NCBI GenBank assembly: GCA_965205855.1
Contig: OZ242184.1
Coordinates: 1,216,001-1,280,000, forward strand
Direction: 5' to 3'
Length of the DNA stretch: 64,000 nt
Origin: Thermodesulfobacteriota bacterium
Lineage (GTDB): Bacteria > Desulfobacterota_D > UBA1144 > Nemesobacterales > Mycalebacteriaceae
Shown here one piece after another: positions 1 through 64,000 of this stretch (the first letter of the stretch is position 1; every line of letters starts with the position of its first letter). The position numbers and the translations under genes were made by a program. Under the pieces are notes generated by a model that was given only the letters and a program-made list of their open reading frames with translations, did no database searches and was not told where the DNA came from.

Positions 1-276
1 GCCTACTGCATCGCGCGGGCGTTTATGGACGAAATGGAGATTTTTAAACTCGCCGTCCACCCGTTTCACAGAAGAAAAGGGATGGCGCTGACACTTTTAC
101 GGGACGCTATGCGGGACTTGGGACGCGGTAGCATAACGCTTGAAGTCGCGGCAGACAACAAGGAGGCGATACTGCTTTACTCCAAAACCGGATTCAAGAC
201 GCTCGGACTGCGCGAAAAATATTACAGTAACAGCGGACGCGACGCCCTGATTATGCGCGCCGTGATCGGCGAATGA
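1..276 (+). CDS. rimI: Ribosomal-protein-alanine N-acetyltransferase (GNAT), 5' truncated by window edge
   Basis: LAVHP..RRKG, LEV...N..AI.LY...GF...G.R..YY....DA..M motifs; frame open from base 1. Confidence 0.85.
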   Translation, partial: AYCIARAFMDEMEIFKLAVHPFHRRKGMALTLLRDAMRDLGRGSITLEVAADNKEAILLYSKTGFKTLGLREKYYSNSGRDALIMRAVIGE

Positions 277-284
277 AGCCCTTT

Positions 285-1280
285 TCAGTGTTTTCTTTCG
301 GCCGCGAAATCCGCAAGCTCAAGCAGAGACCGCTTGTAATCCCCATTCGGAAAAGAAGAGATTGATTTTTTCGCCTTGTAAACATACGACTTCGCGGCTT
401 TGAATGTGTCTTCCGCGCCCCGGTAGTCCGCGACAAACTGTTTTACAAGCCCCGTCTCCGCCGTTTCGTCCGTGCCGTTTTTCCCGAACGCGCGCAGACG
501 TTTTTCAAAATCCGCCCTCACCTTCGGAGGAGCGTTTGAGATGGATTTGAGAAGCGGAATTGTCATCTTCGCTCCCTCTATATCTATGCCCGAATCCTTT
601 CCCGTCATTACGGTTGAGGAGCAATAGTCAAGCGCGTCATCGGCAAGCTGAAACGCTATTCCGAGGTTGAGCCCGTAGCCGCCAAGCGCTTCGGTTCTGC
701 CGTTTTCCTCTCCGGCAAGAACCCCGCCCATCACCGCACAACACTCTATAAGCGATGCGGTCTTTTCCCTGATTATGCGCATACAGGTGTTTTCATCCAT
801 ATCCATCATCTTCTTCTTTCCCATAATCTCCATCATCTCGCCCTCTATGACCCTGCGCGCGGCGGCGGTATAGATTCTGGCAAGGGATATGTTTCCGCAT
901 GACAGGATGAGGTCAAGCGCGCGTATGAGAAAAACATCGCCCGTGATAACCGAGCACTGATTCCCCCAGATGCCGTTGGAAGACTGCGCACCCCTTCTCA
1001 TTGAGGCGTTGTCCACAACATCGTCGTGCAAAAGCGAGGCGACATGCGTAAGCTCCAGCGCAGCGGCGCAGGCGATTCTGTTCTTGCCCTCCTCAAGCCC
1101 GCACAACCCGCTTGAAAGCAGAAGCACGGAAGGACGCAGGCGTTTTCCGCCTCCGCCAACTATGTGGGACGATATCTTATGCACAAGGTCAATCGAGGAT
1201 TGGCAATTCTTTTCCAATTCCTTTTCAACAAGGCACATATCTTCAATTATAATTTTGGCTGTTGCAGCTCCGTTTTGCAT
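285..1280 (-). CDS. Polyprenyl diphosphate synthase (IspB-like)
   Basis: GGKRLRP, SLLHDDVVD...RRG, KTA, FQLADD motifs. Confidence 0.92.
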   Translation of the reverse strand: MQNGAATAKIIIEDMCLVEKELEKNCQSSIDLVHKISSHIVGGGGKRLRPSVLLLSSGLCGLEEGKNRIACAAALELTHVASLLHDDVVDNASMRRGAQSSNGIWGNQCSVITGDVFLIRALDLILSCGNISLARIYTAAARRVIEGEMMEIMGKKKMMDMDENTCMRIIREKTASLIECCAVMGGVLAGEENGRTEALGGYGLNLGIAFQLADDALDYCSSTVMTGKDSGIDIEGAKMTIPLLKSISNAPPKVRADFEKRLRAFGKNGTDETAETGLVKQFVADYRGAEDTFKAAKSYVYKAKKSISSFPNGDYKRSLLELADFAAERKH

Positions 1281-1362
1281 TAAGTTCTAATTATCTTCAT
1301 AAAAAACTTTCAAGTCAAAACGGCTATAATAAGGGGAATTGACAATTTACTGTTGATGTAAC

Positions 1363-1839
1363 ATGGATGGAAATTTGAGTTGGATTGACATATTTATCTG
1401 TGTATGTGTGGCCGTTTCATTTTTCGCGGGCATTTTCGGGCGGGGCATTCTTCACATATCCTTCTACCTTGCCGCCGCGGCTGTAGCGGCGGGAGCCGGC
1501 TATATCTTCGCGGCGGAGGCGGCGGAGGCACTTGGAAGTGGCAGGCTGACCGCCGGGGCGGCGGTGTTCGCCTCGGTGTTCCTTCTGCTCGTCTCGGCTT
1601 TTTCCTTGCCAAGCAAACTCCCGGGTGCGCAAGCCGCGATGAGAATCACGGACGGGATTGTGAGCGCGGCGGTGGTAGGCTCGGTGGCGGTGTTCGCAGC
1701 CGGAGCCGCGCGGGATTTGCCGTCTTACGAAAGATGGGTGGAAAACTCGGTTGTCTATCCGCGCGCAGCGGAATTTTACCGGCTCGGAGCGGAGAAAGCC
1801 GAAAAACATCTGAGGAAGAAAAACCCTCTGAAGTATTGA
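1363..1839 (+). CDS. CvpA (colicin V production)-like membrane protein
   Basis: N-terminal WIDI, four hydrophobic segments, C-terminal ENS..Y; 158 aa. Confidence 0.55.
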   Translation: MDGNLSWIDIFICVCVAVSFFAGIFGRGILHISFYLAAAAVAAGAGYIFAAEAAEALGSGRLTAGAAVFASVFLLLVSAFSLPSKLPGAQAAMRITDGIVSAAVVGSVAVFAAGAARDLPSYERWVENSVVYPRAAEFYRLGAEKAEKHLRKKNPLKY

Positions 1840-1845
1840 GACACC

Positions 1846-2856
1846 ATGCAGCACATAACAACACTGAACAAACATGTAATTTCATCATTCGGCTCAGAAG
1901 AGTTTCACGGCGGGGTTTTCACAATTCTCAGGGAGATGGTCTTTGTCGCCAAGCTCATGCACAGGGAGATAAACAAAGCCGGAATCGTGGAAGGCATACG
2001 CGGCGGAACCGGCGGGAGAAATTTCCACGGGGACGTCACGCAAAAGCTGGATTTATTCGCCAATGAAAGACTCATATCCACCCTTGAAATGGGAGGAGAG
2101 TGCTGCGGAATAGTGTCGGAGGAAAACAGTGAAATCGTCCGTCTGCGCGGCGAGAATTCCGAACGGGCGGAGTATGTCCTCGCGATTGACCCTCTGGACG
2201 GCTCTTCCAACATAGATGTCAATGTGTCTGTGGGAATCATATTCTCCATTTACAAACGCAAATCCCCGTCTCCGGGACCGTGCTCGGAGGAGGATTTTCT
2301 GCGCGCGGGAAATGAGCAGGCGGCGGCGGGATACATAATTTTCGGCTCGTCAACGATGCTTGTGTTCACGGTCGGCAAGGGAGTGGACGGGTTTACGCTT
2401 GACCCGTCCATAGGAGAGTTCTGCCTTTCGCATCCGCAAATCACAATACCGGAGTCGTGCACCTTCTACTCCGTCAACCAGGGGCTTTTCTCGGAGTTTC
2501 CCCAGTGGACAAAACAGTTTATTGAATACTGTTCGACAAACGACCCAGCAACCTCAAGGCCCTATTCGTGCCGCTACACCGGCTCAATGGTCGCCGATGT
2601 TCACAGGAATATGCTCAAGGGCGGAGTTTTTATGTATCCCTCCACGGGCAAATATCCGGATGGCAAACTCCGCCTTCTCTACGAATGCAACCCGCTGTCA
2701 TTCATAGTGGAACAGGCGGGCGGGAAAGCGACAAACGGGGCGCGACGCATACTGGACATTAAAGCATCCTCGATACACCAGAGAACCCCGATATTCGCGG
2801 GTTCAAAAGACGCCGTCTCGGTGATTGAAAAATACCGTGCGGAAAACAAGTCGTAA
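1846..2856 (+). CDS. fbp: Fructose-1,6-bisphosphatase class 1
   Basis: QKLD, SEE, DPLDGSSNIDVN.SVG.IF, RY.GSMVADVHR, GKLRLLYE.NP. Confidence 0.97.
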   Translation: MQHITTLNKHVISSFGSEEFHGGVFTILREMVFVAKLMHREINKAGIVEGIRGGTGGRNFHGDVTQKLDLFANERLISTLEMGGECCGIVSEENSEIVRLRGENSERAEYVLAIDPLDGSSNIDVNVSVGIIFSIYKRKSPSPGPCSEEDFLRAGNEQAAAGYIIFGSSTMLVFTVGKGVDGFTLDPSIGEFCLSHPQITIPESCTFYSVNQGLFSEFPQWTKQFIEYCSTNDPATSRPYSCRYTGSMVADVHRNMLKGGVFMYPSTGKYPDGKLRLLYECNPLSFIVEQAGGKATNGARRILDIKASSIHQRTPIFAGSKDAVSVIEKYRAENKS

Positions 2857-2859
2857 GAA

Positions 2860-5286
2860 ATGAGCGGAAAACCGGAAAAACATCCCCACCGCGTGCGGCG
2901 GACTGCGGAAGGTTCGAAGCGCGGCGGACATTCGGTTTCACTCGTAATACCGTGCCATAACGAGGAAGGGCGGCTTTCTGCGGAAAAAACCCTCGCGTGC
3001 CTGAAAGCACTCGGAGACGGGGCGAAAATTATCCTTGTTGATGACGGCTCAACGGACGGTACACGCGAGGTTATAAGGAAAATAGCGGAGAAGTCCCCTT
3101 CTGTAACAACCCTTCTCTTTGACAGAAACGCGGGCAAGGCGCAAGCCGTGCGCGCGGGAATGAAGCTCGCCGCCGAGGGTGGGGTTGAATTTTCTGGATT
3201 TTGCGATGCGGATTTCTCAGCACCTCCCGAAGAAGTCGCGAGGGTATTTCACGCGCTTGCGGAAAAACCGGAAACAAACACCGCGATGGGAACGCGCAAC
3301 TCAGCACAATCGGAAAACATCTCAAGAGGCACTGTGCGCGGAATTCTGAGCCGGGTTTTCGCCCTTCTCTCCTCGTTCGCGCTCAAAAGACGCGTATCGG
3401 ATTCCCAGTGCGGCGCGAAGTTCTTCAGAAACACCCCCGCGCTTGCGGCGGCGCTGGACGAGCCGTTTATATCACGCTGGGGCTTTGATGTCGAGCTACT
3501 TGGCAGAATTGAGTCCCGCACAGATGAGCCGGAGCCCCTTGAGGTTCCACTTAAAAGCTGGAGCGAGCGACCGCCGTCGGGAATGAGTTTTTTCTCAATG
3601 GCGCAAACCCTTGTCGAGATGAGGAACATCAACGGGGATTTGAAAAAAAAGCGGAAAGAAACCGGGAACAGGCGCGGGCTGGCGCTGGAAATCCTTCTCA
3701 CGGTCTTTGTGAGGATGACACCCATATATTTTCTCACCTTTGTTTTCGCGCGGATAATGTTCTGGGAGGGATACTGGATCAACCCGGACGCTTACTACCA
3801 CATGGGAGTTGCGGTTACCTATGCGGAGGAAGGGTGGCTGTCAAGCTTCCCATGGCTCAAATACACGGTGCTCGGAGACAGCTTCTCGAACGTCTATCTC
3901 GGGCAACATTTTCTTCTCGGAATCATCTATTTCCTCACCCCGTCGTCAGACCCGATTGTCATTATCAAAACCGCGATAATCGCGATGGCTTTCCTTCAGA
4001 TGATGTCGTTCTACCTGTTTTTGAGAAAATGGAATTGCGGCTTCGCCTCCATCTGGACTGTGCTCGGAATCGCCGCATCTTCAAATATGCTCTGGCACAC
4101 CATGGCTTTAAAGGGAATAACAGCGTTTTCAATAATGTTTCCGTGGATAGTAGACGCGCTGTGGTCAAACAACGCCCGCAGGGCGTTTACGATTGGCTGG
4201 ATGTCCACCTACATATATGTGGGTTTCATAGTTATGGCTCCGCTCGCGGCCTGCAGGATCGCGGGAGACTGGCTGTTTGAAGGCAGATTCAGGATAAAAA
4301 CGCCACTTATGCTTTTCGCGGGCGTGGCGGTCGGAATGGTTCTGTCCCCGTTCTTCCCCGATCATCTGACGCATATAATCAGGGAACTCAAAACGGTCTT
4401 TGAGCGTCCGGACTTCATCAAACCCGGAGACTTCTTCGGCTCGGAATGGTCTCTGCTCAACCGCGTTCAAATACAGCATTTCCTCGGCGGTCTGTTTCTT
4501 CCGACCGTAGCGGCGGTGTTTTTCTTTATGAGAAAAGACAGGGGCTGCGACGGCGTTACGGGCGCGGCGATTATCACGGTTTTCATCTTCGCTCTCGCTC
4601 CGTTCAAAGCCGGAATAAAATTCGCCCAGCAATTCGTGGTTATCGCGATTCTCATGGTGCCTCTGATATACAGGCGGCTCGCGCCGCTGAGTCTCGCAAT
4701 TCCAAAAACCGGCTTGCGTATCAGGCCGCTTGTTCCTATGGCGTTCGCGTTCATATTTTTCGTCTATTCCCTGCCGTTTCTGAAATCCCACATGGGACAG
4801 CTGCATCAGAAAAAGGAAGATTCCGCCACGCCCTACGATTACAGAACGCTTGCGGAAAACGTCAGGGGACTGACGGGGAAGGGAAAGGTGGTAATCGCCC
4901 CATGGGACGATTTTCCGGGTCTGTTTTATTTCAACAGAGACAACTTCTATGTGTCTGGAATGAACAACCTGTTTCTTTATCACAAAGACCCGCACAGGTT
5001 TACGGTCTATTACAAATTCTTCAAGGGCGGCATACACAATCCGGCAAAATCCATTCCTGTTGTGTTTGACGGCACGGACCTCATGGTTGTGAGAAACTCG
5101 TCGCTTGTAAAAAATGCCGAAAGGGTAGAGGGCGAAAAAAAGCTTTCGGATATTCTTGAAAAAGCGCCGGGAATCGTGAGTATGTCATTGCAAAATGGAA
5201 AACCGGCTCCCGAAAGCGGAGTGGTCGCGCGTCTGTGGAAGATATACAAGATCGTTGGGACGCCGGACGCGGACGGAAAAAAATGA
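2860..5286 (+). CDS. Fusion: GT2 polyprenol-phosphate glycosyltransferase plus multi-TM GT-C-like membrane domain
   Basis: N-terminal VIPCHNE, VDDGSTDGT, GKA.AVR.G, DADFS, DSQCGAK, FDVELL; then NPDAYYH, many TM segments and a soluble tail with APWDDF. Confidence 0.75.
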   Translation: MSGKPEKHPHRVRRTAEGSKRGGHSVSLVIPCHNEEGRLSAEKTLACLKALGDGAKIILVDDGSTDGTREVIRKIAEKSPSVTTLLFDRNAGKAQAVRAGMKLAAEGGVEFSGFCDADFSAPPEEVARVFHALAEKPETNTAMGTRNSAQSENISRGTVRGILSRVFALLSSFALKRRVSDSQCGAKFFRNTPALAAALDEPFISRWGFDVELLGRIESRTDEPEPLEVPLKSWSERPPSGMSFFSMAQTLVEMRNINGDLKKKRKETGNRRGLALEILLTVFVRMTPIYFLTFVFARIMFWEGYWINPDAYYHMGVAVTYAEEGWLSSFPWLKYTVLGDSFSNVYLGQHFLLGIIYFLTPSSDPIVIIKTAIIAMAFLQMMSFYLFLRKWNCGFASIWTVLGIAASSNMLWHTMALKGITAFSIMFPWIVDALWSNNARRAFTIGWMSTYIYVGFIVMAPLAACRIAGDWLFEGRFRIKTPLMLFAGVAVGMVLSPFFPDHLTHIIRELKTVFERPDFIKPGDFFGSEWSLLNRVQIQHFLGGLFLPTVAAVFFFMRKDRGCDGVTGAAIITVFIFALAPFKAGIKFAQQFVVIAILMVPLIYRRLAPLSLAIPKTGLRIRPLVPMAFAFIFFVYSLPFLKSHMGQLHQKKEDSATPYDYRTLAENVRGLTGKGKVVIAPWDDFPGLFYFNRDNFYVSGMNNLFLYHKDPHRFTVYYKFFKGGIHNPAKSIPVVFDGTDLMVVRNSSLVKNAERVEGEKKLSDILEKAPGIVSMSLQNGKPAPESGVVARLWKIYKIVGTPDADGKK

Positions 5287-6167
5287 CACCCGTGGTAATG
5301 GAGACAAACCTATCTGCGATGAAAGCGCCAAATAGGGGAAAAGTCAGGGACATTTACGATTTGGGGAAAACCCTGCTTTTTGTCTCAACCGACAGGATAT
5401 CCGCTTACGACTCCGTTCTGCCTTCCGGCATAAGGGGAAAAGGTGCGGCGCTCAACCGCATATCGGAATTCTGGTTCAAAAAAACGGCGGCGGATTTCCC
5501 GAATCATTTTATCTCGACAGACATATCGGATTATCCTCCGATGCCTCCCGAAAATCTCGAACTGCTGAAATCAAGAAGCATGCTTGTCCGCAAAACCCGC
5601 CCATTGCCGGTTGAATGCGTCGTGCGCGGCCATATCTCCGGCTCCGCGTGGCGGGAATACGAACGCAGCGGAACCGTCTGCGCAATCGCGATGCCCGGCG
5701 GGTTGCGTATGGGAGAAAAACTTCCCGAACCTTTGTTCACGCCGTCAACAAAGGCAGCCGTGGGAGAGCGGGACATGAACATAACCTTCGGCGAGGCGTG
5801 CGGTATCGCGGGAAAGGAAAATATGGAAACGGCGCGCGCGGCAAGCATTGACATATACCACAAGGCGGCGGAGATCGCGCTTTCGCGCGGAATTATAATC
5901 GCCGACACAAAATTTGAGTTCGGCGTTGACCCGGACGGACGGCTGATATTTATAGATGAGATGCTAACCCCGGACTCTTCGCGTTTCTGGAGCGCGGAAC
6001 AATACGCAAGCGGAAAAACGCCGGAAAGTTTCGACAAGCAGTTTGTAAGAGACTACCTTGACTCAATCAAGTGGGACAGAACTCCTCCCGCGCCCGAGCT
6101 GCCTCGAGAAGTTGGGGAGCGGACGAGTGAAAAATACGCGATGATGGAGCGGATTTTTGCGCCTTAG
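5283..6167 (+). CDS. purC: SAICAR synthetase
   Basis: GKVRDIY, TDRISAYD, ECVVRG, TPSTKA, DTKFEFG, TPDSSRFW, SFDKQ; ATG at 5283 overlaps upstream TGA. Confidence 0.97.
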   Translation: MTPVVMETNLSAMKAPNRGKVRDIYDLGKTLLFVSTDRISAYDSVLPSGIRGKGAALNRISEFWFKKTAADFPNHFISTDISDYPPMPPENLELLKSRSMLVRKTRPLPVECVVRGHISGSAWREYERSGTVCAIAMPGGLRMGEKLPEPLFTPSTKAAVGERDMNITFGEACGIAGKENMETARAASIDIYHKAAEIALSRGIIIADTKFEFGVDPDGRLIFIDEMLTPDSSRFWSAEQYASGKTPESFDKQFVRDYLDSIKWDRTPPAPELPREVGERTSEKYAMMERIFAP

Positions 6168-6348
6168 GAAAAAACTGCGTGCGAGCCTCAAATCCCCGTG
6201 CGTGAACATCTGCAAAATTGAGGACAACCTGTGCACGGGCTGCCTGCGGACTCTTGAAGAGATAAGGGCGTGGAAGAACGCCACGGACATTGAAAAACTG
6301 TCAATTCTCGCGTTGACGGAAAAAAGGAAAAAACGTCTTGGCGTCTGA
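6157..6348 (+). CDS. DUF1289-like small Cys-rich protein
   Basis: SPCVNIC...C.GC.RT.EEI..W; overlaps both neighbours as in an operon. Confidence 0.75.
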   Translation: MRLRKKLRASLKSPCVNICKIEDNLCTGCLRTLEEIRAWKNATDIEKLSILALTEKRKKRLGV

Positions 6349-7162
6349 AAAAACCGTCTCCATTCTCGGTTGCGGCTGGTTCGGTTTGCCGCTTGCCCAC
6401 CGTCTTGTCAGGCACGGATTTAAGGTGCTGGGCTCAACAACCGACTCTGGAAAAACCACTTCCATATCGGATGCGGGCGTGCGTCCTTTTGTCATCTCCA
6501 TTGAGCCGGACAAAGAACCCGGTTCCGAGGAATTCTTCGGCTCCGATATTGTGGTGGTCAACTTCCCGCCAAAAAGAAGGGATGACATCGGGGAGTATCT
6601 CGCGGGGCAGACCCGCACGCTCATACGAGCGTTGAGACGCGGCGGATGCGGTTTTGCGATTCTCATAAGCTCAACCTCGGTCTATGCGGAAACCGGGGGG
6701 GTCTTAACCGAAAGCGATTCGGACACGGGAACACCCTCAAAGCCAAGCGGAGATGCGCTAAGGCGTATGGAAAAGGATATGGCAGCGGAGAGTTTTGACC
6801 TTACCGTGCTGAGATTCGCGGGGCTTGTCGGATACGACAGAGACCCGCGCGTGTTTCTGAAAAAAAGACACGCGGCGCCCCGTTCCGACACGCCCGTGAA
6901 TCTGATACACAGGGACGATTGCGTGGAGATAACCGCACTGGTCATTGAGAGAAACATAAGGGGCAAAACCTTCAATGCGGTATCTGATTTTCACCCTTTG
7001 CGAAGCGAGTTCTACAAAACGGAGGCGCAAAAAGCGGGAGTCGCCGCTCCTGTGTTTGAAAAAACGGGCGTGGGAAAGACGGTATCAGGAGAAAAGCTCA
7101 AAAAGGCGCTCGGTTACGAATTCAAAAAACTTCAACCCGGAGATGATTCCTTCTTCTCGTAG
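6338..7162 (+). CDS. NAD-dependent epimerase/SDR (YeeZ-like)
   Basis: ILGCGWFG, ISSTSVY, LRFAGLVG, VNLIHRDD. Confidence 0.85.
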   Translation: MASEKTVSILGCGWFGLPLAHRLVRHGFKVLGSTTDSGKTTSISDAGVRPFVISIEPDKEPGSEEFFGSDIVVVNFPPKRRDDIGEYLAGQTRTLIRALRRGGCGFAILISSTSVYAETGGVLTESDSDTGTPSKPSGDALRRMEKDMAAESFDLTVLRFAGLVGYDRDPRVFLKKRHAAPRSDTPVNLIHRDDCVEITALVIERNIRGKTFNAVSDFHPLRSEFYKTEAQKAGVAAPVFEKTGVGKTVSGEKLKKALGYEFKKLQPGDDSFFS

Positions 7163-8082
7163 ATATCCACTATCTTTTTCACAAGCGGATGGCGTACAAC
7201 GTCTGCGCTTGAAAACTTCAGAAATTTTATTCCCTCAATATCCCCGAACAGCTCCGCCGCCTCTCCGAGACCCGAAACTCTGCCTCCGGGCAGATCGGTC
7301 TGCGTCATATCGCCGGTTATCACGGCTTTTGAATGAAACCCTATGCGCGTGAGAAACATCTTCATCTGCGCCGAAGTTGTATTCTGCGCCTCGTCAAGAA
7401 TCACAAACGCCCCGCCGAGGGTGCGCCCTCTCATATACGCAAGCGGGGCAATCTCAATAATTTTCCTCTCCACCATACGCGCGGCGGCAACTGCGCCGGT
7501 TATCTCGTAAATCGCATCAAAAAACGGACGCAGAAACGGGTCGGATTTCTGCTCCAAATCTCCGGGAAGAAATCCGAGATTTTCCCCGGCTTCAATCATG
7601 GGCCTTGTTATGATGATTCTGCGGACTTTGCCTTCAAGCAAATCGGACAGCGCCATCGCGACCGCGAGATAGGTTTTGCCGGTTCCGGCGGGACCCGTGC
7701 CGAAAACTATCGTGTTGTTCCGTATCGCGTCAATATATTCGCGCTGGCGGGCGCTTTTGGGCAATATCTTCCTGCCCTTCACATTGATTGAAAGCATCGG
7801 GCCAAATACACCTTTGAGTTTTGTGTCCGCGCCTGTTTCAAAATCTTCCGGAGTGAGGGTATGCCCCCCGGCTATGAGCTCGTAAAGACGGCTTGCAAGC
7901 CCCTTCGCCTCTTCCACGGCTTTTGCGGGCCCGCTTATGAGAAGGTCTGTGCCGCGCGAGTTCACGGTTACGCCACACATCTTGCCTATTTTTCCGAGAT
8001 TGCCGTTGAGGTTGCCGAACAGCTGCTTCGCGGCGGCGGTGTTCTCAAAAACAACTTTGTCGGTTATCTGCTCTGTCTTCAT
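7132..8082 (-). CDS. phoH: PhoH-like ATPase (YbeZ)
   Basis: GPAGTGKT, LGFLPGD, APLAYMRGRTL, ILDEAQN, TGD..Q.DL, DVVRHPLV. Confidence 0.95.
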   Translation of the reverse strand: MKTEQITDKVVFENTAAAKQLFGNLNGNLGKIGKMCGVTVNSRGTDLLISGPAKAVEEAKGLASRLYELIAGGHTLTPEDFETGADTKLKGVFGPMLSINVKGRKILPKSARQREYIDAIRNNTIVFGTGPAGTGKTYLAVAMALSDLLEGKVRRIIITRPMIEAGENLGFLPGDLEQKSDPFLRPFFDAIYEITGAVAAARMVERKIIEIAPLAYMRGRTLGGAFVILDEAQNTTSAQMKMFLTRIGFHSKAVITGDMTQTDLPGGRVSGLGEAAELFGDIEGIKFLKFSSADVVRHPLVKKIVDIYEKKESSPG

Positions 8083-8154
8083 TCAAGGAACATCTGGCGG
8101 ACGTTTTCGCCGCCTTTTCGGAAAAATTCTATTCACTCGCGGCGGTGTTGACAA

Positions 8155-9447
8155 CTATGAAAAAAGCCCCGCGCCGGTCAAAATCGCCTGCTCGCGCGAG
8201 GGTCCCACGGAAATCAAACCCGCCTTCGCGCCCGAAAGCTCATCTATTCTTTCGATGAACCCCCGTGCCGCCTCAGGCAAATCGGAAACCTTTCTCACGG
8301 CGCTTATGTCCTCCTCCCACCCGGGCATCTCCTCGTAGACGGGGACGCAGTTTTCAATCTCTTTTATGTCTTCGGGAAAACTGTCGCGCTCGCCATCGTT
8401 ATGGCGGTATGAAACGCACAGTTTAACTTTTTCAAAACCGCTCAGGACATCAAGTTTTGTAAGCGCGAGAAAGGATATTCCGTTGAGGCAGACCGAATGC
8501 CTGAGGGCTACCATGTCCAGCCAGCCGCACCTTCTGCGCCTTCCGGTTGTCGCTCCGAATTCAACGCCGCGCTCCATCATTGCCTCGCCATCCGCGCCCG
8601 TATCCTCAGAAGGAAACGGCCCCTCTCCAACCCTTGTCGCGTATGCCTTCACAACGCCGACGGTGAAATCAAGCATATTCGGACTGACGCCGCAGCCCGC
8701 GCACACTCCGCCCGCGATTGTGCTTGAGGATGTTACAAAAGGGTATGTGCCGAAATCTATGTCAAGCAGAGTTCCCTGCGCGCCTTCAAAAAGTATGCTT
8801 TTTCCGCCTGATGAAAACTCGCGCAGAAACCGCGCCGTGTCGTCCACAAACGGCTTGAGACGCTCTCCGTATGCTACGAACGCGTCAAGTGTTTCCTCCC
8901 TGTCCACGGGCTTCCCGCCGAGCACTTTTGTTATGTAAAGGTTTCTTTCACGGAGCGCCGGGTCGAGACGCCCGGCAAGCGTGTTGCGGTCAAGCAAATC
9001 GAAAACCCGTATCCCCCTTCGCGCGAATTTGTCCTCATAAGCGGGCCCTATACCCCTTTTTGTCGTCCCTATTCTCTCACCGTCCGATTTTTCGCGCAGG
9101 GAATCTATTTCCCTATGATATGGCATTATCACATGGGCACGTCCACTGAGTTTAAGGTTTTCCGGCGACACGGCGCTTCCCAAAGAGTTCAGGGAATCTA
9201 TCTCCTCGAGAAGAATACGCGGGTCAACCACAACTCCGTTGGCTATGACACACACCTTCCCTTTGTGCAGAATACCGGACGGGATATGATGCAGAACAAA
9301 TTTTCCCTCGTCCGTGATTATCGTATGTCCGGCGTTGCTACCGCCCTGGTAACGGACAACGGCATCGGTTTTTCCGGCGATAAGGTCAACAACCCTGCCC
9401 TTGCCTTCATCACCCCATTGAGTTCCCACGACGGCAAAATTGGGCAT
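8155..9447 (-). CDS. purA: Adenylosuccinate synthetase
   Basis: QWGDEGKG, GGSNAGHT, GTTKRGIGPAY, EGAQG.LLD.DFGTYP, TTGRRRRCGW. Confidence 0.98.
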   Translation of the reverse strand: MPNFAVVGTQWGDEGKGRVVDLIAGKTDAVVRYQGGSNAGHTIITDEGKFVLHHIPSGILHKGKVCVIANGVVVDPRILLEEIDSLNSLGSAVSPENLKLSGRAHVIMPYHREIDSLREKSDGERIGTTKRGIGPAYEDKFARRGIRVFDLLDRNTLAGRLDPALRERNLYITKVLGGKPVDREETLDAFVAYGERLKPFVDDTARFLREFSSGGKSILFEGAQGTLLDIDFGTYPFVTSSSTIAGGVCAGCGVSPNMLDFTVGVVKAYATRVGEGPFPSEDTGADGEAMMERGVEFGATTGRRRRCGWLDMVALRHSVCLNGISFLALTKLDVLSGFEKVKLCVSYRHNDGERDSFPEDIKEIENCVPVYEEMPGWEEDISAVRKVSDLPEAARGFIERIDELSGAKAGLISVGPSREQAILTGAGLFS

Positions 9448-10703
9448 CAAAGACCTCCCGCTATAAGCTCTTCAAGGTTTGAAAACTGTCTCATGGTCTT
9501 ATTTTTGGACTCAACCAGCCGCAGTTTTTTCGGGTTTTCTATGAAAATAACGCCGTATGTCGGGGGCATTTCATCCTTTCTGCTGTTATGGCGGCGTACG
9601 GGTCGCGGTTTTGTCTCTGCTATGACCTGAAACCCGTTTGACCTGAGCCAGTAACTGAGGCGGATAGCCTCTTTTCTCAATGACGATTTTGTTGGAATTA
9701 CAACAAAATGGACGGTTTTGCCCGACCCCTCGGCGGTCGGAGACACCGCCTTTGCTATGCCTTCGATGTCTGCCGCGAAACCGGTCGCGGGAGTGTCGTA
9801 TCCGTATCGTTTGACAAGCGTGTCGTATCTGCCCCCGACCACAAGAGGACGGGAAGATCTTTCGTGCAGAACCTGAAAAGTCACCCCCGTGTAGTAGTTA
9901 AAATCGCGCACATCGCAAGCGTCCACGCATATCTCGCAATCAATCTCATGCTCGCCGAGAACCTCTATGATTTTCCCTATCTTAACCCCAGTCGGCCTGA
10001 GCTGCGGCAGTTTATCCATCAACCGCAAAACGGTTTTGATCTCGCGTGTACCGGCTATGGAGCAGACGATTTTCCTCTCCCCGGCAGACAGTCCGGCGGA
10101 CAAAAGCGCCTCGGACAGTTTTTCCGCCGATTTCATCTCAAACGCTTCGCGCACCCTGGCTTTTTCCTTGCCGGCGATTTTATCCACCGCCTTCAAAAAT
10201 CCCGCGTGTCCTATGTCAAGTATAAGTCCGGAAAGCCCGACCCTTTCAAGCGCCTTTACCGACAGCGCCATAACCTCCGCGTCCGCGGCAAGGTCTCTCA
10301 TTCCCATAAACTCGCATCCGACTTGAAAGACCTCCCTCTCCTTACCGCTTGATTCATGCTCAAACCTCACGACCCTGCCCGAATAGCAAAGCCTCTGCGG
10401 CTCCCTGAGGTGATTCATTCTCGTGGCGACGATCCTGCTTATCTGCGGCGTTATATCGGGACGCAAAGCGACAATATCCCCGGTTGAAGGATCTACAAAT
10501 TTCATCGTACGGGGTTTCAGTTTTTCGTTAAGCCCCGCGCTTATCGTTTCATAATTCTCAAAAAGCGGCGTTATGACCGGTTTGTAGCCCCATTTAAAAA
10601 ACTCGTCCAGAATCTCCCGTTCGGTGTTCTGAAACGTGTATGCCTCGTCGGGAACAAAGTTCTTCACCCCTTGCGGCAATCGTATGTTGTATCCACCGCT
10701 CAA
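9447..10703 (-). CDS. hisZ: ATP phosphoribosyltransferase regulatory subunit
   Basis: LRPDITPQI.R, RE.FQVGCE, YYTG..F, GGRYD; directly upstream of purA. Confidence 0.88.
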   Translation of the reverse strand: MSGGYNIRLPQGVKNFVPDEAYTFQNTEREILDEFFKWGYKPVITPLFENYETISAGLNEKLKPRTMKFVDPSTGDIVALRPDITPQISRIVATRMNHLREPQRLCYSGRVVRFEHESSGKEREVFQVGCEFMGMRDLAADAEVMALSVKALERVGLSGLILDIGHAGFLKAVDKIAGKEKARVREAFEMKSAEKLSEALLSAGLSAGERKIVCSIAGTREIKTVLRLMDKLPQLRPTGVKIGKIIEVLGEHEIDCEICVDACDVRDFNYYTGVTFQVLHERSSRPLVVGGRYDTLVKRYGYDTPATGFAADIEGIAKAVSPTAEGSGKTVHFVVIPTKSSLRKEAIRLSYWLRSNGFQVIAETKPRPVRRHNSRKDEMPPTYGVIFIENPKKLRLVESKNKTMRQFSNLEELIAGGL

Positions 10704-12280
10704 AGGGTAACCTGTTTAATTGAAAGAATATCTTTAAGCCCCGACAGCCTTTCCATAACATCGGCTCCGGCGGGAGAGTCAAGACTTGTGAAAACAATCG
10801 CCCTTCCGCCCATATTCTCGCGTCCGAGGTGCATGCGCGCTATGTTGATTCCCGCATCGCTGAGTATTGAGCACATCGCGGCTATTATTCCGGGCTTGTC
10901 GCAGTTTTCACTTATGAGCAAAACGCCTTCGGGCAGAACATCAAGACCAACCCCGTCCATAAGCACAAAACGCGGCTCGTCCTTGCCGAATATCACGCCT
11001 GAGACGCTTCTGTCTCCGTCCGCGGCGGAAACACTGACCGTTATGAGATTCAGATAATCCTCGGCAACCATCTTTGTGGACTCAACAATCTCAATCCCCC
11101 TGTCCGCGGCGATAACGGGCGCATTCACTTTGCTTACCTGAGTGTCCATCGCGGGGGCGAGAAACCCCTTGAGAACCGAAAGAGTCAGAATTTTTGTGTC
11201 AAACTCCGCTATCTCGCCCCTGTATTCCGCCCTGATCTTCTTCGCCCCCCTGCAAACCTGTCCGAGGAAGGAGCCGAGCTTTTCCGCGAGATTCATATAC
11301 GGCCCCATCCTTTCCGCGTCCCGTGCGTCAAGCGAGGGCATATTCACGGCGTTGCTCACAACCCCCTGGTTGAAATCTATAATCCTGCGCGCGATGTCCG
11401 CGCCGACCTTTTCCTGCGCCTCAAGTGTGGAAGCCGCGACGTGAGGGGTTACCACAAGGTTGGGTGCACCGAAAAGCGGGCTGTCCTTCGGAAGCGGCTC
11501 GGAGGAGAACACGTCAAGCGCTGCGCCGGCGAGTTTGCCATCCTCAAGCGCGCGGCAGAGAGCTTCCTCGTCCACAACCCCGCCGCGCGCACAGTTTATG
11601 AGAAACGCTCCGTCCTTCATCTTTGCGATGGCTTCGGGGTTTATGAGGTTTTTTGTCTCCGCCGTGAGGGGCGTGTGTATCGTGATAAAATCCGCCGAGG
11701 CGAGGGTTTCGTCAAACGAGGCGGGTTTGACTCCTATGCGCTCCGCGGCTTCGGAGGCAAGAAACGGGTCATACGCGACCGCTTTCATCTTAATTCCAAT
11801 CGCTCTTTCCGCGACAAGTTTCCCTATTGTGCCGAGCCCGATGAGGCCGAGCGTTTTTTCAAAGAGCTCCGCGCCTTTGAATTTTCCGCGCTCCCATTTT
11901 CCCGACATTGTGGAGATATGTGCCCGCGGGATGCTACGCGCGGCGGCAAACATAAGGGCGACCGCATGCTCGGCAGTTGTTATCGCGTTTGCCTTGGGCG
12001 TGTTTATAACAACAATTCCGTTTCTTGTGGCGGCGGCGATATCAACATTGTCAACACCTATTCCCGCGCGTCCGATAACCTTCAGGGAGCCGCGCGCGGC
12101 TCCGATAACCTCCGCGGTTACGGTTGTCGCACTGCGTATTATGATGCCCTGATAATCTCCGATTATGCGTTTGAGTTCATCCGATTCGATGCTTGAGCGG
12201 ATGTCCGGCTCAATGCCGGGGGCGGCTTCCAGCAAGCTCCTCCCCTCGACGGCAATGCCATCTGTAACAAGTATTTTCAC
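10700..12280 (-). CDS. serA: D-3-phosphoglycerate dehydrogenase (long form with ASB/ACT domains)
   Basis: GRAGIGVDNVD, GLG.IG, NCARGG, LDVF..EP, TPH..AST.EAQ; C-terminal D.PG...NIA.M.LGR. Confidence 0.96.
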   Translation of the reverse strand: MKILVTDGIAVEGRSLLEAAPGIEPDIRSSIESDELKRIIGDYQGIIIRSATTVTAEVIGAARGSLKVIGRAGIGVDNVDIAAATRNGIVVINTPKANAITTAEHAVALMFAAARSIPRAHISTMSGKWERGKFKGAELFEKTLGLIGLGTIGKLVAERAIGIKMKAVAYDPFLASEAAERIGVKPASFDETLASADFITIHTPLTAETKNLINPEAIAKMKDGAFLINCARGGVVDEEALCRALEDGKLAGAALDVFSSEPLPKDSPLFGAPNLVVTPHVAASTLEAQEKVGADIARRIIDFNQGVVSNAVNMPSLDARDAERMGPYMNLAEKLGSFLGQVCRGAKKIRAEYRGEIAEFDTKILTLSVLKGFLAPAMDTQVSKVNAPVIAADRGIEIVESTKMVAEDYLNLITVSVSAADGDRSVSGVIFGKDEPRFVLMDGVGLDVLPEGVLLISENCDKPGIIAAMCSILSDAGINIARMHLGRENMGGRAIVFTSLDSPAGADVMERLSGLKDILSIKQVTL

Positions 12281-12384
12281 GGCGCTGTAAGTGGTGGCAA
12301 AGAAGCCAAAACGGGGTATATTATGCGGAAAGCCGCCATTCTTGTCAATTTACCCGGCGCTCCCAGTAAACGGCTGCAAAAAAA

Positions 12385-13110
12385 GTGAACGGCGATACAA
12401 AAGCCCCTTTCCTCAAACATCTCGCGGAACTCAGAAGCGCGGTTCTTCAATCCGTTATCGCGGTGGCGGTGATGTTTGTCCCGTGCTACTATTTCCGTTT
12501 TGAATTGCTCAAAACCATAATGGCGCCCGTTCTTTCCGCGCTTCCGGCCGGGTCATCGCTTATCTTCACAAATCCGGCGGAAGGGTTCACTTCGCTCATA
12601 GCGGCTTCTCTTTTCTCCTCACTTGCGCTTTCGTCCCCGTTCATTCTGTATCGGGTTTGGCATTTTATTGCGCCGGGGCTTTATCAACAAGAGAGAAAAG
12701 GGCTGTTTTTATTCGTTTTCTTCGGAACCGTTCTGTTTTTCACGGGCATACTTTTCTGTCATTCCCTTGCCGCCCCACGCGCGCTTGCGTTTCTGCTTGG
12801 GGAGCATTCGGGCGATTTTTTCAGCGCGATGCCGTCTTTAAGCCGCTCTCTTTCGTTTCTTCTGACAATGTGTCTCGGTTTTGGTGCGGTTTTTGAGTTT
12901 CCGCTCATCGCGTTTTTTCTTTCGCGCTGGGGGGTTGTCACCCACCGGACGCTTACCGCGTCTCGCAGATACGCTTATCTCATCGGCTCTCTGCTCACGG
13001 CGGTGATAACTCCTACAACCGATTTCGCTTCAATGATGTTTCTTTTCATCCCGCTTGTCGTGTTCTACGAAGCCGGAATCGTTACCGCGCGCGTGTTCGG
13101 GAAAAGGTAA
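12385..13110 (+). CDS. tatC: Twin-arginine translocase subunit TatC
   Basis: HL.ELR, W.FIAPGLY..E, FG..FEFP, RRYA, A.ITP. Confidence 0.92.
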   Translation: MNGDTKAPFLKHLAELRSAVLQSVIAVAVMFVPCYYFRFELLKTIMAPVLSALPAGSSLIFTNPAEGFTSLIAASLFSSLALSSPFILYRVWHFIAPGLYQQERKGLFLFVFFGTVLFFTGILFCHSLAAPRALAFLLGEHSGDFFSAMPSLSRSLSFLLTMCLGFGAVFEFPLIAFFLSRWGVVTHRTLTASRRYAYLIGSLLTAVITPTTDFASMMFLFIPLVVFYEAGIVTARVFGKR

Positions 13111-13126
13111 ACGGCTGCTTTTTTTC

Positions 13127-13164
13127 AAAAAAAAAAGGGACGGATAACACCGTCCCCCTTTTTT
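13127..13164. terminator. Bidirectional intrinsic terminator between convergent tatC and adhesin 1
   Basis: Stem GGGACGG (13137-13143)/CCGTCCC (13150-13156) flanked by A10 and T6 runs. Confidence 0.8.
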
Positions 13165-13187
13165 ATCCGTTTAGCGGATGTGGAATT

Positions 13188-16100
13188 CTACCACCGGAGT
13201 TTGAAGCCGGTTTTAAAAATCTTGTCCTGAAACTCGCTTGTCGTGGCTCCGCCGAGATGCACCTGAATGGTATCGTTCACCCTCATCCCGAAGCTTCCCG
13301 CCATTCCGTATTCGCCCTCATATTCCGAGAAATTTACATCCAGACCGATGCGGTCGTCCTTGTCAAGGTGCGCTGCATCAATCGCCGCCGCCATCGCAAC
13401 ACCTCTCACAAGGCCTGATATCTGACGGTCGTGCTGGTCAACTTTGTCCTGCACCCATGCGTTACGCTCATACAGGTCGCCGTATCTTTTCGGCTCGCTT
13501 CCAAACGGGGACTGCCGCAACGCCTCAAGCGTCTCCGGAGAAAGCTGCTCCTGACCTTCCTGTGTAATAAACTCGTCCACATTCCTCGGACGACGGTACT
13601 CTGTCTCCGCTGTCGCGGCGGCTATGTATTCCTCTATCGTTCTTATCTCGTCAAAGTTGCGCGCGCTGTCTATTTCCGCTCCCGACTGCAAAGTATCCAA
13701 CTCAGCATCCGTGACACCGCTCAGATAACCAACAATAGAAATCCTCTCTCTCACCGTAAGACCCTCAATACCTTCCTCTATCTCGCCACGGCTTACCCAG
13801 CCGTCTCCGTTTGAGTCAAAATTACCGATTGTGGAGGGAATGTTGTTAGACGGTATATCAGTTCCGAGAACTCCACCGACGTCAAAGCCGTTCGCTTCCT
13901 GCGCTTCGTAGTATCTCAGCTGCTCATACAAATCCCCTTCCCTGTCTATCCCCGTGCCGTTCACGTCGCCGAGAAAACTGCCCGCTTGCGCGCGGAGGGC
14001 GCTACCGTAGCGAGTCGTGTTTCCGTCCGGTTCAAGAGTATTCAGCTGATCCTGAAGAGTTATGTATCTGTCGCCGAGACGGGTTGTCTCATCATCTGTG
14101 TCCGCCAGTCTCTGCCTCTGAAAATCGGATGCGCCCACTCCTTCATACAGGTTCTCTGTCCGTGAAAGCAATGACCCGTTCGGATTCGTTGTCGGCCTCA
14201 AAGAAAGGTTGTTTGTCTCAGAGTTAAACAGACTCGCATTAGAAGAACCCTGAGCCGCAACCCATTGCTGTTGAAGCTGCTCCACTTCCACGCGTTGCTC
14301 CTCAATCTCATCGTGTTTCTTGAACTCGCTGTCTGCAAGGTAGTCTTCCAAACCCGCAACATACGCCTCCTGTGCGGTTCGTGCCACATCATTTGCCGCA
14401 GTTACGCCACCAACAGAAGCAATTTCCGCTCTGACCCTCCGTTTCAATGTCTCCGGACCCTCGTCGCCAACCAAATCGTCAATCCCGTCAAAACCGAAAT
14501 CAGCCGTTTGCAGTGTCCCGTCCGGCAGAACCGTTACCACTCTTGTCGCTCCCGCAGTCTCAAACGAGCGGTCTCTTCTGTCCTGAAAATCACCAAGCGT
14601 GGAGTCGTGAATGTTCCGCGACGGGCTGAAATCCGGATTACTACCGGGTGTAGAAGCTTGTGTGATGTATACTTTCTCCTCAAACAGACCAAGACCCGTA
14701 AACGTGTATGTGCTGTCCGCCTCGGTTGGCGTTCCGCTTCCGTCTGCCGATCGTCCGGAGGCGTTCTTTGCAAACTTCTGCGAATAATCCCTGCTGGTTT
14801 CGGTCCCTCGTCCGAAAGCGTCTGCATGGCTGCCGCTTGAAACCGCACCCTGACCCACTACCGTAGAATTGGTGCCCGAAACTATCGAATCCTGTCCCAC
14901 TGCCGTTGAACGGACACCGCTCGCGTTTGAATCTTGTCCCAATACTGTTGAATCCTCTCCGCTTGCCTCAGAATCCTGTCCCACTGCCGTCGAATTAGCT
15001 CCGTTCGCCAGTGAACTCTGTCCCGATGCCGTTGAGCGTATGCCGTTCGCTATTGAACCCTGTCCCGATGCCGTTGAATCCTCTCCGCTCGCTTCAGAAT
15101 CCTGTCCCACTGCTGTTGAATTTACTCCGTTGGCCAGTGAACTCTGTCCCGATGCCGATGAACGGGCGCCGTTCGCTATTGAACCCTGTCCCGATGCCGT
15201 TGAATCCTCTCCGCTCGCTTCAGAATCCTGTCCCGATGCCGTCGAATTAGCTCCGTTGGCCAGTGAACTTTGTCCCGATGCAGATGAATTAACGCCAGAT
15301 GCCTCAGAATCCTGTCCCACTGCCGATGAACGGGCACCGTTCGCTATTGAACCCTGTCCCGATGCCGTTGAATCCTCTCCGCTCGCTTCAGAATCCTGCC
15401 CCACTGCCGTCGAATTAGCTCCGTTGGCCAATGAACTTTGTCCCGATGCAGATGAATTAACGCCAGATGCCTCAGAATCCTGTCCCGATGCCGATGAACG
15501 GACACCGTTCGCTATTGAACCCTGTCCCGATGCCGTTGAATCCTCTCCGCTCGCCTCTGAATCCTGTCCCACTGCCGTCGAATTAGCTCCGTTGGCCAAT
15601 GAACTTTGTCCCGATGCAGATGAATTAGCTCCGCTCGCCTCTGAATCCTGTCCCGATGCCGTCGAATTTACTCCGTTGGCCAGTGAACTTTGTCCCGATG
15701 CCGATGAACGGGCGCCGTTCGCTATTGAACCCTGTCCCGATGCCGTTGAATCCTCTCCGCTCGCCTCTGAATCCTGTCCCACTGCCGTCGAATTAGCTCC
15801 GTTGGCCAATGAACTTTGTCCCGATGCAGATGAATTAGCTCCGCTCGCCTCTGAATCCTGTCCCGATGCCGTCGAATTTACTCCGTTGGCCAGTGAACTT
15901 TGTCCCGATGCAGATGAACGGGCGCCGTTCGCTATTGAACCCTGTCCCGATGCCGTTGAATCCTCTCCGCTCGCTTCAGAATCCTGTCCCACTGCCGTCG
16001 AATTAGCTCCGTTGGCCAATGAACTTTGTCCCGATGCAGATGAATTAACGCCAGATGCCTCAGAATCCTGTCCCACTGCCGATGAACGGACACCGTTCGC

Positions 16101-18125
16101 TATTGAACCCTGTCCCGATGCCGTTGAATCCTCTCCGCTCGCCTCTGAATCCTGTCCCACTGCCGTCGAATTAGCTCCGTTGGCCAATGAACTTTGTCCC
16201 GATGCAGATGAATTAACGCCAGATGCCTCAGAATCCTGTCCCACTGCCGATGAACGGGCGCCGTTCGCTATTGAACCCTGTCCCGATGCCGTTGAATCCT
16301 CTCCGCTCGCCTCAGAATCCTGTCCCACTGCCGTCGAATTAGCTCCGTTGGCCAATGAACTTTGTCCCGATGCAGATGAATTAGCTCCGCTCGCCTCTGA
16401 ATCCTGTCCCGATGCCGTCGAATTTACTCCGTTGGCCAGTGAACTTTGTCCCGATGCCGATGAACGGGCGCCGTTCGCTATTGAACCCTGTCCCGATGCC
16501 GTTGAATCCTCTCCGCTCGCCTCTGAATCCTGTCCCACTGCCGTCGAATTAGCTCCGTTGGCCAATGAACTTTGTCCCGATGCAGATGAATTAGCTCCGC
16601 TCGCCTCTGAATCCTGTCCCGATGCCGTCGAATTTACTCCGTTGGCCAGTGAACTTTGTCCCGATGCAGATGAACGGGCGCCGTTCGCTATTGAACCCTG
16701 TCCCGATGCCGTTGAATCCTCTCCGCTCGCCTCTGAATCCTGTCCCACTGCCGTCGAATTAGCTCCGTTGGCCAATGAACTTTGTCCCGATGCAGATGAA
16801 TTAGCTCCGCTCGCCTCTGAATCCTGTCCCACTGCCGTCGAATTTACTCCGTTGGCCAGTGAACTTTGTCCCGATGCCGATGAACGGGCGCCGTTCGCTA
16901 TTGAACCCTGTCCCGATGCCGTGGAATCCTCTCCGCTCGCCTCTGAATCCTGTCCCACTGCCGTCGAATTAGCTCCGTTGGCCAATGAACTTTGTCCCGA
17001 TGCAGATGAATTAACGCCAGATGCCTCAGAATCCTGTCCCACTGCCGATGAACGGGCGCCGTTCGCTATTGAACCCTGTCCCGATGCCGTGGAATCCTCT
17101 CCGCTCGCTTCAGAATCCTGCCCCACTGCCGTCGAATTAGCTCCGTTGGCCAATGAACTTTGTCCCGATGCAGATGAATTAACGCCAGATGCCTCAGAAT
17201 CCTGTCCCACTGCCGATGAACGGACACCGTTCGCTATTGAACCCTGTCCCGATGCCGTTGAATCCTCTCCGCTCGCTTCAGAATCCTGTCCCACTGCCGT
17301 CGAATTAGCTCCGTTGGCCAGTGAACTTTGTCCCGATGCAGATGAATTAACGCCAGATGCCTCAGAATCCTGTCCCACTGCCGATGAACGGGCGCCGTTC
17401 GCTATTGAACCCTGTCCCGATGCCGTTGAATCCTCTCCGCTCGCCTCTGAATCCTGTCCCACTGCCGTCGAATTAGCTCCGTTGGCCAATGAACTTTGTC
17501 CCGATGCAGATGAATTAACGCCAGATGCCTCAGAATCCTGTCCCACTGCCGATGAACGGGCGCCGTTCGCTATTGAACCCTGTCCCGATGCCGTGGAATC
17601 CTCTCCGCTCGCCTCTGAATCCTGTCCCGATGCAGATGAATTAACCCCGCTCGCTGTTGAATCCTGTCCCACTGCCGTTGAATTAACCTCGCTCGCGAAG
17701 GAATCCTGTCCCACTGCCGTTGAATTGACGCTGGACGCGGTTGAACCCTGTCCCGTTGCCGTTGAACGGGCGCCGCTCGCATCAGAACTCTGTCCCACTG
17801 CCGTGGAATCTGTGCCAAACGCGCTTGAACCCTGACCCACTGCCGTTGAATTGGTGCTGAAAGCCCTTGAGGACTTACCCGTTGCCGTTGAATCTACGCC
17901 TTCCGCTATTGAACCCTCTCCCGTTGCCGTTGCATTTGTGGCGGACGCTATTGAACCCGCTCCCGTTGCCGTTGAATTATCGGCGGTCGCGGATGCACCC
18001 AGTCCCGTTTCCGTATTACCTACTACTTGAGCGTCAGCGTCTTTGATACCCAAAAATGCCGCAAAAACTACGGTAAATAATACAAATAACGCCGAATACA
18101 AGCGAAAATTCATTTGGTTACTCAT
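13188..18125 (-). CDS. Trimeric autotransporter adhesin 1 (YadA-like), about 1645 aa
   Basis: AGGAG-ctatt-ATG at 18125; signal peptide ending ADA-Q; 14-aa STAxGQxS head repeats; anchor GVAMAAA...GFKLRW ending in an aromatic residue. Confidence 0.88.
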   Translation of the reverse strand: MSNQMNFRLYSALFVLFTVVFAAFLGIKDADAQVVGNTETGLGASATADNSTATGAGSIASATNATATGEGSIAEGVDSTATGKSSRAFSTNSTAVGQGSSAFGTDSTAVGQSSDASGARSTATGQGSTASSVNSTAVGQDSFASEVNSTAVGQDSTASGVNSSASGQDSEASGEDSTASGQGSIANGARSSAVGQDSEASGVNSSASGQSSLANGANSTAVGQDSEASGEDSTASGQGSIANGARSSAVGQDSEASGVNSSASGQSSLANGANSTAVGQDSEASGEDSTASGQGSIANGVRSSAVGQDSEASGVNSSASGQSSLANGANSTAVGQDSEASGEDSTASGQGSIANGARSSAVGQDSEASGVNSSASGQSSLANGANSTAVGQDSEASGEDSTASGQGSIANGARSSASGQSSLANGVNSTAVGQDSEASGANSSASGQSSLANGANSTAVGQDSEASGEDSTASGQGSIANGARSSASGQSSLANGVNSTASGQDSEASGANSSASGQSSLANGANSTAVGQDSEASGEDSTASGQGSIANGARSSASGQSSLANGVNSTASGQDSEASGANSSASGQSSLANGANSTAVGQDSEASGEDSTASGQGSIANGARSSAVGQDSEASGVNSSASGQSSLANGANSTAVGQDSEASGEDSTASGQGSIANGVRSSAVGQDSEASGVNSSASGQSSLANGANSTAVGQDSEASGEDSTASGQGSIANGARSSASGQSSLANGVNSTASGQDSEASGANSSASGQSSLANGANSTAVGQDSEASGEDSTASGQGSIANGARSSASGQSSLANGVNSTASGQDSEASGANSSASGQSSLANGANSTAVGQDSEASGEDSTASGQGSIANGVRSSASGQDSEASGVNSSASGQSSLANGANSTAVGQDSEASGEDSTASGQGSIANGARSSAVGQDSEASGVNSSASGQSSLANGANSTASGQDSEASGEDSTASGQGSIANGARSSASGQSSLANGVNSTAVGQDSEASGEDSTASGQGSIANGIRSTASGQSSLANGANSTAVGQDSEASGEDSTVLGQDSNASGVRSTAVGQDSIVSGTNSTVVGQGAVSSGSHADAFGRGTETSRDYSQKFAKNASGRSADGSGTPTEADSTYTFTGLGLFEEKVYITQASTPGSNPDFSPSRNIHDSTLGDFQDRRDRSFETAGATRVVTVLPDGTLQTADFGFDGIDDLVGDEGPETLKRRVRAEIASVGGVTAANDVARTAQEAYVAGLEDYLADSEFKKHDEIEEQRVEVEQLQQQWVAAQGSSNASLFNSETNNLSLRPTTNPNGSLLSRTENLYEGVGASDFQRQRLADTDDETTRLGDRYITLQDQLNTLEPDGNTTRYGSALRAQAGSFLGDVNGTGIDREGDLYEQLRYYEAQEANGFDVGGVLGTDIPSNNIPSTIGNFDSNGDGWVSRGEIEEGIEGLTVRERISIVGYLSGVTDAELDTLQSGAEIDSARNFDEIRTIEEYIAAATAETEYRRPRNVDEFITQEGQEQLSPETLEALRQSPFGSEPKRYGDLYERNAWVQDKVDQHDRQISGLVRGVAMAAAIDAAHLDKDDRIGLDVNFSEYEGEYGMAGSFGMRVNDTIQVHLGGATTSEFQDKIFKTGFKLRW
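13444..14990. repeat. About 1.55-kb near-identical direct repeat, copy 1 (copy 2 at 18567-20113)
   Basis: Constant 5123-bp offset; differs mainly in a short patch near 14617-14680. Confidence 0.9.
14830..18000. repeat. 42-bp coding tandem repeat array (roughly 75 units) in adhesin 1
   Basis: Recurring ...tcctgtcccgatgcc/...tcctgtcccactgcc at 42-bp period; count estimated as length/42. Confidence 0.9.
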
Positions 18126-18178
18126 AATAGCTCCTATGTCCTTACTATGATTTTTTTTCATGCCGTTTAGGGCGTATT

Positions 18179-18205
18179 TGTATACCAAACGGAGAAAAAT
18201 GTCAA
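18179..18205 (-). promoter_or_regulatory. Putative sigma70 promoter of adhesin 1
   Basis: Minus-strand TTGACA (18200-18205) followed by TGG-TATACA/TACAAA at 15-17 nt in an AT-rich intergenic region. Confidence 0.4.
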
Positions 18206-18310
18206 CTGTTCTTTTTGAAGATATACGCACCTGATTAGACATTGCTTTTCTGGCATGACCACCATTCTTGATATTTTTACGGGAGACACTTTCGGACAGA
18301 TACATCCACC

Positions 18311-21300
18311 TTACCAATTTAAAGTCAGTCCGGTTCTTACAATCCTGTCCTGAAATTCACTTGTCGTGGCTCCCGCGAAATGAACCTGAAGCGCATTGTT
18401 TACCCTTATCCCGAAACTTCCCGCCATTCCGTATTCGCCTCTGTATTCCGAGAAGTTAAGATCCAGAGCGGAGCGGTCTCCCTTGGCGATGGTTGATGTC
18501 CTCATTGCCGCGGACATTGCCACGCCTCTTCTCAAGTTTCCCAGTTCAAGCCCGTATTCGTCAATCTTGTCCTGCACCCATGCGTTACGCTCATACAGGT
18601 CGCCGTATCTTTTCGGCTCGCTTCCAAACGGGGACTGCCGCAACGCCTCAAGCGTCTCCGGAGAAAGCTGCTCCTGACCTTCCTGTGTAATAAACTCGTC
18701 CACATTCCTCGGACGACGGTACTCTGTCTCCGCTGTCGCGGCGGCTATGTATTCCTCTATCGTTCTTATCTCGTCAAAGTTGCGCGCGCTGTCTATTTCC
18801 GCTCCCGACTGCAAAGTATCCAACTCAGCATCCGTGACACCGCTCAGATAACCAACAATAGAAATCCTCTCTCTCACCGTAAGACCCTCAATACCTTCCT
18901 CTATCTCGCCACGGCTTACCCAGCCGTCTCCGTTTGAGTCAAAATTACCGATTGTGGAGGGAATGTTGTTAGACGGTATATCAGTTCCGAGAACTCCACC
19001 GACGTCAAAGCCGTTCGCTTCCTGCGCTTCGTAGTATCTCAGCTGCTCATACAAATCCCCTTCCCTGTCTATCCCCGTGCCGTTCACGTCGCCGAGAAAA
19101 CTGCCCGCTTGCGCGCGGAGGGCGCTACCGTAGCGAGTCGTGTTTCCGTCCGGTTCAAGAGTATTCAGCTGATCCTGAAGAGTTATGTATCTGTCGCCGA
19201 GACGGGTTGTCTCATCATCTGTGTCCGCCAGTCTCTGCCTCTGAAAATCGGATGCGCCCACTCCTTCATACAGGTTCTCTGTCCGTGAAAGCAATGACCC
19301 GTTCGGATTCGTTGTCGGCCTCAAAGAAAGGTTGTTTGTCTCAGAGTTAAACAGACTCGCATTAGAAGAACCCTGAGCCGCAACCCATTGCTGTTGAAGC
19401 TGCTCCACTTCCACGCGTTGCTCCTCAATCTCATCGTGTTTCTTGAACTCGCTGTCTGCAAGGTAGTCTTCCAAACCCGCAACATACGCCTCCTGCGCGG
19501 TTCGTGCCACATCATTTGCCGCAGTTACGCCACCAACAGAAGCAATTTCCGCTCTGACCCTCCGTTTCAATGTCTCCGGACCCTCGTCGCCAACCAAATC
19601 GTCAATCCCGTCAAAACCGAAATCAGCCGTTTGCAGTGTCCCGTCCGGCAGAACCGTTACCACTCTTGTCGCTCCCGCAGTCTCAAACGAGCGGTCTCTT
19701 CTGTCCTGAAAATCACCAAGCGTGGAGTCGTGAATGTTCTGCGTCGGGCTGAAAACCGGAGCGCCGGTGGCTGTCGAGTTTTGTGTGATATATGCTTTCT
19801 CCTCAAACAGACCAAGACCCGTAAACGCGTATGTGCTGTCCGCCTCGGTTGGCGTTCCGCTTCCGTCTGCCGACCGTCCGGAGGCGTTCTTTGCAAACTT
19901 CTGCGAATAATCCCTGCTGGTTTCGGTCCCTCGTCCGAAAGCGTCTGCATGGCTGCCGCTTGAAACCGCACCCTGACCCACTACCGTAGAATTGGTGCCC
20001 GAAACTATCGAATCCTGTCCCACTGCCGTTGAACGGACACCGCTCGCGTTTGAATCTTGTCCCAATACTGTTGAATCCTCTCCGCTCGCCTCAGAATCCT
20101 GTCCCACTGCCGTTGAGTTTACTCCGTTGGCCAGTGAACTCTGTCCCGATGCCGTTGAGCGTATGCCGTTCGCTATTGAACCCTGTCCCGATGCCGTTGA
20201 ATCCTCTCCGCTCGCCTCAGAATCCTGTCCCACTGCCGATGAATCCTCTCCGCTCGCCTCAGAATCCTGTCCCACTGCCGTCGAATTAGCTCCGTTGGCC
20301 AATGAACTTTGTCCCGATGCCGATGAACGGGCGCCGTTCGCTATTGAACCCTGTCCCGATGCCGTGGAATCCTCTCCGCTCGCTTCAGAATCCTGTCCCA
20401 CTGCCGATGAATTAGCTCCGCTCGCCTCAGAATCCTGTCCCGATGCCGTCGAATTTACTCCGTTGGCCAGTGAACTTTGTCCCGATGCCGATGAATTAAC
20501 GCCAGACGCCTCAGAATCCTGTCCCGATGCCGATGAACGGACACCGTTCGCTATTGAACCCTGTCCCGATGCCGTTGAATCCTCTCCGCTCGCTTCAGAA
20601 TCCTGCCCCACTGCCGTCGAATTAGCTCCGTTGGCCAGTGAACTTTGTCCCGATGCAGATGAATTAACGCCAGATGCCTCAGAATCCTGTCCCGATGCCG
20701 ATGAACGGACACCGTTCGCTATTGAACCCTGTCCCGATGCCGTTGAATCCTCTCCGCTCGCTTCAGAATCCTGTCCCACTGCCGATGAATTAGCTCCGCT
20801 CGCCTCAGAATCCTGTCCCGATGCCGTCGAATTTACTCCGTTGGCCAGTGAACTTTGTCCCGATGCCGATGAATTAACGCCAGACGCCTCAGAATCCTGT
20901 CCCGATGCCGATGAACGGACACCGTTCGCTATTGAACCCTGTCCCGATGCCGTTGAATCCTCTCCGCTCGCTTCAGAATCCTGCCCCACTGCCGTCGAAT
21001 TAGCTCCGTTGGCCAGTGAACTTTGTCCCGATGCCGATGAATTAACGCCAGATGCCTCAGAATCCTGTCCCGATGCCGATGAACGGGCGCCGTTCGCTAT
21101 TGAACCCTGTCCCGATGCCGTGGAATCCTCTCCGCTCGCCTCAGAATCCTGTCCCACTGCCGTCGAATTAGCTCCGTTGGCCAATGAACTTTGTCCCGAT
21201 GCAGATGAATTAACGCCAGATGCCTCAGAATCCTGTCCCGATGCCGATGAACGGACACCGTTCGCTATTGAACCCTGTCCCGATGCCGTTGAATCCTCTC

Positions 21301-24300
21301 CGCTCGCTTCAGAATCCTGCCCCACTGCCGTCGAATTAGCTCCGTTGGCCAGTGAACTTTGTCCCGATGCAGATGAATTAACGCCAGATGCCTCAGAATC
21401 CTGTCCCACTGCCGATGAACGGGCGCCGTTCGCTATTGAACCCTGTCCCGATGCCGTTGAATCCTCTCCGCTCGCCTCAGAATCCTGTCCCACTGCCGAT
21501 GAATTAGCTCCGTTGGCCAATGAACTTTGTCCCGATGCAGATGAATTAGCTCCGCTCGCTTCAGAATCCTGTCCCACTGCCGTCGAATTTACTCCGTTGG
21601 CCAGTGAACTTTGTCCCGATGCCGATGAACGGGCGCCGTTCGCTATTGAACCCTGTCCCGATGCCGTTGAATCCTCTCCGCTCGCCTCTGAATCCTGTCC
21701 CACTGCCGTCGAATTAGCTCCGTTGGCCAATGAACTTTGTCCCGATGCAGATGAATTAACGCCAGATGCCTCAGAATCCTGTCCCACTGCCGATGAACGG
21801 GCGCCGTTCGCTATTGAACCCTGTCCCGATGCCGTGGAATCCTCTCCGCTCGCTTCAGAATCCTGCCCCACTGCCGTCGAATTAGCTCCGTTGGCCAGTG
21901 AACTTTGTCCCGATGCAGATGAATTAACGCCAGATGCCTCAGAATCCTGTCCCACTGCCGATGAACGGGCGCCGTTCGCTATTGAACCCTGTCCCGATGC
22001 CGTTGAATCCTCTCCGCTCGCCTCAGAATCCTGTCCCACTGCCGATGAATTAGCTCCGTTGGCCAATGAACTTTGTCCCGATGCAGATGAATTAGCTCCG
22101 CTCGCTTCAGAATCCTGTCCCACTGCCGTCGAATTTACTCCGTTGGCCAGTGAACTTTGTCCCGATGCCGATGAACGGGCGCCGTTCGCTATTGAACCCT
22201 GTCCCGATGCCGTTGAATCCTCTCCGCTCGCCTCTGAATCCTGTCCCACTGCCGTCGAATTAGCTCCGTTGGCCAATGAACTTTGTCCCGATGCAGATGA
22301 ATTAACGCCAGATGCCTCAGAATCCTGTCCCACTGCCGATGAACGGGCGCCGTTCGCTATTGAACCCTGTCCCGATGCCGTTGAATCCTCTCCGCTCGCC
22401 TCAGAATCCTGTCCCACTGCCGTCGAATTAGCTCCGTTGGCCAATGAACTTTGTCCCGATGCAGATGAATTAGCTCCGCTCGCCTCTGAATCCTGTCCCG
22501 ATGCCGTCGAATTTACTCCGTTGGCCAGTGAACTTTGTCCCGATGCAGATGAACGGGCGCCGTTCGCTATTGAACCCTGTCCCGATGCCGTTGAATCCTC
22601 TCCGCTCGCTTCAGAATCCTGCCCCACTGCCGTCGAATTAGCTCCGTTGGCCAGTGAACTTTGTCCCGATGCAGATGAATTAACGCCAGATGCCTCAGAA
22701 TCCTGTCCCGATGCCGATGAACGGACACCGTTCGCTATTGAACCCTGTCCCGATGCCGTGGAATCCTCTCCGCTCGCCTCAGAATCCTGTCCCACTGCCG
22801 TCGAATTAGCTCCGTTGGCCAGTGAACTTTGTCCCGATGCAGATGAATTAACGCCAGATGCCTCAGAATCCTGTCCCACTGCCGATGAACGGGCGCCGTT
22901 CGCTATTGAACCCTGTCCCGATGCCGTTGAATCCTCTCCGCTCGCCTCAGAATCCTGTCCCACTGCCGATGAATTAGCTCCGTTGGCCAATGAACTTTGT
23001 CCCGATGCAGATGAATTAGCTCCGCTCGCTTCAGAATCCTGTCCCACTGCCGTCGAATTTACTCCGTTGGCCAGTGAACTTTGTCCCGATGCCGATGAAC
23101 GGGCGCCGTTCGCTATTGAACCCTGTCCCGATGCCGTGGAATCCTCTCCGCTCGCCTCAGAATCCTGTCCCACTGCCGTCGAATTAGCTCCGTTGGCCAA
23201 TGAACTTTGTCCCGATGCAGATGAATTAACGCCAGATGCCTCAGAATCCTGTCCCACTGCCGTCGAATTAGCTCCGTTGGCCAATGAACTTTGTCCCGAT
23301 GCAGATGAATTAACGCCAGATGCCTCAGAATCCTGTCCCACTGCCGATGAACGGGCGCCGTTCGCTATTGAACCCTGTCCCGATGCCGTTGAATCCTCTC
23401 CGCTCGCTTCAGAATCCTGTCCCACTGCCGTTGAATTAGCTCCGTTGGCCAGTGAACTTTGTCCCGATGCCGATGAATTAACCCCGCTCGCCTCAGAATC
23501 CTGTCCCGTTGCTGTTGAATTATCTCCGCTCGCAAGTGAACTCTGTCCCGATGCCGATGAACGGGCACCGTTCGCTATTGAACCCTGTCCCGATGCCGTT
23601 GAATCCTCTCCGCTCGCTTCAGAATCCTGTCCCGATGCCGATGAATTAACCCCGCTCGCTCTTGAACCCTGTCCCGATGCCGTTGAATTATCTCCGCTCG
23701 CAAGTGAATTCTGTCCCGATGCCGATGAATTAACCCCGCTCGCACTTGAATCCTGTCCCGATGCCGTTGAATTATCTCCGCTCGCAAGTGAATTCTGTCC
23801 CGATGCCGTTGAATCCTCTCCGCTCGCCTCAGAATCCTGTCCCACTGCCGATGAATTAGCTCCGCTCGCTTCAGAATCCTGTCCCGTTGCTGTTGAATTA
23901 TCTCCGCTCGCAAGTGAACTTTGTCCCGATGCCGATGAACGGGCACCGTTCGCTATTGAACCCTGTCCCGATGCCGTTGAATCCACGCCGCTCGCCTCAG
24001 AATCCTGTCCCGATGCCGATGAATTAACCCCGCTCGCTTCTGAATCCTGTCCCGTTGCTGTGGAACGGGCGCCGGACGCGTTTGAATTCTGTCCCACTGC
24101 CGTTGAATCCACACCGGACGCTTCTGAATCCTGTCCCGTTGCTGTTGAATTATCTCCGCTCGCAAGTGAACTTTGTCCCGATGCCGATGAATTAACCCCG
24201 CTCGCTTCTGAATCCTGTCCCGTTGCCGTAGAACGGACACCGTTCGCTATTGAACCCTGTCCCGATGCCGTTGAATCCTCTCCGCTCGCTTCAGAATCCT

Positions 24301-27300
24301 GTCCCACTGCTGTTGAATTATCTCCGCTCGCAAGTGAACTCTGTCCCGATGCCGATGAACGGGCGCCGTTCGCTATTGAACCCTGTCCCGATGCCGTTGA
24401 ATCCTCTCCGCTCGCCTCAGAATCCTGTCCCACTGCCGTCGAATTAGCTCCGTTGGCCAATGAACTTTGTCCCGATGCAGATGAATTAACGCCAGATGCC
24501 TCAGAATCCTGTCCCGATGCCGATGAACGGACACCGTTCGCTATTGAACCCTGTCCCGATGCCGTTGAATCCTCTCCGCTCGCTTCAGAATCCTGCCCCA
24601 CTGCCGTCGAATTAGCTCCGTTGGCCAGTGAACTTTGTCCCGATGCAGATGAATTAACGCCAGATGCCTCAGAATCCTGTCCCGATGCCGATGAACGGGC
24701 GCCGTTCGCTATTGAACCCTGTCCCGATGCCGTGGAATCCTCTCCGCTCGCCTCAGAATCCTGTCCCACTGCCGTCGAATTAGCTCCGTTGGCCAATGAA
24801 CTTTGTCCCGATGCAGATGAATTAACGCCAGATGCCTCAGAATCCTGTCCCGATGCCGATGAATTAACGCCAGACGCCTCAGAATCCTGTCCCACTGCCG
24901 TTGAGTTTACTCCGTTGGCCAGTGAATTCTGTCCCGATGCCGTGGAATTAGCTCCGCTCGCTTCAGAATTCTGTCCCGATGCCGATGAATTAGCTCCGCT
25001 CGCTGTTGAATCCTGTCCCGTTGCTGTTGAATTATCTCCGCTCGCAAGTGAACTCTGTCCCGATGCCGATGAACGGGCACCGTTCGCTATTGAACCCTGT
25101 CCCACTGCCGTGGAATCCTCTCCGATCGCTATAGAATCCTGTCCTGTTGCCGTGGAACGGGTGCCGGCCGCGGCTGAATTCTGTCCCACTGCCGTGGAAT
25201 CCTCTCCGATCGCAAATGAATCCTGTCCCGATGCCGTTGAATTAACCCCGCTCGCTGTTGAATCCTGTCCCGATGCCGATGAATTAACGCCAGACGCCTC
25301 AGAATCCTGTCCCGATGCCGTTGAGCGTATGCCGTTCGCTATTGAACCCTGTCCCGATGCCGTTGAATCCTCTCCGCTCGCTTCAGAATCCTGTCCCACT
25401 GCCGATGAATTAGCTCCGCTCGCTGTTGAATCCTGTCCCGTTGCTGTTGAATTAGCTCCGTTGGCCAATGAACTTTGTCCCGATGCCGATGAATTAACCC
25501 CGCTCGCTTCTGAATCCTGTCCCGTTGCCGTAGAACGGGCGCCGGACGCGTTTGAATTCTGTCCCACTGCCGTTGAATCCACGCCGGACGCGTTTGAATC
25601 CTGCCCCGTTGCTGTTGAATTATCTCCGCTCGCAAGTGAACTTTGTCCCGATGCCGATGAACGGGCACCGTTCGCTATTGAACCCTGTCCCGATGCCGTT
25701 GAATCCTCTCCGCTCGCCTCAGAATCCTGTCCCGTTGCCGTTGAGTTTACTCCGTTGGCCAATGAACTCTGTCCCGATGCCGATGAATTAACCCCGCTCG
25801 CTGTTGAATCCTGTCCCACTGCCGTTGAATTATCTCCGCTCGCTTCAGAATTCTGTCCCGATGCCGATGAATTAGCTCCGCTCGCTGTTGAATCCTGTCC
25901 CGTTGCTGTTGAATTATCTCCGCTCGCAAGTGAACTCTGTCCCGATGCCGATGAACGGGCACCGTTCGCTATTGAACCCTGTCCCGATGCCGTTGAATCC
26001 TCTCCGCTCGCCTCAGAATCCTGTCCCACTGCCGATGAATTAGCTCCGCTCGCTTCAGAATCCTGTCCCGTTGCTGTTGAATTATCTCCGCTCGCAAGTG
26101 AACTTTGTCCCGATGCCGATGAACGGGCGCCGAGCGCTATTGAACCCTGTCCCGATGCCGTGGAATCCTCTCCGCTCGCGAAGGAATCCTGTCCCGATGC
26201 TGTTGAATTTACTCCGTTGGCCAGTGAACTCTGTCCCGATGCCGATGAATTAACCCCGCTCGCTGTTGAATCCTGTCCCACTGCCGTTGAATTATCTCCG
26301 CTCGCCTCAGAATTCTGTCCCGATGCCGTTGAATTAGTTCCGCTCGCTTCAGAATCCTGTCCCGATGCCGTGGAATTATCTCCGAACGCATCAGAACTCT
26401 GTCCCACTGCCGATGAATTATCTCCTCTCGCACTTGAACCCTGTCCCGATGCCGTGGAATTATCTCCGAGCGCTATTGAATCCTCTCCCGTTGCCGTTGA
26501 ATTATCTCCGGCCGTTGAATTATCTCCGCTCGCTATTGAACCCTGTCCCGTTGCCGTTGAACGGGCGCCGCTCGCACTTGAATCCTGTCCCACTGCCGTT
26601 GAAGCTGCTCCGCTCGCTGTTGAATCCTGTCCCACTGCCGTTGAATTATCTCCGCTCGCTTCAGAATTCTGTCCCGATGCCGATGAATTAGCTCCGCTCG
26701 CTGTTGAATCCTGTCCCGTTGCTGTTGAATTATCTCCGCTCGCAAGTGAACTCTGTCCCGATGCCGATGAACGGGCACCGTTCGCTATTGAACCCTGTCC
26801 CACTGCCGTGGAATCCTCTCCGATCGCTATAGAATCCTGTCCTGTTGCCGTGGAACGGGTGCCGGCCGCGGCTGAATTCTGTCCCACTGCCGTGGAATCC
26901 TCTCCGATCGCAAATGAATCCTGTCCCGATGCCGTTGAATTAACCCCGCTCGCTGTTGAATCCTGTCCCGATGCCGATGAATTAACGCCAGACGCCTCAG
27001 AATCCTGTCCCGATGCCGTTGAGCGTATGCCGTTCGCTATTGAACCCTGTCCCGATGCCGTTGAATCCTCTCCGCTCGCTTCAGAATCCTGTCCCGATGC
27101 CGATGAATTAACCCCGCTCGCCTCAGAATCCTGTCCCGTTGCCGTTGAACGGGCGCCGCTCGCTCTTGAATTCTGTCCCACTGCCGTTGAATCCACGCCG
27201 GTCGCGGTTGAATCCTCTCCCGTTGCCGTTGAGTTTCTTGCGCTCGCTAGCGAATTCGCTCCCGTTGCCGTTGAATTTGTGCCGGACGCGGTTGAATCCC

Positions 27301-28345
27301 GCCCCGTTGCCGTTGAAGATAGGCCGCTCGCTGTTGAATCATGTCCCGTTGCCGTTGAAGCTATGCTGGACGCGATTGCATTTTGTCCCGTTGCCGTTGA
27401 GCTGGCGCCGGACGCCTCAGAATCCTGTCCCGTTGCTGTGGAATCCAAACCGCTCGCCTCAGAATTCTGTCCCGATGCCGTGGAATTAGTTCCGTTCGCT
27501 GTTGAATCCTGTCCCGTTGCCGTTGAATTATCTCCGCTCGCAAATGAACTTTGTCCCGATGCCGTTGAATTATCTCCGCTCGCTATTGAACCCTGTCCCG
27601 ATGCCGTTGAATTAACTCCGATCGCTACTGAATTCTGTCCTACTGCCGTTGAATTAACTCCGGGCGCACTTGAATTCTGTCCTACTGCCGTGGCACCAGA
27701 GCCGCTCGCCTCAGAATCCTGTCCCGTTGCCGTTGAATTAACTCCGAACGCTACTGAATTCTGTCCCACTGCCGTTGAATTATCTCTGATCGCTGCTGAA
27801 TCCTGTCCCGTTGCCGTTGAACGGGCGCCGACCGCTCTTGAATTCTGTCCCGATGCCGTTGAATCCACGCCGGACGCGTTTGAATCCTGTCCCGTTGCCG
27901 TCGAATTTACTCCGCTCGCCTCAGAACCCTGTCCCACTGCCGTGGAATTTTCTCCACTCGCCTCAGAATTCTGTCCCACTGCCGTGGAATTTGCGCCAAA
28001 CGCGCTTGAACCCTGACCCACTGCCGTTGAATTGTCTCTGAAAGCCCTTGAGGACTTACCCGTTGCCGTTGAATCTACGCCTTCCGCTATTGAACCCTGT
28101 CCCGTTGCCGTTGCATTTGTGGCGGTCGCTATTGAACCCGCTCCCACTGCCGTTGAATTATCGGCGGTCGCGGATGCACCCGGTCCAAATTCCGTATTAC
28201 CTACTACTTGAGCGTCAGCGTCTTTGATACCCAAAAATGCCACAGCGAATATCATCGGCAAACACAACACAAGAGAACAAACTCTCAAGTCAAATTTTCT
28301 ACGAAAAAAATGTATAAAACGTTTATAAATTATCATATTGGACAC
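18311..28345 (-). CDS. Trimeric autotransporter adhesin 2 (YadA-like), about 3340 aa
   Basis: Start GTG 28345 or ATG 28336; signal peptide ending ADA-Q; 14-aa head repeats; anchor GVAMSAA...GLTLNW. Confidence 0.88.
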   Translation of the reverse strand: MSNMIIYKRFIHFFRRKFDLRVCSLVLCLPMIFAVAFLGIKDADAQVVGNTEFGPGASATADNSTAVGAGSIATATNATATGQGSIAEGVDSTATGKSSRAFRDNSTAVGQGSSAFGANSTAVGQNSEASGENSTAVGQGSEASGVNSTATGQDSNASGVDSTASGQNSRAVGARSTATGQDSAAIRDNSTAVGQNSVAFGVNSTATGQDSEASGSGATAVGQNSSAPGVNSTAVGQNSVAIGVNSTASGQGSIASGDNSTASGQSSFASGDNSTATGQDSTANGTNSTASGQNSEASGLDSTATGQDSEASGASSTATGQNAIASSIASTATGHDSTASGLSSTATGRDSTASGTNSTATGANSLASARNSTATGEDSTATGVDSTAVGQNSRASGARSTATGQDSEASGVNSSASGQDSEASGEDSTASGQGSIANGIRSTASGQDSEASGVNSSASGQDSTASGVNSTASGQDSFAIGEDSTAVGQNSAAAGTRSTATGQDSIAIGEDSTAVGQGSIANGARSSASGQSSLASGDNSTATGQDSTASGANSSASGQNSEASGDNSTAVGQDSTASGAASTAVGQDSSASGARSTATGQGSIASGDNSTAGDNSTATGEDSIALGDNSTASGQGSSARGDNSSAVGQSSDAFGDNSTASGQDSEASGTNSTASGQNSEASGDNSTAVGQDSTASGVNSSASGQSSLANGVNSTASGQDSFASGEDSTASGQGSIALGARSSASGQSSLASGDNSTATGQDSEASGANSSAVGQDSEASGEDSTASGQGSIANGARSSASGQSSLASGDNSTATGQDSTASGANSSASGQNSEASGDNSTAVGQDSTASGVNSSASGQSSLANGVNSTATGQDSEASGEDSTASGQGSIANGARSSASGQSSLASGDNSTATGQDSNASGVDSTAVGQNSNASGARSTATGQDSEASGVNSSASGQSSLANGANSTATGQDSTASGANSSAVGQDSEASGEDSTASGQGSIANGIRSTASGQDSEASGVNSSASGQDSTASGVNSTASGQDSFAIGEDSTAVGQNSAAAGTRSTATGQDSIAIGEDSTAVGQGSIANGARSSASGQSSLASGDNSTATGQDSTASGANSSASGQNSEASGANSTASGQNSLANGVNSTAVGQDSEASGVNSSASGQDSEASGVNSSASGQSSLANGANSTAVGQDSEASGEDSTASGQGSIANGARSSASGQDSEASGVNSSASGQSSLANGANSTAVGQDSEASGEDSTASGQGSIANGVRSSASGQDSEASGVNSSASGQSSLANGANSTAVGQDSEASGEDSTASGQGSIANGARSSASGQSSLASGDNSTAVGQDSEASGEDSTASGQGSIANGVRSTATGQDSEASGVNSSASGQSSLASGDNSTATGQDSEASGVDSTAVGQNSNASGARSTATGQDSEASGVNSSASGQDSEASGVDSTASGQGSIANGARSSASGQSSLASGDNSTATGQDSEASGANSSAVGQDSEASGEDSTASGQNSLASGDNSTASGQDSSASGVNSSASGQNSLASGDNSTASGQGSRASGVNSSASGQDSEASGEDSTASGQGSIANGARSSASGQSSLASGDNSTATGQDSEASGVNSSASGQSSLANGANSTAVGQDSEASGEDSTASGQGSIANGARSSAVGQDSEASGVNSSASGQSSLANGANSTAVGQDSEASGVNSSASGQSSLANGANSTAVGQDSEASGEDSTASGQGSIANGARSSASGQSSLANGVNSTAVGQDSEASGANSSASGQSSLANGANSSAVGQDSEASGEDSTASGQGSIANGARSSAVGQDSEASGVNSSASGQSSLANGANSTAVGQDSEASGEDSTASGQGSIANGVRSSASGQDSEASGVNSSASGQSSLANGANSTAVGQDSEASGEDSTASGQGSIANGARSSASGQSSLANGVNSTASGQDSEASGANSSASGQSSLANGANSTAVGQDSEASGEDSTASGQGSIANGARSSAVGQDSEASGVNSSASGQSSLANGANSTAVGQDSEASGEDSTASGQGSIANGARSSASGQSSLANGVNSTAVGQDSEASGANSSASGQSSLANGANSSAVGQDSEASGEDSTASGQGSIANGARSSAVGQDSEASGVNSSASGQSSLANGANSTAVGQDSEASGEDSTASGQGSIANGARSSAVGQDSEASGVNSSASGQSSLANGANSTAVGQDSEASGEDSTASGQGSIANGARSSASGQSSLANGVNSTAVGQDSEASGANSSASGQSSLANGANSSAVGQDSEASGEDSTASGQGSIANGARSSAVGQDSEASGVNSSASGQSSLANGANSTAVGQDSEASGEDSTASGQGSIANGVRSSASGQDSEASGVNSSASGQSSLANGANSTAVGQDSEASGEDSTASGQGSIANGARSSASGQDSEASGVNSSASGQSSLANGANSTAVGQDSEASGEDSTASGQGSIANGVRSSASGQDSEASGVNSSASGQSSLANGVNSTASGQDSEASGANSSAVGQDSEASGEDSTASGQGSIANGVRSSASGQDSEASGVNSSASGQSSLANGANSTAVGQDSEASGEDSTASGQGSIANGVRSSASGQDSEASGVNSSASGQSSLANGVNSTASGQDSEASGANSSAVGQDSEASGEDSTASGQGSIANGARSSASGQSSLANGANSTAVGQDSEASGEDSSAVGQDSEASGEDSTASGQGSIANGIRSTASGQSSLANGVNSTAVGQDSEASGEDSTVLGQDSNASGVRSTAVGQDSIVSGTNSTVVGQGAVSSGSHADAFGRGTETSRDYSQKFAKNASGRSADGSGTPTEADSTYAFTGLGLFEEKAYITQNSTATGAPVFSPTQNIHDSTLGDFQDRRDRSFETAGATRVVTVLPDGTLQTADFGFDGIDDLVGDEGPETLKRRVRAEIASVGGVTAANDVARTAQEAYVAGLEDYLADSEFKKHDEIEEQRVEVEQLQQQWVAAQGSSNASLFNSETNNLSLRPTTNPNGSLLSRTENLYEGVGASDFQRQRLADTDDETTRLGDRYITLQDQLNTLEPDGNTTRYGSALRAQAGSFLGDVNGTGIDREGDLYEQLRYYEAQEANGFDVGGVLGTDIPSNNIPSTIGNFDSNGDGWVSRGEIEEGIEGLTVRERISIVGYLSGVTDAELDTLQSGAEIDSARNFDEIRTIEEYIAAATAETEYRRPRNVDEFITQEGQEQLSPETLEALRQSPFGSEPKRYGDLYERNAWVQDKIDEYGLELGNLRRGVAMSAAMRTSTIAKGDRSALDLNFSEYRGEYGMAGSFGIRVNNALQVHFAGATTSEFQDRIVRTGLTLNW
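18567..20113. repeat. About 1.55-kb near-identical direct repeat, copy 2
   Basis: Matches 13444-14990. Confidence 0.9.
19950..28190. repeat. 42-bp coding tandem repeat array (roughly 195 units) in adhesin 2
   Basis: Same unit family as in adhesin 1; higher-order 168-bp and 210-bp blocks visible. Confidence 0.9.
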
Positions 28346-28571
28346 CTAATCCTTAGCCAATTAGCAATCACTCAAATCAAACAGGCAGATATTATACTAA
28401 AAAAGCTGAAAAAAAAACAGTAAATTATCCACATACGCGAAAAGCATTTCCACATAATATATAAATAAAAAAGGGGATGAAAGGAATTTTTCTCAAAAAA
28501 GCCTGTTGTCAAATGGGAAAACCACCGGAGGACGAGGAAAATATCAATTCAAATTGACGAAAACAACCCGT

Positions 28572-29741
28572 CTATAAAAAACCTTTTTCAGTCGCAACGG
28601 CGACAACCAGCTCAAGCGTGAGAACCCTGATTGTTTTTTCGCCGTTTTTCTCAACAATTTTGTCCGCGATTGAAAACCCCGCCTTTTCAAACGCCTTCAT
28701 TCCCGCCCGCGTAACAACTTTCTCTCCCGCGAGACGGATGGTAACGGCGCCGAAATCGTCTCTGCCCGAAATTGCGGACTTCTCCAGAACCTCTGCGGAC
28801 GCGAGTATGCTCTCATGCGGCCCCTCCTCTCCGCCGCCGTAGATGTCCCTCACAATGTCGGACGGATAAGTGGGGGCGTTATGCGCCCCGGAGTTCATTC
28901 CGAGATGAACGGCGGCGGGAAGAGAGGCAAGACCCGACCCCTCGCAAACCGCCTTGACCGCGCCGCCGTATCCTATAAAAACGGAAGACGGAGTGTGGTG
29001 TACGGAGGCGTCATTGAGAGTCGCTATCTGGAGCCAACTGAAATCGGCAAGAGAAAGCCCGCGTCCCGGCAGCCCGCGCAGAACATCCCCCTCTTTGAGA
29101 GATTCAAATGTTTTTCCGCCTTCGCCGAGCAACTTGCGAGAAAGCGTCCCTTGCGCAATTTCGCAAGGAAGCGGGGCGGTTGATATTTCCGCCTTCGCGG
29201 GACGCGGTTTCACCGTGCTTGATTTTCCGTGCGTAACGCCCTTCGCCGCACGCACAAGAACCTGACGGGTGTAGGAAAGAACCGTCTCGCCCCTGTGGTT
29301 TGAAACTTCGGTCTCAACCTGAATCGAGCCGCTTGTCGCGCCGTCTTTTCTGAACTCCACGCCGAGAACCCGCGACTTCGCGGAAACCGTGTCTCCCTCA
29401 AAAACCGGCGCGCCGAACGCGAGGTTGGAATACGAAAGATTTGCCACCGCATTGAAGGATATGTCGTGAACGCTAAGACCGAAACCTATGTTGAAAAGAA
29501 ACCCCTGACTGACAAGCGCGGGGTCTTCAATGCCAAGGGATTTCCGCTTGGCGTCCGCGTCCGGGTCGGTGTATCCGAGAGCTTTTGCCTTATGTGCGTT
29601 CGCGCAAAGCGCCGAGCCGCCAAATTTTTTCACATACTGCCTGTTCCTCATGCGCGTTATTTGAACCGCGCCGTGGTGATACACATCGCCTTCGGCAAAG
29701 TCGCCTATGTGTCTTTCCGATTTGAAATCCGCTTCCAACAT
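28572..29741 (-). CDS. Double-hotdog MaoC-family hydratase, mesaconyl-CoA (2-methylfumaryl-CoA) hydratase-like
   Basis: DF..G..Y.H, FG.SV.DIS.NAVANL.Y, PVF.GDT....S.V; ATG 29741 with GGAGG SD. Confidence 0.7.
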   Translation of the reverse strand: MLEADFKSERHIGDFAEGDVYHHGAVQITRMRNRQYVKKFGGSALCANAHKAKALGYTDPDADAKRKSLGIEDPALVSQGFLFNIGFGLSVHDISFNAVANLSYSNLAFGAPVFEGDTVSAKSRVLGVEFRKDGATSGSIQVETEVSNHRGETVLSYTRQVLVRAAKGVTHGKSSTVKPRPAKAEISTAPLPCEIAQGTLSRKLLGEGGKTFESLKEGDVLRGLPGRGLSLADFSWLQIATLNDASVHHTPSSVFIGYGGAVKAVCEGSGLASLPAAVHLGMNSGAHNAPTYPSDIVRDIYGGGEEGPHESILASAEVLEKSAISGRDDFGAVTIRLAGEKVVTRAGMKAFEKAGFSIADKIVEKNGEKTIRVLTLELVVAVATEKGFL

Positions 29742-29884
29742 TCCGCCTCCGGTGGTTTGAAAATTGAGACCGGAATTCTGAAGCCATCGGAGACGGTTGT
29801 CAATAACAACTGGCGGCGGGCATTTTGAACTTCGGGTTTTTATGGCACAATATCCGGCAAATACAAACACGCCGGAGGAGCGAA

Positions 29885-31585
29885 ATGGCTTCCGAAAAAC
29901 AACGCAAAAAAATACGCAACCTCAATCACACAATCACCTTCAAACGCAAACGCAAGTTTGACGCGCAGTGGTATCTCAACGAAGACAGGACAAAATGGGT
30001 TCTTCCGAGGGTGCTTACCGAGCAGGCCGAAAAACTCGGCGACAAGCCGTTTCTTCAGTTCGGAGCGAAAAAGCCGCTGAGTTTCCGGGAAACAAACGCG
30101 CTTGCCAACAAAGCGGCAAATTCCCTCATACGAAGCGGAATCAAAAAGGGCGATAAAGTCGCGGTTCTGATGCCGAATTCGGACGACTATGTGATTGCGT
30201 GGTTCGGCATACTTAAAGCCGGAGCCGTGATGGTTCCGATAAACACGGACTACAAGGCGGATTTTCTGCAATATGTGATTGACTCTTCGGACGCGAAACT
30301 GCTGTTTATCGCCGAGGAGTATCTTGACAGAATGCCCTCCATTTTCAAAAGGATAAAAGGGCTGGAAACCGTTGTTGTGTGGACGCGCGGCGGCACGGCG
30401 GAATTTGACCCGCAGGGGTTCAAATTCCCTGAAATGAAATCTTACAAAGAGTTCCTCAAAGGCGCGCGCGCTTCGGAACCGGGGATTGAGGTTCTTTTCA
30501 CGGACTACGGACGGCTCATGTTCACATCCGGCACAACCGGAAGGTCAAAAGGGGTTATGCGCCCGTGCGCGGCGGACTACAGCAGCGCGAGGAACTGCGC
30601 CGAGATTATGGATGTCGGCGCAAGCGATGTCTATTTCACCTGCCTTCCGCTTTTTCATTCAAACGCGATGGTAATGACCGTCTATCCCGCGCTTATAAAA
30701 GGGGCGAAAACCGTTATCGAGGAGAAATACAGCGCGAGCCGTTTCTGGAAATGGATGAATGAATACAAGGTTACGCGCTTTAACACGGTCGGGACGGTTT
30801 CGTACTTTATGTGGAACACCCCTCCCGTTGCCGAAGAGAAAACCCACAAGGTAAAACTTGTTCTCGGCTCTCCGGCTCCGCACGACATAATTGAGCGTTT
30901 TATGGAGAGGTTCAACATAAGTTTGATGGAGGGCTACGGGCTGACCGAAACAGGGCAGTGCACATGGATGCGCCCCGGAGAGCCGTTCAGGGTCGGGTCT
31001 TGCGGAAAAGAGGCGCCCGGCTATGAAATCAAAATCGCCGACCCGGAATCGGACGAGGAATTGCCGAGAGGGAAGACCGGGCAGATAATTGTGCGGCCGC
31101 GCATACCGAACATAATGCTCCATTTCTACAACAAGATGCCCGAAAAAACGGTTGAGGATTTCCGCAACCTGTGGTTTCACACCGGAGACGCGGGGTGGAT
31201 GGACAAAGACGGCTACATCTACTTTATGGACAGAGTCAAGGACTACATACGCAGAAGGGGGGAGAACATAAGCTCGTTTGAGGTGGAAAAAATCGTCTCT
31301 TCCCACCCGGATATCAAGGAGTGCGCGGCGGTTGGAGTAAAAGCCGAAGCCGGACGGCACGCCGAGGACGAGGTTATGGTTGTGGTAGTTCCCGAAAGAA
31401 ACAAAAAGCCCGACCCGGCGGCGATTGTGAAATTTCTTGAGCCGAAGATGCCGGCTTTTATGATTCCGCGCTTCATAAGATTTACGCGCTCGCTTCCAAA
31501 AACCGGAACGCAACGGGTGCGGAAGAACAAACTCAGAGAAAAAGGCGTTACAAAAGACACATGGCGCGCCGATCGCAAAAAATAG
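29885..31585 (+). CDS. Acyl-CoA ligase, CaiC (crotonobetaine/carnitine-CoA ligase)-like
   Basis: FTSGTTGRSKG, PLFHSNA, GYGLTE, WFHTGD, IRRRGENISS.EVE, LPKT.T; ATG 29885 with GGAGGA SD. Confidence 0.85.
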   Translation: MASEKQRKKIRNLNHTITFKRKRKFDAQWYLNEDRTKWVLPRVLTEQAEKLGDKPFLQFGAKKPLSFRETNALANKAANSLIRSGIKKGDKVAVLMPNSDDYVIAWFGILKAGAVMVPINTDYKADFLQYVIDSSDAKLLFIAEEYLDRMPSIFKRIKGLETVVVWTRGGTAEFDPQGFKFPEMKSYKEFLKGARASEPGIEVLFTDYGRLMFTSGTTGRSKGVMRPCAADYSSARNCAEIMDVGASDVYFTCLPLFHSNAMVMTVYPALIKGAKTVIEEKYSASRFWKWMNEYKVTRFNTVGTVSYFMWNTPPVAEEKTHKVKLVLGSPAPHDIIERFMERFNISLMEGYGLTETGQCTWMRPGEPFRVGSCGKEAPGYEIKIADPESDEELPRGKTGQIIVRPRIPNIMLHFYNKMPEKTVEDFRNLWFHTGDAGWMDKDGYIYFMDRVKDYIRRRGENISSFEVEKIVSSHPDIKECAAVGVKAEAGRHAEDEVMVVVVPERNKKPDPAAIVKFLEPKMPAFMIPRFIRFTRSLPKTGTQRVRKNKLREKGVTKDTWRADRKK

Positions 31586-31606
31586 AAAGTGAAAAGCGGA
31601 CGGCGC

Positions 31607-33055
31607 TTATGGTCCCGCCGCGCCTATTCTGTCAAGCGCGGGTTGAACAAGCACGGGGTGAATTTCACGCACCTGCGCGGCAAGGGAGTCGGTCAGACGC
31701 TTTATATCCCACTGCGCCCCGTCCGACATTCTGAGATTTATCAAGTGATACAGCTGCCATAGACTCATATTTCCCGCGACCCGTCTGTTGTGGGCGTTTG
31801 TTACCGCGTATGCGGCAGCTTGCGGAAATCCGCTCACGGAAAGTTTGCCGTGCATCTCCGCACCGATACCGGCGGCTTCAAGGAGAAGCCCCTCCTCCCC
31901 GGCGGCGGCAATATTGGGCGGAACGGTTACGCCGGAGGAAACGCCCGGCTCGGCGGCAAACCAGTCCGTCTTCCTGTGGCGCAGGAGTTGATGCCAGCAC
32001 GCCTCGCTTATTACAAATTCCGCCGTGTAGGAAACAAGTCTGAGAGCGTCGTGCGGGTTGTCGTGGCTTCCAAGCCCGTCAATCGCCGCCTTGAACGCCG
32101 CCTCGCATTCGCCGCCGGTCATTGATTCACCCGTTGCGCCCCGCGCGGGATAAAAAAGCATCGCGGAAATCCTGCGAAGCGCCGCCGCCTGCGGGTCGCT
32201 TTCTCCCTTTCCCGTCCAGTCAACAAGACGCGCTAAGGGCGCGTCCGGCTTCACATTAGGTGGCGGGGACGGGGTCAGGTCTCGCAACCTTTCGCGCGCT
32301 CCGGTTATATGCGGGTTTTTCGCCGCGTATTTCACAAGTGTCGGAACGCTGAAACGCACCTCTTTTTTTATCTCCTCCGCCCGCAGGCGCGCCTCGGCGT
32401 ATTCGGAAGACAGCAGCCGTGAAAGGCAGTCTTCAACCGCGCGTGCGTTCGCGGTCATTCCAAGGTTGGTCATTGCGGCAAGGTTAAGCGCGTATCTCGC
32501 GTCCTCAAAGGCGAGTTTTTCAAGTGCGGACTCAGCGCCGCGCGGGTTTTCGCTTTTAAGAAAATCAAACAGGACAAGGTTGAGTTTTTCGTATACCTCA
32601 TACTGCCTCGCGCAGGCGGAGAGAAATTCGCGTGAAAGCGCCTTGTTTCCGGTGATTTCCGGCGGGACGACAAAATCGTCCTTCCGGGGTTTCTGGTATC
32701 TCTGCGAGTATTCGGTGAAGGAAAGATGCTCCCCGCCCGTTTCAAGAAGAGACGAAAAAAGGCGCGATACCCTTTCAACGCCGATATGAATGGAGGCGTG
32801 TTCCGCGACTGACGCATGTCCGTAGTTCAAAACCCATTTTTCGTGAAATTTTGCCGCCCGTTCCCGTCCGAGCTCCTGCTCCGCGAGAACCTTTCCTATG
32901 TTCTCCCTGAAACTTTTGGGGCTTCTGCTGACATACGCGAAAATTACCGCCACAACCTCTTCGGGCAGTCCCGAAACGGTGTATATGTCTCCGCGCGGGT
33001 TTGATATGTATTTCGCGATTTCGCCGCCGGAGGATTTGTTTTCATCTTTGGGCAT
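31607..33055 (-). CDS. thyX: FAD-dependent thymidylate synthase, long two-domain form
   Basis: YGHASVAEH, SFTEYSQRY, EDARY, N.R, HQLLRHR, NLR....AQW.I. Confidence 0.85.
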   Translation of the reverse strand: MPKDENKSSGGEIAKYISNPRGDIYTVSGLPEEVVAVIFAYVSRSPKSFRENIGKVLAEQELGRERAAKFHEKWVLNYGHASVAEHASIHIGVERVSRLFSSLLETGGEHLSFTEYSQRYQKPRKDDFVVPPEITGNKALSREFLSACARQYEVYEKLNLVLFDFLKSENPRGAESALEKLAFEDARYALNLAAMTNLGMTANARAVEDCLSRLLSSEYAEARLRAEEIKKEVRFSVPTLVKYAAKNPHITGARERLRDLTPSPPPNVKPDAPLARLVDWTGKGESDPQAAALRRISAMLFYPARGATGESMTGGECEAAFKAAIDGLGSHDNPHDALRLVSYTAEFVISEACWHQLLRHRKTDWFAAEPGVSSGVTVPPNIAAAGEEGLLLEAAGIGAEMHGKLSVSGFPQAAAYAVTNAHNRRVAGNMSLWQLYHLINLRMSDGAQWDIKRLTDSLAAQVREIHPVLVQPALDRIGAAGP

Positions 33056-33069
33056 GGAGACTGGAAATC

Positions 33070-33834
33070 CTACACAATTTTGCGTTTTTTTATATCCTCA
33101 ATCAAAAGCCCCGTAACAATCCCCGGACTGCCGGAAAGAACCGCTTCAACATAACCGTCCGAGGGGCTTTCCGAGGCGCTTATTATCGCGGTTTTCGCCC
33201 CCTGCTGCCGCGCCTGAACCGGAAAGGACGCGATTGGCTCAATATCAAGTGAAGCGCCTGCGCAGACAAGAAGGTCGCATCCGTTAATTTTCATCCAGCC
33301 CTCCCGTATCTCCCAGTGCGGAAGCGGCTGTCCCGGAAAAGACAGCGGCGGTTTTATCAACCCCGTCCGGCAAACCGCGCATGAGGGGATTTCCTTTCCG
33401 CTTCGGGACATTTCGGTAAGAACATCCATCATTCTGTAACTCTTTCCGCAACCGAGGCACTGCGCCCAGTGAATTGAGGCGTAAAGCTCAAGAACATTGT
33501 CGCTGCCCGCCTTGACGTGCATTCCGTCAACCGCCTGAGTGATTATAAAATCAACCCCGCACAGAAGGGACAACTCGTGGATATTTTTGTGCGAGTCTCC
33601 CGGCTCCGCGGCGGCGATTTTCGGATATATTTCGTTTATCTTTCGCCAGTATTGCCGCCTGACCTCTTCATTTTCCCTGAAATCATCTATGTGCGGGTTA
33701 AAATCCAACTCGCCCGCATCGGGAATGCCGCACTCAAGGGTGAGCTCAGACCCCGTGAGAAAAACCGTCCGCTGCGACTCTTCAATCCATCCGGCAAGCG
33801 CGGCAAGCGCGTCTGTTTCTGTGTCCGGGTTCAT
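33070..33834 (-). CDS. Sirtuin (Sir2/CobB)-family protein with degenerate catalytic motifs
   Basis: GIPD, ITQAVDGMH..AG, CxxC...CxxC zinc module, FG-like FPGQ.LP, G.SL...P. Confidence 0.75.
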   Translation of the reverse strand: MNPDTETDALAALAGWIEESQRTVFLTGSELTLECGIPDAGELDFNPHIDDFRENEEVRRQYWRKINEIYPKIAAAEPGDSHKNIHELSLLCGVDFIITQAVDGMHVKAGSDNVLELYASIHWAQCLGCGKSYRMMDVLTEMSRSGKEIPSCAVCRTGLIKPPLSFPGQPLPHWEIREGWMKINGCDLLVCAGASLDIEPIASFPVQARQQGAKTAIISASESPSDGYVEAVLSGSPGIVTGLLIEDIKKRKIV

Positions 33835-33898
33835 GGCAGAGATTGTAAGTCCGCCGGGGTTGAGTGTCAAACCACCGACTTGCGGTTAGAATGGAGTT

Positions 33899-34249
33899 GT
33901 GAAAGCGGTCCCGAAGGAGATAAAAAAGTTCGGAGATTCCGCGCTTCTTGTGGAATGGAGCGACGGACACGACAGCATATATTCATTTGAAGACTTGCGG
34001 CTTGCTTGCCCGTGCGCGACCTGCCGGCGGCTCAGAAGCAAAAGCAGAACGGGAAAGCTGCCGGTCAAAACCGGAGCGGCGGGAGTCGCTATACAGCCCG
34101 AAACAATGGACAAGGTTGGTCTCTACGCGCTGCAGTTCAAATGGAATGACGGACACGACACGGGAATTTACACTTTTGAATTCCTTCGCAAACAATGCCC
34201 GTGCGAGCAATGCGCGGCGGCGGCAGACGCGGTCAGTCAATCTCCGTAA
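33899..34249 (+). CDS. DUF971 / gamma-butyrobetaine hydroxylase N-terminal-like protein
   Basis: W.DGH, LR..CPCA.C, VG.YALQ..W.DGHDTGIY.F..LR. Confidence 0.85.
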   Translation: MKAVPKEIKKFGDSALLVEWSDGHDSIYSFEDLRLACPCATCRRLRSKSRTGKLPVKTGAAGVAIQPETMDKVGLYALQFKWNDGHDTGIYTFEFLRKQCPCEQCAAAADAVSQSP

Positions 34250-35396
34250 TACCGGCGCGTGCTCCACCCTTGAGAAACTTTATTGTAACCTCATCTCCTT
34301 TTTTGAGACGGCGGGAATCGGCAACCGTTTTGCCCAAACCGTCACGGACGATTGAATAACCGCGTCCGAGAACTGCGAGCGGGCTCAGAGAATCCAGCAA
34401 TGCGGCGGCGGCGGAAATCTCAAGCCCCGCAGACTCCGCCCTGCTTTTCATATTGCGCAAAAGCGCGTCCGAAAGCGCGTCCGTCTCCATCGCAAGAAAC
34501 GACAACGCGGACTCAAGCCCCGCGCAAAGACGCGCGTGCGCATCGTCAAGCGCGGAGACAATCTCGCTTTTTACGGGAACCGCCATTTCAGCCGCCGCAC
34601 TCGGAGTCGCCGCCCGTGCGTCCGCGGCGAGGTCGGAGGCAGTTGTGTCCGTCTCATGCCCCACGGCGGAGATGACCGGAACATCGCATGAGGCGACCGC
34701 CCGCGCGACAACTTCGGTGTTGAACGCCGCAAGGTCTTCGTTTGAGCCGCCGCCTCTTGCGACTATGACAACATCGGTGTTTTCACCGCGCAGACGTTCA
34801 AGGGCGCGTGCAATCTCCGCGGGAGCAGCGTCTCCCTGAACGGGCGAGGGCGATACCGTTATTTCGGCGTTCGGAAACCTGCGCCCTATTACGGTCTTTA
34901 TATCCGCGAGCGCCGCGCCGCCGGGAGAGGTTACAACCCCTATCCTGCGCGCGGGAAACGGCAGCGGCCTCTTTCTTTCGGGAGAAAAAAGCCCCTCGGC
35001 TTCAAGTTTCTCAAGCAACCGCCGCAGCGCGAGCGCCTCCGCGCCCACCCCTTTCGGCTCAATACTGCGCACATTGAGGTTGACTGTGCCGCGTCTTTCG
35101 TAGAAATCTGTTTCGCACCGACACAGTGCCTTCATTCCGTTTTCGGGAACAAAGCCGATTTGAGCCGTAGCGGACTTCCAGCACACGGCGCGTATCTCGC
35201 TTCTCTCGTCCCTGAGAGAAAAATACCAGTGCCCGCTCGCTCCGTGCGCGGTAAAATCCGTTATTTCGCCCTCAACCCAGATGAAGCCGCCCGTGCCATT
35301 TCTCACGGCGGCGGCGATTGCAACGTTGATTTCGCTCACGCCGTATATCTTTTCGCCGATAATGTCCCGAAAGGACGGCAGAGAGTCCCGTGTCAA
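34233..35396 (-). CDS. xseA: Exodeoxyribonuclease VII large subunit
   Basis: WVEGEI, SGHWYFSL, IGVVTS..GAA, RGGGS.EDL, SAVGHE.D, A.TPSAAAE, L.RGYS. Confidence 0.95.
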   Translation of the reverse strand: MTRDSLPSFRDIIGEKIYGVSEINVAIAAAVRNGTGGFIWVEGEITDFTAHGASGHWYFSLRDERSEIRAVCWKSATAQIGFVPENGMKALCRCETDFYERRGTVNLNVRSIEPKGVGAEALALRRLLEKLEAEGLFSPERKRPLPFPARRIGVVTSPGGAALADIKTVIGRRFPNAEITVSPSPVQGDAAPAEIARALERLRGENTDVVIVARGGGSNEDLAAFNTEVVARAVASCDVPVISAVGHETDTTASDLAADARAATPSAAAEMAVPVKSEIVSALDDAHARLCAGLESALSFLAMETDALSDALLRNMKSRAESAGLEISAAAALLDSLSPLAVLGRGYSIVRDGLGKTVADSRRLKKGDEVTIKFLKGGARAGITEID

Positions 35397-35779
35397 TATT
35401 GGTTGCCCTGTTGCCGCGCAAAACGCATATTCGCCCCTTCTGTGTCCGCGTCCTTGATGTTCGCGCCTATCAGATGCCCACCCTCAAGATTCGCGCCTCT
35501 CATGTTCGCGCCGGAAAGCTCCGCGCCCTCAAGATTCGCGCCGTAGAGATTTGTGCCTTCAAAATCCGAGCCGCTGAAAACGCACCCCTTACAGAAGGCG
35601 AGTTTCATATTCGCGCCGGAAAAATTCGCGCCGGAAAAGTCAAGCCCCGATATATCCGCCCATGAAAGGTCGGGAACCGTATCGGGATTTTCCGTCCGCC
35701 AGCGGTTCCAACGCGCCGCGCCTTTTTTCAAAATCTCCATGTGCTCGGAATTTGCCATGTCAAAGCTCGACATCCTCAA
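35393..35779 (-). CDS. Pentapeptide-repeat protein
   Basis: W N.WR..N....DL followed by A(N/D)(L/F)xx repeats. Confidence 0.85.
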   Translation of the reverse strand: MRMSSFDMANSEHMEILKKGAARWNRWRTENPDTVPDLSWADISGLDFSGANFSGANMKLAFCKGCVFSGSDFEGTNLYGANLEGAELSGANMRGANLEGGHLIGANIKDADTEGANMRFARQQGNQY

Positions 35780-35812
35780 AGATTTGACGAAACGGACAGG
35801 TACCTGCCTTCT

Positions 35813-36418
35813 TCATTTCTCCCGCGCGGAAACCTTCTCCATAACATCGCCCTGCCGTATCATATTGACCGTTTCCATGCCCTCAACAACCTTGCCGAAT
35901 ACCGTATGACGCCCGTTCAAGTGCGGCTGCGGGGAATGGGTTATAAAAAACTGGCTTCCGTTTGTGTCGGGACCGGAGTTCGCCATTGATATCATTCCCG
36001 CGGCGTGGACAAGCGGATTGCCCGCCGTTTCGTCCTCAAACCTGTATCCGGGTCCTCCCGAACCCGTTCCGGACGGGTCACCGCCCTGAATCACAAAATC
36101 CGGTATTACGCGGTGGAACGTAACGCCGTCATAAAAGCCCTCGTTTGAAAGAAACACGAAGTTATTAACCGTTTTCGGCGCATACTCCGGATACAGCTCA
36201 AGAGTCAAATCCCCCTTGTTTGTTTTTATCTCCACAACATAGACACCGGAAGCCTCTACCTTCATCTCCGGCGGGCTGTCCCACTGTTTTGTTTTGTTGC
36301 TCATAGTCTTTTCTCCTCCCGTCTCAGATTTTGATTCCTCTATTCCGTGTGAATTCGCGTCCGCGCCGCCAAAAAGCGTCAGTCCCAGCGCGAGGGCGCA
36401 CAAGGCAAGCATCTTCAT
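35813..36418 (-). CDS. Cyclophilin-type peptidyl-prolyl isomerase with N-terminal signal peptide
   Basis: [42 protein letters not shown]. Confidence 0.95.
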
Positions 36419-37380
36419 GATTGCGGAAAAACCTCAGTCAATTCAATCCCCGCGCGCGCGTAAAACTCCGCCGCTCCGCCGTTTGGAAGCCGGTCTGTGA
36501 GTATGCGGATGACGCGCCCTCCGAGTTCGGATTTGGCATTTGCGCCCGAAAGGGACGAGGCGGCTTCCTCAAGACGCCGCGAATCAAGGAGAACTACTGT
36601 CGGCATAATCTCAAGAATATCATCAAGAAAATCCTTTCCGCTATCCGCAGCAGCAGCGCGGGCGGGAACACAAAGGGCAAGAAACTTTGCCGCGCGCGAA
36701 AAGATGTCCGCTCCGGGCAGAAAATGGAAGGTTTGAGACTCTTCGTTGAGACATGCCGCGTTTGAGCGCACCGCCTCCGAGACCGCCTCCATAAAGCCGC
36801 TTTGAGACAGAGACTTTGTCGCGCCGTCTGAGGACGGAAACTCAACTGCCACAGCTTGCGGATCAGTCGAACCGAATATCTCATCAAGGAAGTCTGTCAA
36901 TTTTTTGCTTTTCATAAAACCGAATTTGAGCACGGCGCGGAAATCCGTCAGCAGTCCGCGGCCGTTTGCGCAATCGCGAAAAACCGGCTCGCCGCAGCTC
37001 TGAGAGAAAAGAACGGTTTTTTCCGCTCCGTGCTCCGACAGTTTTCGCGCGCTTTCACGGCTCAGTGCGAAAGCCACCTTCGGAGGGCGGCCTTCGGAGG
37101 GCGGGCATGAAGAGGCGACTCCGCCGAGCATAAGAACGGCGGTTTCGGCGACAAGTCCCTCATGCGTTCCTCCGGATTCAAAAAACGCGCGGTCTCCCGC
37201 GCGGAAGCCGCCGTCTGTGAGAAAAGCGGCAATGCTTTTGACCTCGCTCTGAAAATCCTTCCAGGTTATCTGCTTCCAGCTCCAGCCGTCCTTTTTCTGA
37301 AGCAACAGACGGTCTCCGTATCTGGAAACACTGTCTTTCATCAGACCCGCGACCGTGTTGGAAAATACCGAGTAAAGCAT
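36415..37380 (-). CDS. Degenerate AMP-binding (long-chain acyl-CoA synthetase N-terminal-like) protein
   Basis: W..ITW..F...V...A..L...G...GDR and FLP..IF.R segments; P-loop and C-terminal domain absent. Confidence 0.6.
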
Positions 37381-37473
37381 TGAGACTCCGGCAAAGCGGA
37401 AACACTGTCACCGCTTTGGCGGTATAATACACAAATTCTCTTTAAAAATAAAAACTAAAGGGCAAAACCTGAA

Positions 37474-38823
37474 ATGACAATCCAAAAAAGACATCTTTCA
37501 AAACCGCTTTTTCTCAAGGCGCAATCGGTAGCGCGCGTGCTGAAAGACGCGGGACACTCCGCTTTTCTGGTCGGCGGATGCGTAAGAAACATGCTCTGCG
37601 GACGCGAAGCGGGAGATTTTGACCTGACCACAAGCGCGACCCCGCAAGAGGTGAAAAAAATCTTCCCGCGCACGGTCGCCGTGGGGGAAAATTTCGGCGT
37701 GATGATTGTTCTCGAAGGTGACGACAGTTTTGAGGTCGCCACATTCAGGAAGGATTTTGACTACCCCGACGGCAGACATCCGCAAAGGGTGGAATACGGA
37801 ACGGACGAAAAGGAGGATGTAAAAAGAAGGGATTTTACGATAAACGGGCTGCTGCTTGACCCCGAAAGCAAAAAGGTTTTTGACTATGTGGACGGCATTG
37901 CGGACATAAAAAAGAAGGTTGTGAGAACCATCGGAGACAGCGGGCTCCGTTTTGCGGAAGACAAACTCAGAATGCTGCGCGCGGCGCGGTTTGCGGCGGA
38001 CATGGGATTTGAGATTGAGAAACAGACGTTTGAAACAATCAAGAACCGGGCGGACTCAATAACCGAAGTGAGCGCGGAGAGAATACGCGAGGAGATTGTG
38101 AAAATTCTCACGCGCTCAAACCCGGGACGCGGGCTTGAGCTTCTCGCGCAAACCGGTCTTCTCGCGCGCATACTGCCCGAAGTGCAGAAAATGGCGGGAG
38201 TGGAACAACCGCCGGAGTTTCATCCCGAAGGGGACGTGTTTGTCCACACCTGCCTTGTTCTGGACAAACTTGAGGAAAACACACCGGACAGGTCGGGCGA
38301 ACTCGCGGTTGCGGCATTGCTTCACGATGTCGGCAAGCCGCCGACTTTTGAGAGAAGCGACAGAATCCGTTTCAACGGACACGACAGAGTCGGCGCGGCG
38401 ATGGCAAAAACCATCTGCCATAATTTGCGATTTTCCAACAAGTCGGCTGAAAGGATAAGCGAGCTTGTGCTCCACCATTTGAAATTCAAGGATGTGTTCA
38501 ATATGCGGGAAAGTACCTTGAAGCGATTTCTCGGTATGCCGTATTTTGACGAGCATCTCGCCCTTCACTTTGCGGACTGTCAGGCAAGCCACGGGTTGAC
38601 TGACGCGTATGAGTTCGCAAAGGCGAAATTTGAGGAATTCGGAAAAGAGGAAATCAAACCCGCGCTGCTTGTTAACGGAAAAGACCTAATCAAAATGGGA
38701 TTTAAGCCGGGGCCGCTTTTTACGGAAATACTGTCCGAAGTGGAAGAGGAGCAGTTGGAAAACCGGTTGAAAAGCAAAGAGGATGCGGTTGAGTTTGTGA
38801 AAGGAAAATGGAACGGCGGTTAG
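37474..38823 (+). CDS. cca: CCA tRNA nucleotidyltransferase with HD domain
   Basis: LVGGCVR, DFDLTT, EVATFR, RRDFTIN, ED.LR.LRA.RF, S.ERI..E, HPEGDV..HT, LLHDVGKP. Confidence 0.9.
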   Translation: MTIQKRHLSKPLFLKAQSVARVLKDAGHSAFLVGGCVRNMLCGREAGDFDLTTSATPQEVKKIFPRTVAVGENFGVMIVLEGDDSFEVATFRKDFDYPDGRHPQRVEYGTDEKEDVKRRDFTINGLLLDPESKKVFDYVDGIADIKKKVVRTIGDSGLRFAEDKLRMLRAARFAADMGFEIEKQTFETIKNRADSITEVSAERIREEIVKILTRSNPGRGLELLAQTGLLARILPEVQKMAGVEQPPEFHPEGDVFVHTCLVLDKLEENTPDRSGELAVAALLHDVGKPPTFERSDRIRFNGHDRVGAAMAKTICHNLRFSNKSAERISELVLHHLKFKDVFNMRESTLKRFLGMPYFDEHLALHFADCQASHGLTDAYEFAKAKFEEFGKEEIKPALLVNGKDLIKMGFKPGPLFTEILSEVEEEQLENRLKSKEDAVEFVKGKWNGG

Positions 38824-39524
38824 GACTGGTTTTCAAAAACAACCTTTCTGAAAGTGAGCGAAACCCTGTGGCTTCTTTTATAGACTTCGTCTTTCCATTT
38901 GTCCGACTTTCTCGCGGGAATGCTGTGAAACCACCACCATCTTGAGTCGCCTTTCATTGAAACTACGCTACACGGCTCAAGCCAGACCGGAATGGGCTTA
39001 AACTCTTTTGCCGGTTTTTTTACATCAAGGCGGTCTCCGGTTTTTTCGGCTTTTATGAACTCCATAACACAACCCGAACCCAGACTCATTGTGATAATTG
39101 TGTCGCCGAAACACGGCTCACAGTCAACATGGCGGGCAATGCCCTGCCCCGGTTCGTATTCGTTGACAATCACCTGATCGGGAATATCCGCAATCAAACC
39201 GTCTTTGTGGAGTTTTTTGGCAATTTTCGCAAGCGGAGCGGGCAAATCCCCAAGTTGCATATCGGAACGAACCTTTCTCGCTTTGTAGTCGTATCTCCAG
39301 CCGTAATGCTGAACACGGCGTTCGAGGTCGGTTATCCACGATTGGCTGTCTATCCAGTTTAGAAAGTCCGCTTCTTCGGCTTTTGTGATGTAATCAAGTT
39401 TGTATTCAAGACCGGGGATTTTGTTTGTAATTTGCCGGATTTCGTCGGCGGTAACGGCGGGTTGCAAACTCTCGTAATCAAGAGCGGTTTCGGAGAGGGA
39501 AAGTTGTGCTTGTTCCGTGTTCAT
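38820..39524 (-). CDS. AlkB-family 2OG-Fe(II) dioxygenase
   Basis: RRVQHYG..Y.Y, DQ.IVNEY.PGQGI..H.D, SLGS, W.H.I, R.SLTFR. Confidence 0.9.
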   Translation of the reverse strand: MNTEQAQLSLSETALDYESLQPAVTADEIRQITNKIPGLEYKLDYITKAEEADFLNWIDSQSWITDLERRVQHYGWRYDYKARKVRSDMQLGDLPAPLAKIAKKLHKDGLIADIPDQVIVNEYEPGQGIARHVDCEPCFGDTIITMSLGSGCVMEFIKAEKTGDRLDVKKPAKEFKPIPVWLEPCSVVSMKGDSRWWWFHSIPARKSDKWKDEVYKRSHRVSLTFRKVVFENQS

Positions 39525-39537
39525 CTATACCTGTCTC

Positions 39538-40116
39538 TTAAAGCATTATCACATCTGTAATTATATCACAATAGACTGGGTTTTCTCTTCCGTAACCAAC
39601 ACACTTGGGCATATCAGGAATGGAGTTAAACCCTTCCATAAGTTCTTTCAGTTTTTCCCAGTTGGAGTGAAAATAGTTATCATCGGGGTTTTGATAAACG
39701 GCGTAAATATCTGAGCATGGGAATGCTGAAACAGTCTGTTTCACAGCTTCATAAATCTGGGAAATATCACCTTTGAAAGTTGTGGGCGAAAGAAGAAAGC
39801 AAAAATTCAATATGACAACCGTACTGTTCAGAAAATCGGGAGTTTCTTTAATAACAGCTGGTAATTCCTCAAATTTCTCGCAAAAACGTCTGCTCCTGTC
39901 TGGTATTCCACACAAGCCAATAGATTCGTCCGCTTTTTTGAGCATTTCAGGCGCTATGTCTATTCCGATATAGTGAAAATCACCTTGCTCAAGGTCACTA
40001 AAAGCAACCCCCGATGTTCCGGGGCCGCAACCGAAATCTATCAGAATGGCTCCGGCAAAGCTTTCGTGCTTCTCAAATAAAACTTGAAAAACTTCGCGAG
40101 AGCTTGAGTAATGCAT
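39538..40116 (-). CDS. Class I SAM-dependent methyltransferase-like protein, possibly 5'-decayed
   Basis: LIDFGCGPGT and YIGID...EML; no good start further upstream in frame. Confidence 0.6.
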   Translation of the reverse strand: MHYSSSREVFQVLFEKHESFAGAILIDFGCGPGTSGVAFSDLEQGDFHYIGIDIAPEMLKKADESIGLCGIPDRSRRFCEKFEELPAVIKETPDFLNSTVVILNFCFLLSPTTFKGDISQIYEAVKQTVSAFPCSDIYAVYQNPDDNYFHSNWEKLKELMEGFNSIPDMPKCVGYGRENPVYCDIITDVIML

Positions 40117-40329
40117 CTCAAAATAACATCCAAGGTAAGTCAGAACTCTTTGTTGACCCTGTCCGGTTCGCGGAAATCCGCCGAGCCATGCTTCAAAGTA
40201 TCTCGATAGAAAATGTTTATACCATTTTCCTTTGGCAGAACATTATTTCAATCTTGCCACAATTGTTTACTTACAATTTCGTAGTTTTTTACTTGAGCCC
40301 TCCCGTAGATTTGAAAAGACAAACCCATC

Positions 40330-40359
40330 GGAACCGGACGCCAAGTCCGGCTCCTTTTT
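40330..40359. terminator. Hairpin downstream of atpE (putative terminator)
   Basis: CCGGAC-gccaa-GTCCGG core extended by GGAA/CTCC; T-run on the plus side. Confidence 0.5.
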
Positions 40360-40391
40360 CGGATCGATTTGAGATTTATGCCACTACCGGA

Positions 40392-40715
40392 TCAGATTTT
40401 GCCCTGAAGCAGAAACGCTATCAGAAGCGCGTAAATGACGAGCGACTCAATCAGAGCAAGACCGATAATCATCGGGGTCTGTATCTTTGACGCCGCTCCG
40501 GGGTTTCTTGCGATTCCCTCAAGAGCCGCCGCAGTTGCGTGACCCTGACCGAGGCCGGCAATCGCCGCAGCGATGCCGATTCCAAGACCCGCCCCGAGTC
40601 CTATGCCAAGTTTGGCAAGGTCTCCGGTTTCACCCGAAGCCGCGAGAGCGTCCGGAGCGAAAGAGAAAACCCCGGCGATAAGAACCGCCGCTAACGTAAA
40701 AATAAACTTTTTCAT
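40392..40715 (-). CDS. atpE: ATP synthase F0 subunit c with N-terminal signal-like extension
   Basis: G.GLG.G.A, GQG, IARNP, LALIESL.IY; AGGAGG SD before ATG 40715. Confidence 0.95.
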
Positions 40716-40767
40716 CTTACTTCCTCCTTTTGTAAGGTTTTTTGTTTTGTAAATCTCCAAAATCAAA

Positions 40768-41454
40768 TCAGTGATGCGACTCCGCAAGGGATATATAAAT
40801 TGCGGAAAGCACGGTAAATATAAACGCCTGAAGAAAACTGACAAATATGCCCAGCGCGATAAAAACTGCGGGGATTATAAAATGAGTGAGGTTTGTGAAA
40901 ACGCCCAGGACCATGTGGTCTCCCGTGATGTTCATAAAGAGACGCAGAGAAAGCGAAACCGGACGCACTATGTGGCTCACTATTTCAATAAGCAACATAA
41001 GGGGGGCAAGAAAAACGACGGGCCCCAGAAACTGCCTCACATAGCCACCTCCGTGAGCACGGAATCCGTAGTAGTTATACATTATGAAAATCAAAATTCC
41101 GAAAGCGAGAGTGGTATTCAAAACCCCTGTCGGCGGCAGAAAACCAGGAACTATTCCAAGCAAGTTGCAGAAAAGTATGAAGAAGAACGAACCGGCAAGC
41201 AAAGGGAAGTAATGTTTGGCTTTTTCGCGCGAGCCGAGAATGTTTGTGAGCATAGTAAGCAGAAAATCTATGCCTATAAGCTCCACAAAGTTTCTGAAAG
41301 AAGCGCGCTCCGAAGGCAAATCGGATGTGTCCGTGGCAAGACTCCGTTTGAAGAAAATCCCCGCGACAACAAGAAAGACGACAACCACACAAAGCCCTAT
41401 TATGTGGTCAATATCACCAAAGCCCAATAATGTGAACCAACTAAAATGTCCCAC
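40768..41454 (-). CDS. atpB: ATP synthase F0 subunit a
   Basis: N..G..PG..PPT, IE..SH..RP.SLSLRLF.N, LQAFIF..L...YI. Confidence 0.95.
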
Positions 41455-41812
41455 TTTGCGAAATAAGACCAGCCGTTATGATTCCCACGACGCCGGCGGT
41501 CAGCCCGGTAATAAAACCTAAAATATCCAATCTTGCAAACACAATCAAAAAAACCGCAATTGCCGCAAGCACGGCTATCTTCATAAAAAACAGAACCGCT
41601 ACCCTTGCCCCCGAAATTTTGCCGCTCCCTTCCGGTTTTGTGAACACTGACACTATAAGCCGCAAAACGGCGACATCGGCCGCAAATAGTAAACCCGCGC
41701 ACGCGGCGGCAAACCCGAAACCGGCGCCGAAAGCAAACCAGCCAAAACCTGCGGCAACACATGAAAACACAAAAGCCAAAACCTCCGGCGCGCGTATGCT
41801 CAATCCCTTCAT
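41441..41812 (-). CDS. atpI: ATP synthase protein I (AtpI-like)
   Basis: Four hydrophobic segments; position between atpZ and atpB. Confidence 0.7.
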   Translation of the reverse strand: MKGLSIRAPEVLAFVFSCVAAGFGWFAFGAGFGFAAACAGLLFAADVAVLRLIVSVFTKPEGSGKISGARVAVLFFMKIAVLAAIAVFLIVFARLDILGFITGLTAGVVGIITAGLISQSGTF

Positions 41813-41825
41813 TATATCTCTTCCC

Positions 41826-42023
41826 TCATTGCGAAAACTTTTTCAACGTTTGGAAAAGCAGAATAAACCCGCCCGCCGCTCCGAGTGCAAGCCCCGCGAC
41901 AGTCATATAGGGAGTTTCGCCGCCGAACCTACGGTCAAGAAAATCCCCCGCGAAAAGCCCCGCAGCGACCGAAGACGCCATCTCAATTCCCAGAACCGCG
42001 AAAATCATCCATCTGTTTTTCAT
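41826..42023 (-). CDS. AtpZ/AtpI-family small membrane protein
   Basis: G.E.A......G..G..LD..F...P.....GL..G...GF. Confidence 0.8.
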   Translation of the reverse strand: MKNRWMIFAVLGIEMASSVAAGLFAGDFLDRRFGGETPYMTVAGLALGAAGGFILLFQTLKKFSQ

Positions 42024-43345
42024 TCGCCGTCTCTCATGACGGACTGCAAAGCGAAGCCAAAAGCCGCGACCGTCTTCTCTATGTCTTTCTCCGTGTGGGC
42101 TTTTGACACAAAAGCCGCTTCAAACTGCGAAGGCGGGAAAAGCACGCCCTTTGAGCGTAGCGCGGAGTGAAAAACACCGAAGGCGCGGGTGTCTGAACCA
42201 AGCGCGCAATCGTAGTCCGTAACCGGGTCGGGCGAGAAAAAAATCGTAAGCATCGAGCCGACCGAATTGACAGTAACAGGCGCGCCCGCGCGCCGCGCCG
42301 CCTCCCTTGCTCCCTCGGCGAGACGCGCTGCCATGCGCTCAATTCCGCGGACTCCGACGGCTCCGCCGATACCCTTTATGGTCGCAATCCCCGCCGCGAC
42401 GGCAATCGGGTTGCCCGAAAGCGTTCCCGCCTGATAGACAGGGCCAAGAGGGGAAAGCATATCCATAATCTCTGTGCGCGCTCCAAACGCACCGACCGGA
42501 AGCCCGCCGCCGATAATTTTGCCAAGACAGGTTATGTCGGGAGTTACGCCAAAAACCCCTTGCGCTCCGCAACCGTCTTTGCCGTAAAGCCGGAAACCCG
42601 TTATCACCTCGTCAAATATCAACAACGCACCGTGCTTATGCGACACCTTCTTCAAAGTTTGTAGAAACGCGCGCGCCGGAGGCACAACCCCCATGTTCGC
42701 GGCGACCGGCTCCACAACTATCGCAGCGATACCGCTGCTGTGGCGCTTGAAAATCCTTTCTACCGAATCGGTGTCGTTGTATCGGGCGACAAGCGTTTTG
42801 GACGCAAAAGACTTCGGCACCCCCGCGCTTCCCGGATTGCCGAAAGTGGTCGCGCCGGAACCGGCTTTGACAAGCAGATGGTCGGCATGACCGTGATAGC
42901 AACCCTCAAATTTTACAATCAGATCGCGTCCCGTAAACGCTCTGGCAAGACGCACGGCACTCATGAGGGCTTCGGTTCCGGAGTTTGTCATTCTCACCTT
43001 TTCAATTGACTTGAAAGATTTTCTCACAATCCGCGCAATCTCAATCTCCGCCTCGCACGAAACGCCGTAACTTGTTCCCGTCTTTGCCGCGGCGGACACC
43101 GCCCTGACAACAGACGGGTGGGCGTGCCCCAGAATCAGGGGGCCCCATGACGACATATAGTCGGTATAGCGGTTGCCATCCGCGTCATACACATACGCTC
43201 CTTTCGCCTTTGATATGAAAAGAGAAGAGCCACCAACCGCTCCGAAAGAGCGCACGGGGCTGTTCACTCCGCCCACAAGGAGTTTTCGCGCCGAAGAGAA
43301 AAGCGCAGACGATTTGGAGTTGCGAGGTTCGGTTTTTTTTACCAA
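42020..43345 (-). CDS. hemL: Glutamate-1-semialdehyde 2,1-aminomutase
   Basis: GGVNSPVR, SWGPLILGH, SGTEA, KFEGCYHGH, FDEVITGFR, GKIIGGG.PVG, YQAGTLSGNP; likely TTG start 43345. Confidence 0.97.
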   Translation of the reverse strand: MVKKTEPRNSKSSALFSSARKLLVGGVNSPVRSFGAVGGSSLFISKAKGAYVYDADGNRYTDYMSSWGPLILGHAHPSVVRAVSAAAKTGTSYGVSCEAEIEIARIVRKSFKSIEKVRMTNSGTEALMSAVRLARAFTGRDLIVKFEGCYHGHADHLLVKAGSGATTFGNPGSAGVPKSFASKTLVARYNDTDSVERIFKRHSSGIAAIVVEPVAANMGVVPPARAFLQTLKKVSHKHGALLIFDEVITGFRLYGKDGCGAQGVFGVTPDITCLGKIIGGGLPVGAFGARTEIMDMLSPLGPVYQAGTLSGNPIAVAAGIATIKGIGGAVGVRGIERMAARLAEGAREAARRAGAPVTVNSVGSMLTIFFSPDPVTDYDCALGSDTRAFGVFHSALRSKGVLFPPSQFEAAFVSKAHTEKDIEKTVAAFGFALQSVMRDGE

Positions 43346-43461
43346 TTTACGACCCAGCGGCGCAGAAGGCGCCGGACGTTTGCCGCTTGCATAGTATAAG
43401 AGCGCACGGAGTTTTTCAATTATTCGCTCCGGCGGTTTATAATGAAGAGAGATTTTCGCAG

Positions 43462-44679
43462 ATGAGCAAAAAAAACTCCGCACAGCCCCGGTATATCCTC
43501 ATAGGAATATCCTGCGAAAACGGAATGTTCTCTCTTCCGGCCGATTCGGAGAGTGCGGTGCGCGAAAGCCGGGTTTTTTCGGGCGGAAAAAGGCATTTTG
43601 AAAAAATCCGGCGGTTCCTCCCTGCGGACGCGCAGTGGATTGAGATTGGCGGAGACATTGAAGAAACTCTGCGCCTTTACGATGAGCGTCTGAAAAACGC
43701 AAACGCTAAAATTGTAATCTTCGCGTCTGGCGACCCTCTTTTCTACGGAATCGGCTCCACACTCAAACGTCTGCGCCCCGATTGCGGACTTGAGATTTTC
43801 CCCGCTCCAAACAGCGTTCAAACCCTTTGCCGCAAAACCGTCATACCGTATGAAAACATGGTCACGGCATCGGTTCACGGAAGGGACTGGCACGAACTTG
43901 ACCGCGCTCTCATAGCGGGAGAAAAACTGATAGGACTCCTCACCGATATGGCAAATTCCCCCTCGGCGGCGGCGCGCCGGATGATTGAATACGGCTTTGA
44001 AAGCTACAGGTGCATAACCGGAGAAAATCTTGGTGAAAAAGATGAAAGAACGGGCGTTTTCTCCGTGCGAGAGATGGAGGAGACGGAATTCAAACAGCCG
44101 TGCGTTGTGATACTTGAGAGAACGGAGAAAACCGGACGGCAGACAGCGGACGGGGATTTTGAAACTCTTGAAGGCAAGCCCGGAATGATATCCAAACTTC
44201 CGGCGCGCGCGTGTGCGATTTCACGACTTTGTCTGCGCGGGGCGGAGCATTTCTGGGACATCGGTTTCTGTACGGGCGCAGTCTCGGTGGAGGCGAGGCG
44301 CGGGTTTGCTGCGCTGCGTGTTACGGCATTTGAAAAAAACCGCGCTTGTGAAAAACTGATTGAAGCGAACTCAAAAAAATTCTCCGCGCCGGGAATAAAA
44401 GTTGTAATGGGGAATTTTTTTGAATCGGAGCCGGAGAAACTCCCGCCGCCGGATGCCGTTTTCATAGGCGGACACGGGGGACGACTTGCGGAAATGATGA
44501 AAATTGTCGGAAAAATCATCCCCGCGGGAGGAAGAACGGCTATCAACAGCGTTACGGAAAAAAGCGGAAAAATTTTCCGCGACAGCGCGGACTCTTTCGG
44601 TTTTCAAATGGAAGAATCAACCCGCCTGCCATCGGGAACCGAAAAAGGCATTGAGATATTGAGCGCGGTGAAAAAATGA
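43462..44679 (+). CDS. cbiE: Precorrin-6Y C5,15-methyltransferase (CbiE-CbiT / CobL fusion)
   Basis: GG.RH, ASGDPLFYG.G, SVHGR, GE.LG, WDIG.CTG.VS.E, PDAVFIGG. Confidence 0.88.
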   Translation: MSKKNSAQPRYILIGISCENGMFSLPADSESAVRESRVFSGGKRHFEKIRRFLPADAQWIEIGGDIEETLRLYDERLKNANAKIVIFASGDPLFYGIGSTLKRLRPDCGLEIFPAPNSVQTLCRKTVIPYENMVTASVHGRDWHELDRALIAGEKLIGLLTDMANSPSAAARRMIEYGFESYRCITGENLGEKDERTGVFSVREMEETEFKQPCVVILERTEKTGRQTADGDFETLEGKPGMISKLPARACAISRLCLRGAEHFWDIGFCTGAVSVEARRGFAALRVTAFEKNRACEKLIEANSKKFSAPGIKVVMGNFFESEPEKLPPPDAVFIGGHGGRLAEMMKIVGKIIPAGGRTAINSVTEKSGKIFRDSADSFGFQMEESTRLPSGTEKGIEILSAVKK

Positions 44680-46238
44680 AAAGAACCGCTATAGTGGCAG
44701 TGTCCGAAACCGGAATAAAAATAGCCCGTGAGATTAAGAAGAAAACGGGCGGAGAGAAAAATACCACCGATATTGTGTCAACAAAAAAAGGCGCAGGCCT
44801 CAAAACGGTTAAATCGGTTTCCGGTTTTACCGCGAAACGGTTTGACGATTACAACGCTTTTATTTTCATCGGCGCACTCGGAATTTGCGTTCGTTGCGTC
44901 GCCCCAAACATAAAAAATAAAAAAACGGATCCGGCTGTCATAAATGTTTCCGAAGACAAACTTTTCTCCCAATCGGTTTTATCGGGACATGAGGGTGGAG
45001 CCAATGAGTTGGCGGAAAAAACCGCCAGAATTATCGGAGCCAGTCCGGTTATTACCACGGCGACTGAAACCCGTCCGAAATCGCTTTGTATCGGTCTGGG
45101 AAGCCAGCGGGGAATAGAATCCTCGGATTTCATAAAATCGTTTGAAAAAGAGATGAAAAAGCGCGGATTTTCGCCGCTTGATATAGGGGCGATAGCGTCG
45201 GCAAAAATAAAAAAATCGGAACCCGCTTTTGCCGCGCTCGCAGTGAAACTGGGTGTTCCCTTTTATTCTCTGGATGAAAAACGGCTGGCAAAAATTCCCA
45301 AGCCCAACCCGTCTGTGATTGTTATGAAAAAAACCGGAACCGACGGCGTTTGCGAACCGGCCGCGCTTGCGGTTACGGGGGCGAAAAAACTCTTGCTTGA
45401 AAAAACAAAAATAACCCTGCCTTCGGGGAAAAAATACACCTTCGCGGTTGCGGAGAACTCCGGCGCGGACGGGCTTGTGGCGATAGTCGGAGCCGGACCG
45501 GGAGACCCGCGTCTTATCACGGTTGAGGGGCGAGATTTAATACGGCGGGCGGATTTAATTCTTTACGCCGGAAGCCTTGTTCCCGAAAATCTGACCGCTG
45601 GGACAAAAACCGGAGCCGTGGTAAAAAACTCCGCCGTTATGACTCTTGAGACGCAGACAAAACTTATGGAAAAGTTTTATAAAAAAGGCACGTTAATCGT
45701 CCGCCTTCATTCGGGCGACCCGTCAATATACGGGGCGACCGCGGAACAGATGGAAATTCTTGAGAAAAAAGGGATGAAATATGTAATTGTGCCTGGGGTT
45801 TCCTCTTTTCAGGCGGCGGCGGCGAAACTCGGAACGGAATTGACCGCGCCGGAGATTTCGCAGTCAATAATTCTCACAAGAGGCGAGGGAAAAACTCCTA
45901 TGCCGGAGCGGGAAAAACTTTCAGAGATGGCAAAACACCGCGCCGCGATGTGCATTTTTCTGAGCGTGAAAATGGCACGCAAAGTTCAAAAGCAGTTGCT
46001 TGAACACTACGCGCCCGAAACTCCTATCGCGGTTCTTTTCCGCGTAACATGGGAGGATGAAAAGATATGGCGCGGAGAATTGAAAAACCTTGCCGATATT
46101 GTGAGGGAAAACAAACTCACGCGGACGGTTCTTATTCTGGTAGGAGACGCGCTCAAATCCCGTGGAACGCGATCGCATCTTTATCATCCGGAGTGGAGGC
46201 ATCTTTTCCGGGCGAAAAGGGAAACGGAAATGGTTTAA
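44676..46238 (+). CDS. cobM: CbiG - precorrin-4 C11-methyltransferase (CbiF/CobM) fusion
   Basis: A.GICVR..AP....K.TDPAV, LSGH.GGAN, ITTAT, GVCE.AAL; then VGAGPGDP.LIT, YAGSLV, RLH.GDPSIYGA, VPGVSSF, S.LY...H.FR. Confidence 0.88.
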   Translation: MKRTAIVAVSETGIKIAREIKKKTGGEKNTTDIVSTKKGAGLKTVKSVSGFTAKRFDDYNAFIFIGALGICVRCVAPNIKNKKTDPAVINVSEDKLFSQSVLSGHEGGANELAEKTARIIGASPVITTATETRPKSLCIGLGSQRGIESSDFIKSFEKEMKKRGFSPLDIGAIASAKIKKSEPAFAALAVKLGVPFYSLDEKRLAKIPKPNPSVIVMKKTGTDGVCEPAALAVTGAKKLLLEKTKITLPSGKKYTFAVAENSGADGLVAIVGAGPGDPRLITVEGRDLIRRADLILYAGSLVPENLTAGTKTGAVVKNSAVMTLETQTKLMEKFYKKGTLIVRLHSGDPSIYGATAEQMEILEKKGMKYVIVPGVSSFQAAAAKLGTELTAPEISQSIILTRGEGKTPMPEREKLSEMAKHRAAMCIFLSVKMARKVQKQLLEHYAPETPIAVLFRVTWEDEKIWRGELKNLADIVRENKLTRTVLILVGDALKSRGTRSHLYHPEWRHLFRAKRETEMV

Positions 46239-46305
46239 AGTTAAAAGAGGCTCTGAATATGGAAAAATATTTTGCAATTCAGATTGTTTATACGGACGGT
46301 GAAAA

Positions 46306-47088
46306 TTGAAAAACTCCGCGCCAACCATCCTCATATTCGGCGGGACAACCGAAGGGAAAAAAGCCGCCAACGCTCTGGACTCCGAAAAATTGCGTTATTT
46401 TTACTCCACAAAAACCCGCACCGGTTTTCAGCCATCCGCTTTTTGCGACTATATTCACGGTACGTTGGACGACAAGTCTCTGCCAGAGTTTATAAAAAAG
46501 AATAAAATAAAACTGATTGTAAATGCCGCGCACCCTTTTGCCCAACACTTGCACAAAACCGTCTCCGATGTTTGCGGGAAAATGAAAATCCCCGTCATAC
46601 TTTATGAAAGAGAATACCCCGAAAGAATCAGCCATTCGCTTGTCACGTATTGCAGAGACTACAAAGACGCCGTGAAAAAATTAAACAATGAAAAAGGCAT
46701 TTGCCTTATACTTAGCGGAGTACAAACACTTTCGGACTTGAAGCCACTGTGGGAAAGCCGGAAAGATTGCTACGCCCGCATACTACCGCGCGAAACCTCG
46801 GTCGCTCTTGCGGTTAAACAGGGATTTCAAAAAGACCGTCTCATAAGGGAAATGCCGACATCGGACTTAAAAAAAGAAAAAACACTTTTTGACAAACTCA
46901 AAATAAAATCAATTATAACAAAAGAAAGCGGAAACAGCGGAAGTCAGAAAACAAAAATAAAAGCCGCAATTGAAACGGGCGCAAAAACGGTTGTGATTAA
47001 ACGCCCGAAAATTCCGCGGTTTTCCTGCGCGGTTTTTTCGGAAAAAGAGTTGATTAAAAAAACAAGGGAATTCCGCCATGTGCCTTGA
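46306..47088 (+). CDS. cbiJ: Precorrin-6A / cobalt-precorrin-6A reductase
   Basis: ILIFGGTTEG, AAHPFA, RILP, TKESG..G...K..AA, VIKRP. Confidence 0.88.
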   Translation: MKNSAPTILIFGGTTEGKKAANALDSEKLRYFYSTKTRTGFQPSAFCDYIHGTLDDKSLPEFIKKNKIKLIVNAAHPFAQHLHKTVSDVCGKMKIPVILYEREYPERISHSLVTYCRDYKDAVKKLNNEKGICLILSGVQTLSDLKPLWESRKDCYARILPRETSVALAVKQGFQKDRLIREMPTSDLKKEKTLFDKLKIKSIITKESGNSGSQKTKIKAAIETGAKTVVIKRPKIPRFSCAVFSEKELIKKTREFRHVP

Positions 47089-48181
47089 ACCTCCTCCGAA
47101 AAACAGAAAAGCAATGAAAACCGGACACACAACCGGCGCATGTGCGGCGGCGTGCTCAAAAGCGGCCGTTTTAAGTCTGTTGAGACAGAAAAAAATACAA
47201 AAAGTGGAAATTACACTTCCGGGAGGAAAAACGGCGAATTTTGAAATCAACGATTGCGAATATGACAAGAGCAGCGCGACCGCAACAACAATTAAAAACG
47301 CGGGAGATGACCCCGATGTTACGCACGGAGCAGTAATCGGCAGCAAGGTTTCAATAAATCAAACCGGAAAAATAAGGTTTCTGCGCGGAAAAGGAGTAGG
47401 AGAAATAACACTTCCGGGACTGGGAATAAAAGTCGGCGAACCCGCCATAAATGCAGTTCCGAGAAAAATGATGAGCGCCGCAGTGGGAGATTTGCTGGAA
47501 AAAAGCGGACAGGGAAATCCGGGCGCGGACATAACGGTTTTTGTGCCGGAAGGAGAAAAACTTTCGAAAAAAACCCTCAATTCCCGTCTTGGAATCAGAG
47601 GCGGAATATCAATAATAGGCACAACGGGAATTGTGCGCCCGTTTTCAAGCGCGTCATACGTGGCAAGCATATATCAGGCGTTGAAAATAGCGTCCGAAAA
47701 CGGATGCGAGCGCATTGTGGCGTCATCGGGGGGAAGAAGCGAAAATTTTCTGAAAAAGGAGTTTCCCCGTCTTCCGGGCTACGCTTTTATTCAATACGGA
47801 AACTGGGTCGGCAAACTGCTGGACGCGGCGGAGAAAAACCGCGCGCAAGACCTGACCCTTGCGACAATGATAGGCAAAGCGGTTAAACTTGCCACCGGAG
47901 ACATGAACACTCACAGCGGAAAAACCGCCTGGGACAGGGAAGCCATCGTAAAGATAGCGATTAAAGCGGGCGCGGAAAAAGACTCGGCGGCGCTCATAAA
48001 AAATCTGAACGCCGCTGGGCGGATTGTGGAAATTTTCCCGATTCGCGCGGGCGAACAGTTCCATCTGGAATTGCTCAAACAATGCTTCAAACACTGCTCC
48101 GAAAAATTCAGCGGCTCCCTTACGCTCGCGCTTGTCGGAATTGACGGGGAAATAGTGTGGTATCCTGAACGCGATGTCTGA
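47078..48181 (+). CDS. cbiD: Cobalt-precorrin-5B C1-methyltransferase
   Basis: G.TTG.CAAA, K.AGDDPDVTHG, GVG..T.PGL, PAIN.VPR, T.N.RLGI.GGISI.GTTGIV.P.S. Confidence 0.93.
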   Translation: MCLEPPPKNRKAMKTGHTTGACAAACSKAAVLSLLRQKKIQKVEITLPGGKTANFEINDCEYDKSSATATTIKNAGDDPDVTHGAVIGSKVSINQTGKIRFLRGKGVGEITLPGLGIKVGEPAINAVPRKMMSAAVGDLLEKSGQGNPGADITVFVPEGEKLSKKTLNSRLGIRGGISIIGTTGIVRPFSSASYVASIYQALKIASENGCERIVASSGGRSENFLKKEFPRLPGYAFIQYGNWVGKLLDAAEKNRAQDLTLATMIGKAVKLATGDMNTHSGKTAWDREAIVKIAIKAGAEKDSAALIKNLNAAGRIVEIFPIRAGEQFHLELLKQCFKHCSEKFSGSLTLALVGIDGEIVWYPERDV

Positions 48182-49100
48182 AACACCGGCAAAGCATTTC
48201 CCTTTTACGGCGATATGCGGTCAGGACGACCTCAAACTCGCCCTTATTCTCTGTGCCGTTGACGCGCAAATCGGAGGGGTTCTTGTCCGCGGAGAAAAGG
48301 GAACGGGGAAAACCACCGCCGTTCGCGCCATCGGAGATTTGCTTTCGCGTGGCGGACACGATTTTCCGGTTGTAAATCTGCCCATAGGGGCGACAGAGGA
48401 CAGGGTCCTCGGAGCGGTTGACCTTGAAAAACTTATAAATGAGAAAAAACAGTCCGTCCGCACCGGACTTCTTGAACAATCAGACGGCGGATTTCTCTAT
48501 ATTGACGAGATTAATCTGCTTGACGATTACCTGACCGATATTCTTCTTGACGCCGCGGCGACGGGGGAATACATGCTTGAGAGAGATGGAATATCAAGGC
48601 GTATACAGTCCCGCTTCCGCCTTGTGGGAACAATGAACAGGGAAGAAGGCGAACTCAGACCCCAGCTTCTGGACAGATTCGGTCTGTGCGTTGAAGTGAA
48701 ATCGCCCGAAGACCCAAGCACGCGGCAGACAGTCGCGCGGCGGAGAATGGAGTTTGACTCCTCCCCCGAAGCGTTCTCAGCGCGCTTTGAAGAGGAGCAG
48801 GCAAAACTGCGCCTACGCGTAAGCGATGCGGCGGAAAATCTCAACCGTGTGGAAGTCAGTGACAGTATTTTTGAAAAATCGTCCGATATTGCAATCACCG
48901 CCGAAGCCGAGGGAATGAGAGCGGACATACTTATTGTTAAATCGGCGCGCGCCCTTGCATCGCTTGAAGGCAGAAACGAAATTACTGAGGCGGATGTGGA
49001 AAAAGTCGCGCCTTTTGTTCTAAGGCACCGCCGGCGCGGCACGGACGCGGATGAGAAAAAAAAAACTCCGGAACTCCCAACCCTGAAAACGGCGACTTGA
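48174..49100 (+). CDS. Chelatase AAA+ ATPase subunit (ChlI-like; 0-frame product of frameshifted chlD)
   Basis: FPFTAI.GQ, GGVL..GEKGTGKTT, LP.GATEDR..G, LYIDE.NLL, N.EEGELRPQLLDRFG, L.HR. Confidence 0.9.
   Translation: MSETPAKHFPFTAICGQDDLKLALILCAVDAQIGGVLVRGEKGTGKTTAVRAIGDLLSRGGHDFPVVNLPIGATEDRVLGAVDLEKLINEKKQSVRTGLLEQSDGGFLYIDEINLLDDYLTDILLDAAATGEYMLERDGISRRIQSRFRLVGTMNREEGELRPQLLDRFGLCVEVKSPEDPSTRQTVARRRMEFDSSPEAFSARFEEEQAKLRLRVSDAAENLNRVEVSDSIFEKSSDIAITAEAEGMRADILIVKSARALASLEGRNEITEADVEKVAPFVLRHRRRGTDADEKKKTPELPTLKTAT
49056..49065 (+). promoter_or_regulatory. A10 slippery site (putative programmed -1 frameshift / transcriptional slippage)
   Basis: GAG AAA AAA AAA ACT; -1 frame is closed by TGA at 49052-49054 and open from there to 49918. 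Confidence 0.7.
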
Positions 49101-49918
49101 AAGACGCCCCGGCAAAGCCGGAAAAAGACGCTTTTGACTCGCTCGCCGACTGCGGGTGGTCTCCCAGAAACGAAAAGGTTTTCTCTCCCGAAGGGGAATT
49201 TGACCCCGTGGAGATTGAACGGGACACCCTCGCGGCGCGGCGCGGAAACTTTGACGCCGAAGAGTCCACGGGAACGGCGAAAAAGCCGGGGAACGGGCGG
49301 AAAATTGATATCTACAACACCGCACGCCGTTATGTGATGCGCGGGGAATTTTCCACGCAATGGGAAAAAGACAAACGGCACGGAAACCTTGCGGTTATTT
49401 TTCTCGTTGATTCCAGTGGCTCAATGTCTGTGGGAAAACAGATATCGCACGCGAAAAAAATCATCGGTGAAACGGTGAGAAAAAACAGGGGGAAAACCAT
49501 AGAGTTTACGGGAGTCGCGATTTTGGATGACGGGGCGGCGGTTTTTTCGCCTCCGGGACGGGACACGGAAAAACTTATTTCCCGGCTCGCGGGACTGAAA
49601 ACCGGAGGCAGAACAAACATGAGCGCGGGCATAGAGATTGCGGATAAAATCGTGCGCAAAAACAAGAACGGAAAGCGCGCGGCTGCGGTTCATATATTCA
49701 CCGACGGCAGAATCAACTTCTGTGAAAGCGGCGGCGATCCGTTTGAAGACAGCGTAATAAGGCTCAGGCGTCTTACCGGAAAACATGTGAGCGCGACCGT
49801 TGTGGACACAGAAGCCGGGTTTGTCAGAATAGGCGCAGCGAAAAAATTTGCCGAAAGAACGGGCGCGTCTTATATACGGCCGGCGGTTGCCGCGACGGCG
49901 GTTTGGGATGTATTATAA
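49064..49918 (+). CDS. vWA domain of ChlD-like chelatase subunit, in -1 frame relative to upstream ATPase
   Basis: MIDAS FLVDSSGSM, GG.T, FTDGR.N, VVDTE.G..R.G.A; frame is open back to the A10 run at 49056-49065 (ORF track starts it at TTG 49097). Confidence 0.8.
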   Translation, partial: NSGTPNPENGDLKDAPAKPEKDAFDSLADCGWSPRNEKVFSPEGEFDPVEIERDTLAARRGNFDAEESTGTAKKPGNGRKIDIYNTARRYVMRGEFSTQWEKDKRHGNLAVIFLVDSSGSMSVGKQISHAKKIIGETVRKNRGKTIEFTGVAILDDGAAVFSPPGRDTEKLISRLAGLKTGGRTNMSAGIEIADKIVRKNKNGKRAAAVHIFTDGRINFCESGGDPFEDSVIRLRRLTGKHVSATVVDTEAGFVRIGAAKKFAERTGASYIRPAVAATAVWDVL

Positions 49919-49941
49919 AGTCGTCTGTGAGGAAACCGACT

Positions 49942-50514
49942 TTGAAGATATACACAAAAAAAGGCGATACGGGTAAGACGGCGCTTTTCGGCGGGCGTCG
50001 CGTCGACAAGGACGATGTGCGGGTTGATTGCTACGGAACTCTGGACGAGGCAAATTCCACAATCGGGCTTTTGCGCTCAAAACTGAGTGAGAACCACGAG
50101 TGGCAAAAGGGCCTGCACAAAATACAGAAGGACATGATGGATATGATGTCTCATCTTGCCCGTCCGTCTGATTCGCACAAGGAAAACACAAACCCGATGC
50201 CTACTGACGGCGCGGAATTCTGCGAAAAATGGGTGGACGAACTTGAGGAGAAAATGTCGTCTCCGTCGGACTATTTTCTGCTTCCGGGGGGAAACGAGAT
50301 ATCCGCGCTCTGCCATGTTGTGAGAACGCAAGTCAGAAGGGGCGAGCGTAAACTCGTCTCGCTTATGAAAGAGGACAAAATAAACCCCGCGATTGCGGCT
50401 TACATAAACCGCCTTTCGGATCTTTTCTTTACGCTTGCGAGAGCGGAAATGGACAGCAAGGGAGTGGCGGAAGAAAAATGGCGGCTGTTTCTTTACAAGA
50501 AAAAAAGGAAATGA
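49942..50514 (+). CDS. pduO: Cob(I)alamin adenosyltransferase, PduO type
   Basis: KIYTK.GD.G.T.L, YGT.DE.NS, F.LPGG, H..RT..RR.ER, Y.NRLSD..F..AR; TTG 49942 after GAGGA. Confidence 0.92.
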   Translation: MKIYTKKGDTGKTALFGGRRVDKDDVRVDCYGTLDEANSTIGLLRSKLSENHEWQKGLHKIQKDMMDMMSHLARPSDSHKENTNPMPTDGAEFCEKWVDELEEKMSSPSDYFLLPGGNEISALCHVVRTQVRRGERKLVSLMKEDKINPAIAAYINRLSDLFFTLARAEMDSKGVAEEKWRLFLYKKKRK

Positions 50515-50524
50515 AAACCGCGCG

Positions 50525-52726
50525 TCAGACCTTTTTAAGAAAAGAAGCCATAATCCTTTTTCTTCCCACAGCGGGAAAGAAAACCGTTACTGCCGCCTTT
50601 ACGCCGTTGCCGTCAATCTTCAAAACCTTTCCGCGTCCGAATTGTTCATTGTGGACATAGACCCCGGCGGAAAATCCGTGACTTTCCGCGCAAGTGTCCG
50701 GAGTGGAAAGAGGAACCGCTTCGGGCTCTGTGGACGGAAAAACCGCAAACGGTTCGTCCCCGTGCGGATAGCACTCAAACATTTCCGGGACAAAATCCTC
50801 GTATTCTTTCAACTCATCGGGAATTTCGTCAAAAAATCGGGACAAACACGCGGGTTCTTTTTTCCCGTATGTGTTTTTTTGAACCGGATAACACAGAAAA
50901 AGCCGCTTTTTCGCCCGCGTCATCCCCACATAGCAAAGACGTCTTTCTTCCTCAATATCTTCGATTATTCCGCTTTTTGAGAGCGGAATAACATCTTCAT
51001 TCATACCAACTATGAATACGACCGGAAACTCAAGACCCTTGGACGCGTGAAGCGTCATAAGTTTCACCACACCTTCGCCGGCTTCGGTGTCCGTGTCACT
51101 TGCAAGGGCTATCTGTTCCACAAATCCCCGGAAATCAGAACCCACGACGCGGTCAAACTCATGGGCGGAATTGAGAAACTCGTCAATGTTTTCCTTTCTG
51201 TCTCCGCCTTTGTCCAGCAACTCCCGGTAACCGCTTTTTTCAATAACCTGATTCGCCGTTTCAAAGGCCCCTTTACCTTCGACAAACTCCGCGATGCCGT
51301 CCATCATACGCGCGAATTTTCCCACAGAAGTCGCCGCCCGTTTGGAAAGAAACCCGCCCTTCTCGGCGCCTCGGGCAGCTTCCATAATTGACAATCCGCC
51401 CGCGGCGGCAAACTCTGAAAGTTTCGTGACTGTCGCCTTGCCTATACCGCGCGGTGGTATGTTGATTACCCTCATCGCGGCGCTGTCATCGGAGGGATTC
51501 ATAAGAAGACGCAGATAAGAAACCACATCCTTGATCTCCGCCCTTGCGTAGAAACTGAGCGCGCCAACCAGAACGCACGAAAGTCCGTCTTCTTTGGCAA
51601 ACCTTTCTTCAATAAGCCGGGATTTGCTGTTTGTGCGGTAGAGAATGGCGAAATCACCGGGCGAAAAATCACCGTTTTCAACGAGCGGTTTAATTTTTGA
51701 AACAACAAAATCCGCCTCATCAAACTCATTGCGCGCCTCGTATATTGCTATTTTTTCACCCTCATCCCCATCCGTCCACATATCCTTTTTTACGCCGAGT
51801 TGGTTGTTAGTGATAAGAGCATTTGACGCCTTCAGTATAGTAGAAGTTGAGCGGTAATTTTTGCTGAGTTTAATCTCTTTCGCTCCCGGAAAATCTTCCG
51901 AAAAACCGAGAATGTTTTTCACATCCGCCCCGCGCCATCCGTATATTGACTGACTGTCATCGCCAACTGCGCAAACATCGGCGTTGTCCTCTCCGAGCAT
52001 TTTCACAATTTGATACTGAATGCGGTTTGTGTCCTGATATTCGTCAACCAGAATGTGCTTGAACCTTTTTCTGTACTTTTCCAGAGTTTCGCGGTCTTTG
52101 TTAAAAAGGCGGACAACAAACATAAGCAAATCGTTGAAATCAAGCGCGTTGGCTTTTTTCATCGCAGAGTCGCAGGCGGCAATTATCTCCATTTTTTCCG
52201 CAACATCTCTTTCGCCTTGGCGGAAATCCCGCGCAGACGGAGGAAAAACGCCGTCTCTTTTGAACCGTTCAATAATGCTTCTTATCAATTTGGGAGGAAT
52301 TCTCTCCTCTCTTATGTTCATTTCAAAAAGACATCTTTTAATCAGGTTTTTCTGATCGCCCGTGTCGTAAATAACAAAATTGCCTTTATATCCGAGCCCG
52401 AGATTTTCTATGTCGGCGCGCAGTATGCGTGCGCAGACGGAATGAAAGGTGCCAAGCCATATCCCCGCGATACTGTCGGGCAGAAGCGCCTCAACCCTTT
52501 CCCGTATCTCACGCGCCGCCCTGTTTGTGAATGTAACGGCGAGAATTTCCGATGGGCGGACTTGTTTCTCTTTTATGAGAAACGCTATACGGGTTGTAAG
52601 GACACGGGTTTTACCCGAACCTGCGCCCGCGAAAACAAGGAGGTGTCCGCCTGTGTGGGAAACCGCCTCGGACTGTTCGGGGTTGAGTCCTGCGGCGTTT
52701 TGAGTGGACTGTTCGTCTGTCTTCAT
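50525..52726 (-). CDS. pcrA: ATP-dependent DNA helicase UvrD/PcrA
   Basis: AGAGSGKTRVL, TFTN.AA, TFHS, VDEYQDTN, VGD..QSIY.WRGA, NYRST, H.SKGLEF, EERRL.YVG.TRA. Confidence 0.95.
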   Translation of the reverse strand: MKTDEQSTQNAAGLNPEQSEAVSHTGGHLLVFAGAGSGKTRVLTTRIAFLIKEKQVRPSEILAVTFTNRAAREIRERVEALLPDSIAGIWLGTFHSVCARILRADIENLGLGYKGNFVIYDTGDQKNLIKRCLFEMNIREERIPPKLIRSIIERFKRDGVFPPSARDFRQGERDVAEKMEIIAACDSAMKKANALDFNDLLMFVVRLFNKDRETLEKYRKRFKHILVDEYQDTNRIQYQIVKMLGEDNADVCAVGDDSQSIYGWRGADVKNILGFSEDFPGAKEIKLSKNYRSTSTILKASNALITNNQLGVKKDMWTDGDEGEKIAIYEARNEFDEADFVVSKIKPLVENGDFSPGDFAILYRTNSKSRLIEERFAKEDGLSCVLVGALSFYARAEIKDVVSYLRLLMNPSDDSAAMRVINIPPRGIGKATVTKLSEFAAAGGLSIMEAARGAEKGGFLSKRAATSVGKFARMMDGIAEFVEGKGAFETANQVIEKSGYRELLDKGGDRKENIDEFLNSAHEFDRVVGSDFRGFVEQIALASDTDTEAGEGVVKLMTLHASKGLEFPVVFIVGMNEDVIPLSKSGIIEDIEEERRLCYVGMTRAKKRLFLCYPVQKNTYGKKEPACLSRFFDEIPDELKEYEDFVPEMFECYPHGDEPFAVFPSTEPEAVPLSTPDTCAESHGFSAGVYVHNEQFGRGKVLKIDGNGVKAAVTVFFPAVGRKRIMASFLKKV

Positions 52727-52738
52727 TTTGCAGGTGTT

Positions 52739-53491
52739 TCAGTCTTTTTGTTTGTCCGCCGCGCTTTCAGAAGAGCGGGAAAAGTGTATTCCGCACTCTT
52801 TGTCGGAACCGGATTCCCACCACCATCTTCCGGCTCTCGGATCTTCCCCCGGAGCGACCGCGCGCGTGCAGGGAGCGCAGCCGATTGACGGATATCCCAT
52901 GTCGTGCAGTTTGTTATACGGAACGCCGTTTGACCTCACATAGTCCCAGACCTCCTGTTCGGTCCAGTTGACTATCGGGTTGATTTTCAAAATTCCCCCA
53001 TTAACAAGGTCTTTCTCAAATTTGCGTGCCAGAGCCCGCTGTTCGGTCTGATTGCTACGCAGAGAAGTTATCCACCCGTCAACTCCGCGCAGGTATTTGC
53101 GGAGCGGGTTAACCTTCCTCACCCCGCAACACATACGCCTGTTTTCCACGCCCCGGTAGAAAAAGTTTATACCATGCTTAGAGACCATGTCGCCGACCTC
53201 AAGCGCATCGGGAAAAACAACCTCAATGCGCGCGCCGTATTTTTCCCTCACCTGCTCCATCACTTCGAAGGTCTCGGAATTCAGCCGTCCGGTGTCAAGG
53301 GTGAAGATACGCGCGTCCGGTTTCACTTTCATAAGGATGTCTATCAAGACCGTCCCCTGTGCCTGAAAACTCGTGGCGAGCGCGACTTTGGGGTGAAGTT
53401 TTTCAATAGTCCAAGCCAGAACATCCGCGGGATTTTTATCCGCGAACCGCCTGTTCAATTCATCAATTTGCGCCGCTGTAAATTCCATCAT
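52739..53491 (-). CDS. cysH: Adenosine-5'-phosphosulfate (APS/PAPS) reductase, Fe-S type
   Basis: LDTG, CC..RKV.PL, K.NP...W, L...GYPSIGC.PCT, R.GRW, ECGIH. Confidence 0.93.
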   Translation of the reverse strand: MMEFTAAQIDELNRRFADKNPADVLAWTIEKLHPKVALATSFQAQGTVLIDILMKVKPDARIFTLDTGRLNSETFEVMEQVREKYGARIEVVFPDALEVGDMVSKHGINFFYRGVENRRMCCGVRKVNPLRKYLRGVDGWITSLRSNQTEQRALARKFEKDLVNGGILKINPIVNWTEQEVWDYVRSNGVPYNKLHDMGYPSIGCAPCTRAVAPGEDPRAGRWWWESGSDKECGIHFSRSSESAADKQKD

Positions 53492-53495
53492 TTCC

Positions 53496-54473
53496 TTATT
53501 GTAGCACAAACAGCATTGCGGCGAAGTATCCGATTGCCACCGTGAAAAACGGCACCGCGAGCCAGAAAAACGCTATTTTGAGCACATGCCGGTTTTTCGC
53601 CGTTGTGCCAAATCCGTGCTGCGCGCAGGAAAAGCCTATAATTCCCGCAGTTACGATTTCGGTTATTGAAACGGGAATCCCCGCAAGAGACGCAACGATG
53701 ATTATCAGCGCGGCGGTCGCCTCAACGGTTATCGCCCTTATCAGGCATATCTCCGTTATTTCCTTCCCCACGGTTTCAAGAACCCTTCCGCCAAGCACAA
53801 GCGCCCCGACGGCCATTGCCACGCCCGCAAGAAGCGCGCCCGTCGAGGATTGTACAATTCCCAGTCCGACAATCGGGCCCACGGCGTTTGCGGAGTTGTT
53901 CGCGCCCGCGGCAAAAGCAAGAAAAATACCTGAAACCGTTATGCAAAGTTTCAGCACACTGCTGACGCCTTTCTCGGAAAAATTGTCGGCAAGATAGTTG
54001 AGGATTTTGTAATACAAAAACTTGCCCACAAGAAAACCTATAAGCCATGACAAGACCGGCGCAGCAACCCACCAGACAACTATTTCATAAAAACGGGCAT
54101 AGTTGAGAGCCCCGAAGAAAATACCCATGCCCACGATTGAACATACAATGGCATGAGTTGTGGCAACCGGAATTTTTGATATGTTCGCCCACGAAACAAA
54201 AACAAGCGCGATAACAAGCACTATGACCGTGAGAACGGCGTCGTTTGAGATTGTTTCGTGCGGAACCAGACCCTTACCTATTGTTTCCACAACCGGAGCG
54301 CCGGCGAGAATCGCGCCGAGAATCGCAAAAACCGCGATAATCCAAACCGCCTGCCTCTTTGTTCTCGCTCCCGCCCCGTAGGAAGACGCCATCGCGGCGG
54401 CGGAGTTGTTCGCGCCGATATTCACGGCGAGAAATCCTGACAAAACAACGGCGGATATCAAAATCAGTTCCAT
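53496..54473 (-). CDS. PiT-family anion transporter, probably CysP-type sulfate permease
   Basis: Two PiT signatures (NIGANN.A; GANN.AN.VGP), G..V..T.GK, P.S.T; immediately upstream of cysH. Confidence 0.8.
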   Translation of the reverse strand: MELILISAVVLSGFLAVNIGANNSAAAMASSYGAGARTKRQAVWIIAVFAILGAILAGAPVVETIGKGLVPHETISNDAVLTVIVLVIALVFVSWANISKIPVATTHAIVCSIVGMGIFFGALNYARFYEIVVWWVAAPVLSWLIGFLVGKFLYYKILNYLADNFSEKGVSSVLKLCITVSGIFLAFAAGANNSANAVGPIVGLGIVQSSTGALLAGVAMAVGALVLGGRVLETVGKEITEICLIRAITVEATAALIIIVASLAGIPVSITEIVTAGIIGFSCAQHGFGTTAKNRHVLKIAFFWLAVPFFTVAIGYFAAMLFVLQ

Positions 54474-54541
54474 ATCAAAACTCTCTCAAACAAACTGCAA
54501 AGAAAACTCCGGCGCGTTTTCCCCTGTGGTAAGGAAACGCG

Positions 54542-54590
54542 AAAAAAACGCATGTTTTCAATGCCCTGTAAAAAACAGGGGAAAACTGCG
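54542..54590 (-). terminator. Leader-region intrinsic terminator-like hairpin (putative attenuator)
   Basis: Minus strand CGCA-GTTTTC-CCCTGT [T5 loop] ACAGGG-catt-GAAAAC-a-TGCG followed by T7. Confidence 0.7.
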
Positions 54591-54595
54591 CTCAA

Positions 54596-54682
54596 TCACA
54601 TACAACAGGAACAGCACACGCAACCGCAGGAACAGCGGTGGGTGCAAAAAGAGACAAAACAGTTGTAAAACGCATCTGACAT
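54596..54682 (-). CDS. Cys-rich leader peptide MSDAFYNCFVSFCTHRCSCGCVCCSCCM (28 aa, 9 Cys)
   Basis: Translated by hand; ATG 54682 to TGA 54596; below the ORF-track size cutoff; upstream of sulfate assimilation genes. Confidence 0.7.
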   Translation of the reverse strand: MSDAFYNCFVSFCTHRCSCGCVCCSCCM

Positions 54683-54712
54683 TGTTTGCAACTCATCCGA
54701 TTTCAGGAGAAA

Positions 54713-54741
54713 GTAATATGTGGAAAAAAGGGGAAAGTCAA
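54713..54741 (-). promoter_or_regulatory. Putative sigma70 promoter for the leader-pit-cysH transcript
   Basis: TTGACT (54736-54741), 17-nt spacer, TATTAC (54713-54718). Confidence 0.45.
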
Positions 54742-54762
54742 TCATCACAGGCTGAAAAGCGT

Positions 54763-55305
54763 TCACTCAACCAGATCTTTCACATCAAATATACTGAAAA
54801 ACTCAATCCCTTCATCGGAGAAAATTTTGCTTGATTCGGCGCGACTGACAACCGCCATAACCTTTGAAACCTCCACGCCCGCGGCTCTCACCGCTTCAAT
54901 CGCACCCATAACCGAGCCGCCCGTGGTAACAACATCTTCAACCATCACGACGCGGTCTCCTTTCTCCAAATTACCCTCAATCAGTTTCTGCGTCCCGTGG
55001 TTTTTTTCCGCTTTGCGAACTATAAAACCCCGGACATCGGTTCTTTCGCATAATGACAGTATCGCTCCGACTATCGGGTCGGCTCCGAGCGTGGGGCCTC
55101 CAATGGCGTTTGCGTCTTTATCCTTTGAAAACTCGGCAAGAAAAATCGTGGCAATCAGCCGCGCGCCTTCGGGGTGAAGCGTGGTTTTTCTGGCGTCTAT
55201 GTAAAGACTGCTTTTTTTACCCGAAGCAAGGGTGTAATCACCAAAGACAACGGACTGCTCAAGCAGTATGCGACGCAAATCGTCCCTTTCGTTTTTCAAA
55301 TTCAT
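54763..55305 (-). CDS. pyrE: Orotate phosphoribosyltransferase
   Basis: G...LASG..S..Y.D, GG..LGA.P, RK..K.HG, VEDV.TTGGS. Confidence 0.95.
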   Translation of the reverse strand: MNLKNERDDLRRILLEQSVVFGDYTLASGKKSSLYIDARKTTLHPEGARLIATIFLAEFSKDKDANAIGGPTLGADPIVGAILSLCERTDVRGFIVRKAEKNHGTQKLIEGNLEKGDRVVMVEDVVTTGGSVMGAIEAVRAAGVEVSKVMAVVSRAESSKIFSDEGIEFFSIFDVKDLVE

Positions 55306-55397
55306 AAAACCGGATTGAAATTACACCGCTACGCCTCGTTATTCAATCCGTTACGTTCAATCCGCCTCGCTCAATCTGTTATTGTTTTTCTTCGGAA

Positions 55398-56795
55398 ATG
55401 ACAAACACAAACGCGACAACCGCTCTCGGAGCGGCGGCAACCGTGATGCTCTGGGCTATCACCGCACTTTCGGACAGGTTCGGGAGTTTTCCTCAGGGAC
55501 TTGCGGAAATGCCCGTAATTGAAACAGTCGCCCTTCTTTGCGCCTCGGCGGTTTTCTATCTTGGCGCCGTGCGTTTTGCCGGACGGGAAAGCGGTGCGTT
55601 GCCGTTCGCGCTTGTTTTTGGAATCGGGATTTTGATGAGAGCGGCGGGGCTCTTTGCAAGCCCGGTTCTTGAAGATGATTACTTCAGATACCTATGGGAC
55701 GGCGCGGTCGCGGCAAAGGGAATAAATCCATATCTGTTCTCTCCCTCGGAAGCCGTTACGGGAGAGGCTGGAGACGCTCTTGAAGTGCTCGCGGCGCAGT
55801 CTGGCGAGGTCGTGTGGCGCGTAAACCATCCTTATCTGAAAACAATCTACCCTCCTGCAACGCAGGCTTTTTTTGCCTTATCAAATGTTATCTCGGAGTG
55901 GAGCGTGGGAGTCTGGCGGCTTGTCCTGCTCACGGCGGATGTGGCGACTTTTTTCATTTTACGAGCAATGGGCGGAAATAAAACCAATCCCGTAATCTAC
56001 TGGTGGAATCCGCTTGTCGTCTTTGCCTTTTTTTTCTCATGTCATTTTGACGCGTTGGTGTTCCCGTTTGTTCTCGGCGCGCTCGCGGCGACGAGGAAAA
56101 ATCGCGGGAATCTCGCCGTTTTACTGCTTTCCGTCTCAGTCTCGGTAAAGTTGTGGACGGCGGCGCTGATTGCGCCGCTTGTCCGCGGCGCCGGTGGAGG
56201 CGCGAAAAAAACCCTCGCGCTGATAGCGCTTTTTGCCGCCTCCGCAACAGCGATGCTTTCTCCCCTTCTTTTTTACGGATTGGGTGAAAACTCCGGTCTT
56301 GCCGCTTACGCGGAAAGCTGGGAAAATAACAGCTCGTTTTTCAGACTCAATCTGCTCGCTTCGCGAAACATGGCGGAGTTGGCCGGGTTCCACCCCGGAT
56401 ACGGACAGATAGCGGCAAGGATTTCCACCGCCGTTATAATCACGCTCGGTGCCGCTTACGGTTTTTTCTCAAACAGATGGAAAAGCGATGACACCGCTGG
56501 AAGGTTTCTTTTTGTTTCCGCCCTTGTGTTCCTCGTTCTGCCAACCCAGTTCCCGTGGTACTACTGCTGGATTGTCCCGTTTCTCGCTTTGAGAAAAGAC
56601 GGGGCAAAATGGTCCCTGCTCGTCCTCACCGCTCTTCTTCCGCTCTACTACACAAAGTACCGGATTGAACAGCCGGAAAACGGCGGGCTGTTTGACGGCC
56701 TTATTGTGTGGATTGAATTCGTTCCGGTGTGGATAATGTTGTTTTTTGAACAAATACGAAGCAAAACGGCGGTGAGATTGAAAGATGAGGTTTGA
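55398..56795 (+). CDS. Multi-TM GT-C / GT87 (DUF2029)-like glycosyltransferase
   Basis: EDD.FRY.WDG......NPY..SP, NHP...TIYPP..Q, WNPL, H.D, PWY. Confidence 0.75.
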   Translation: MTNTNATTALGAAATVMLWAITALSDRFGSFPQGLAEMPVIETVALLCASAVFYLGAVRFAGRESGALPFALVFGIGILMRAAGLFASPVLEDDYFRYLWDGAVAAKGINPYLFSPSEAVTGEAGDALEVLAAQSGEVVWRVNHPYLKTIYPPATQAFFALSNVISEWSVGVWRLVLLTADVATFFILRAMGGNKTNPVIYWWNPLVVFAFFFSCHFDALVFPFVLGALAATRKNRGNLAVLLLSVSVSVKLWTAALIAPLVRGAGGGAKKTLALIALFAASATAMLSPLLFYGLGENSGLAAYAESWENNSSFFRLNLLASRNMAELAGFHPGYGQIAARISTAVIITLGAAYGFFSNRWKSDDTAGRFLFVSALVFLVLPTQFPWYYCWIVPFLALRKDGAKWSLLVLTALLPLYYTKYRIEQPENGGLFDGLIVWIEFVPVWIMLFFEQIRSKTAVRLKDEV

Positions 56796-57726
56796 AAAAG
56801 AAATCGCCGCCGCGCTTCCGGCGATCGCGCAAACATGCCTATTGTGCCTGTCCGCGCGACGCAAAGGGTTTGCGGATGCGGAAAAAAAGAAAGACAAAAC
56901 ACCCGTAACTGCAGCGGACTACGCGGCGCAGTTCATACTGACAAAAACCTTGAGAAAAACATTTCCGCGCGACGAGATTGTGGCGGAGGAGTCCCCCGAC
57001 CTTCCCGGCGGAACGGGCGGCGGCATGCTTGCGAAAATTCTGCAACTGCTCCCCGGAGAGAACGGCGGAGATATTCTGGAAACTCTGGGGTGCGGAGCGG
57101 GAAACGCGCACGCCAAAAGATTCTGGACGATTGACCCGATTGACGGAACGGCCGGATTTATAAGGGGCGCGCAGTTTGCGGTCGCGGTCGCTCTGGTTGA
57201 AGAGGGCGAGGTCTCACTCGGATTTCTCGGCTGCCCCGGACTCGGATTTATAATGCATGCCGCGCGCGACCTGGGGCTTTACAAAACCGGTGTTGACGGC
57301 TCCGGAGGAAAAAGGATTTTCCCACAAAAGCCACGCGAGGAGAAAATAGTCCTATGCGAAACAGCGGCCGGAACACCGGACGCATACGGCGTTTCGGGAA
57401 AGATCATACGCGGAGCGGCATCATTGACGGGAAAACGGACAGAGGCAATCACAATGGACGGCCAGTGTAAATATGCTCTTGTCGCGGAGCGGTCGGCGGA
57501 TGTTTTCCTGCGCGTTCCCAACTCCGGAGGGCGGAGGGAGAATATCTGGGACCATGCGGCGGGAGCCGTGATCGCGGGCGAATCGGGAGCAGAGGTCTCT
57601 GATTTTGACGGAGCCGTGCTTGATTTTTCCACAGGCGCGCAACTTGCACGCAACAGGGGAATAGTCGCCGCGGCGCGGGAGATTCACGGTGACATTATAA
57701 ACTCAATACAAAAAGCGGAAATTTGA
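56785..57726 (+). CDS. 3'(2'),5'-bisphosphate nucleotidase (HAL2/CysQ-like, inositol monophosphatase superfamily)
   Basis: K.D.TPVT.ADY, AEE, W..DPIDGT.GF, D.Q.KY, E.IWDHAAG. Confidence 0.88.
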   Translation: MRFEKEIAAALPAIAQTCLLCLSARRKGFADAEKKKDKTPVTAADYAAQFILTKTLRKTFPRDEIVAEESPDLPGGTGGGMLAKILQLLPGENGGDILETLGCGAGNAHAKRFWTIDPIDGTAGFIRGAQFAVAVALVEEGEVSLGFLGCPGLGFIMHAARDLGLYKTGVDGSGGKRIFPQKPREEKIVLCETAAGTPDAYGVSGKIIRGAASLTGKRTEAITMDGQCKYALVAERSADVFLRVPNSGGRRENIWDHAAGAVIAGESGAEVSDFDGAVLDFSTGAQLARNRGIVAAAREIHGDIINSIQKAEI

Positions 57727-57798
57727 AAAAAAATTCTCCGCCCGCCACCGCGCCGTGTTATTATTTGAACCTACTTAATAATTCCGGAGAGAAAACCA

Positions 57799-59127
57799 AT
57801 GGCCACAAAAAAAACAATCAAAAAACTTTCCAAACGCTACGAGGACGCACTCAAATATCCGCTGTTTGATTCCATATTCAACCGCCGTTCACGAAGGTTC
57901 GGGCTTGGGATGGAGCTACCGCAAACAAGCACACTCGGTTTTAAATCCGCATACAAACCCGTGCCGCTTGAAGAAATGGAAGAGGCCCTTCTCGTATGGT
58001 CGGGCACGGGGTTGACCGGTCTGTGCCTTGCCGACCTGCCACCCGAAAATGGAATTGACCTCTTGTGTCAGTGGACGGGAAGAACATGGCCATCCGCATG
58101 CAACAACCACGGAACCGAACTGTTTTTCACAAACGACAAAGGGCTTTACCATGTTGATGTCAAGCATATGCTTCCCGAACCGGGAGAACTTGATATGTTT
58201 TTCAAGATGGGAAAACAGAAGCGCATAGACCGGCTTCTGGAACTCTACAGAAAAAGTCTTGTCAAACTTGAGAATAAAAGAGCCGACCTGCCGGACAAAA
58301 TGCCGGGACTGTTTGACTTCAACCAGTGGAACACAAACAAACCCGGAACCTCGGTCTTTATACCGGTAACTGATGTTACCGAAGAGTATCTGAACCTTCT
58401 GCTCCTCTACTGTAGCAACAGTTACGGATTTTCCATCACGGACGACCTGACGGGAAAACCCGCCGGTCTCAAAAAATGGATAAAAAAAGGAAGAATCAAG
58501 GAAGAGGTAAAACTCTCGCTATTTGACCTTGAAGTCAGAATTCTCACGGGGCTTAACGTGGAGCAGGCGTTTGTGTGCCAGAACATGAGCCTCTCCCTTC
58601 AGGCACTCGGCCTTGCCGGGTGGACATTTACCGGGCTTGTGCCTCGCTTCGCGATGGGAGGAGTACCCGACCTGTTCAAGGGGCTCGGTTTCAGATTCAT
58701 TCAACCGAAAAGAGGCTCCATAAACCCGCCCAACACCGTCCCGGTCGGAAGAGACGGAGTTTTTGAAGGATACTGCCCGCCATATTACAAAAACATGGAC
58801 GCCGCGATTGACGCGTTTCTGGAGCACAAGGAAGCGGCGTGGCAAAGCAACAAACCGTTCCCGTACACCGAGCCGGACAAACACCTTATGCAGGCACCCA
58901 GACCCACGGAAACGACAATCCAGATTGTGCGCGATGTCGCAAACTACATATATGACAGATACGGGCGTTTTCCCGCGTTTGTTGACCCGATGTATATGCG
59001 GCTTGTATTTCAGGCGATGCACATAGACCCTGAGTTTTACGATATGTATTATCCGAAAGGGGCATACACCGATGTTCATATGCAAGCATTTAAGAGCACC
59101 CGTTCGCAGAGAGTGAAGAAACGGTGA
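57799..59127 (+). CDS. Conserved hypothetical protein, nitroreductase-like fold
   Basis: RRSRRF near the N-terminus, RT.PSA, QN..L...ALGL.GW; 442-aa clean ORF with GGAG SD. Confidence 0.55.
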   Translation: MATKKTIKKLSKRYEDALKYPLFDSIFNRRSRRFGLGMELPQTSTLGFKSAYKPVPLEEMEEALLVWSGTGLTGLCLADLPPENGIDLLCQWTGRTWPSACNNHGTELFFTNDKGLYHVDVKHMLPEPGELDMFFKMGKQKRIDRLLELYRKSLVKLENKRADLPDKMPGLFDFNQWNTNKPGTSVFIPVTDVTEEYLNLLLLYCSNSYGFSITDDLTGKPAGLKKWIKKGRIKEEVKLSLFDLEVRILTGLNVEQAFVCQNMSLSLQALGLAGWTFTGLVPRFAMGGVPDLFKGLGFRFIQPKRGSINPPNTVPVGRDGVFEGYCPPYYKNMDAAIDAFLEHKEAAWQSNKPFPYTEPDKHLMQAPRPTETTIQIVRDVANYIYDRYGRFPAFVDPMYMRLVFQAMHIDPEFYDMYYPKGAYTDVHMQAFKSTRSQRVKKR

Positions 59128-59806
59128 CTCTGGAAGAGTTTATAGAGAGGTTTAGATCTCTCAAATCAGAAGGATGGGTTCGGTCAGAAAGAAAAGGTCC
59201 AACCGGAGTGGGTCACACTTTGGAGAGATTGATCGGATTGAGCGAGAACAACATAGCGTTGCCGGACATTGATGGAAAAGTTGAATTAAAAGCCCATAGA
59301 GTGAACTCAGAATCAATGATTACGCTCTTTACATTTAACAGAGGAGTCTGGAAAATCCACCCCTTGATGCTATACAAAACTACGGAACAAGAGATGAAAA
59401 TGGACGACTGGGACTTTATTTTACAATGTCTCAAACACCCAACAGCTCAGGACTGTTCCTTAATTTTGATAATGAAGCAGTCTGGATTATGCATACTTCT
59501 GGTGAAATTATAGCTAAATGGGATTTTACAGATATTGCGGAACGATTCAGTGAGAAAACTCCAGCTCTTTTATTGGTTAGTGCATTTAGCGAACAACGTG
59601 GTGACACAGAATTTTTCCAATACGACCGCGCCCAACTGCTGACTAACACTTCTGTAGATACTGTTGCAAACCAGATTAAATCTGGCAATATTCTTATTGA
59701 TCTCAGACTGCACGACACAGAAATTATGGCAAGAAATCACGGCACGGGATTTAGAGTCTATAAAAAAAATCTGCATTTACTGTTTAGCAAAGTGGAAGAC
59801 TTGTAA
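59124..59806 (+). pseudogene. MvaI/BcnI-family restriction endonuclease split by a frameshift
   Basis: R.G.TGVG.TLE...G..ENN...PD....ELK...S.ITLF in frame 1; ID.R......RNHGTGFR in frame 2; frames join at the C4 run 59360-59363. Confidence 0.75.
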
Positions 59807-61149
59807 TGATTCAAGCAGAAGAACAACTGTCTCTATATCTCGATGATTTTTATAATAGAGATTACGATACTAATGACTGGACTTTTAGCAAAGCACAAAC
59901 CCGTCAACTGACACACTGCTTTCACGACTATCCTGCTCGAATGATACCGCAGGTTGCTAGCAAACTTCTTAAAATGTTCGGAGGCAAGTCAAAAGTTCTT
60001 TTTGATCCTTACTGCGGAACAGGAACTTCACTAGTTGAAGGAGTAGTTTACGGAATGCAAACAATTGGAACTGATTTAAACCCATTGGCAAGACTTATCG
60101 CAAAAGCCAAAACCTCATCTTTTAAAACAGAATTTCTTTTAGAAGAAATTCAGCAGTTTCATAACTGGACCTATGAATATCAAGAGAAAACTGAAAAACC
60201 TGAACTTCCCGATGTAAAAAACATGGAATTCTGGTTTAAGCCAAATGTCTCCAGAAAACTGAAACATATAAAAGACTTTATCAACCTAATAGAGGACACA
60301 AAAAATCGACTGTTTTTTCAAGTGGCTTTTAGTGAAACTGTCAGAGAAAGTTCCAATACTAGAAATAGCGAATTCAAACTTTATAGATATAACTCGGAAA
60401 CCCTAACAAAGTTTGACCCGAACGTTTTCAGCATAATGACTTCAAAGCTTTACCGCAACATTGAAGGTGCAAGAGAATTCTCCGCAAAACTACAAAAATA
60501 TAGGAACAAACATTCTGCCAACATTTACGGATTCAACACTTGCGTTGGAATACCTGAAGACATAGGAGCAAATAAAAACGTTGATATTGTTGTTACATCC
60601 CCTCCTTATGGTGATTCTTCAACTACGGTTGCTTACGGACAATATTCGCGTCTTTCCGCCGCATGGCTTGAGTTAGAAGAACCTACACGAGTTGACAAAA
60701 AACTGATGGGTGGCAGCAAGGAGCAAAAAATAAGAACCTTTCCGTCAAAACAGCTAAACAAAGCAATTATACAGATTTCAAATATTGATGAAAAAAGAGC
60801 TCTCTCTGTATCTTCTTTTTATAATGACTTGCAAAACTCCATAGAGAATATCTGTAAAATTATCAAAATCAGCGGATATGCCTGTTATGTAGTCGGCAAT
60901 AGGAAAGTAAAAGGTGTTACTCTACCAACGGATAATGCAGTCAGGTCATTTTTTGAAAACATGGGATTTGAACATATAAACACTTTTACCCGCAATATAC
61001 CAAACAAAAGAATGCCGTTAAAAAATAGCCCGACAAATATTAAGGGAATCATGGATAATACCATGACAAAAGAATTCGTTATAGTGATGCAAAAAAATGA
61101 AAATAGTCATTATCGGAAACGGAATAACAGGGATTTCAGCAGCAATTAG
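59806..61149 (+). CDS. DNA methyltransferase, N4-cytosine type (M.MvaI-like)
   Basis: H.YPA.M.P, DPYCG.GT (motif I), TSPPY (motif IV), VVGNR, R.IPNKRMP..NSP.N. Confidence 0.88.
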   Translation: MIQAEEQLSLYLDDFYNRDYDTNDWTFSKAQTRQLTHCFHDYPARMIPQVASKLLKMFGGKSKVLFDPYCGTGTSLVEGVVYGMQTIGTDLNPLARLIAKAKTSSFKTEFLLEEIQQFHNWTYEYQEKTEKPELPDVKNMEFWFKPNVSRKLKHIKDFINLIEDTKNRLFFQVAFSETVRESSNTRNSEFKLYRYNSETLTKFDPNVFSIMTSKLYRNIEGAREFSAKLQKYRNKHSANIYGFNTCVGIPEDIGANKNVDIVVTSPPYGDSSTTVAYGQYSRLSAAWLELEEPTRVDKKLMGGSKEQKIRTFPSKQLNKAIIQISNIDEKRALSVSSFYNDLQNSIENICKIIKISGYACYVVGNRKVKGVTLPTDNAVRSFFENMGFEHINTFTRNIPNKRMPLKNSPTNIKGIMDNTMTKEFVIVMQKNENSHYRKRNNRDFSSN

Positions 61150-62362
61150 AATCCGGCAACTCAAACCCGATTGGCAAATTGTTGTTATTTCCGGTGAATC
61201 AGACCACCACTATTCACGCCCCGCGCTGATGTATATCTATATGGGGCATATGAGTTACAAGGACACAAAACCTTATGAAGATCGGTTCTGGAAGGAAAAC
61301 CGCATTGAACTTGCGCGCGGATGGGTAACGGAGATTGATTCTGCAAACAGCCGCCTGCTACTCCATGGGAAAGCCCCGATAAACTACGACAAACTTCTGC
61401 TCGCCACGGGCAGCAAACCCAATAAATTCGGCTGGCCCGGACAGGACCTCAAAGGCGTTCAAGGGCTTTATGATTTAATGGACCTCAGGGAGCTTTACGA
61501 AAATTCCCCCGGGCTGAAACACGCCGTTATCACAGGCGGCGGGCTCATAGGGGTTGAGCTTGCGGAAATGCTTCACTCCCGTGGCGTTCATGTAACATTT
61601 CTTGTGCGTGAGAAATCTTACTGGAACCGTGTGCTTCCTCCCGAAGAGTCTGCAATGGTCAACAGAGTAATAGAAAAAGAGGGAATAGATTTGCGGCTTG
61701 AAACCGAGCTTGAAGAAATTACCGGATGCGGCGGACGGGCAAACGGAGTCGTTACAAAAGACGGAAGCAGAATAGATTGCGGTCTTGTGGGACTGACCGC
61801 CGGAGTAAGCCCCAATAAAACACTCGCCGACAATGCGGGAATCAAAACCGGCAGGGGGATACTTGTTGACCGGAGCTTTATGACGAACAAGGAAAACATT
61901 TTCTCCGCGGGAGACTGCGCGGAAATTATCACCGGAGAGGAGAGAAACCTTCTCCAGCAGGTGTGGTATACCGGAAAGGCGCAGGGCAAAGCGGCCGGAG
62001 AGGCAATGTGTGGAATCGAAACGCGTTACAAACCGGCGACATGGTTCAACTCAGCGAAATTTCTTGACCTTGAATACCAGACATACGGACAGGTGCATAT
62101 GAATGTTGAGGGAGAGGAAAACCTCTACTGGGAAAGACCGGACGGACTTGCCTCGTTGAGAATAGTCCACAATGCAGATGAAGTGATAGGGATAAACGTT
62201 ATGGGTTTGCGCTACCGGCACAAGGTGTGTGAAAAATGGATTGAGGAGAAGCGCCCTCTTGGCTATGTTCTGGACAACTTGAGCGAGGCGAATTTTGACC
62301 CGGAATTTCACAAAGTTTATGAAAGAGAAATCGCTGGGATTTTCAGGGAACAGACGGGATGA
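61097..62362 (+). CDS. NAD(P)/FAD-dependent oxidoreductase (pyridine nucleotide-disulphide family)
   Basis: IIGNGI.G, YSR.ALMY, YDKL..ATGS, GGGLIG.E.AE, T......AGDCA, WFNSAKF...EYQ.YG. Confidence 0.88.
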   Translation: MKIVIIGNGITGISAAIRIRQLKPDWQIVVISGESDHHYSRPALMYIYMGHMSYKDTKPYEDRFWKENRIELARGWVTEIDSANSRLLLHGKAPINYDKLLLATGSKPNKFGWPGQDLKGVQGLYDLMDLRELYENSPGLKHAVITGGGLIGVELAEMLHSRGVHVTFLVREKSYWNRVLPPEESAMVNRVIEKEGIDLRLETELEEITGCGGRANGVVTKDGSRIDCGLVGLTAGVSPNKTLADNAGIKTGRGILVDRSFMTNKENIFSAGDCAEIITGEERNLLQQVWYTGKAQGKAAGEAMCGIETRYKPATWFNSAKFLDLEYQTYGQVHMNVEGEENLYWERPDGLASLRIVHNADEVIGINVMGLRYRHKVCEKWIEEKRPLGYVLDNLSEANFDPEFHKVYEREIAGIFREQTG

Positions 62363-63849
62363 TTGACGCGAAAGCACTTTCCTACGACTACAACGAGGAA
62401 GCGCTCGGCTTTGAAAAGCCGGAAACAGCAGCGGATTCGGATTCCACGGCACTTTCAACCGGCGAAAAACTGTGCCTTACCGCCGTTGGCACGGGTGTTA
62501 TCGCTTTTGTTGTTCAGATTTTCGGCGGGTTGTTTGCCGGCTCATGGGCGGGAGTTTTCCTCGCGTTTGCGCTTCCCTGTGCGGGAGCCGCCGGATATTT
62601 CATACTTTCATACAAGGACATAACTCCCGGAATCAAAAACAACGGCGCGTATTTCAACAGTTTGACTTCGCGCGGAACGCTCGCATGGGTGGCGGGCATA
62701 GTTATGACGGGTTTCTACATACTCCTTTACTGGTTTCCCGCATCTCTTGAGGGCGCGGTAAGAATGGTTGACCCGCTTGCCGTTGCGCTGTCTGGCGGCA
62801 AGGCGAATCACTGGTTTCTCTACGGGTTTTTATACACCCTTGCCATTCTCACATTCGGAATAAGAATGCTGATGCGCTACAGGCACAACCTCTACCAGCA
62901 GATACGCACGGTGTCGGTGATGTTTTTCCAACTTGGATTCGCTTTTATAATTCCGCATTTGTTAAAACTTTTTCACCAGCCGGAATTTTACTTCAGTTAT
63001 TTCTGGCCGTTGAAGTACGACTATCTTTTCCCCGGCACGGTTTCATACATTACCCAAAGCCCCGGAGGGCTCGGCGTGTTTTTCATCTTCTGGGGAGCGG
63101 TGATGACCTTTGTCGCGACCCCGCTTCTGACATACAAATTCGGCAAACGCTGGTATTGCTCATGGGTTTGCGGTTGCGGCGGGCTTGCCGAAACGATGGG
63201 AGATCCGTGGCGGCAGATGTCGGACAAATCGCAAAAGGCGTGGAAGATTGAAAGGTGGATGGTTCATTCCGTCCTTGTTTTCGTAATTGTTACGACTTCG
63301 CTTCTATGGGTGAACTCCGCAACCGGCGGAAGTGTATTCGGCGAACTTTCCGGCAAGTTTTCAAAATGGTATGGCTTTTTAATCGGAGCGGTTTTCTCTG
63401 GCGTTGTGGGTGTAGGTTTCTACCCGATTATGGGAACAAGGGTATGGTGCAGATTCGGCTGCCCCATGGCGGCGATTCTCGGAATTTTTCAGAGGTTTTT
63501 CTCAAAATTCAGAATTACCACAAACGGCGGGCAATGTATGTCGTGCGGAAACTGCTCAACCTACTGCGAGATGGGAATAGATGTGCGTTCATATGCTCAG
63601 AGAGGTGAAAACATTATCCGCGCCTCATGCGTCGGTTGCGGAATATGTGCTGCGGTCTGCCCAAGGGGAGTACTAAAACTTGAAAACGGCGCGACCTTTG
63701 CCGACAGATACACAGGAGCGGGAAACCCGTTCGGCGCGTTGCTTGAAGCGGTGAAAAGAGACAACATAAGTGGGATTGTGGAGATGCCGACAAAAGCGAG
63801 CGCGGTGAAGTTTGTCAGAGGGATGAGGGATGCGAGGGTGAGGGGTTGA
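62359..63849 (+). CDS. Membrane 4Fe-4S binding protein (NapH/MauN/RdxA-like)
   Basis: Several TM segments, GKRWYCSWVCGCG, R.WCRFGCP, CMSCGNC...C, CVGCGIC...CP. Confidence 0.85.
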   Translation: MIDAKALSYDYNEEALGFEKPETAADSDSTALSTGEKLCLTAVGTGVIAFVVQIFGGLFAGSWAGVFLAFALPCAGAAGYFILSYKDITPGIKNNGAYFNSLTSRGTLAWVAGIVMTGFYILLYWFPASLEGAVRMVDPLAVALSGGKANHWFLYGFLYTLAILTFGIRMLMRYRHNLYQQIRTVSVMFFQLGFAFIIPHLLKLFHQPEFYFSYFWPLKYDYLFPGTVSYITQSPGGLGVFFIFWGAVMTFVATPLLTYKFGKRWYCSWVCGCGGLAETMGDPWRQMSDKSQKAWKIERWMVHSVLVFVIVTTSLLWVNSATGGSVFGELSGKFSKWYGFLIGAVFSGVVGVGFYPIMGTRVWCRFGCPMAAILGIFQRFFSKFRITTNGGQCMSCGNCSTYCEMGIDVRSYAQRGENIIRASCVGCGICAAVCPRGVLKLENGATFADRYTGAGNPFGALLEAVKRDNISGIVEMPTKASAVKFVRGMRDARVRG

Positions 63850-64000
63850 AAGAAAGAAAACTGACAGACAAGGAAATTAGGAGACAAGATTTTGTCGACA
63901 ATCAAATATTTGATTTAATAAATAACCTTTTACCGCAAGGGGAAAGTATGGAATGGGACATTGAAATAATAGCGAATATCAGAGACAGCATATGTCAAGA
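63846..64000 (+). CDS. Small hypothetical protein, 3' truncated by window edge
   Basis: TTG at 63846 overlaps upstream TGA; reads MKERKLTDKEIRRQDFVDNQIFDLINNLLPQGESMEWDIEIIANIRDSICQ with no stop. Confidence 0.55.
   Translation, partial: MKERKLTDKEIRRQDFVDNQIFDLINNLLPQGESMEWDIEIIANIRDSICQ

What the first reader, a model, noticed from the sequence alone, without database searches (positions are those of the whole stretch)
54473..54741. Candidate cysteine-sensing leader-peptide attenuator controlling sulfate uptake and reduction
Seen: the 290-bp gap upstream of the PiT permease and cysH holds, on the minus strand, a promoter-like TTGACT-N17-TATTAC and then an unannotated ORF (54682-54596) MSDAFYNCFVSFCTHRCSCGCVCCSCCM. 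It has 9 Cys in 28 codons, 7 of them in the last 12. Five nt after its stop is a long hairpin plus U7 (54590-54542). Established: amino-acid attenuators use leader peptides rich in the pathway product; Cys-rich leaders are known before cysteine genes in Actinobacteria; a PiT-family CysP sits in the B. subtilis cysH operon. Inference: ribosome stalling on Cys codons when Cys-tRNA is low lets transcription read through into the sulfate genes. The Cys-codon segment (UUCCUGU) can pair with the ACAGGG arm of the hairpin as an antiterminator. I know of no such attenuator described for this kind of lineage.
Basis: partly seen in the sequence, partly recalled or inferred. Interest (0 to 1): 0.88.

Follow-up and report, generated by a model that had tools for sequence, protein, structure and literature searches.

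The report
Cysteine-codon leader before sulfate genes
A tiny, conserved reading frame packed with cysteine codons, followed by three conserved RNA hairpins, sits in front of a sulfate-uptake and reduction operon and probably lets the ribosome report cysteine supply, a known kind of switch seen here in a new bacterial lineage.

Summary
This is the densest Cys-codon stretch in all six frames of the 1.4 Mb genome. All 6 of 6 genomes of the genus have an in-frame Cys-rich ORF (5-9 Cys) before the same PiT/CysP-like permease and Fe-S APS reductase (cysH). None of the 25 loci examined from other families of the order has one. Three hairpins (P0 inside the ORF, H1, H2) are kept by compensatory changes.

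A cysteine-sensing leader is the best reading (about 0.55), but the proposed switch fails. The UUCCUGU:ACAGGG pairing is specific to this genome. Only 3 of 6 species have a U-tract after H1. By footprint geometry, a ribosome stalled on the last Cys codons leaves H1 intact; only a terminating ribosome would melt its base.

Two long-range pairings covary: the ORF's 5' end with the segment before a conserved U-run, and the 5' arm of H1 with the 3' arm of H2. No RNA data exist. The genus has no sigma-54, which appears to drive this operon in some relatives. It is a new member of a known kind.

The parts
54713..54741 (-). Sigma-70-type promoter candidate: TTGACT (54741-54736), 17-nt spacer, TATTAC (54718-54713).
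   Evidence: Read. TTGACT(T) is invariant in 6 of 6 species. A TAnnnT-like hexamer lies 16-17 nt downstream in the relatives (read by eye). The consensus scan did not flag it. The transcription start is unknown.
54665..54700 (-). 5' UTR and codons 1-6 of the leader ORF: the 5' strand of the candidate long-range helix P1.
   Evidence: Duplex with the segment just 5' of the U-run: cognate mean -11.3 against non-cognate -8.2 kcal/mol, and 3 of 720 permutations do as well. 5' UTR with the U-run: 2 of 720. Against real 41-nt windows of the same loci it is not exceptional: 38-253 of about 740 windows pair as well.
54596..54682 (-). Leader ORF: 28 codons plus TGA, with 9 Cys codons at positions 8, 13, 17, 19, 21, 23, 24, 26 and 27.
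   Evidence: It is conserved in 6 of 6 genus genomes with 5-9 Cys, and the C-terminus is always C-S-(C/R)-C-M-stop. pS exceeds pN in 15 of 15 pairs.
54616..54645 (-). P0: hairpin inside the ORF, codons 13-23.
   Evidence: It folds in 6 of 6 species, with z at or below -2.0 in 4 of 6 (-1.07 to -3.73). Three of its 5 outer pairs show changes on both sides.
54591..54613 (-). Sequence-invariant single-stranded linker: the last five codons, the TGA stop and 4-5 nt up to the base of H1.
   Evidence: The block is nearly invariant in 6 of 6 species. Yet synonymous sites are close to saturation in the neighbouring PiT gene, where only 39 of 200 aa-invariant codons are identical in 5 species.
54549..54590 (-). 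H1: long imperfect hairpin that starts 5 nt after the stop.
   Evidence: -18.3 kcal/mol; 0 of 300 shuffles fold as well. It folds in 6 of 6 species and z is at or below -2.4 in 5 of 6 (G002 z +0.26). The apex differs in every species yet stays complementary.
54542..54548 (-). U7 after H1. Together with H1 it looks like an intrinsic terminator.
   Evidence: A U-rich tract follows H1 in 3 of 6 species (G000, G001, G003); the other three have UUUGGAAU, UUUCAGUC and GUCUGCC.
54513..54541 (-). H2: second hairpin.
   Evidence: -12.2 kcal/mol; 3 of 300 shuffles fold as well. z is at or below -2.8 in 4 of 6 species (G005 -1.47, G003 -0.75). Two of its 7 consensus pairs show changes on both sides.
54488..54512 (-). 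Unpaired spacer (CCGGAG) followed by a conserved U-rich run (UUUUCUUUG...): the 3' strand of candidate helix P1.
   Evidence: The U-run UUUUKUYUG is present in 6 of 6 species. The spacer between H2 and the run is 5-9 nt in 5 of 6 and 0-1 nt in G001.
53496..54487 (-). Shine-Dalgarno GAGAGAG (54487-54481) and the PiT/CysP-like permease gene (54473-53496).
   Evidence: Pfam PHO4, 2.9e-52. The best NCBIfam match is the CysP sulfate permease model, 228 bits, below its 400-bit cut-off.
52739..53509 (-). cysH, an assimilatory Fe-S type APS reductase. It overlaps the end of PiT by 14 nt.
   Evidence: NF002537 268.5 bits (cut-off 154) and TIGR02055 254.7 bits (cut-off 235.3). CC, CxxC and ECGIH motifs are present. 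PiT and cysH are linked in 28 of the 29 full loci examined, with one gene between them in 5.

Best explanation
This is a ribosome-mediated, cysteine-responsive leader for the PiT(cysP)-cysH operon.

What the sequence shows. A constitutive sigma-70-type promoter would give a leader RNA of roughly 240 nt. The first thing on it is a 28-codon ORF in which 9 codons, 7 of the last 12, need Cys-tRNA(Cys). Three local hairpins follow: P0 inside the ORF, H1 just after the stop, and H2. After H2 comes a conserved U-run, then the PiT ribosome-binding site.

Inferred mechanism. When Cys-tRNA is scarce, ribosomes dwell on the ORF. They stall at the C-terminal cluster, where their footprint covers the invariant single-stranded linker right up to the base of H1. 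They also stall at the early Cys codon (codon 8 in 4 of 6 species), or queue behind the lead ribosome, covering the ORF's 5' end. Ribosome-covered ORF RNA cannot engage the purine-rich segment made of the 3' arm of H2, the spacer and the U-run. That segment then folds locally into H2. In 5 of 6 species H2 sits 5-9 nt from the U-run, so it is a poor terminator, and the polymerase reads into PiT-cysH.

When cysteine is plentiful, or the ORF is not translated, the ORF RNA is bare. Its 5' UTR and first codons pair with that segment right up to and into the U-run (helix P1); in this genome the Cys tract can pair with it as well. This closes the leader with a helix that abuts the U-run, and transcription ends before PiT. 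The bare linker may also become accessible to Rho or RNase E/G.

Shown: the ORF, its conservation, the hairpins and their covariation, the covariation of P1, and the gene context. Inferred: translation of the ORF, stalling, which structure terminates, and the sign of the response. Within the attenuator reading I put about 0.25 on the P1-closure version. The rest is split between protection of the linker from Rho or RNase and an antiterminator I did not find.
For: Uniqueness. This is the only place in the genome with at least 7 Cys codons in 12.

Conservation. An ORF with the same start position, the same TGA stop and 5-9 Cys codons is present in 6 of 6 genus genomes. It is not found upstream of PiT in 25 of 25 loci from other families, whether the start is ATG or ATG/GTG/TTG.

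Coding signature. Lengths are 28, 28, 27, 26, 26 and 28 codons, so all indels are in frame. TGT/TGC, TCA/TCC, GAT/GAC, TTT/TTC and GGT/GGC exchanges occur. pS exceeds pN in 15 of 15 pairs, and the pooled pN/pS is 0.43 in frame against 1.17 and 0.55 in the other two frames.

Cys positions are replaceable. Cys alternates with Arg, Gly, Phe, Ser and His at several aligned positions. This fits a codon counter better than a metal site.

Structure. RNAalifold finds P0, H1 and H2: 32 pairs, 9 with changes on both sides. On the same alignment 91.1% of cells are paired, 9 pairs have double changes against 4.5 +/- 1.6 in shuffles (2 of 500 reach it), and the covariation score is 0.360 against 0.273 (0 of 500). 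Slid controls reach at most 0.215.

RNA-level constraint. The last five codons, the stop and the H1 base are invariant, while only 39 of 200 aa-invariant PiT codons are identical in 5 species.

Long-range pairing. In an all-against-all test of 45 segment pairs, only five stand out (mean z at or below -1.9): the three hairpins, the 5' region with the spacer/U-run, and the 5' arm of H1 with the 3' arm of H2. Cognate against non-cognate permutations give codons 1-6 with the pre-U segment 3 of 720, 5' UTR with the U-run 2 of 720, H1 5' arm with H2 3' arm 10 of 720, and H1 as positive control 6 of 720. Thirteen other pairs, H2's own arms among them (127 of 720), give 66-641 of 720.

Context. cysH is a true assimilatory APS reductase. 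PiT and cysH are linked across the order. Sigma-54 was found in 0 of 6 genus genomes against 13 of 15 others, and a sigma-54-type motif lies upstream of PiT in 8 of 25 other loci and 0 of 5 genus loci. The genus therefore needed a new way to regulate this operon.

Precedent. Cys-rich leader ORFs regulate cysteine genes in mycobacteria (bioRxiv 10.1101/834739: abstract, section 6 and Discussion read). They are predicted in other Actinobacteria (PMC1262725, passages) and before cysS in Rhodobacterales (PMC8632094, passages).
Against: There is no expression evidence of any kind.

Sign problem. By footprint geometry (recalled values), a ribosome waiting at the last Cys codon ends 1-2 nt before H1, so H1 plus U7 would form under starvation. 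Only a terminating ribosome would melt the H1 base. In the three species with a U-tract after H1, this predicts termination when cysteine is low.

No classical antiterminator was found. The 3' arm of H1 with the 5' arm of H2 has mean z -0.14. The Cys tract with the 3' arm of H1 has +0.18. The Cys tract with the PiT Shine-Dalgarno region has +1.39.

P1 was picked after looking at the data. It is not exceptional against real sequence windows: 5-34% of windows pair as well.

Equilibrium folding with ribosome masks gave no consistent switch across the six species. Only G000 shows a clear effect: H2 probability rises from 0.02 to 0.62-0.66 when the Cys tract is masked.

The leader's Shine-Dalgarno sequence is weak and distant. 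Non-Cys residues (S2, D3, F5, S11, F12) are also conserved in most species, so a peptide function is not excluded. There are only six related sequences, so all covariation counts are small. The pathway looks incomplete: no ATP sulfurylase (PF01747, CysD) was found in the genome.
Confidence: 0.55

Rival explanations
1. The ORF encodes a real Cys-rich micropeptide of 26-28 aa that is the first cistron of the operon, for example a metal- or sulfur-binding or membrane-associated partner of the permease. On this reading the hairpins are intercistronic stability or stoichiometry elements.
For: pN is below pS in 15 of 15 pairs. Several non-Cys residues (S2, D3, F5, S11, F12) and the C-terminal C-S-(C/R)-C-M are conserved. 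The N-terminal half is hydrophobic.
Against: The Cys count varies from 5 to 9, and individual Cys positions are replaced by Arg, Gly, Phe, Ser or His, which is unlike a metal-binding site. The conserved C-terminal codons are also invariant at synonymous sites and past the stop, which points to an RNA-level constraint. There is no Pfam match. No such ORF precedes the same operon in 25 of 25 loci from other families. The frame-2 control also gives pN/pS 0.55, so the coding signal is weak.
Confidence: 0.15
2. It is an inverse, coupling-type attenuator like pyrBI or pyrE. Only a ribosome that reaches the stop codon in step with the polymerase melts the base of H1 and suppresses termination. The operon would then be ON when the Cys-rich ORF is translated fast and OFF when Cys-tRNA is scarce or translation fails.
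For: Geometry. The spacing from the stop codon to the base of H1 is conserved at 4-6 nt in 6 of 6 species. A terminating ribosome would cover the first 4-6 nt of H1, while a ribosome at the last Cys codon would not (footprint values recalled). H1 plus U7 is a canonical-looking terminator in 3 of 6 species. With a mask at the stop codon, the H1 pairing probability falls in all 6 species, for example 0.66 to 0.32 in G000 and 0.57 to 0.10 in G003.
Against: The sign makes no sense for sulfate uptake and APS reduction: it would be a positive feedback that shuts assimilation off when cysteine is lacking. The U-tract after H1 is missing in 3 of 6 species. The model gives no role to P0, H2, the U-run or the covarying long-range pairs.
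Confidence: 0.1
3. The structured leader works without the ORF, for instance as a protein- or metabolite-binding 5' UTR, or simply as terminators for read-through from the upstream gene. The Cys-rich frame would be a by-product of a UG/UC-rich RNA.
For: The three hairpins and the long-range pairs covary whatever the coding. Many of the synonymous changes are U/C transitions, which are also neutral opposite G in a helix. In this genome no terminator lies between the pyrE-like gene and the leader.
Against: Start codon, frame, stop codon and in-frame indels are all kept in 6 of 6 species. This is the genome's densest Cys-codon run, and it sits exactly in front of cysteine-pathway genes. No Rfam family matches. 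The upstream neighbour differs among congeners while the leader stays with PiT.
Confidence: 0.1

Closest known systems
Polycysteine leaderless short-ORF attenuators of mycobacterial cysteine operons (Ms5788A type; bioRxiv 10.1101/834739)
   Same: A short ORF with a run of Cys codons near its stop, placed in front of cysteine-metabolism genes. Ribosome dwell on the Cys codons is read as cysteine supply. Long-range pairing of ORF RNA with a downstream segment gives the OFF state.
   Different: In mycobacteria the mRNA is leaderless, and the Cys tract itself pairs with the Shine-Dalgarno region of the next gene, which is translational control. Here a 5' UTR is predicted, and the Cys tract does not pair with the PiT Shine-Dalgarno region (mean z +1.39). 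There are also three covarying hairpins and U-runs. The sequences are unrelated and the phylum is different.
Classical leader-peptide transcription attenuators (trp, his, phe and thr operons of Proteobacteria; described from recall)
   Same: A leader ORF enriched in codons for the pathway's end product, followed by hairpins and U-tracts before the first structural gene.
   Different: No pairing of the 2:3 antiterminator type was found. The regulatory codons lie in a single-stranded linker and in P0, not in a strand that pairs with the next segment. A stalled ribosome would not occlude the first terminator-like hairpin.
uORFC-8-2 motif upstream of cysS in Rhodobacterales (PMC8632094)
   Same: A predicted uORF with conserved Cys codons, two stems and a terminal U-run, read as ribosome-mediated attenuation.
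   Different: That motif has two tandem Cys codons rather than 5-9. It controls the tRNA synthetase gene, not sulfate assimilation. It belongs to a different phylum, and no sequence or Rfam relation was found.
Stalled-ribosome protection from Rho (tnaC, speFL and mgtL types; described from recall)
   Same: A ribosome arrested near the end of a short ORF covers the RNA next to the stop codon. Here that RNA is the invariant linker, and Rho is encoded in the genome.
   Different: No C-rich, G-poor rut site is evident. Stalling would come from hungry codons, not from an arrest peptide. This was not tested here.

Membership tests
Leader-peptide (ribosome-mediated) transcription attenuator | A short ORF with start and stop codons in the 5' leader, conserved among relatives. 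| tested here: met
   6 of 6 genus genomes have it, at the same start position and with the same TGA stop, and all indels are in frame.
Leader-peptide (ribosome-mediated) transcription attenuator | The ORF is enriched in codons for the amino acid made by the regulated pathway. | tested here: met
   5-9 Cys in 26-28 codons in 6 of 6 species. This is the genome's only window with 7 Cys codons in 12. The downstream genes are a CysP-like permease and an APS reductase.
Leader-peptide (ribosome-mediated) transcription attenuator | An intrinsic terminator (hairpin directly followed by a U-tract) lies between the ORF and the first gene. | tested here: inconclusive
   H1 plus a U-tract occurs in 3 of 6 species. 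The U-run after H2 occurs in 6 of 6, but it directly abuts H2 only in G001. The simple terminator scan did not flag either one.
Leader-peptide (ribosome-mediated) transcription antiterminator logic | A mutually exclusive antiterminator forms when the ribosome stalls on the regulatory codons. | tested here: not met
The 3' arm of H1 with the 5' arm of H2, and the Cys tract with the 3' arm of H1, are not better than shuffles. The alternative pairs that do covary (P1, and the H1 5' arm with the H2 3' arm) do not fit the classical scheme.
Leader-peptide (ribosome-mediated) transcription attenuator | Expression responds to the amino acid and to mutation of the regulatory codons. | not testable with these tools
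   No RNA run is listed for this sequence.
Mycobacterial polycysteine leaderless sORF translational attenuator | [quoted passage not shown] | tested here: not met
   Cys tract with the PiT Shine-Dalgarno region: mean -2.5 kcal/mol, z from +0.9 to +1.6 in 6 of 6 species.
Mycobacterial polycysteine leaderless sORF translational attenuator | The ORF is leaderless, with the transcript starting at the start codon. | tested here: inconclusive
   The conserved -35/-10 candidate would place the start about 25 nt upstream of the ATG, but the transcription start is unknown.
Any curated Rfam family | A match at or above the family's gathering score. | tested here: not met
   0 matches over the whole window. 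The best sub-threshold match in 54300-54900 scores 16.7 bits against a 76-bit threshold.

The most novel reading that the evidence does not exclude
The leader may be a de novo evolved sensor of general sulfur status, acquired after the genus lost sigma-54, and it may work in an unusual way.

1. It may read more than Cys-tRNA charging. 46-61% of its codons start with U (Cys, Phe, Ser-UCN, Tyr), against about 15% in the genome's genes, and 30-42% of its non-Cys codons do. These are the codons whose tRNAs carry the sulfur-containing ms2i6A37 modification (a recalled fact). miaA and miaB are both present in the genome.

2. Its output may be set by ribosome occupancy of the ORF deciding whether a roughly 190-nt-span helix forms. 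That helix would join the leader's own ribosome-binding site and first codons to the segment abutting the U-run, closing the leader as a long-range intrinsic terminator.
Probability: 0.12. Interest if true: 0.75.

Novelty: new member of a known kind. Interest (0 to 1): 0.5.

Why it matters
Amino-acid-sensing leader peptides are textbook for Trp, His, Phe, Thr, Leu and Ile/Val. For cysteine, the held literature shows them demonstrated only in mycobacteria and predicted in a few other groups.

This would be an independent origin in another phylum (two congeners are titled Thermodesulfobacteriota in their records). It controls sulfate uptake and APS reduction, and it seems to have replaced a sigma-54-dependent promoter in a lineage of small genomes (1.2-1.6 Mb) that has no sigma-54. 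That makes it a clean natural example of a protein-based regulatory circuit being swapped for a cheap ribosome-based one during genome reduction.

The leader is also a useful test case. Its geometry does not fit the classical stalled-ribosome/antiterminator scheme, so working out its sign and mechanism could reveal another way ribosome position is converted into gene expression.

Tried and rejected
**Database and family searches**
- Rfam: no family at gathering score in the window, and only chance-level hits around the leader.
- Pfam on the peptide: nothing.

**Searches for more copies of the leader**
- A degenerate pattern scan of genome contigs gave 48 stretches. Only 2 (L046, L065) are the leader, both congeners already held; the other 46 are chance matches.
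- The metagenome scan gave 12 stretches, of which 1 (L090) is the leader and is the same as G003.
- The sample therefore stays at six sequences.

**Expression data**
- No RNA holder is listed.
- Laying contigs of 4 runs gave only identical fragments and no variants.

**Readings rejected**
- Selenocysteine or read-through of the TGA, with H1 as a SECIS-like element. The frame after TGA stays open for 43 codons in G000 but closes after 12 codons in G005 and 8 in G004.
- An antisense gene across the leader. Every antisense frame has at least 2 stops in every species, and there is no Pfam hit.

**Searches that found nothing**
- Other Cys-rich leaders in the genome: none before the sulfite-reductase-like gene or the two cysK-like genes.
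- Other amino-acid leader ORFs from which to learn the local grammar: a crude scan gave no convincing case.

**Modelling and pairings not supported**
- Equilibrium folding with ribosome masks showed no consistent change across species in PiT ribosome-binding-site accessibility, in H2, or in the pairing next to the U-run.
- These pairings were no better than shuffles: the Cys tract with the PiT Shine-Dalgarno region, the 3' arm of H1 with the 5' arm of H2, the 3' arm of P0 with the 3' arm of H1, and the U-run with the Shine-Dalgarno region.
- The Cys tract with the 3' arm of H2 is strong in G000 and G005 only.
- A possible helix between codons 6-7 and codons -3/-2 of the ORF showed one A-U to G-C exchange by eye. 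It was not tested further.
Full report
**1. The observation**

- TTGACT lies at 54741-54736, followed by 17 nt and TATTAC at 54718-54713.
- The ORF runs from ATG at 54682 to TGA at 54598-54596 and encodes MSDAFYNCFVSFCTHRCSCGCVCCSCCM: 9 Cys in 28 codons, 7 in the last 12.
- Five nucleotides after the stop an imperfect hairpin begins (H1, 54590-54549). U7 follows it at 54548-54542.
- The flanking genes are a pyrE-like phosphoribosyltransferase upstream (stop at 54763), then PiT (54473-53496) and cysH (53509-52739), all on the minus strand.

The Cys density is not chance. Over all six frames of the 1,401,274-bp genome, stop-free 12-codon windows with at least 7 Cys codons occur twice. Both overlap inside this ORF. 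Windows with exactly 6 Cys codons number seven, two of them here.

The simple consensus scan did not flag the promoter or the hairpin. The -10 hexamer ends in C, and the hairpin has a bulge and an internal loop.

**2. What the genes are**

- cysH passes the NCBIfam models for phosphoadenylyl-sulfate reductase and for thioredoxin-dependent APS reductase. It carries the CC, CxxC and ECGIH motifs of the Fe-S type.
- The permease is PHO4/PiT family. Its best NCBIfam match is the CysP sulfate permease model, but below that model's cut-off.
- PiT followed by cysH is conserved in 28 of the 29 full loci examined in the order. In five of them one gene lies between the two. In at least three genomes that gene is an ATP sulfurylase.
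- The operon therefore belongs to assimilatory sulfate reduction.

**3. Conservation of the ORF**

The genome's genus holds six species-level genomes of 1.2-1.6 Mb. All six carry a Cys-rich ORF at the same place. One has a GTG start, and one was recovered from a contig end.

The six peptides are:
- MSDAFYNCFVSFCTHRCSCGCVCCSCCM
- VSDAFNSCFFSFCARRHSRGCACCSCCM
- MSDALYSFFISFRAARFCGCARCSCCM
- MSDTFNNCFVSFCAPVCGCVRCSCCM
- MSRNFDICSVSFGARLCGCAPCSCCM
- MSCTFNSSCVSSHAPAFFRVGACCSRCM

They hold 9, 7, 5, 7, 6 and 5 Cys. All end in C-S-(C/R)-C-M and a TGA stop.

The coding signature is present but modest.
- Length differences are whole codons.
- Synonymous exchanges are frequent. pS exceeds pN in 15 of 15 pairs.
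- The pooled pN/pS is 0.43 in frame, against 1.17 and 0.55 in the other two frames. This supports the frame only weakly.
- Individual Cys positions are replaced by Arg, Gly, Phe, Ser or His in one species or another.

None of the 25 loci from the seven other families of the order has a Cys-enriched small ORF in the 500 nt before PiT, whatever the start codon. Pattern scans of the genome and metagenome collections returned only congeners already in hand. Two of them are titled Thermodesulfobacteriota bacterium.

**4. RNA structure**

RNAalifold on the six leaders finds three local hairpins: P0 inside the ORF (codons 13-23; window 54645-54616), H1, and H2 (54541-54513). Together they have 32 pairs, 9 with changes on both sides.

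Counting the same structure gives:
- 91.1% of cells paired;
- 9 pairs with double changes, against 4.5 +/- 1.6 in shuffles (2 of 500 reach it);
- a covariation score of 0.360 against 0.273 (0 of 500 reach it);
- slid controls of at most 0.215.

Taken singly, the hairpins beat dinucleotide shuffles in most species but not all:

| Hairpin | Range of z | Species passing |
|---|---|---|
| P0 | -1.07 to -3.73 | 4 of 6 at or below -2.0 |
| H1 | +0.26 to -4.37 | 5 of 6 at or below -2.4 (G002 fails) |
| H2 | -0.75 to -3.24 | 4 of 6 at or below -2.8 |

The apex of H1 differs in every species yet stays complementary.

Between P0 and H1 lies a 23-nt stretch that is single-stranded in this fold: the last five codons, the TGA stop and 4-5 nt. 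Together with the 5' base of H1, it is nearly invariant in all six species. In the adjacent PiT gene, by contrast, only 39 of 200 amino-acid-invariant codons are identical in five species. Something beyond coding therefore constrains this block.

After H1, a U-tract is present in 3 of 6 species. After H2, a U-run (UUUUKUYUG) is present in 6 of 6, but it is separated from H2 by 5-9 unpaired nucleotides in 5 of 6.

**5.

- The proposed antiterminator strand (UUCCUGU) would pair with the apex arm ACAGGG of H1. That arm exists only in this genome.
- Across species, the Cys tract against the 3' arm of H1 is no better than shuffles.
- The geometry is wrong. I used a leading edge about 12 nt beyond the first base of the A-site codon; this value is recalled from ribosome toeprint and profiling work, not measured here. 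A ribosome waiting for Cys-tRNA at the last Cys codon would then end at stop+7, while H1 starts at stop+8 or +9. H1 would form during starvation, and only a ribosome sitting on the stop codon would open its base.
- Masked folding agrees on the second point. H1 pairing falls with a mask at the stop in all six species and is essentially unchanged with a mask at the last Cys codon in five; in G002, whose H1 is weak throughout, it falls from 0.18 to 0.11.

Taken literally, H1 plus U7 would switch the operon off when cysteine is low. I keep that inverse reading as a rival, but I think it unlikely for an assimilation operon.

**6. What else pairs**

An all-against-all duplex test used ten segments, giving 45 pairs, each scored in six species against shuffles. 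Only five pairs have a mean z at or below -1.9:
- the three hairpins;
- the 5' region of the leader (5' UTR and first codons) with the spacer and U-run after H2 (I call this P1);
- the 5' arm of H1 with the 3' arm of H2.

A cognate against non-cognate permutation test then asked whether each species' own partner fits better than another species' partner.

| Pair | Permutations as good as cognate (of 720) |
|---|---|
| Codons 1-6 with the 14 nt before the U-run | 3 |
| 5' UTR with the U-run | 2 |
| H1 5' arm with H2 3' arm | 10 |
| H1, positive control | 6 |
| H2's own arms | 127 |
| Twelve other pairs | 66 to 641 |

Species-specific matches are visible by eye: UCCG with CGGA, UCCGACA with UGUCGGA, CCCG with CGGG, and CCUGC with GCGGG.

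There are cautions. I chose these segments after seeing the data. Against real 41-nt windows from the same loci, P1 is only in the best 5-34%. Equilibrium folding with ribosome masks gives no uniform switch. The exception is this genome, where masking the Cys tract raises the H2 probability from 0.02 to 0.62-0.66.

**7. Most likely mechanism**

I read the element as a ribosome-mediated cysteine sensor with confidence of about 0.55.

The version I favour has the biologically sensible sign. Ribosomes that dwell on the ORF keep ORF RNA away from the segment formed by the 3' arm of H2, the spacer and the U-run. They dwell in two places:
- at the C-terminal Cys cluster, covering the invariant linker;
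- at the early Cys codon (codon 8 in 4 of 6 species; codons 3 and 9 in a fifth), or as queued ribosomes, covering the 5' end.

That segment then folds into H2, which does not abut the U-run, and transcription continues.

A bare ORF lets its 5' end close the leader by pairing up to and into the U-run. In this genome the Cys tract can do so as well. The result is a terminator-like helix spanning about 190 nt.

Other routes with the same sign are possible. The invariant linker is exactly what a ribosome at the last Cys codons would cover. It could be an entry site for Rho (present) or for RNase E/G (present), as in known stalled-ribosome protection systems (recalled).

None of these steps is shown. 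Translation, stalling, the terminating structure and the sign of the response are all inferred.

**8. Evolutionary context**

- Sigma-54 was found in 0 of 6 genus genomes and in 13 of 15 other genomes of the order.
- A sigma-54-type motif (TGGCAY-N5-TTGCW; consensus recalled) lies 60-85 nt before PiT in 8 of 25 loci from other families and in 0 of 5 genus loci. It occurs nowhere else in about 214 kb of the loci on both strands.
- The genus thus appears to have replaced an activator-dependent promoter by a sigma-70-type promoter plus this leader.
- The pathway looks incomplete in this genome. Family searches found no ATP sulfurylase domain, CysD, dsrA or clear CysE. They did find a sulfite-reductase-like gene and two cysK-like genes. 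The source of APS is unexplained.

**9. Comparison with what is known**

- Cys-rich leader ORFs are demonstrated in Mycobacterium smegmatis, where the Cys tract pairs with the next gene's ribosome-binding site (bioRxiv 10.1101/834739: abstract, section 6 and Discussion read).
- They are predicted before cys or cbs genes in several Actinobacteria, without terminators (PMC1262725, passages).
- They are predicted before cysS in Rhodobacterales (PMC8632094, passages).
- Three full-text searches found nothing for this lineage or for cysH/sulfate permease leaders of this type. The library does not hold most subscription-journal papers, and supplements were not consulted.

The element is therefore a new, independently evolved member of a known kind. 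It fails the defining test of the mycobacterial class (pairing with the Shine-Dalgarno region) and the classical antiterminator test, so its mechanism may differ.

**10. Verdict**

The finding is real, conserved and probably regulatory. The specific switch first proposed is not supported. The mechanism and even the sign of the response need experiments. Interest 0.5.

Noticed in passing
L008, L010, L016, L023, L025, L026, L029, L030 (positions about 1415-1438 of the oriented loci); genomes G000-G005: A sigma-54-type promoter motif (TGGCAY-N5-TTGCW) lies 60-85 nt upstream of PiT in 8 of 25 loci from other families and in none of the genus loci. rpoN was found in 13 of 15 other genomes but in 0 of 6 of the genus.
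   Followed up: partly
L008, L016, L023, L026, about 100 nt upstream of the sigma-54 motif: A shared TGTAACA...ATATACAG-like element, seen by eye, could be the binding site of an enhancer-binding protein.
   Followed up: no
G010:C2:61252-61881, G011:C8:62995-63627, G017:C5:601214-601846; loci L020, L023, L025, L027, L028: In some families an ATP sulfurylase gene sits between PiT and cysH, giving PiT-sat-cysH. It was not found in any of the six genus genomes, nor in 10 of the 15 other genomes searched.
   Followed up: partly
whole genome G000: Family searches found no ATP sulfurylase (PF01747), CysD, dsrA or clear CysE. They did find a NIR_SIR sulfite-reductase-like gene at 1162455-1164164 and two cysK-like genes. 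How APS is made for CysH is unexplained.
   Followed up: partly
G000:C1 about 386310-386510, upstream of the cysK-like gene at 386513: A small ORF with a TusA/SirA-like CPxP motif (MPEKADQFIDITDEVCPMT...) lies directly before a cysK-like gene.
   Followed up: no
window 54464-54595 (-): The frame behind the leader's TGA stays open for 43 codons in this genome, past the PiT start. It closes after 12 and 8 codons in two congeners, so it is not a conserved extension.
   Followed up: yes
window 54596-54682 (-) and the five orthologues: 46-61% of leader codons begin with U (Cys, Phe, Ser-UCN, Tyr), counted by hand. The share is 15% in long open frames of the genome, 18% in PiT and 17% in cysH. miaA and miaB are present.
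   Followed up: partly
window 55398-56795 (+) and 56785-57726 (+): A 465-aa ORF with no Pfam match is transcribed divergently from the pyrE-like gene. An inositol-monophosphatase-family gene follows it. CysQ-type PAP phosphatases belong to that family (recalled).
   Followed up: no
G000:C1 490675-490773, 495256-495354, 555873-555971 (+): Three near-identical copies of a 32-codon frame (MSMRC.LCPPGSPL...) turned up in the Cys-rich ORF scan. This suggests a repeated element.
   Followed up: no
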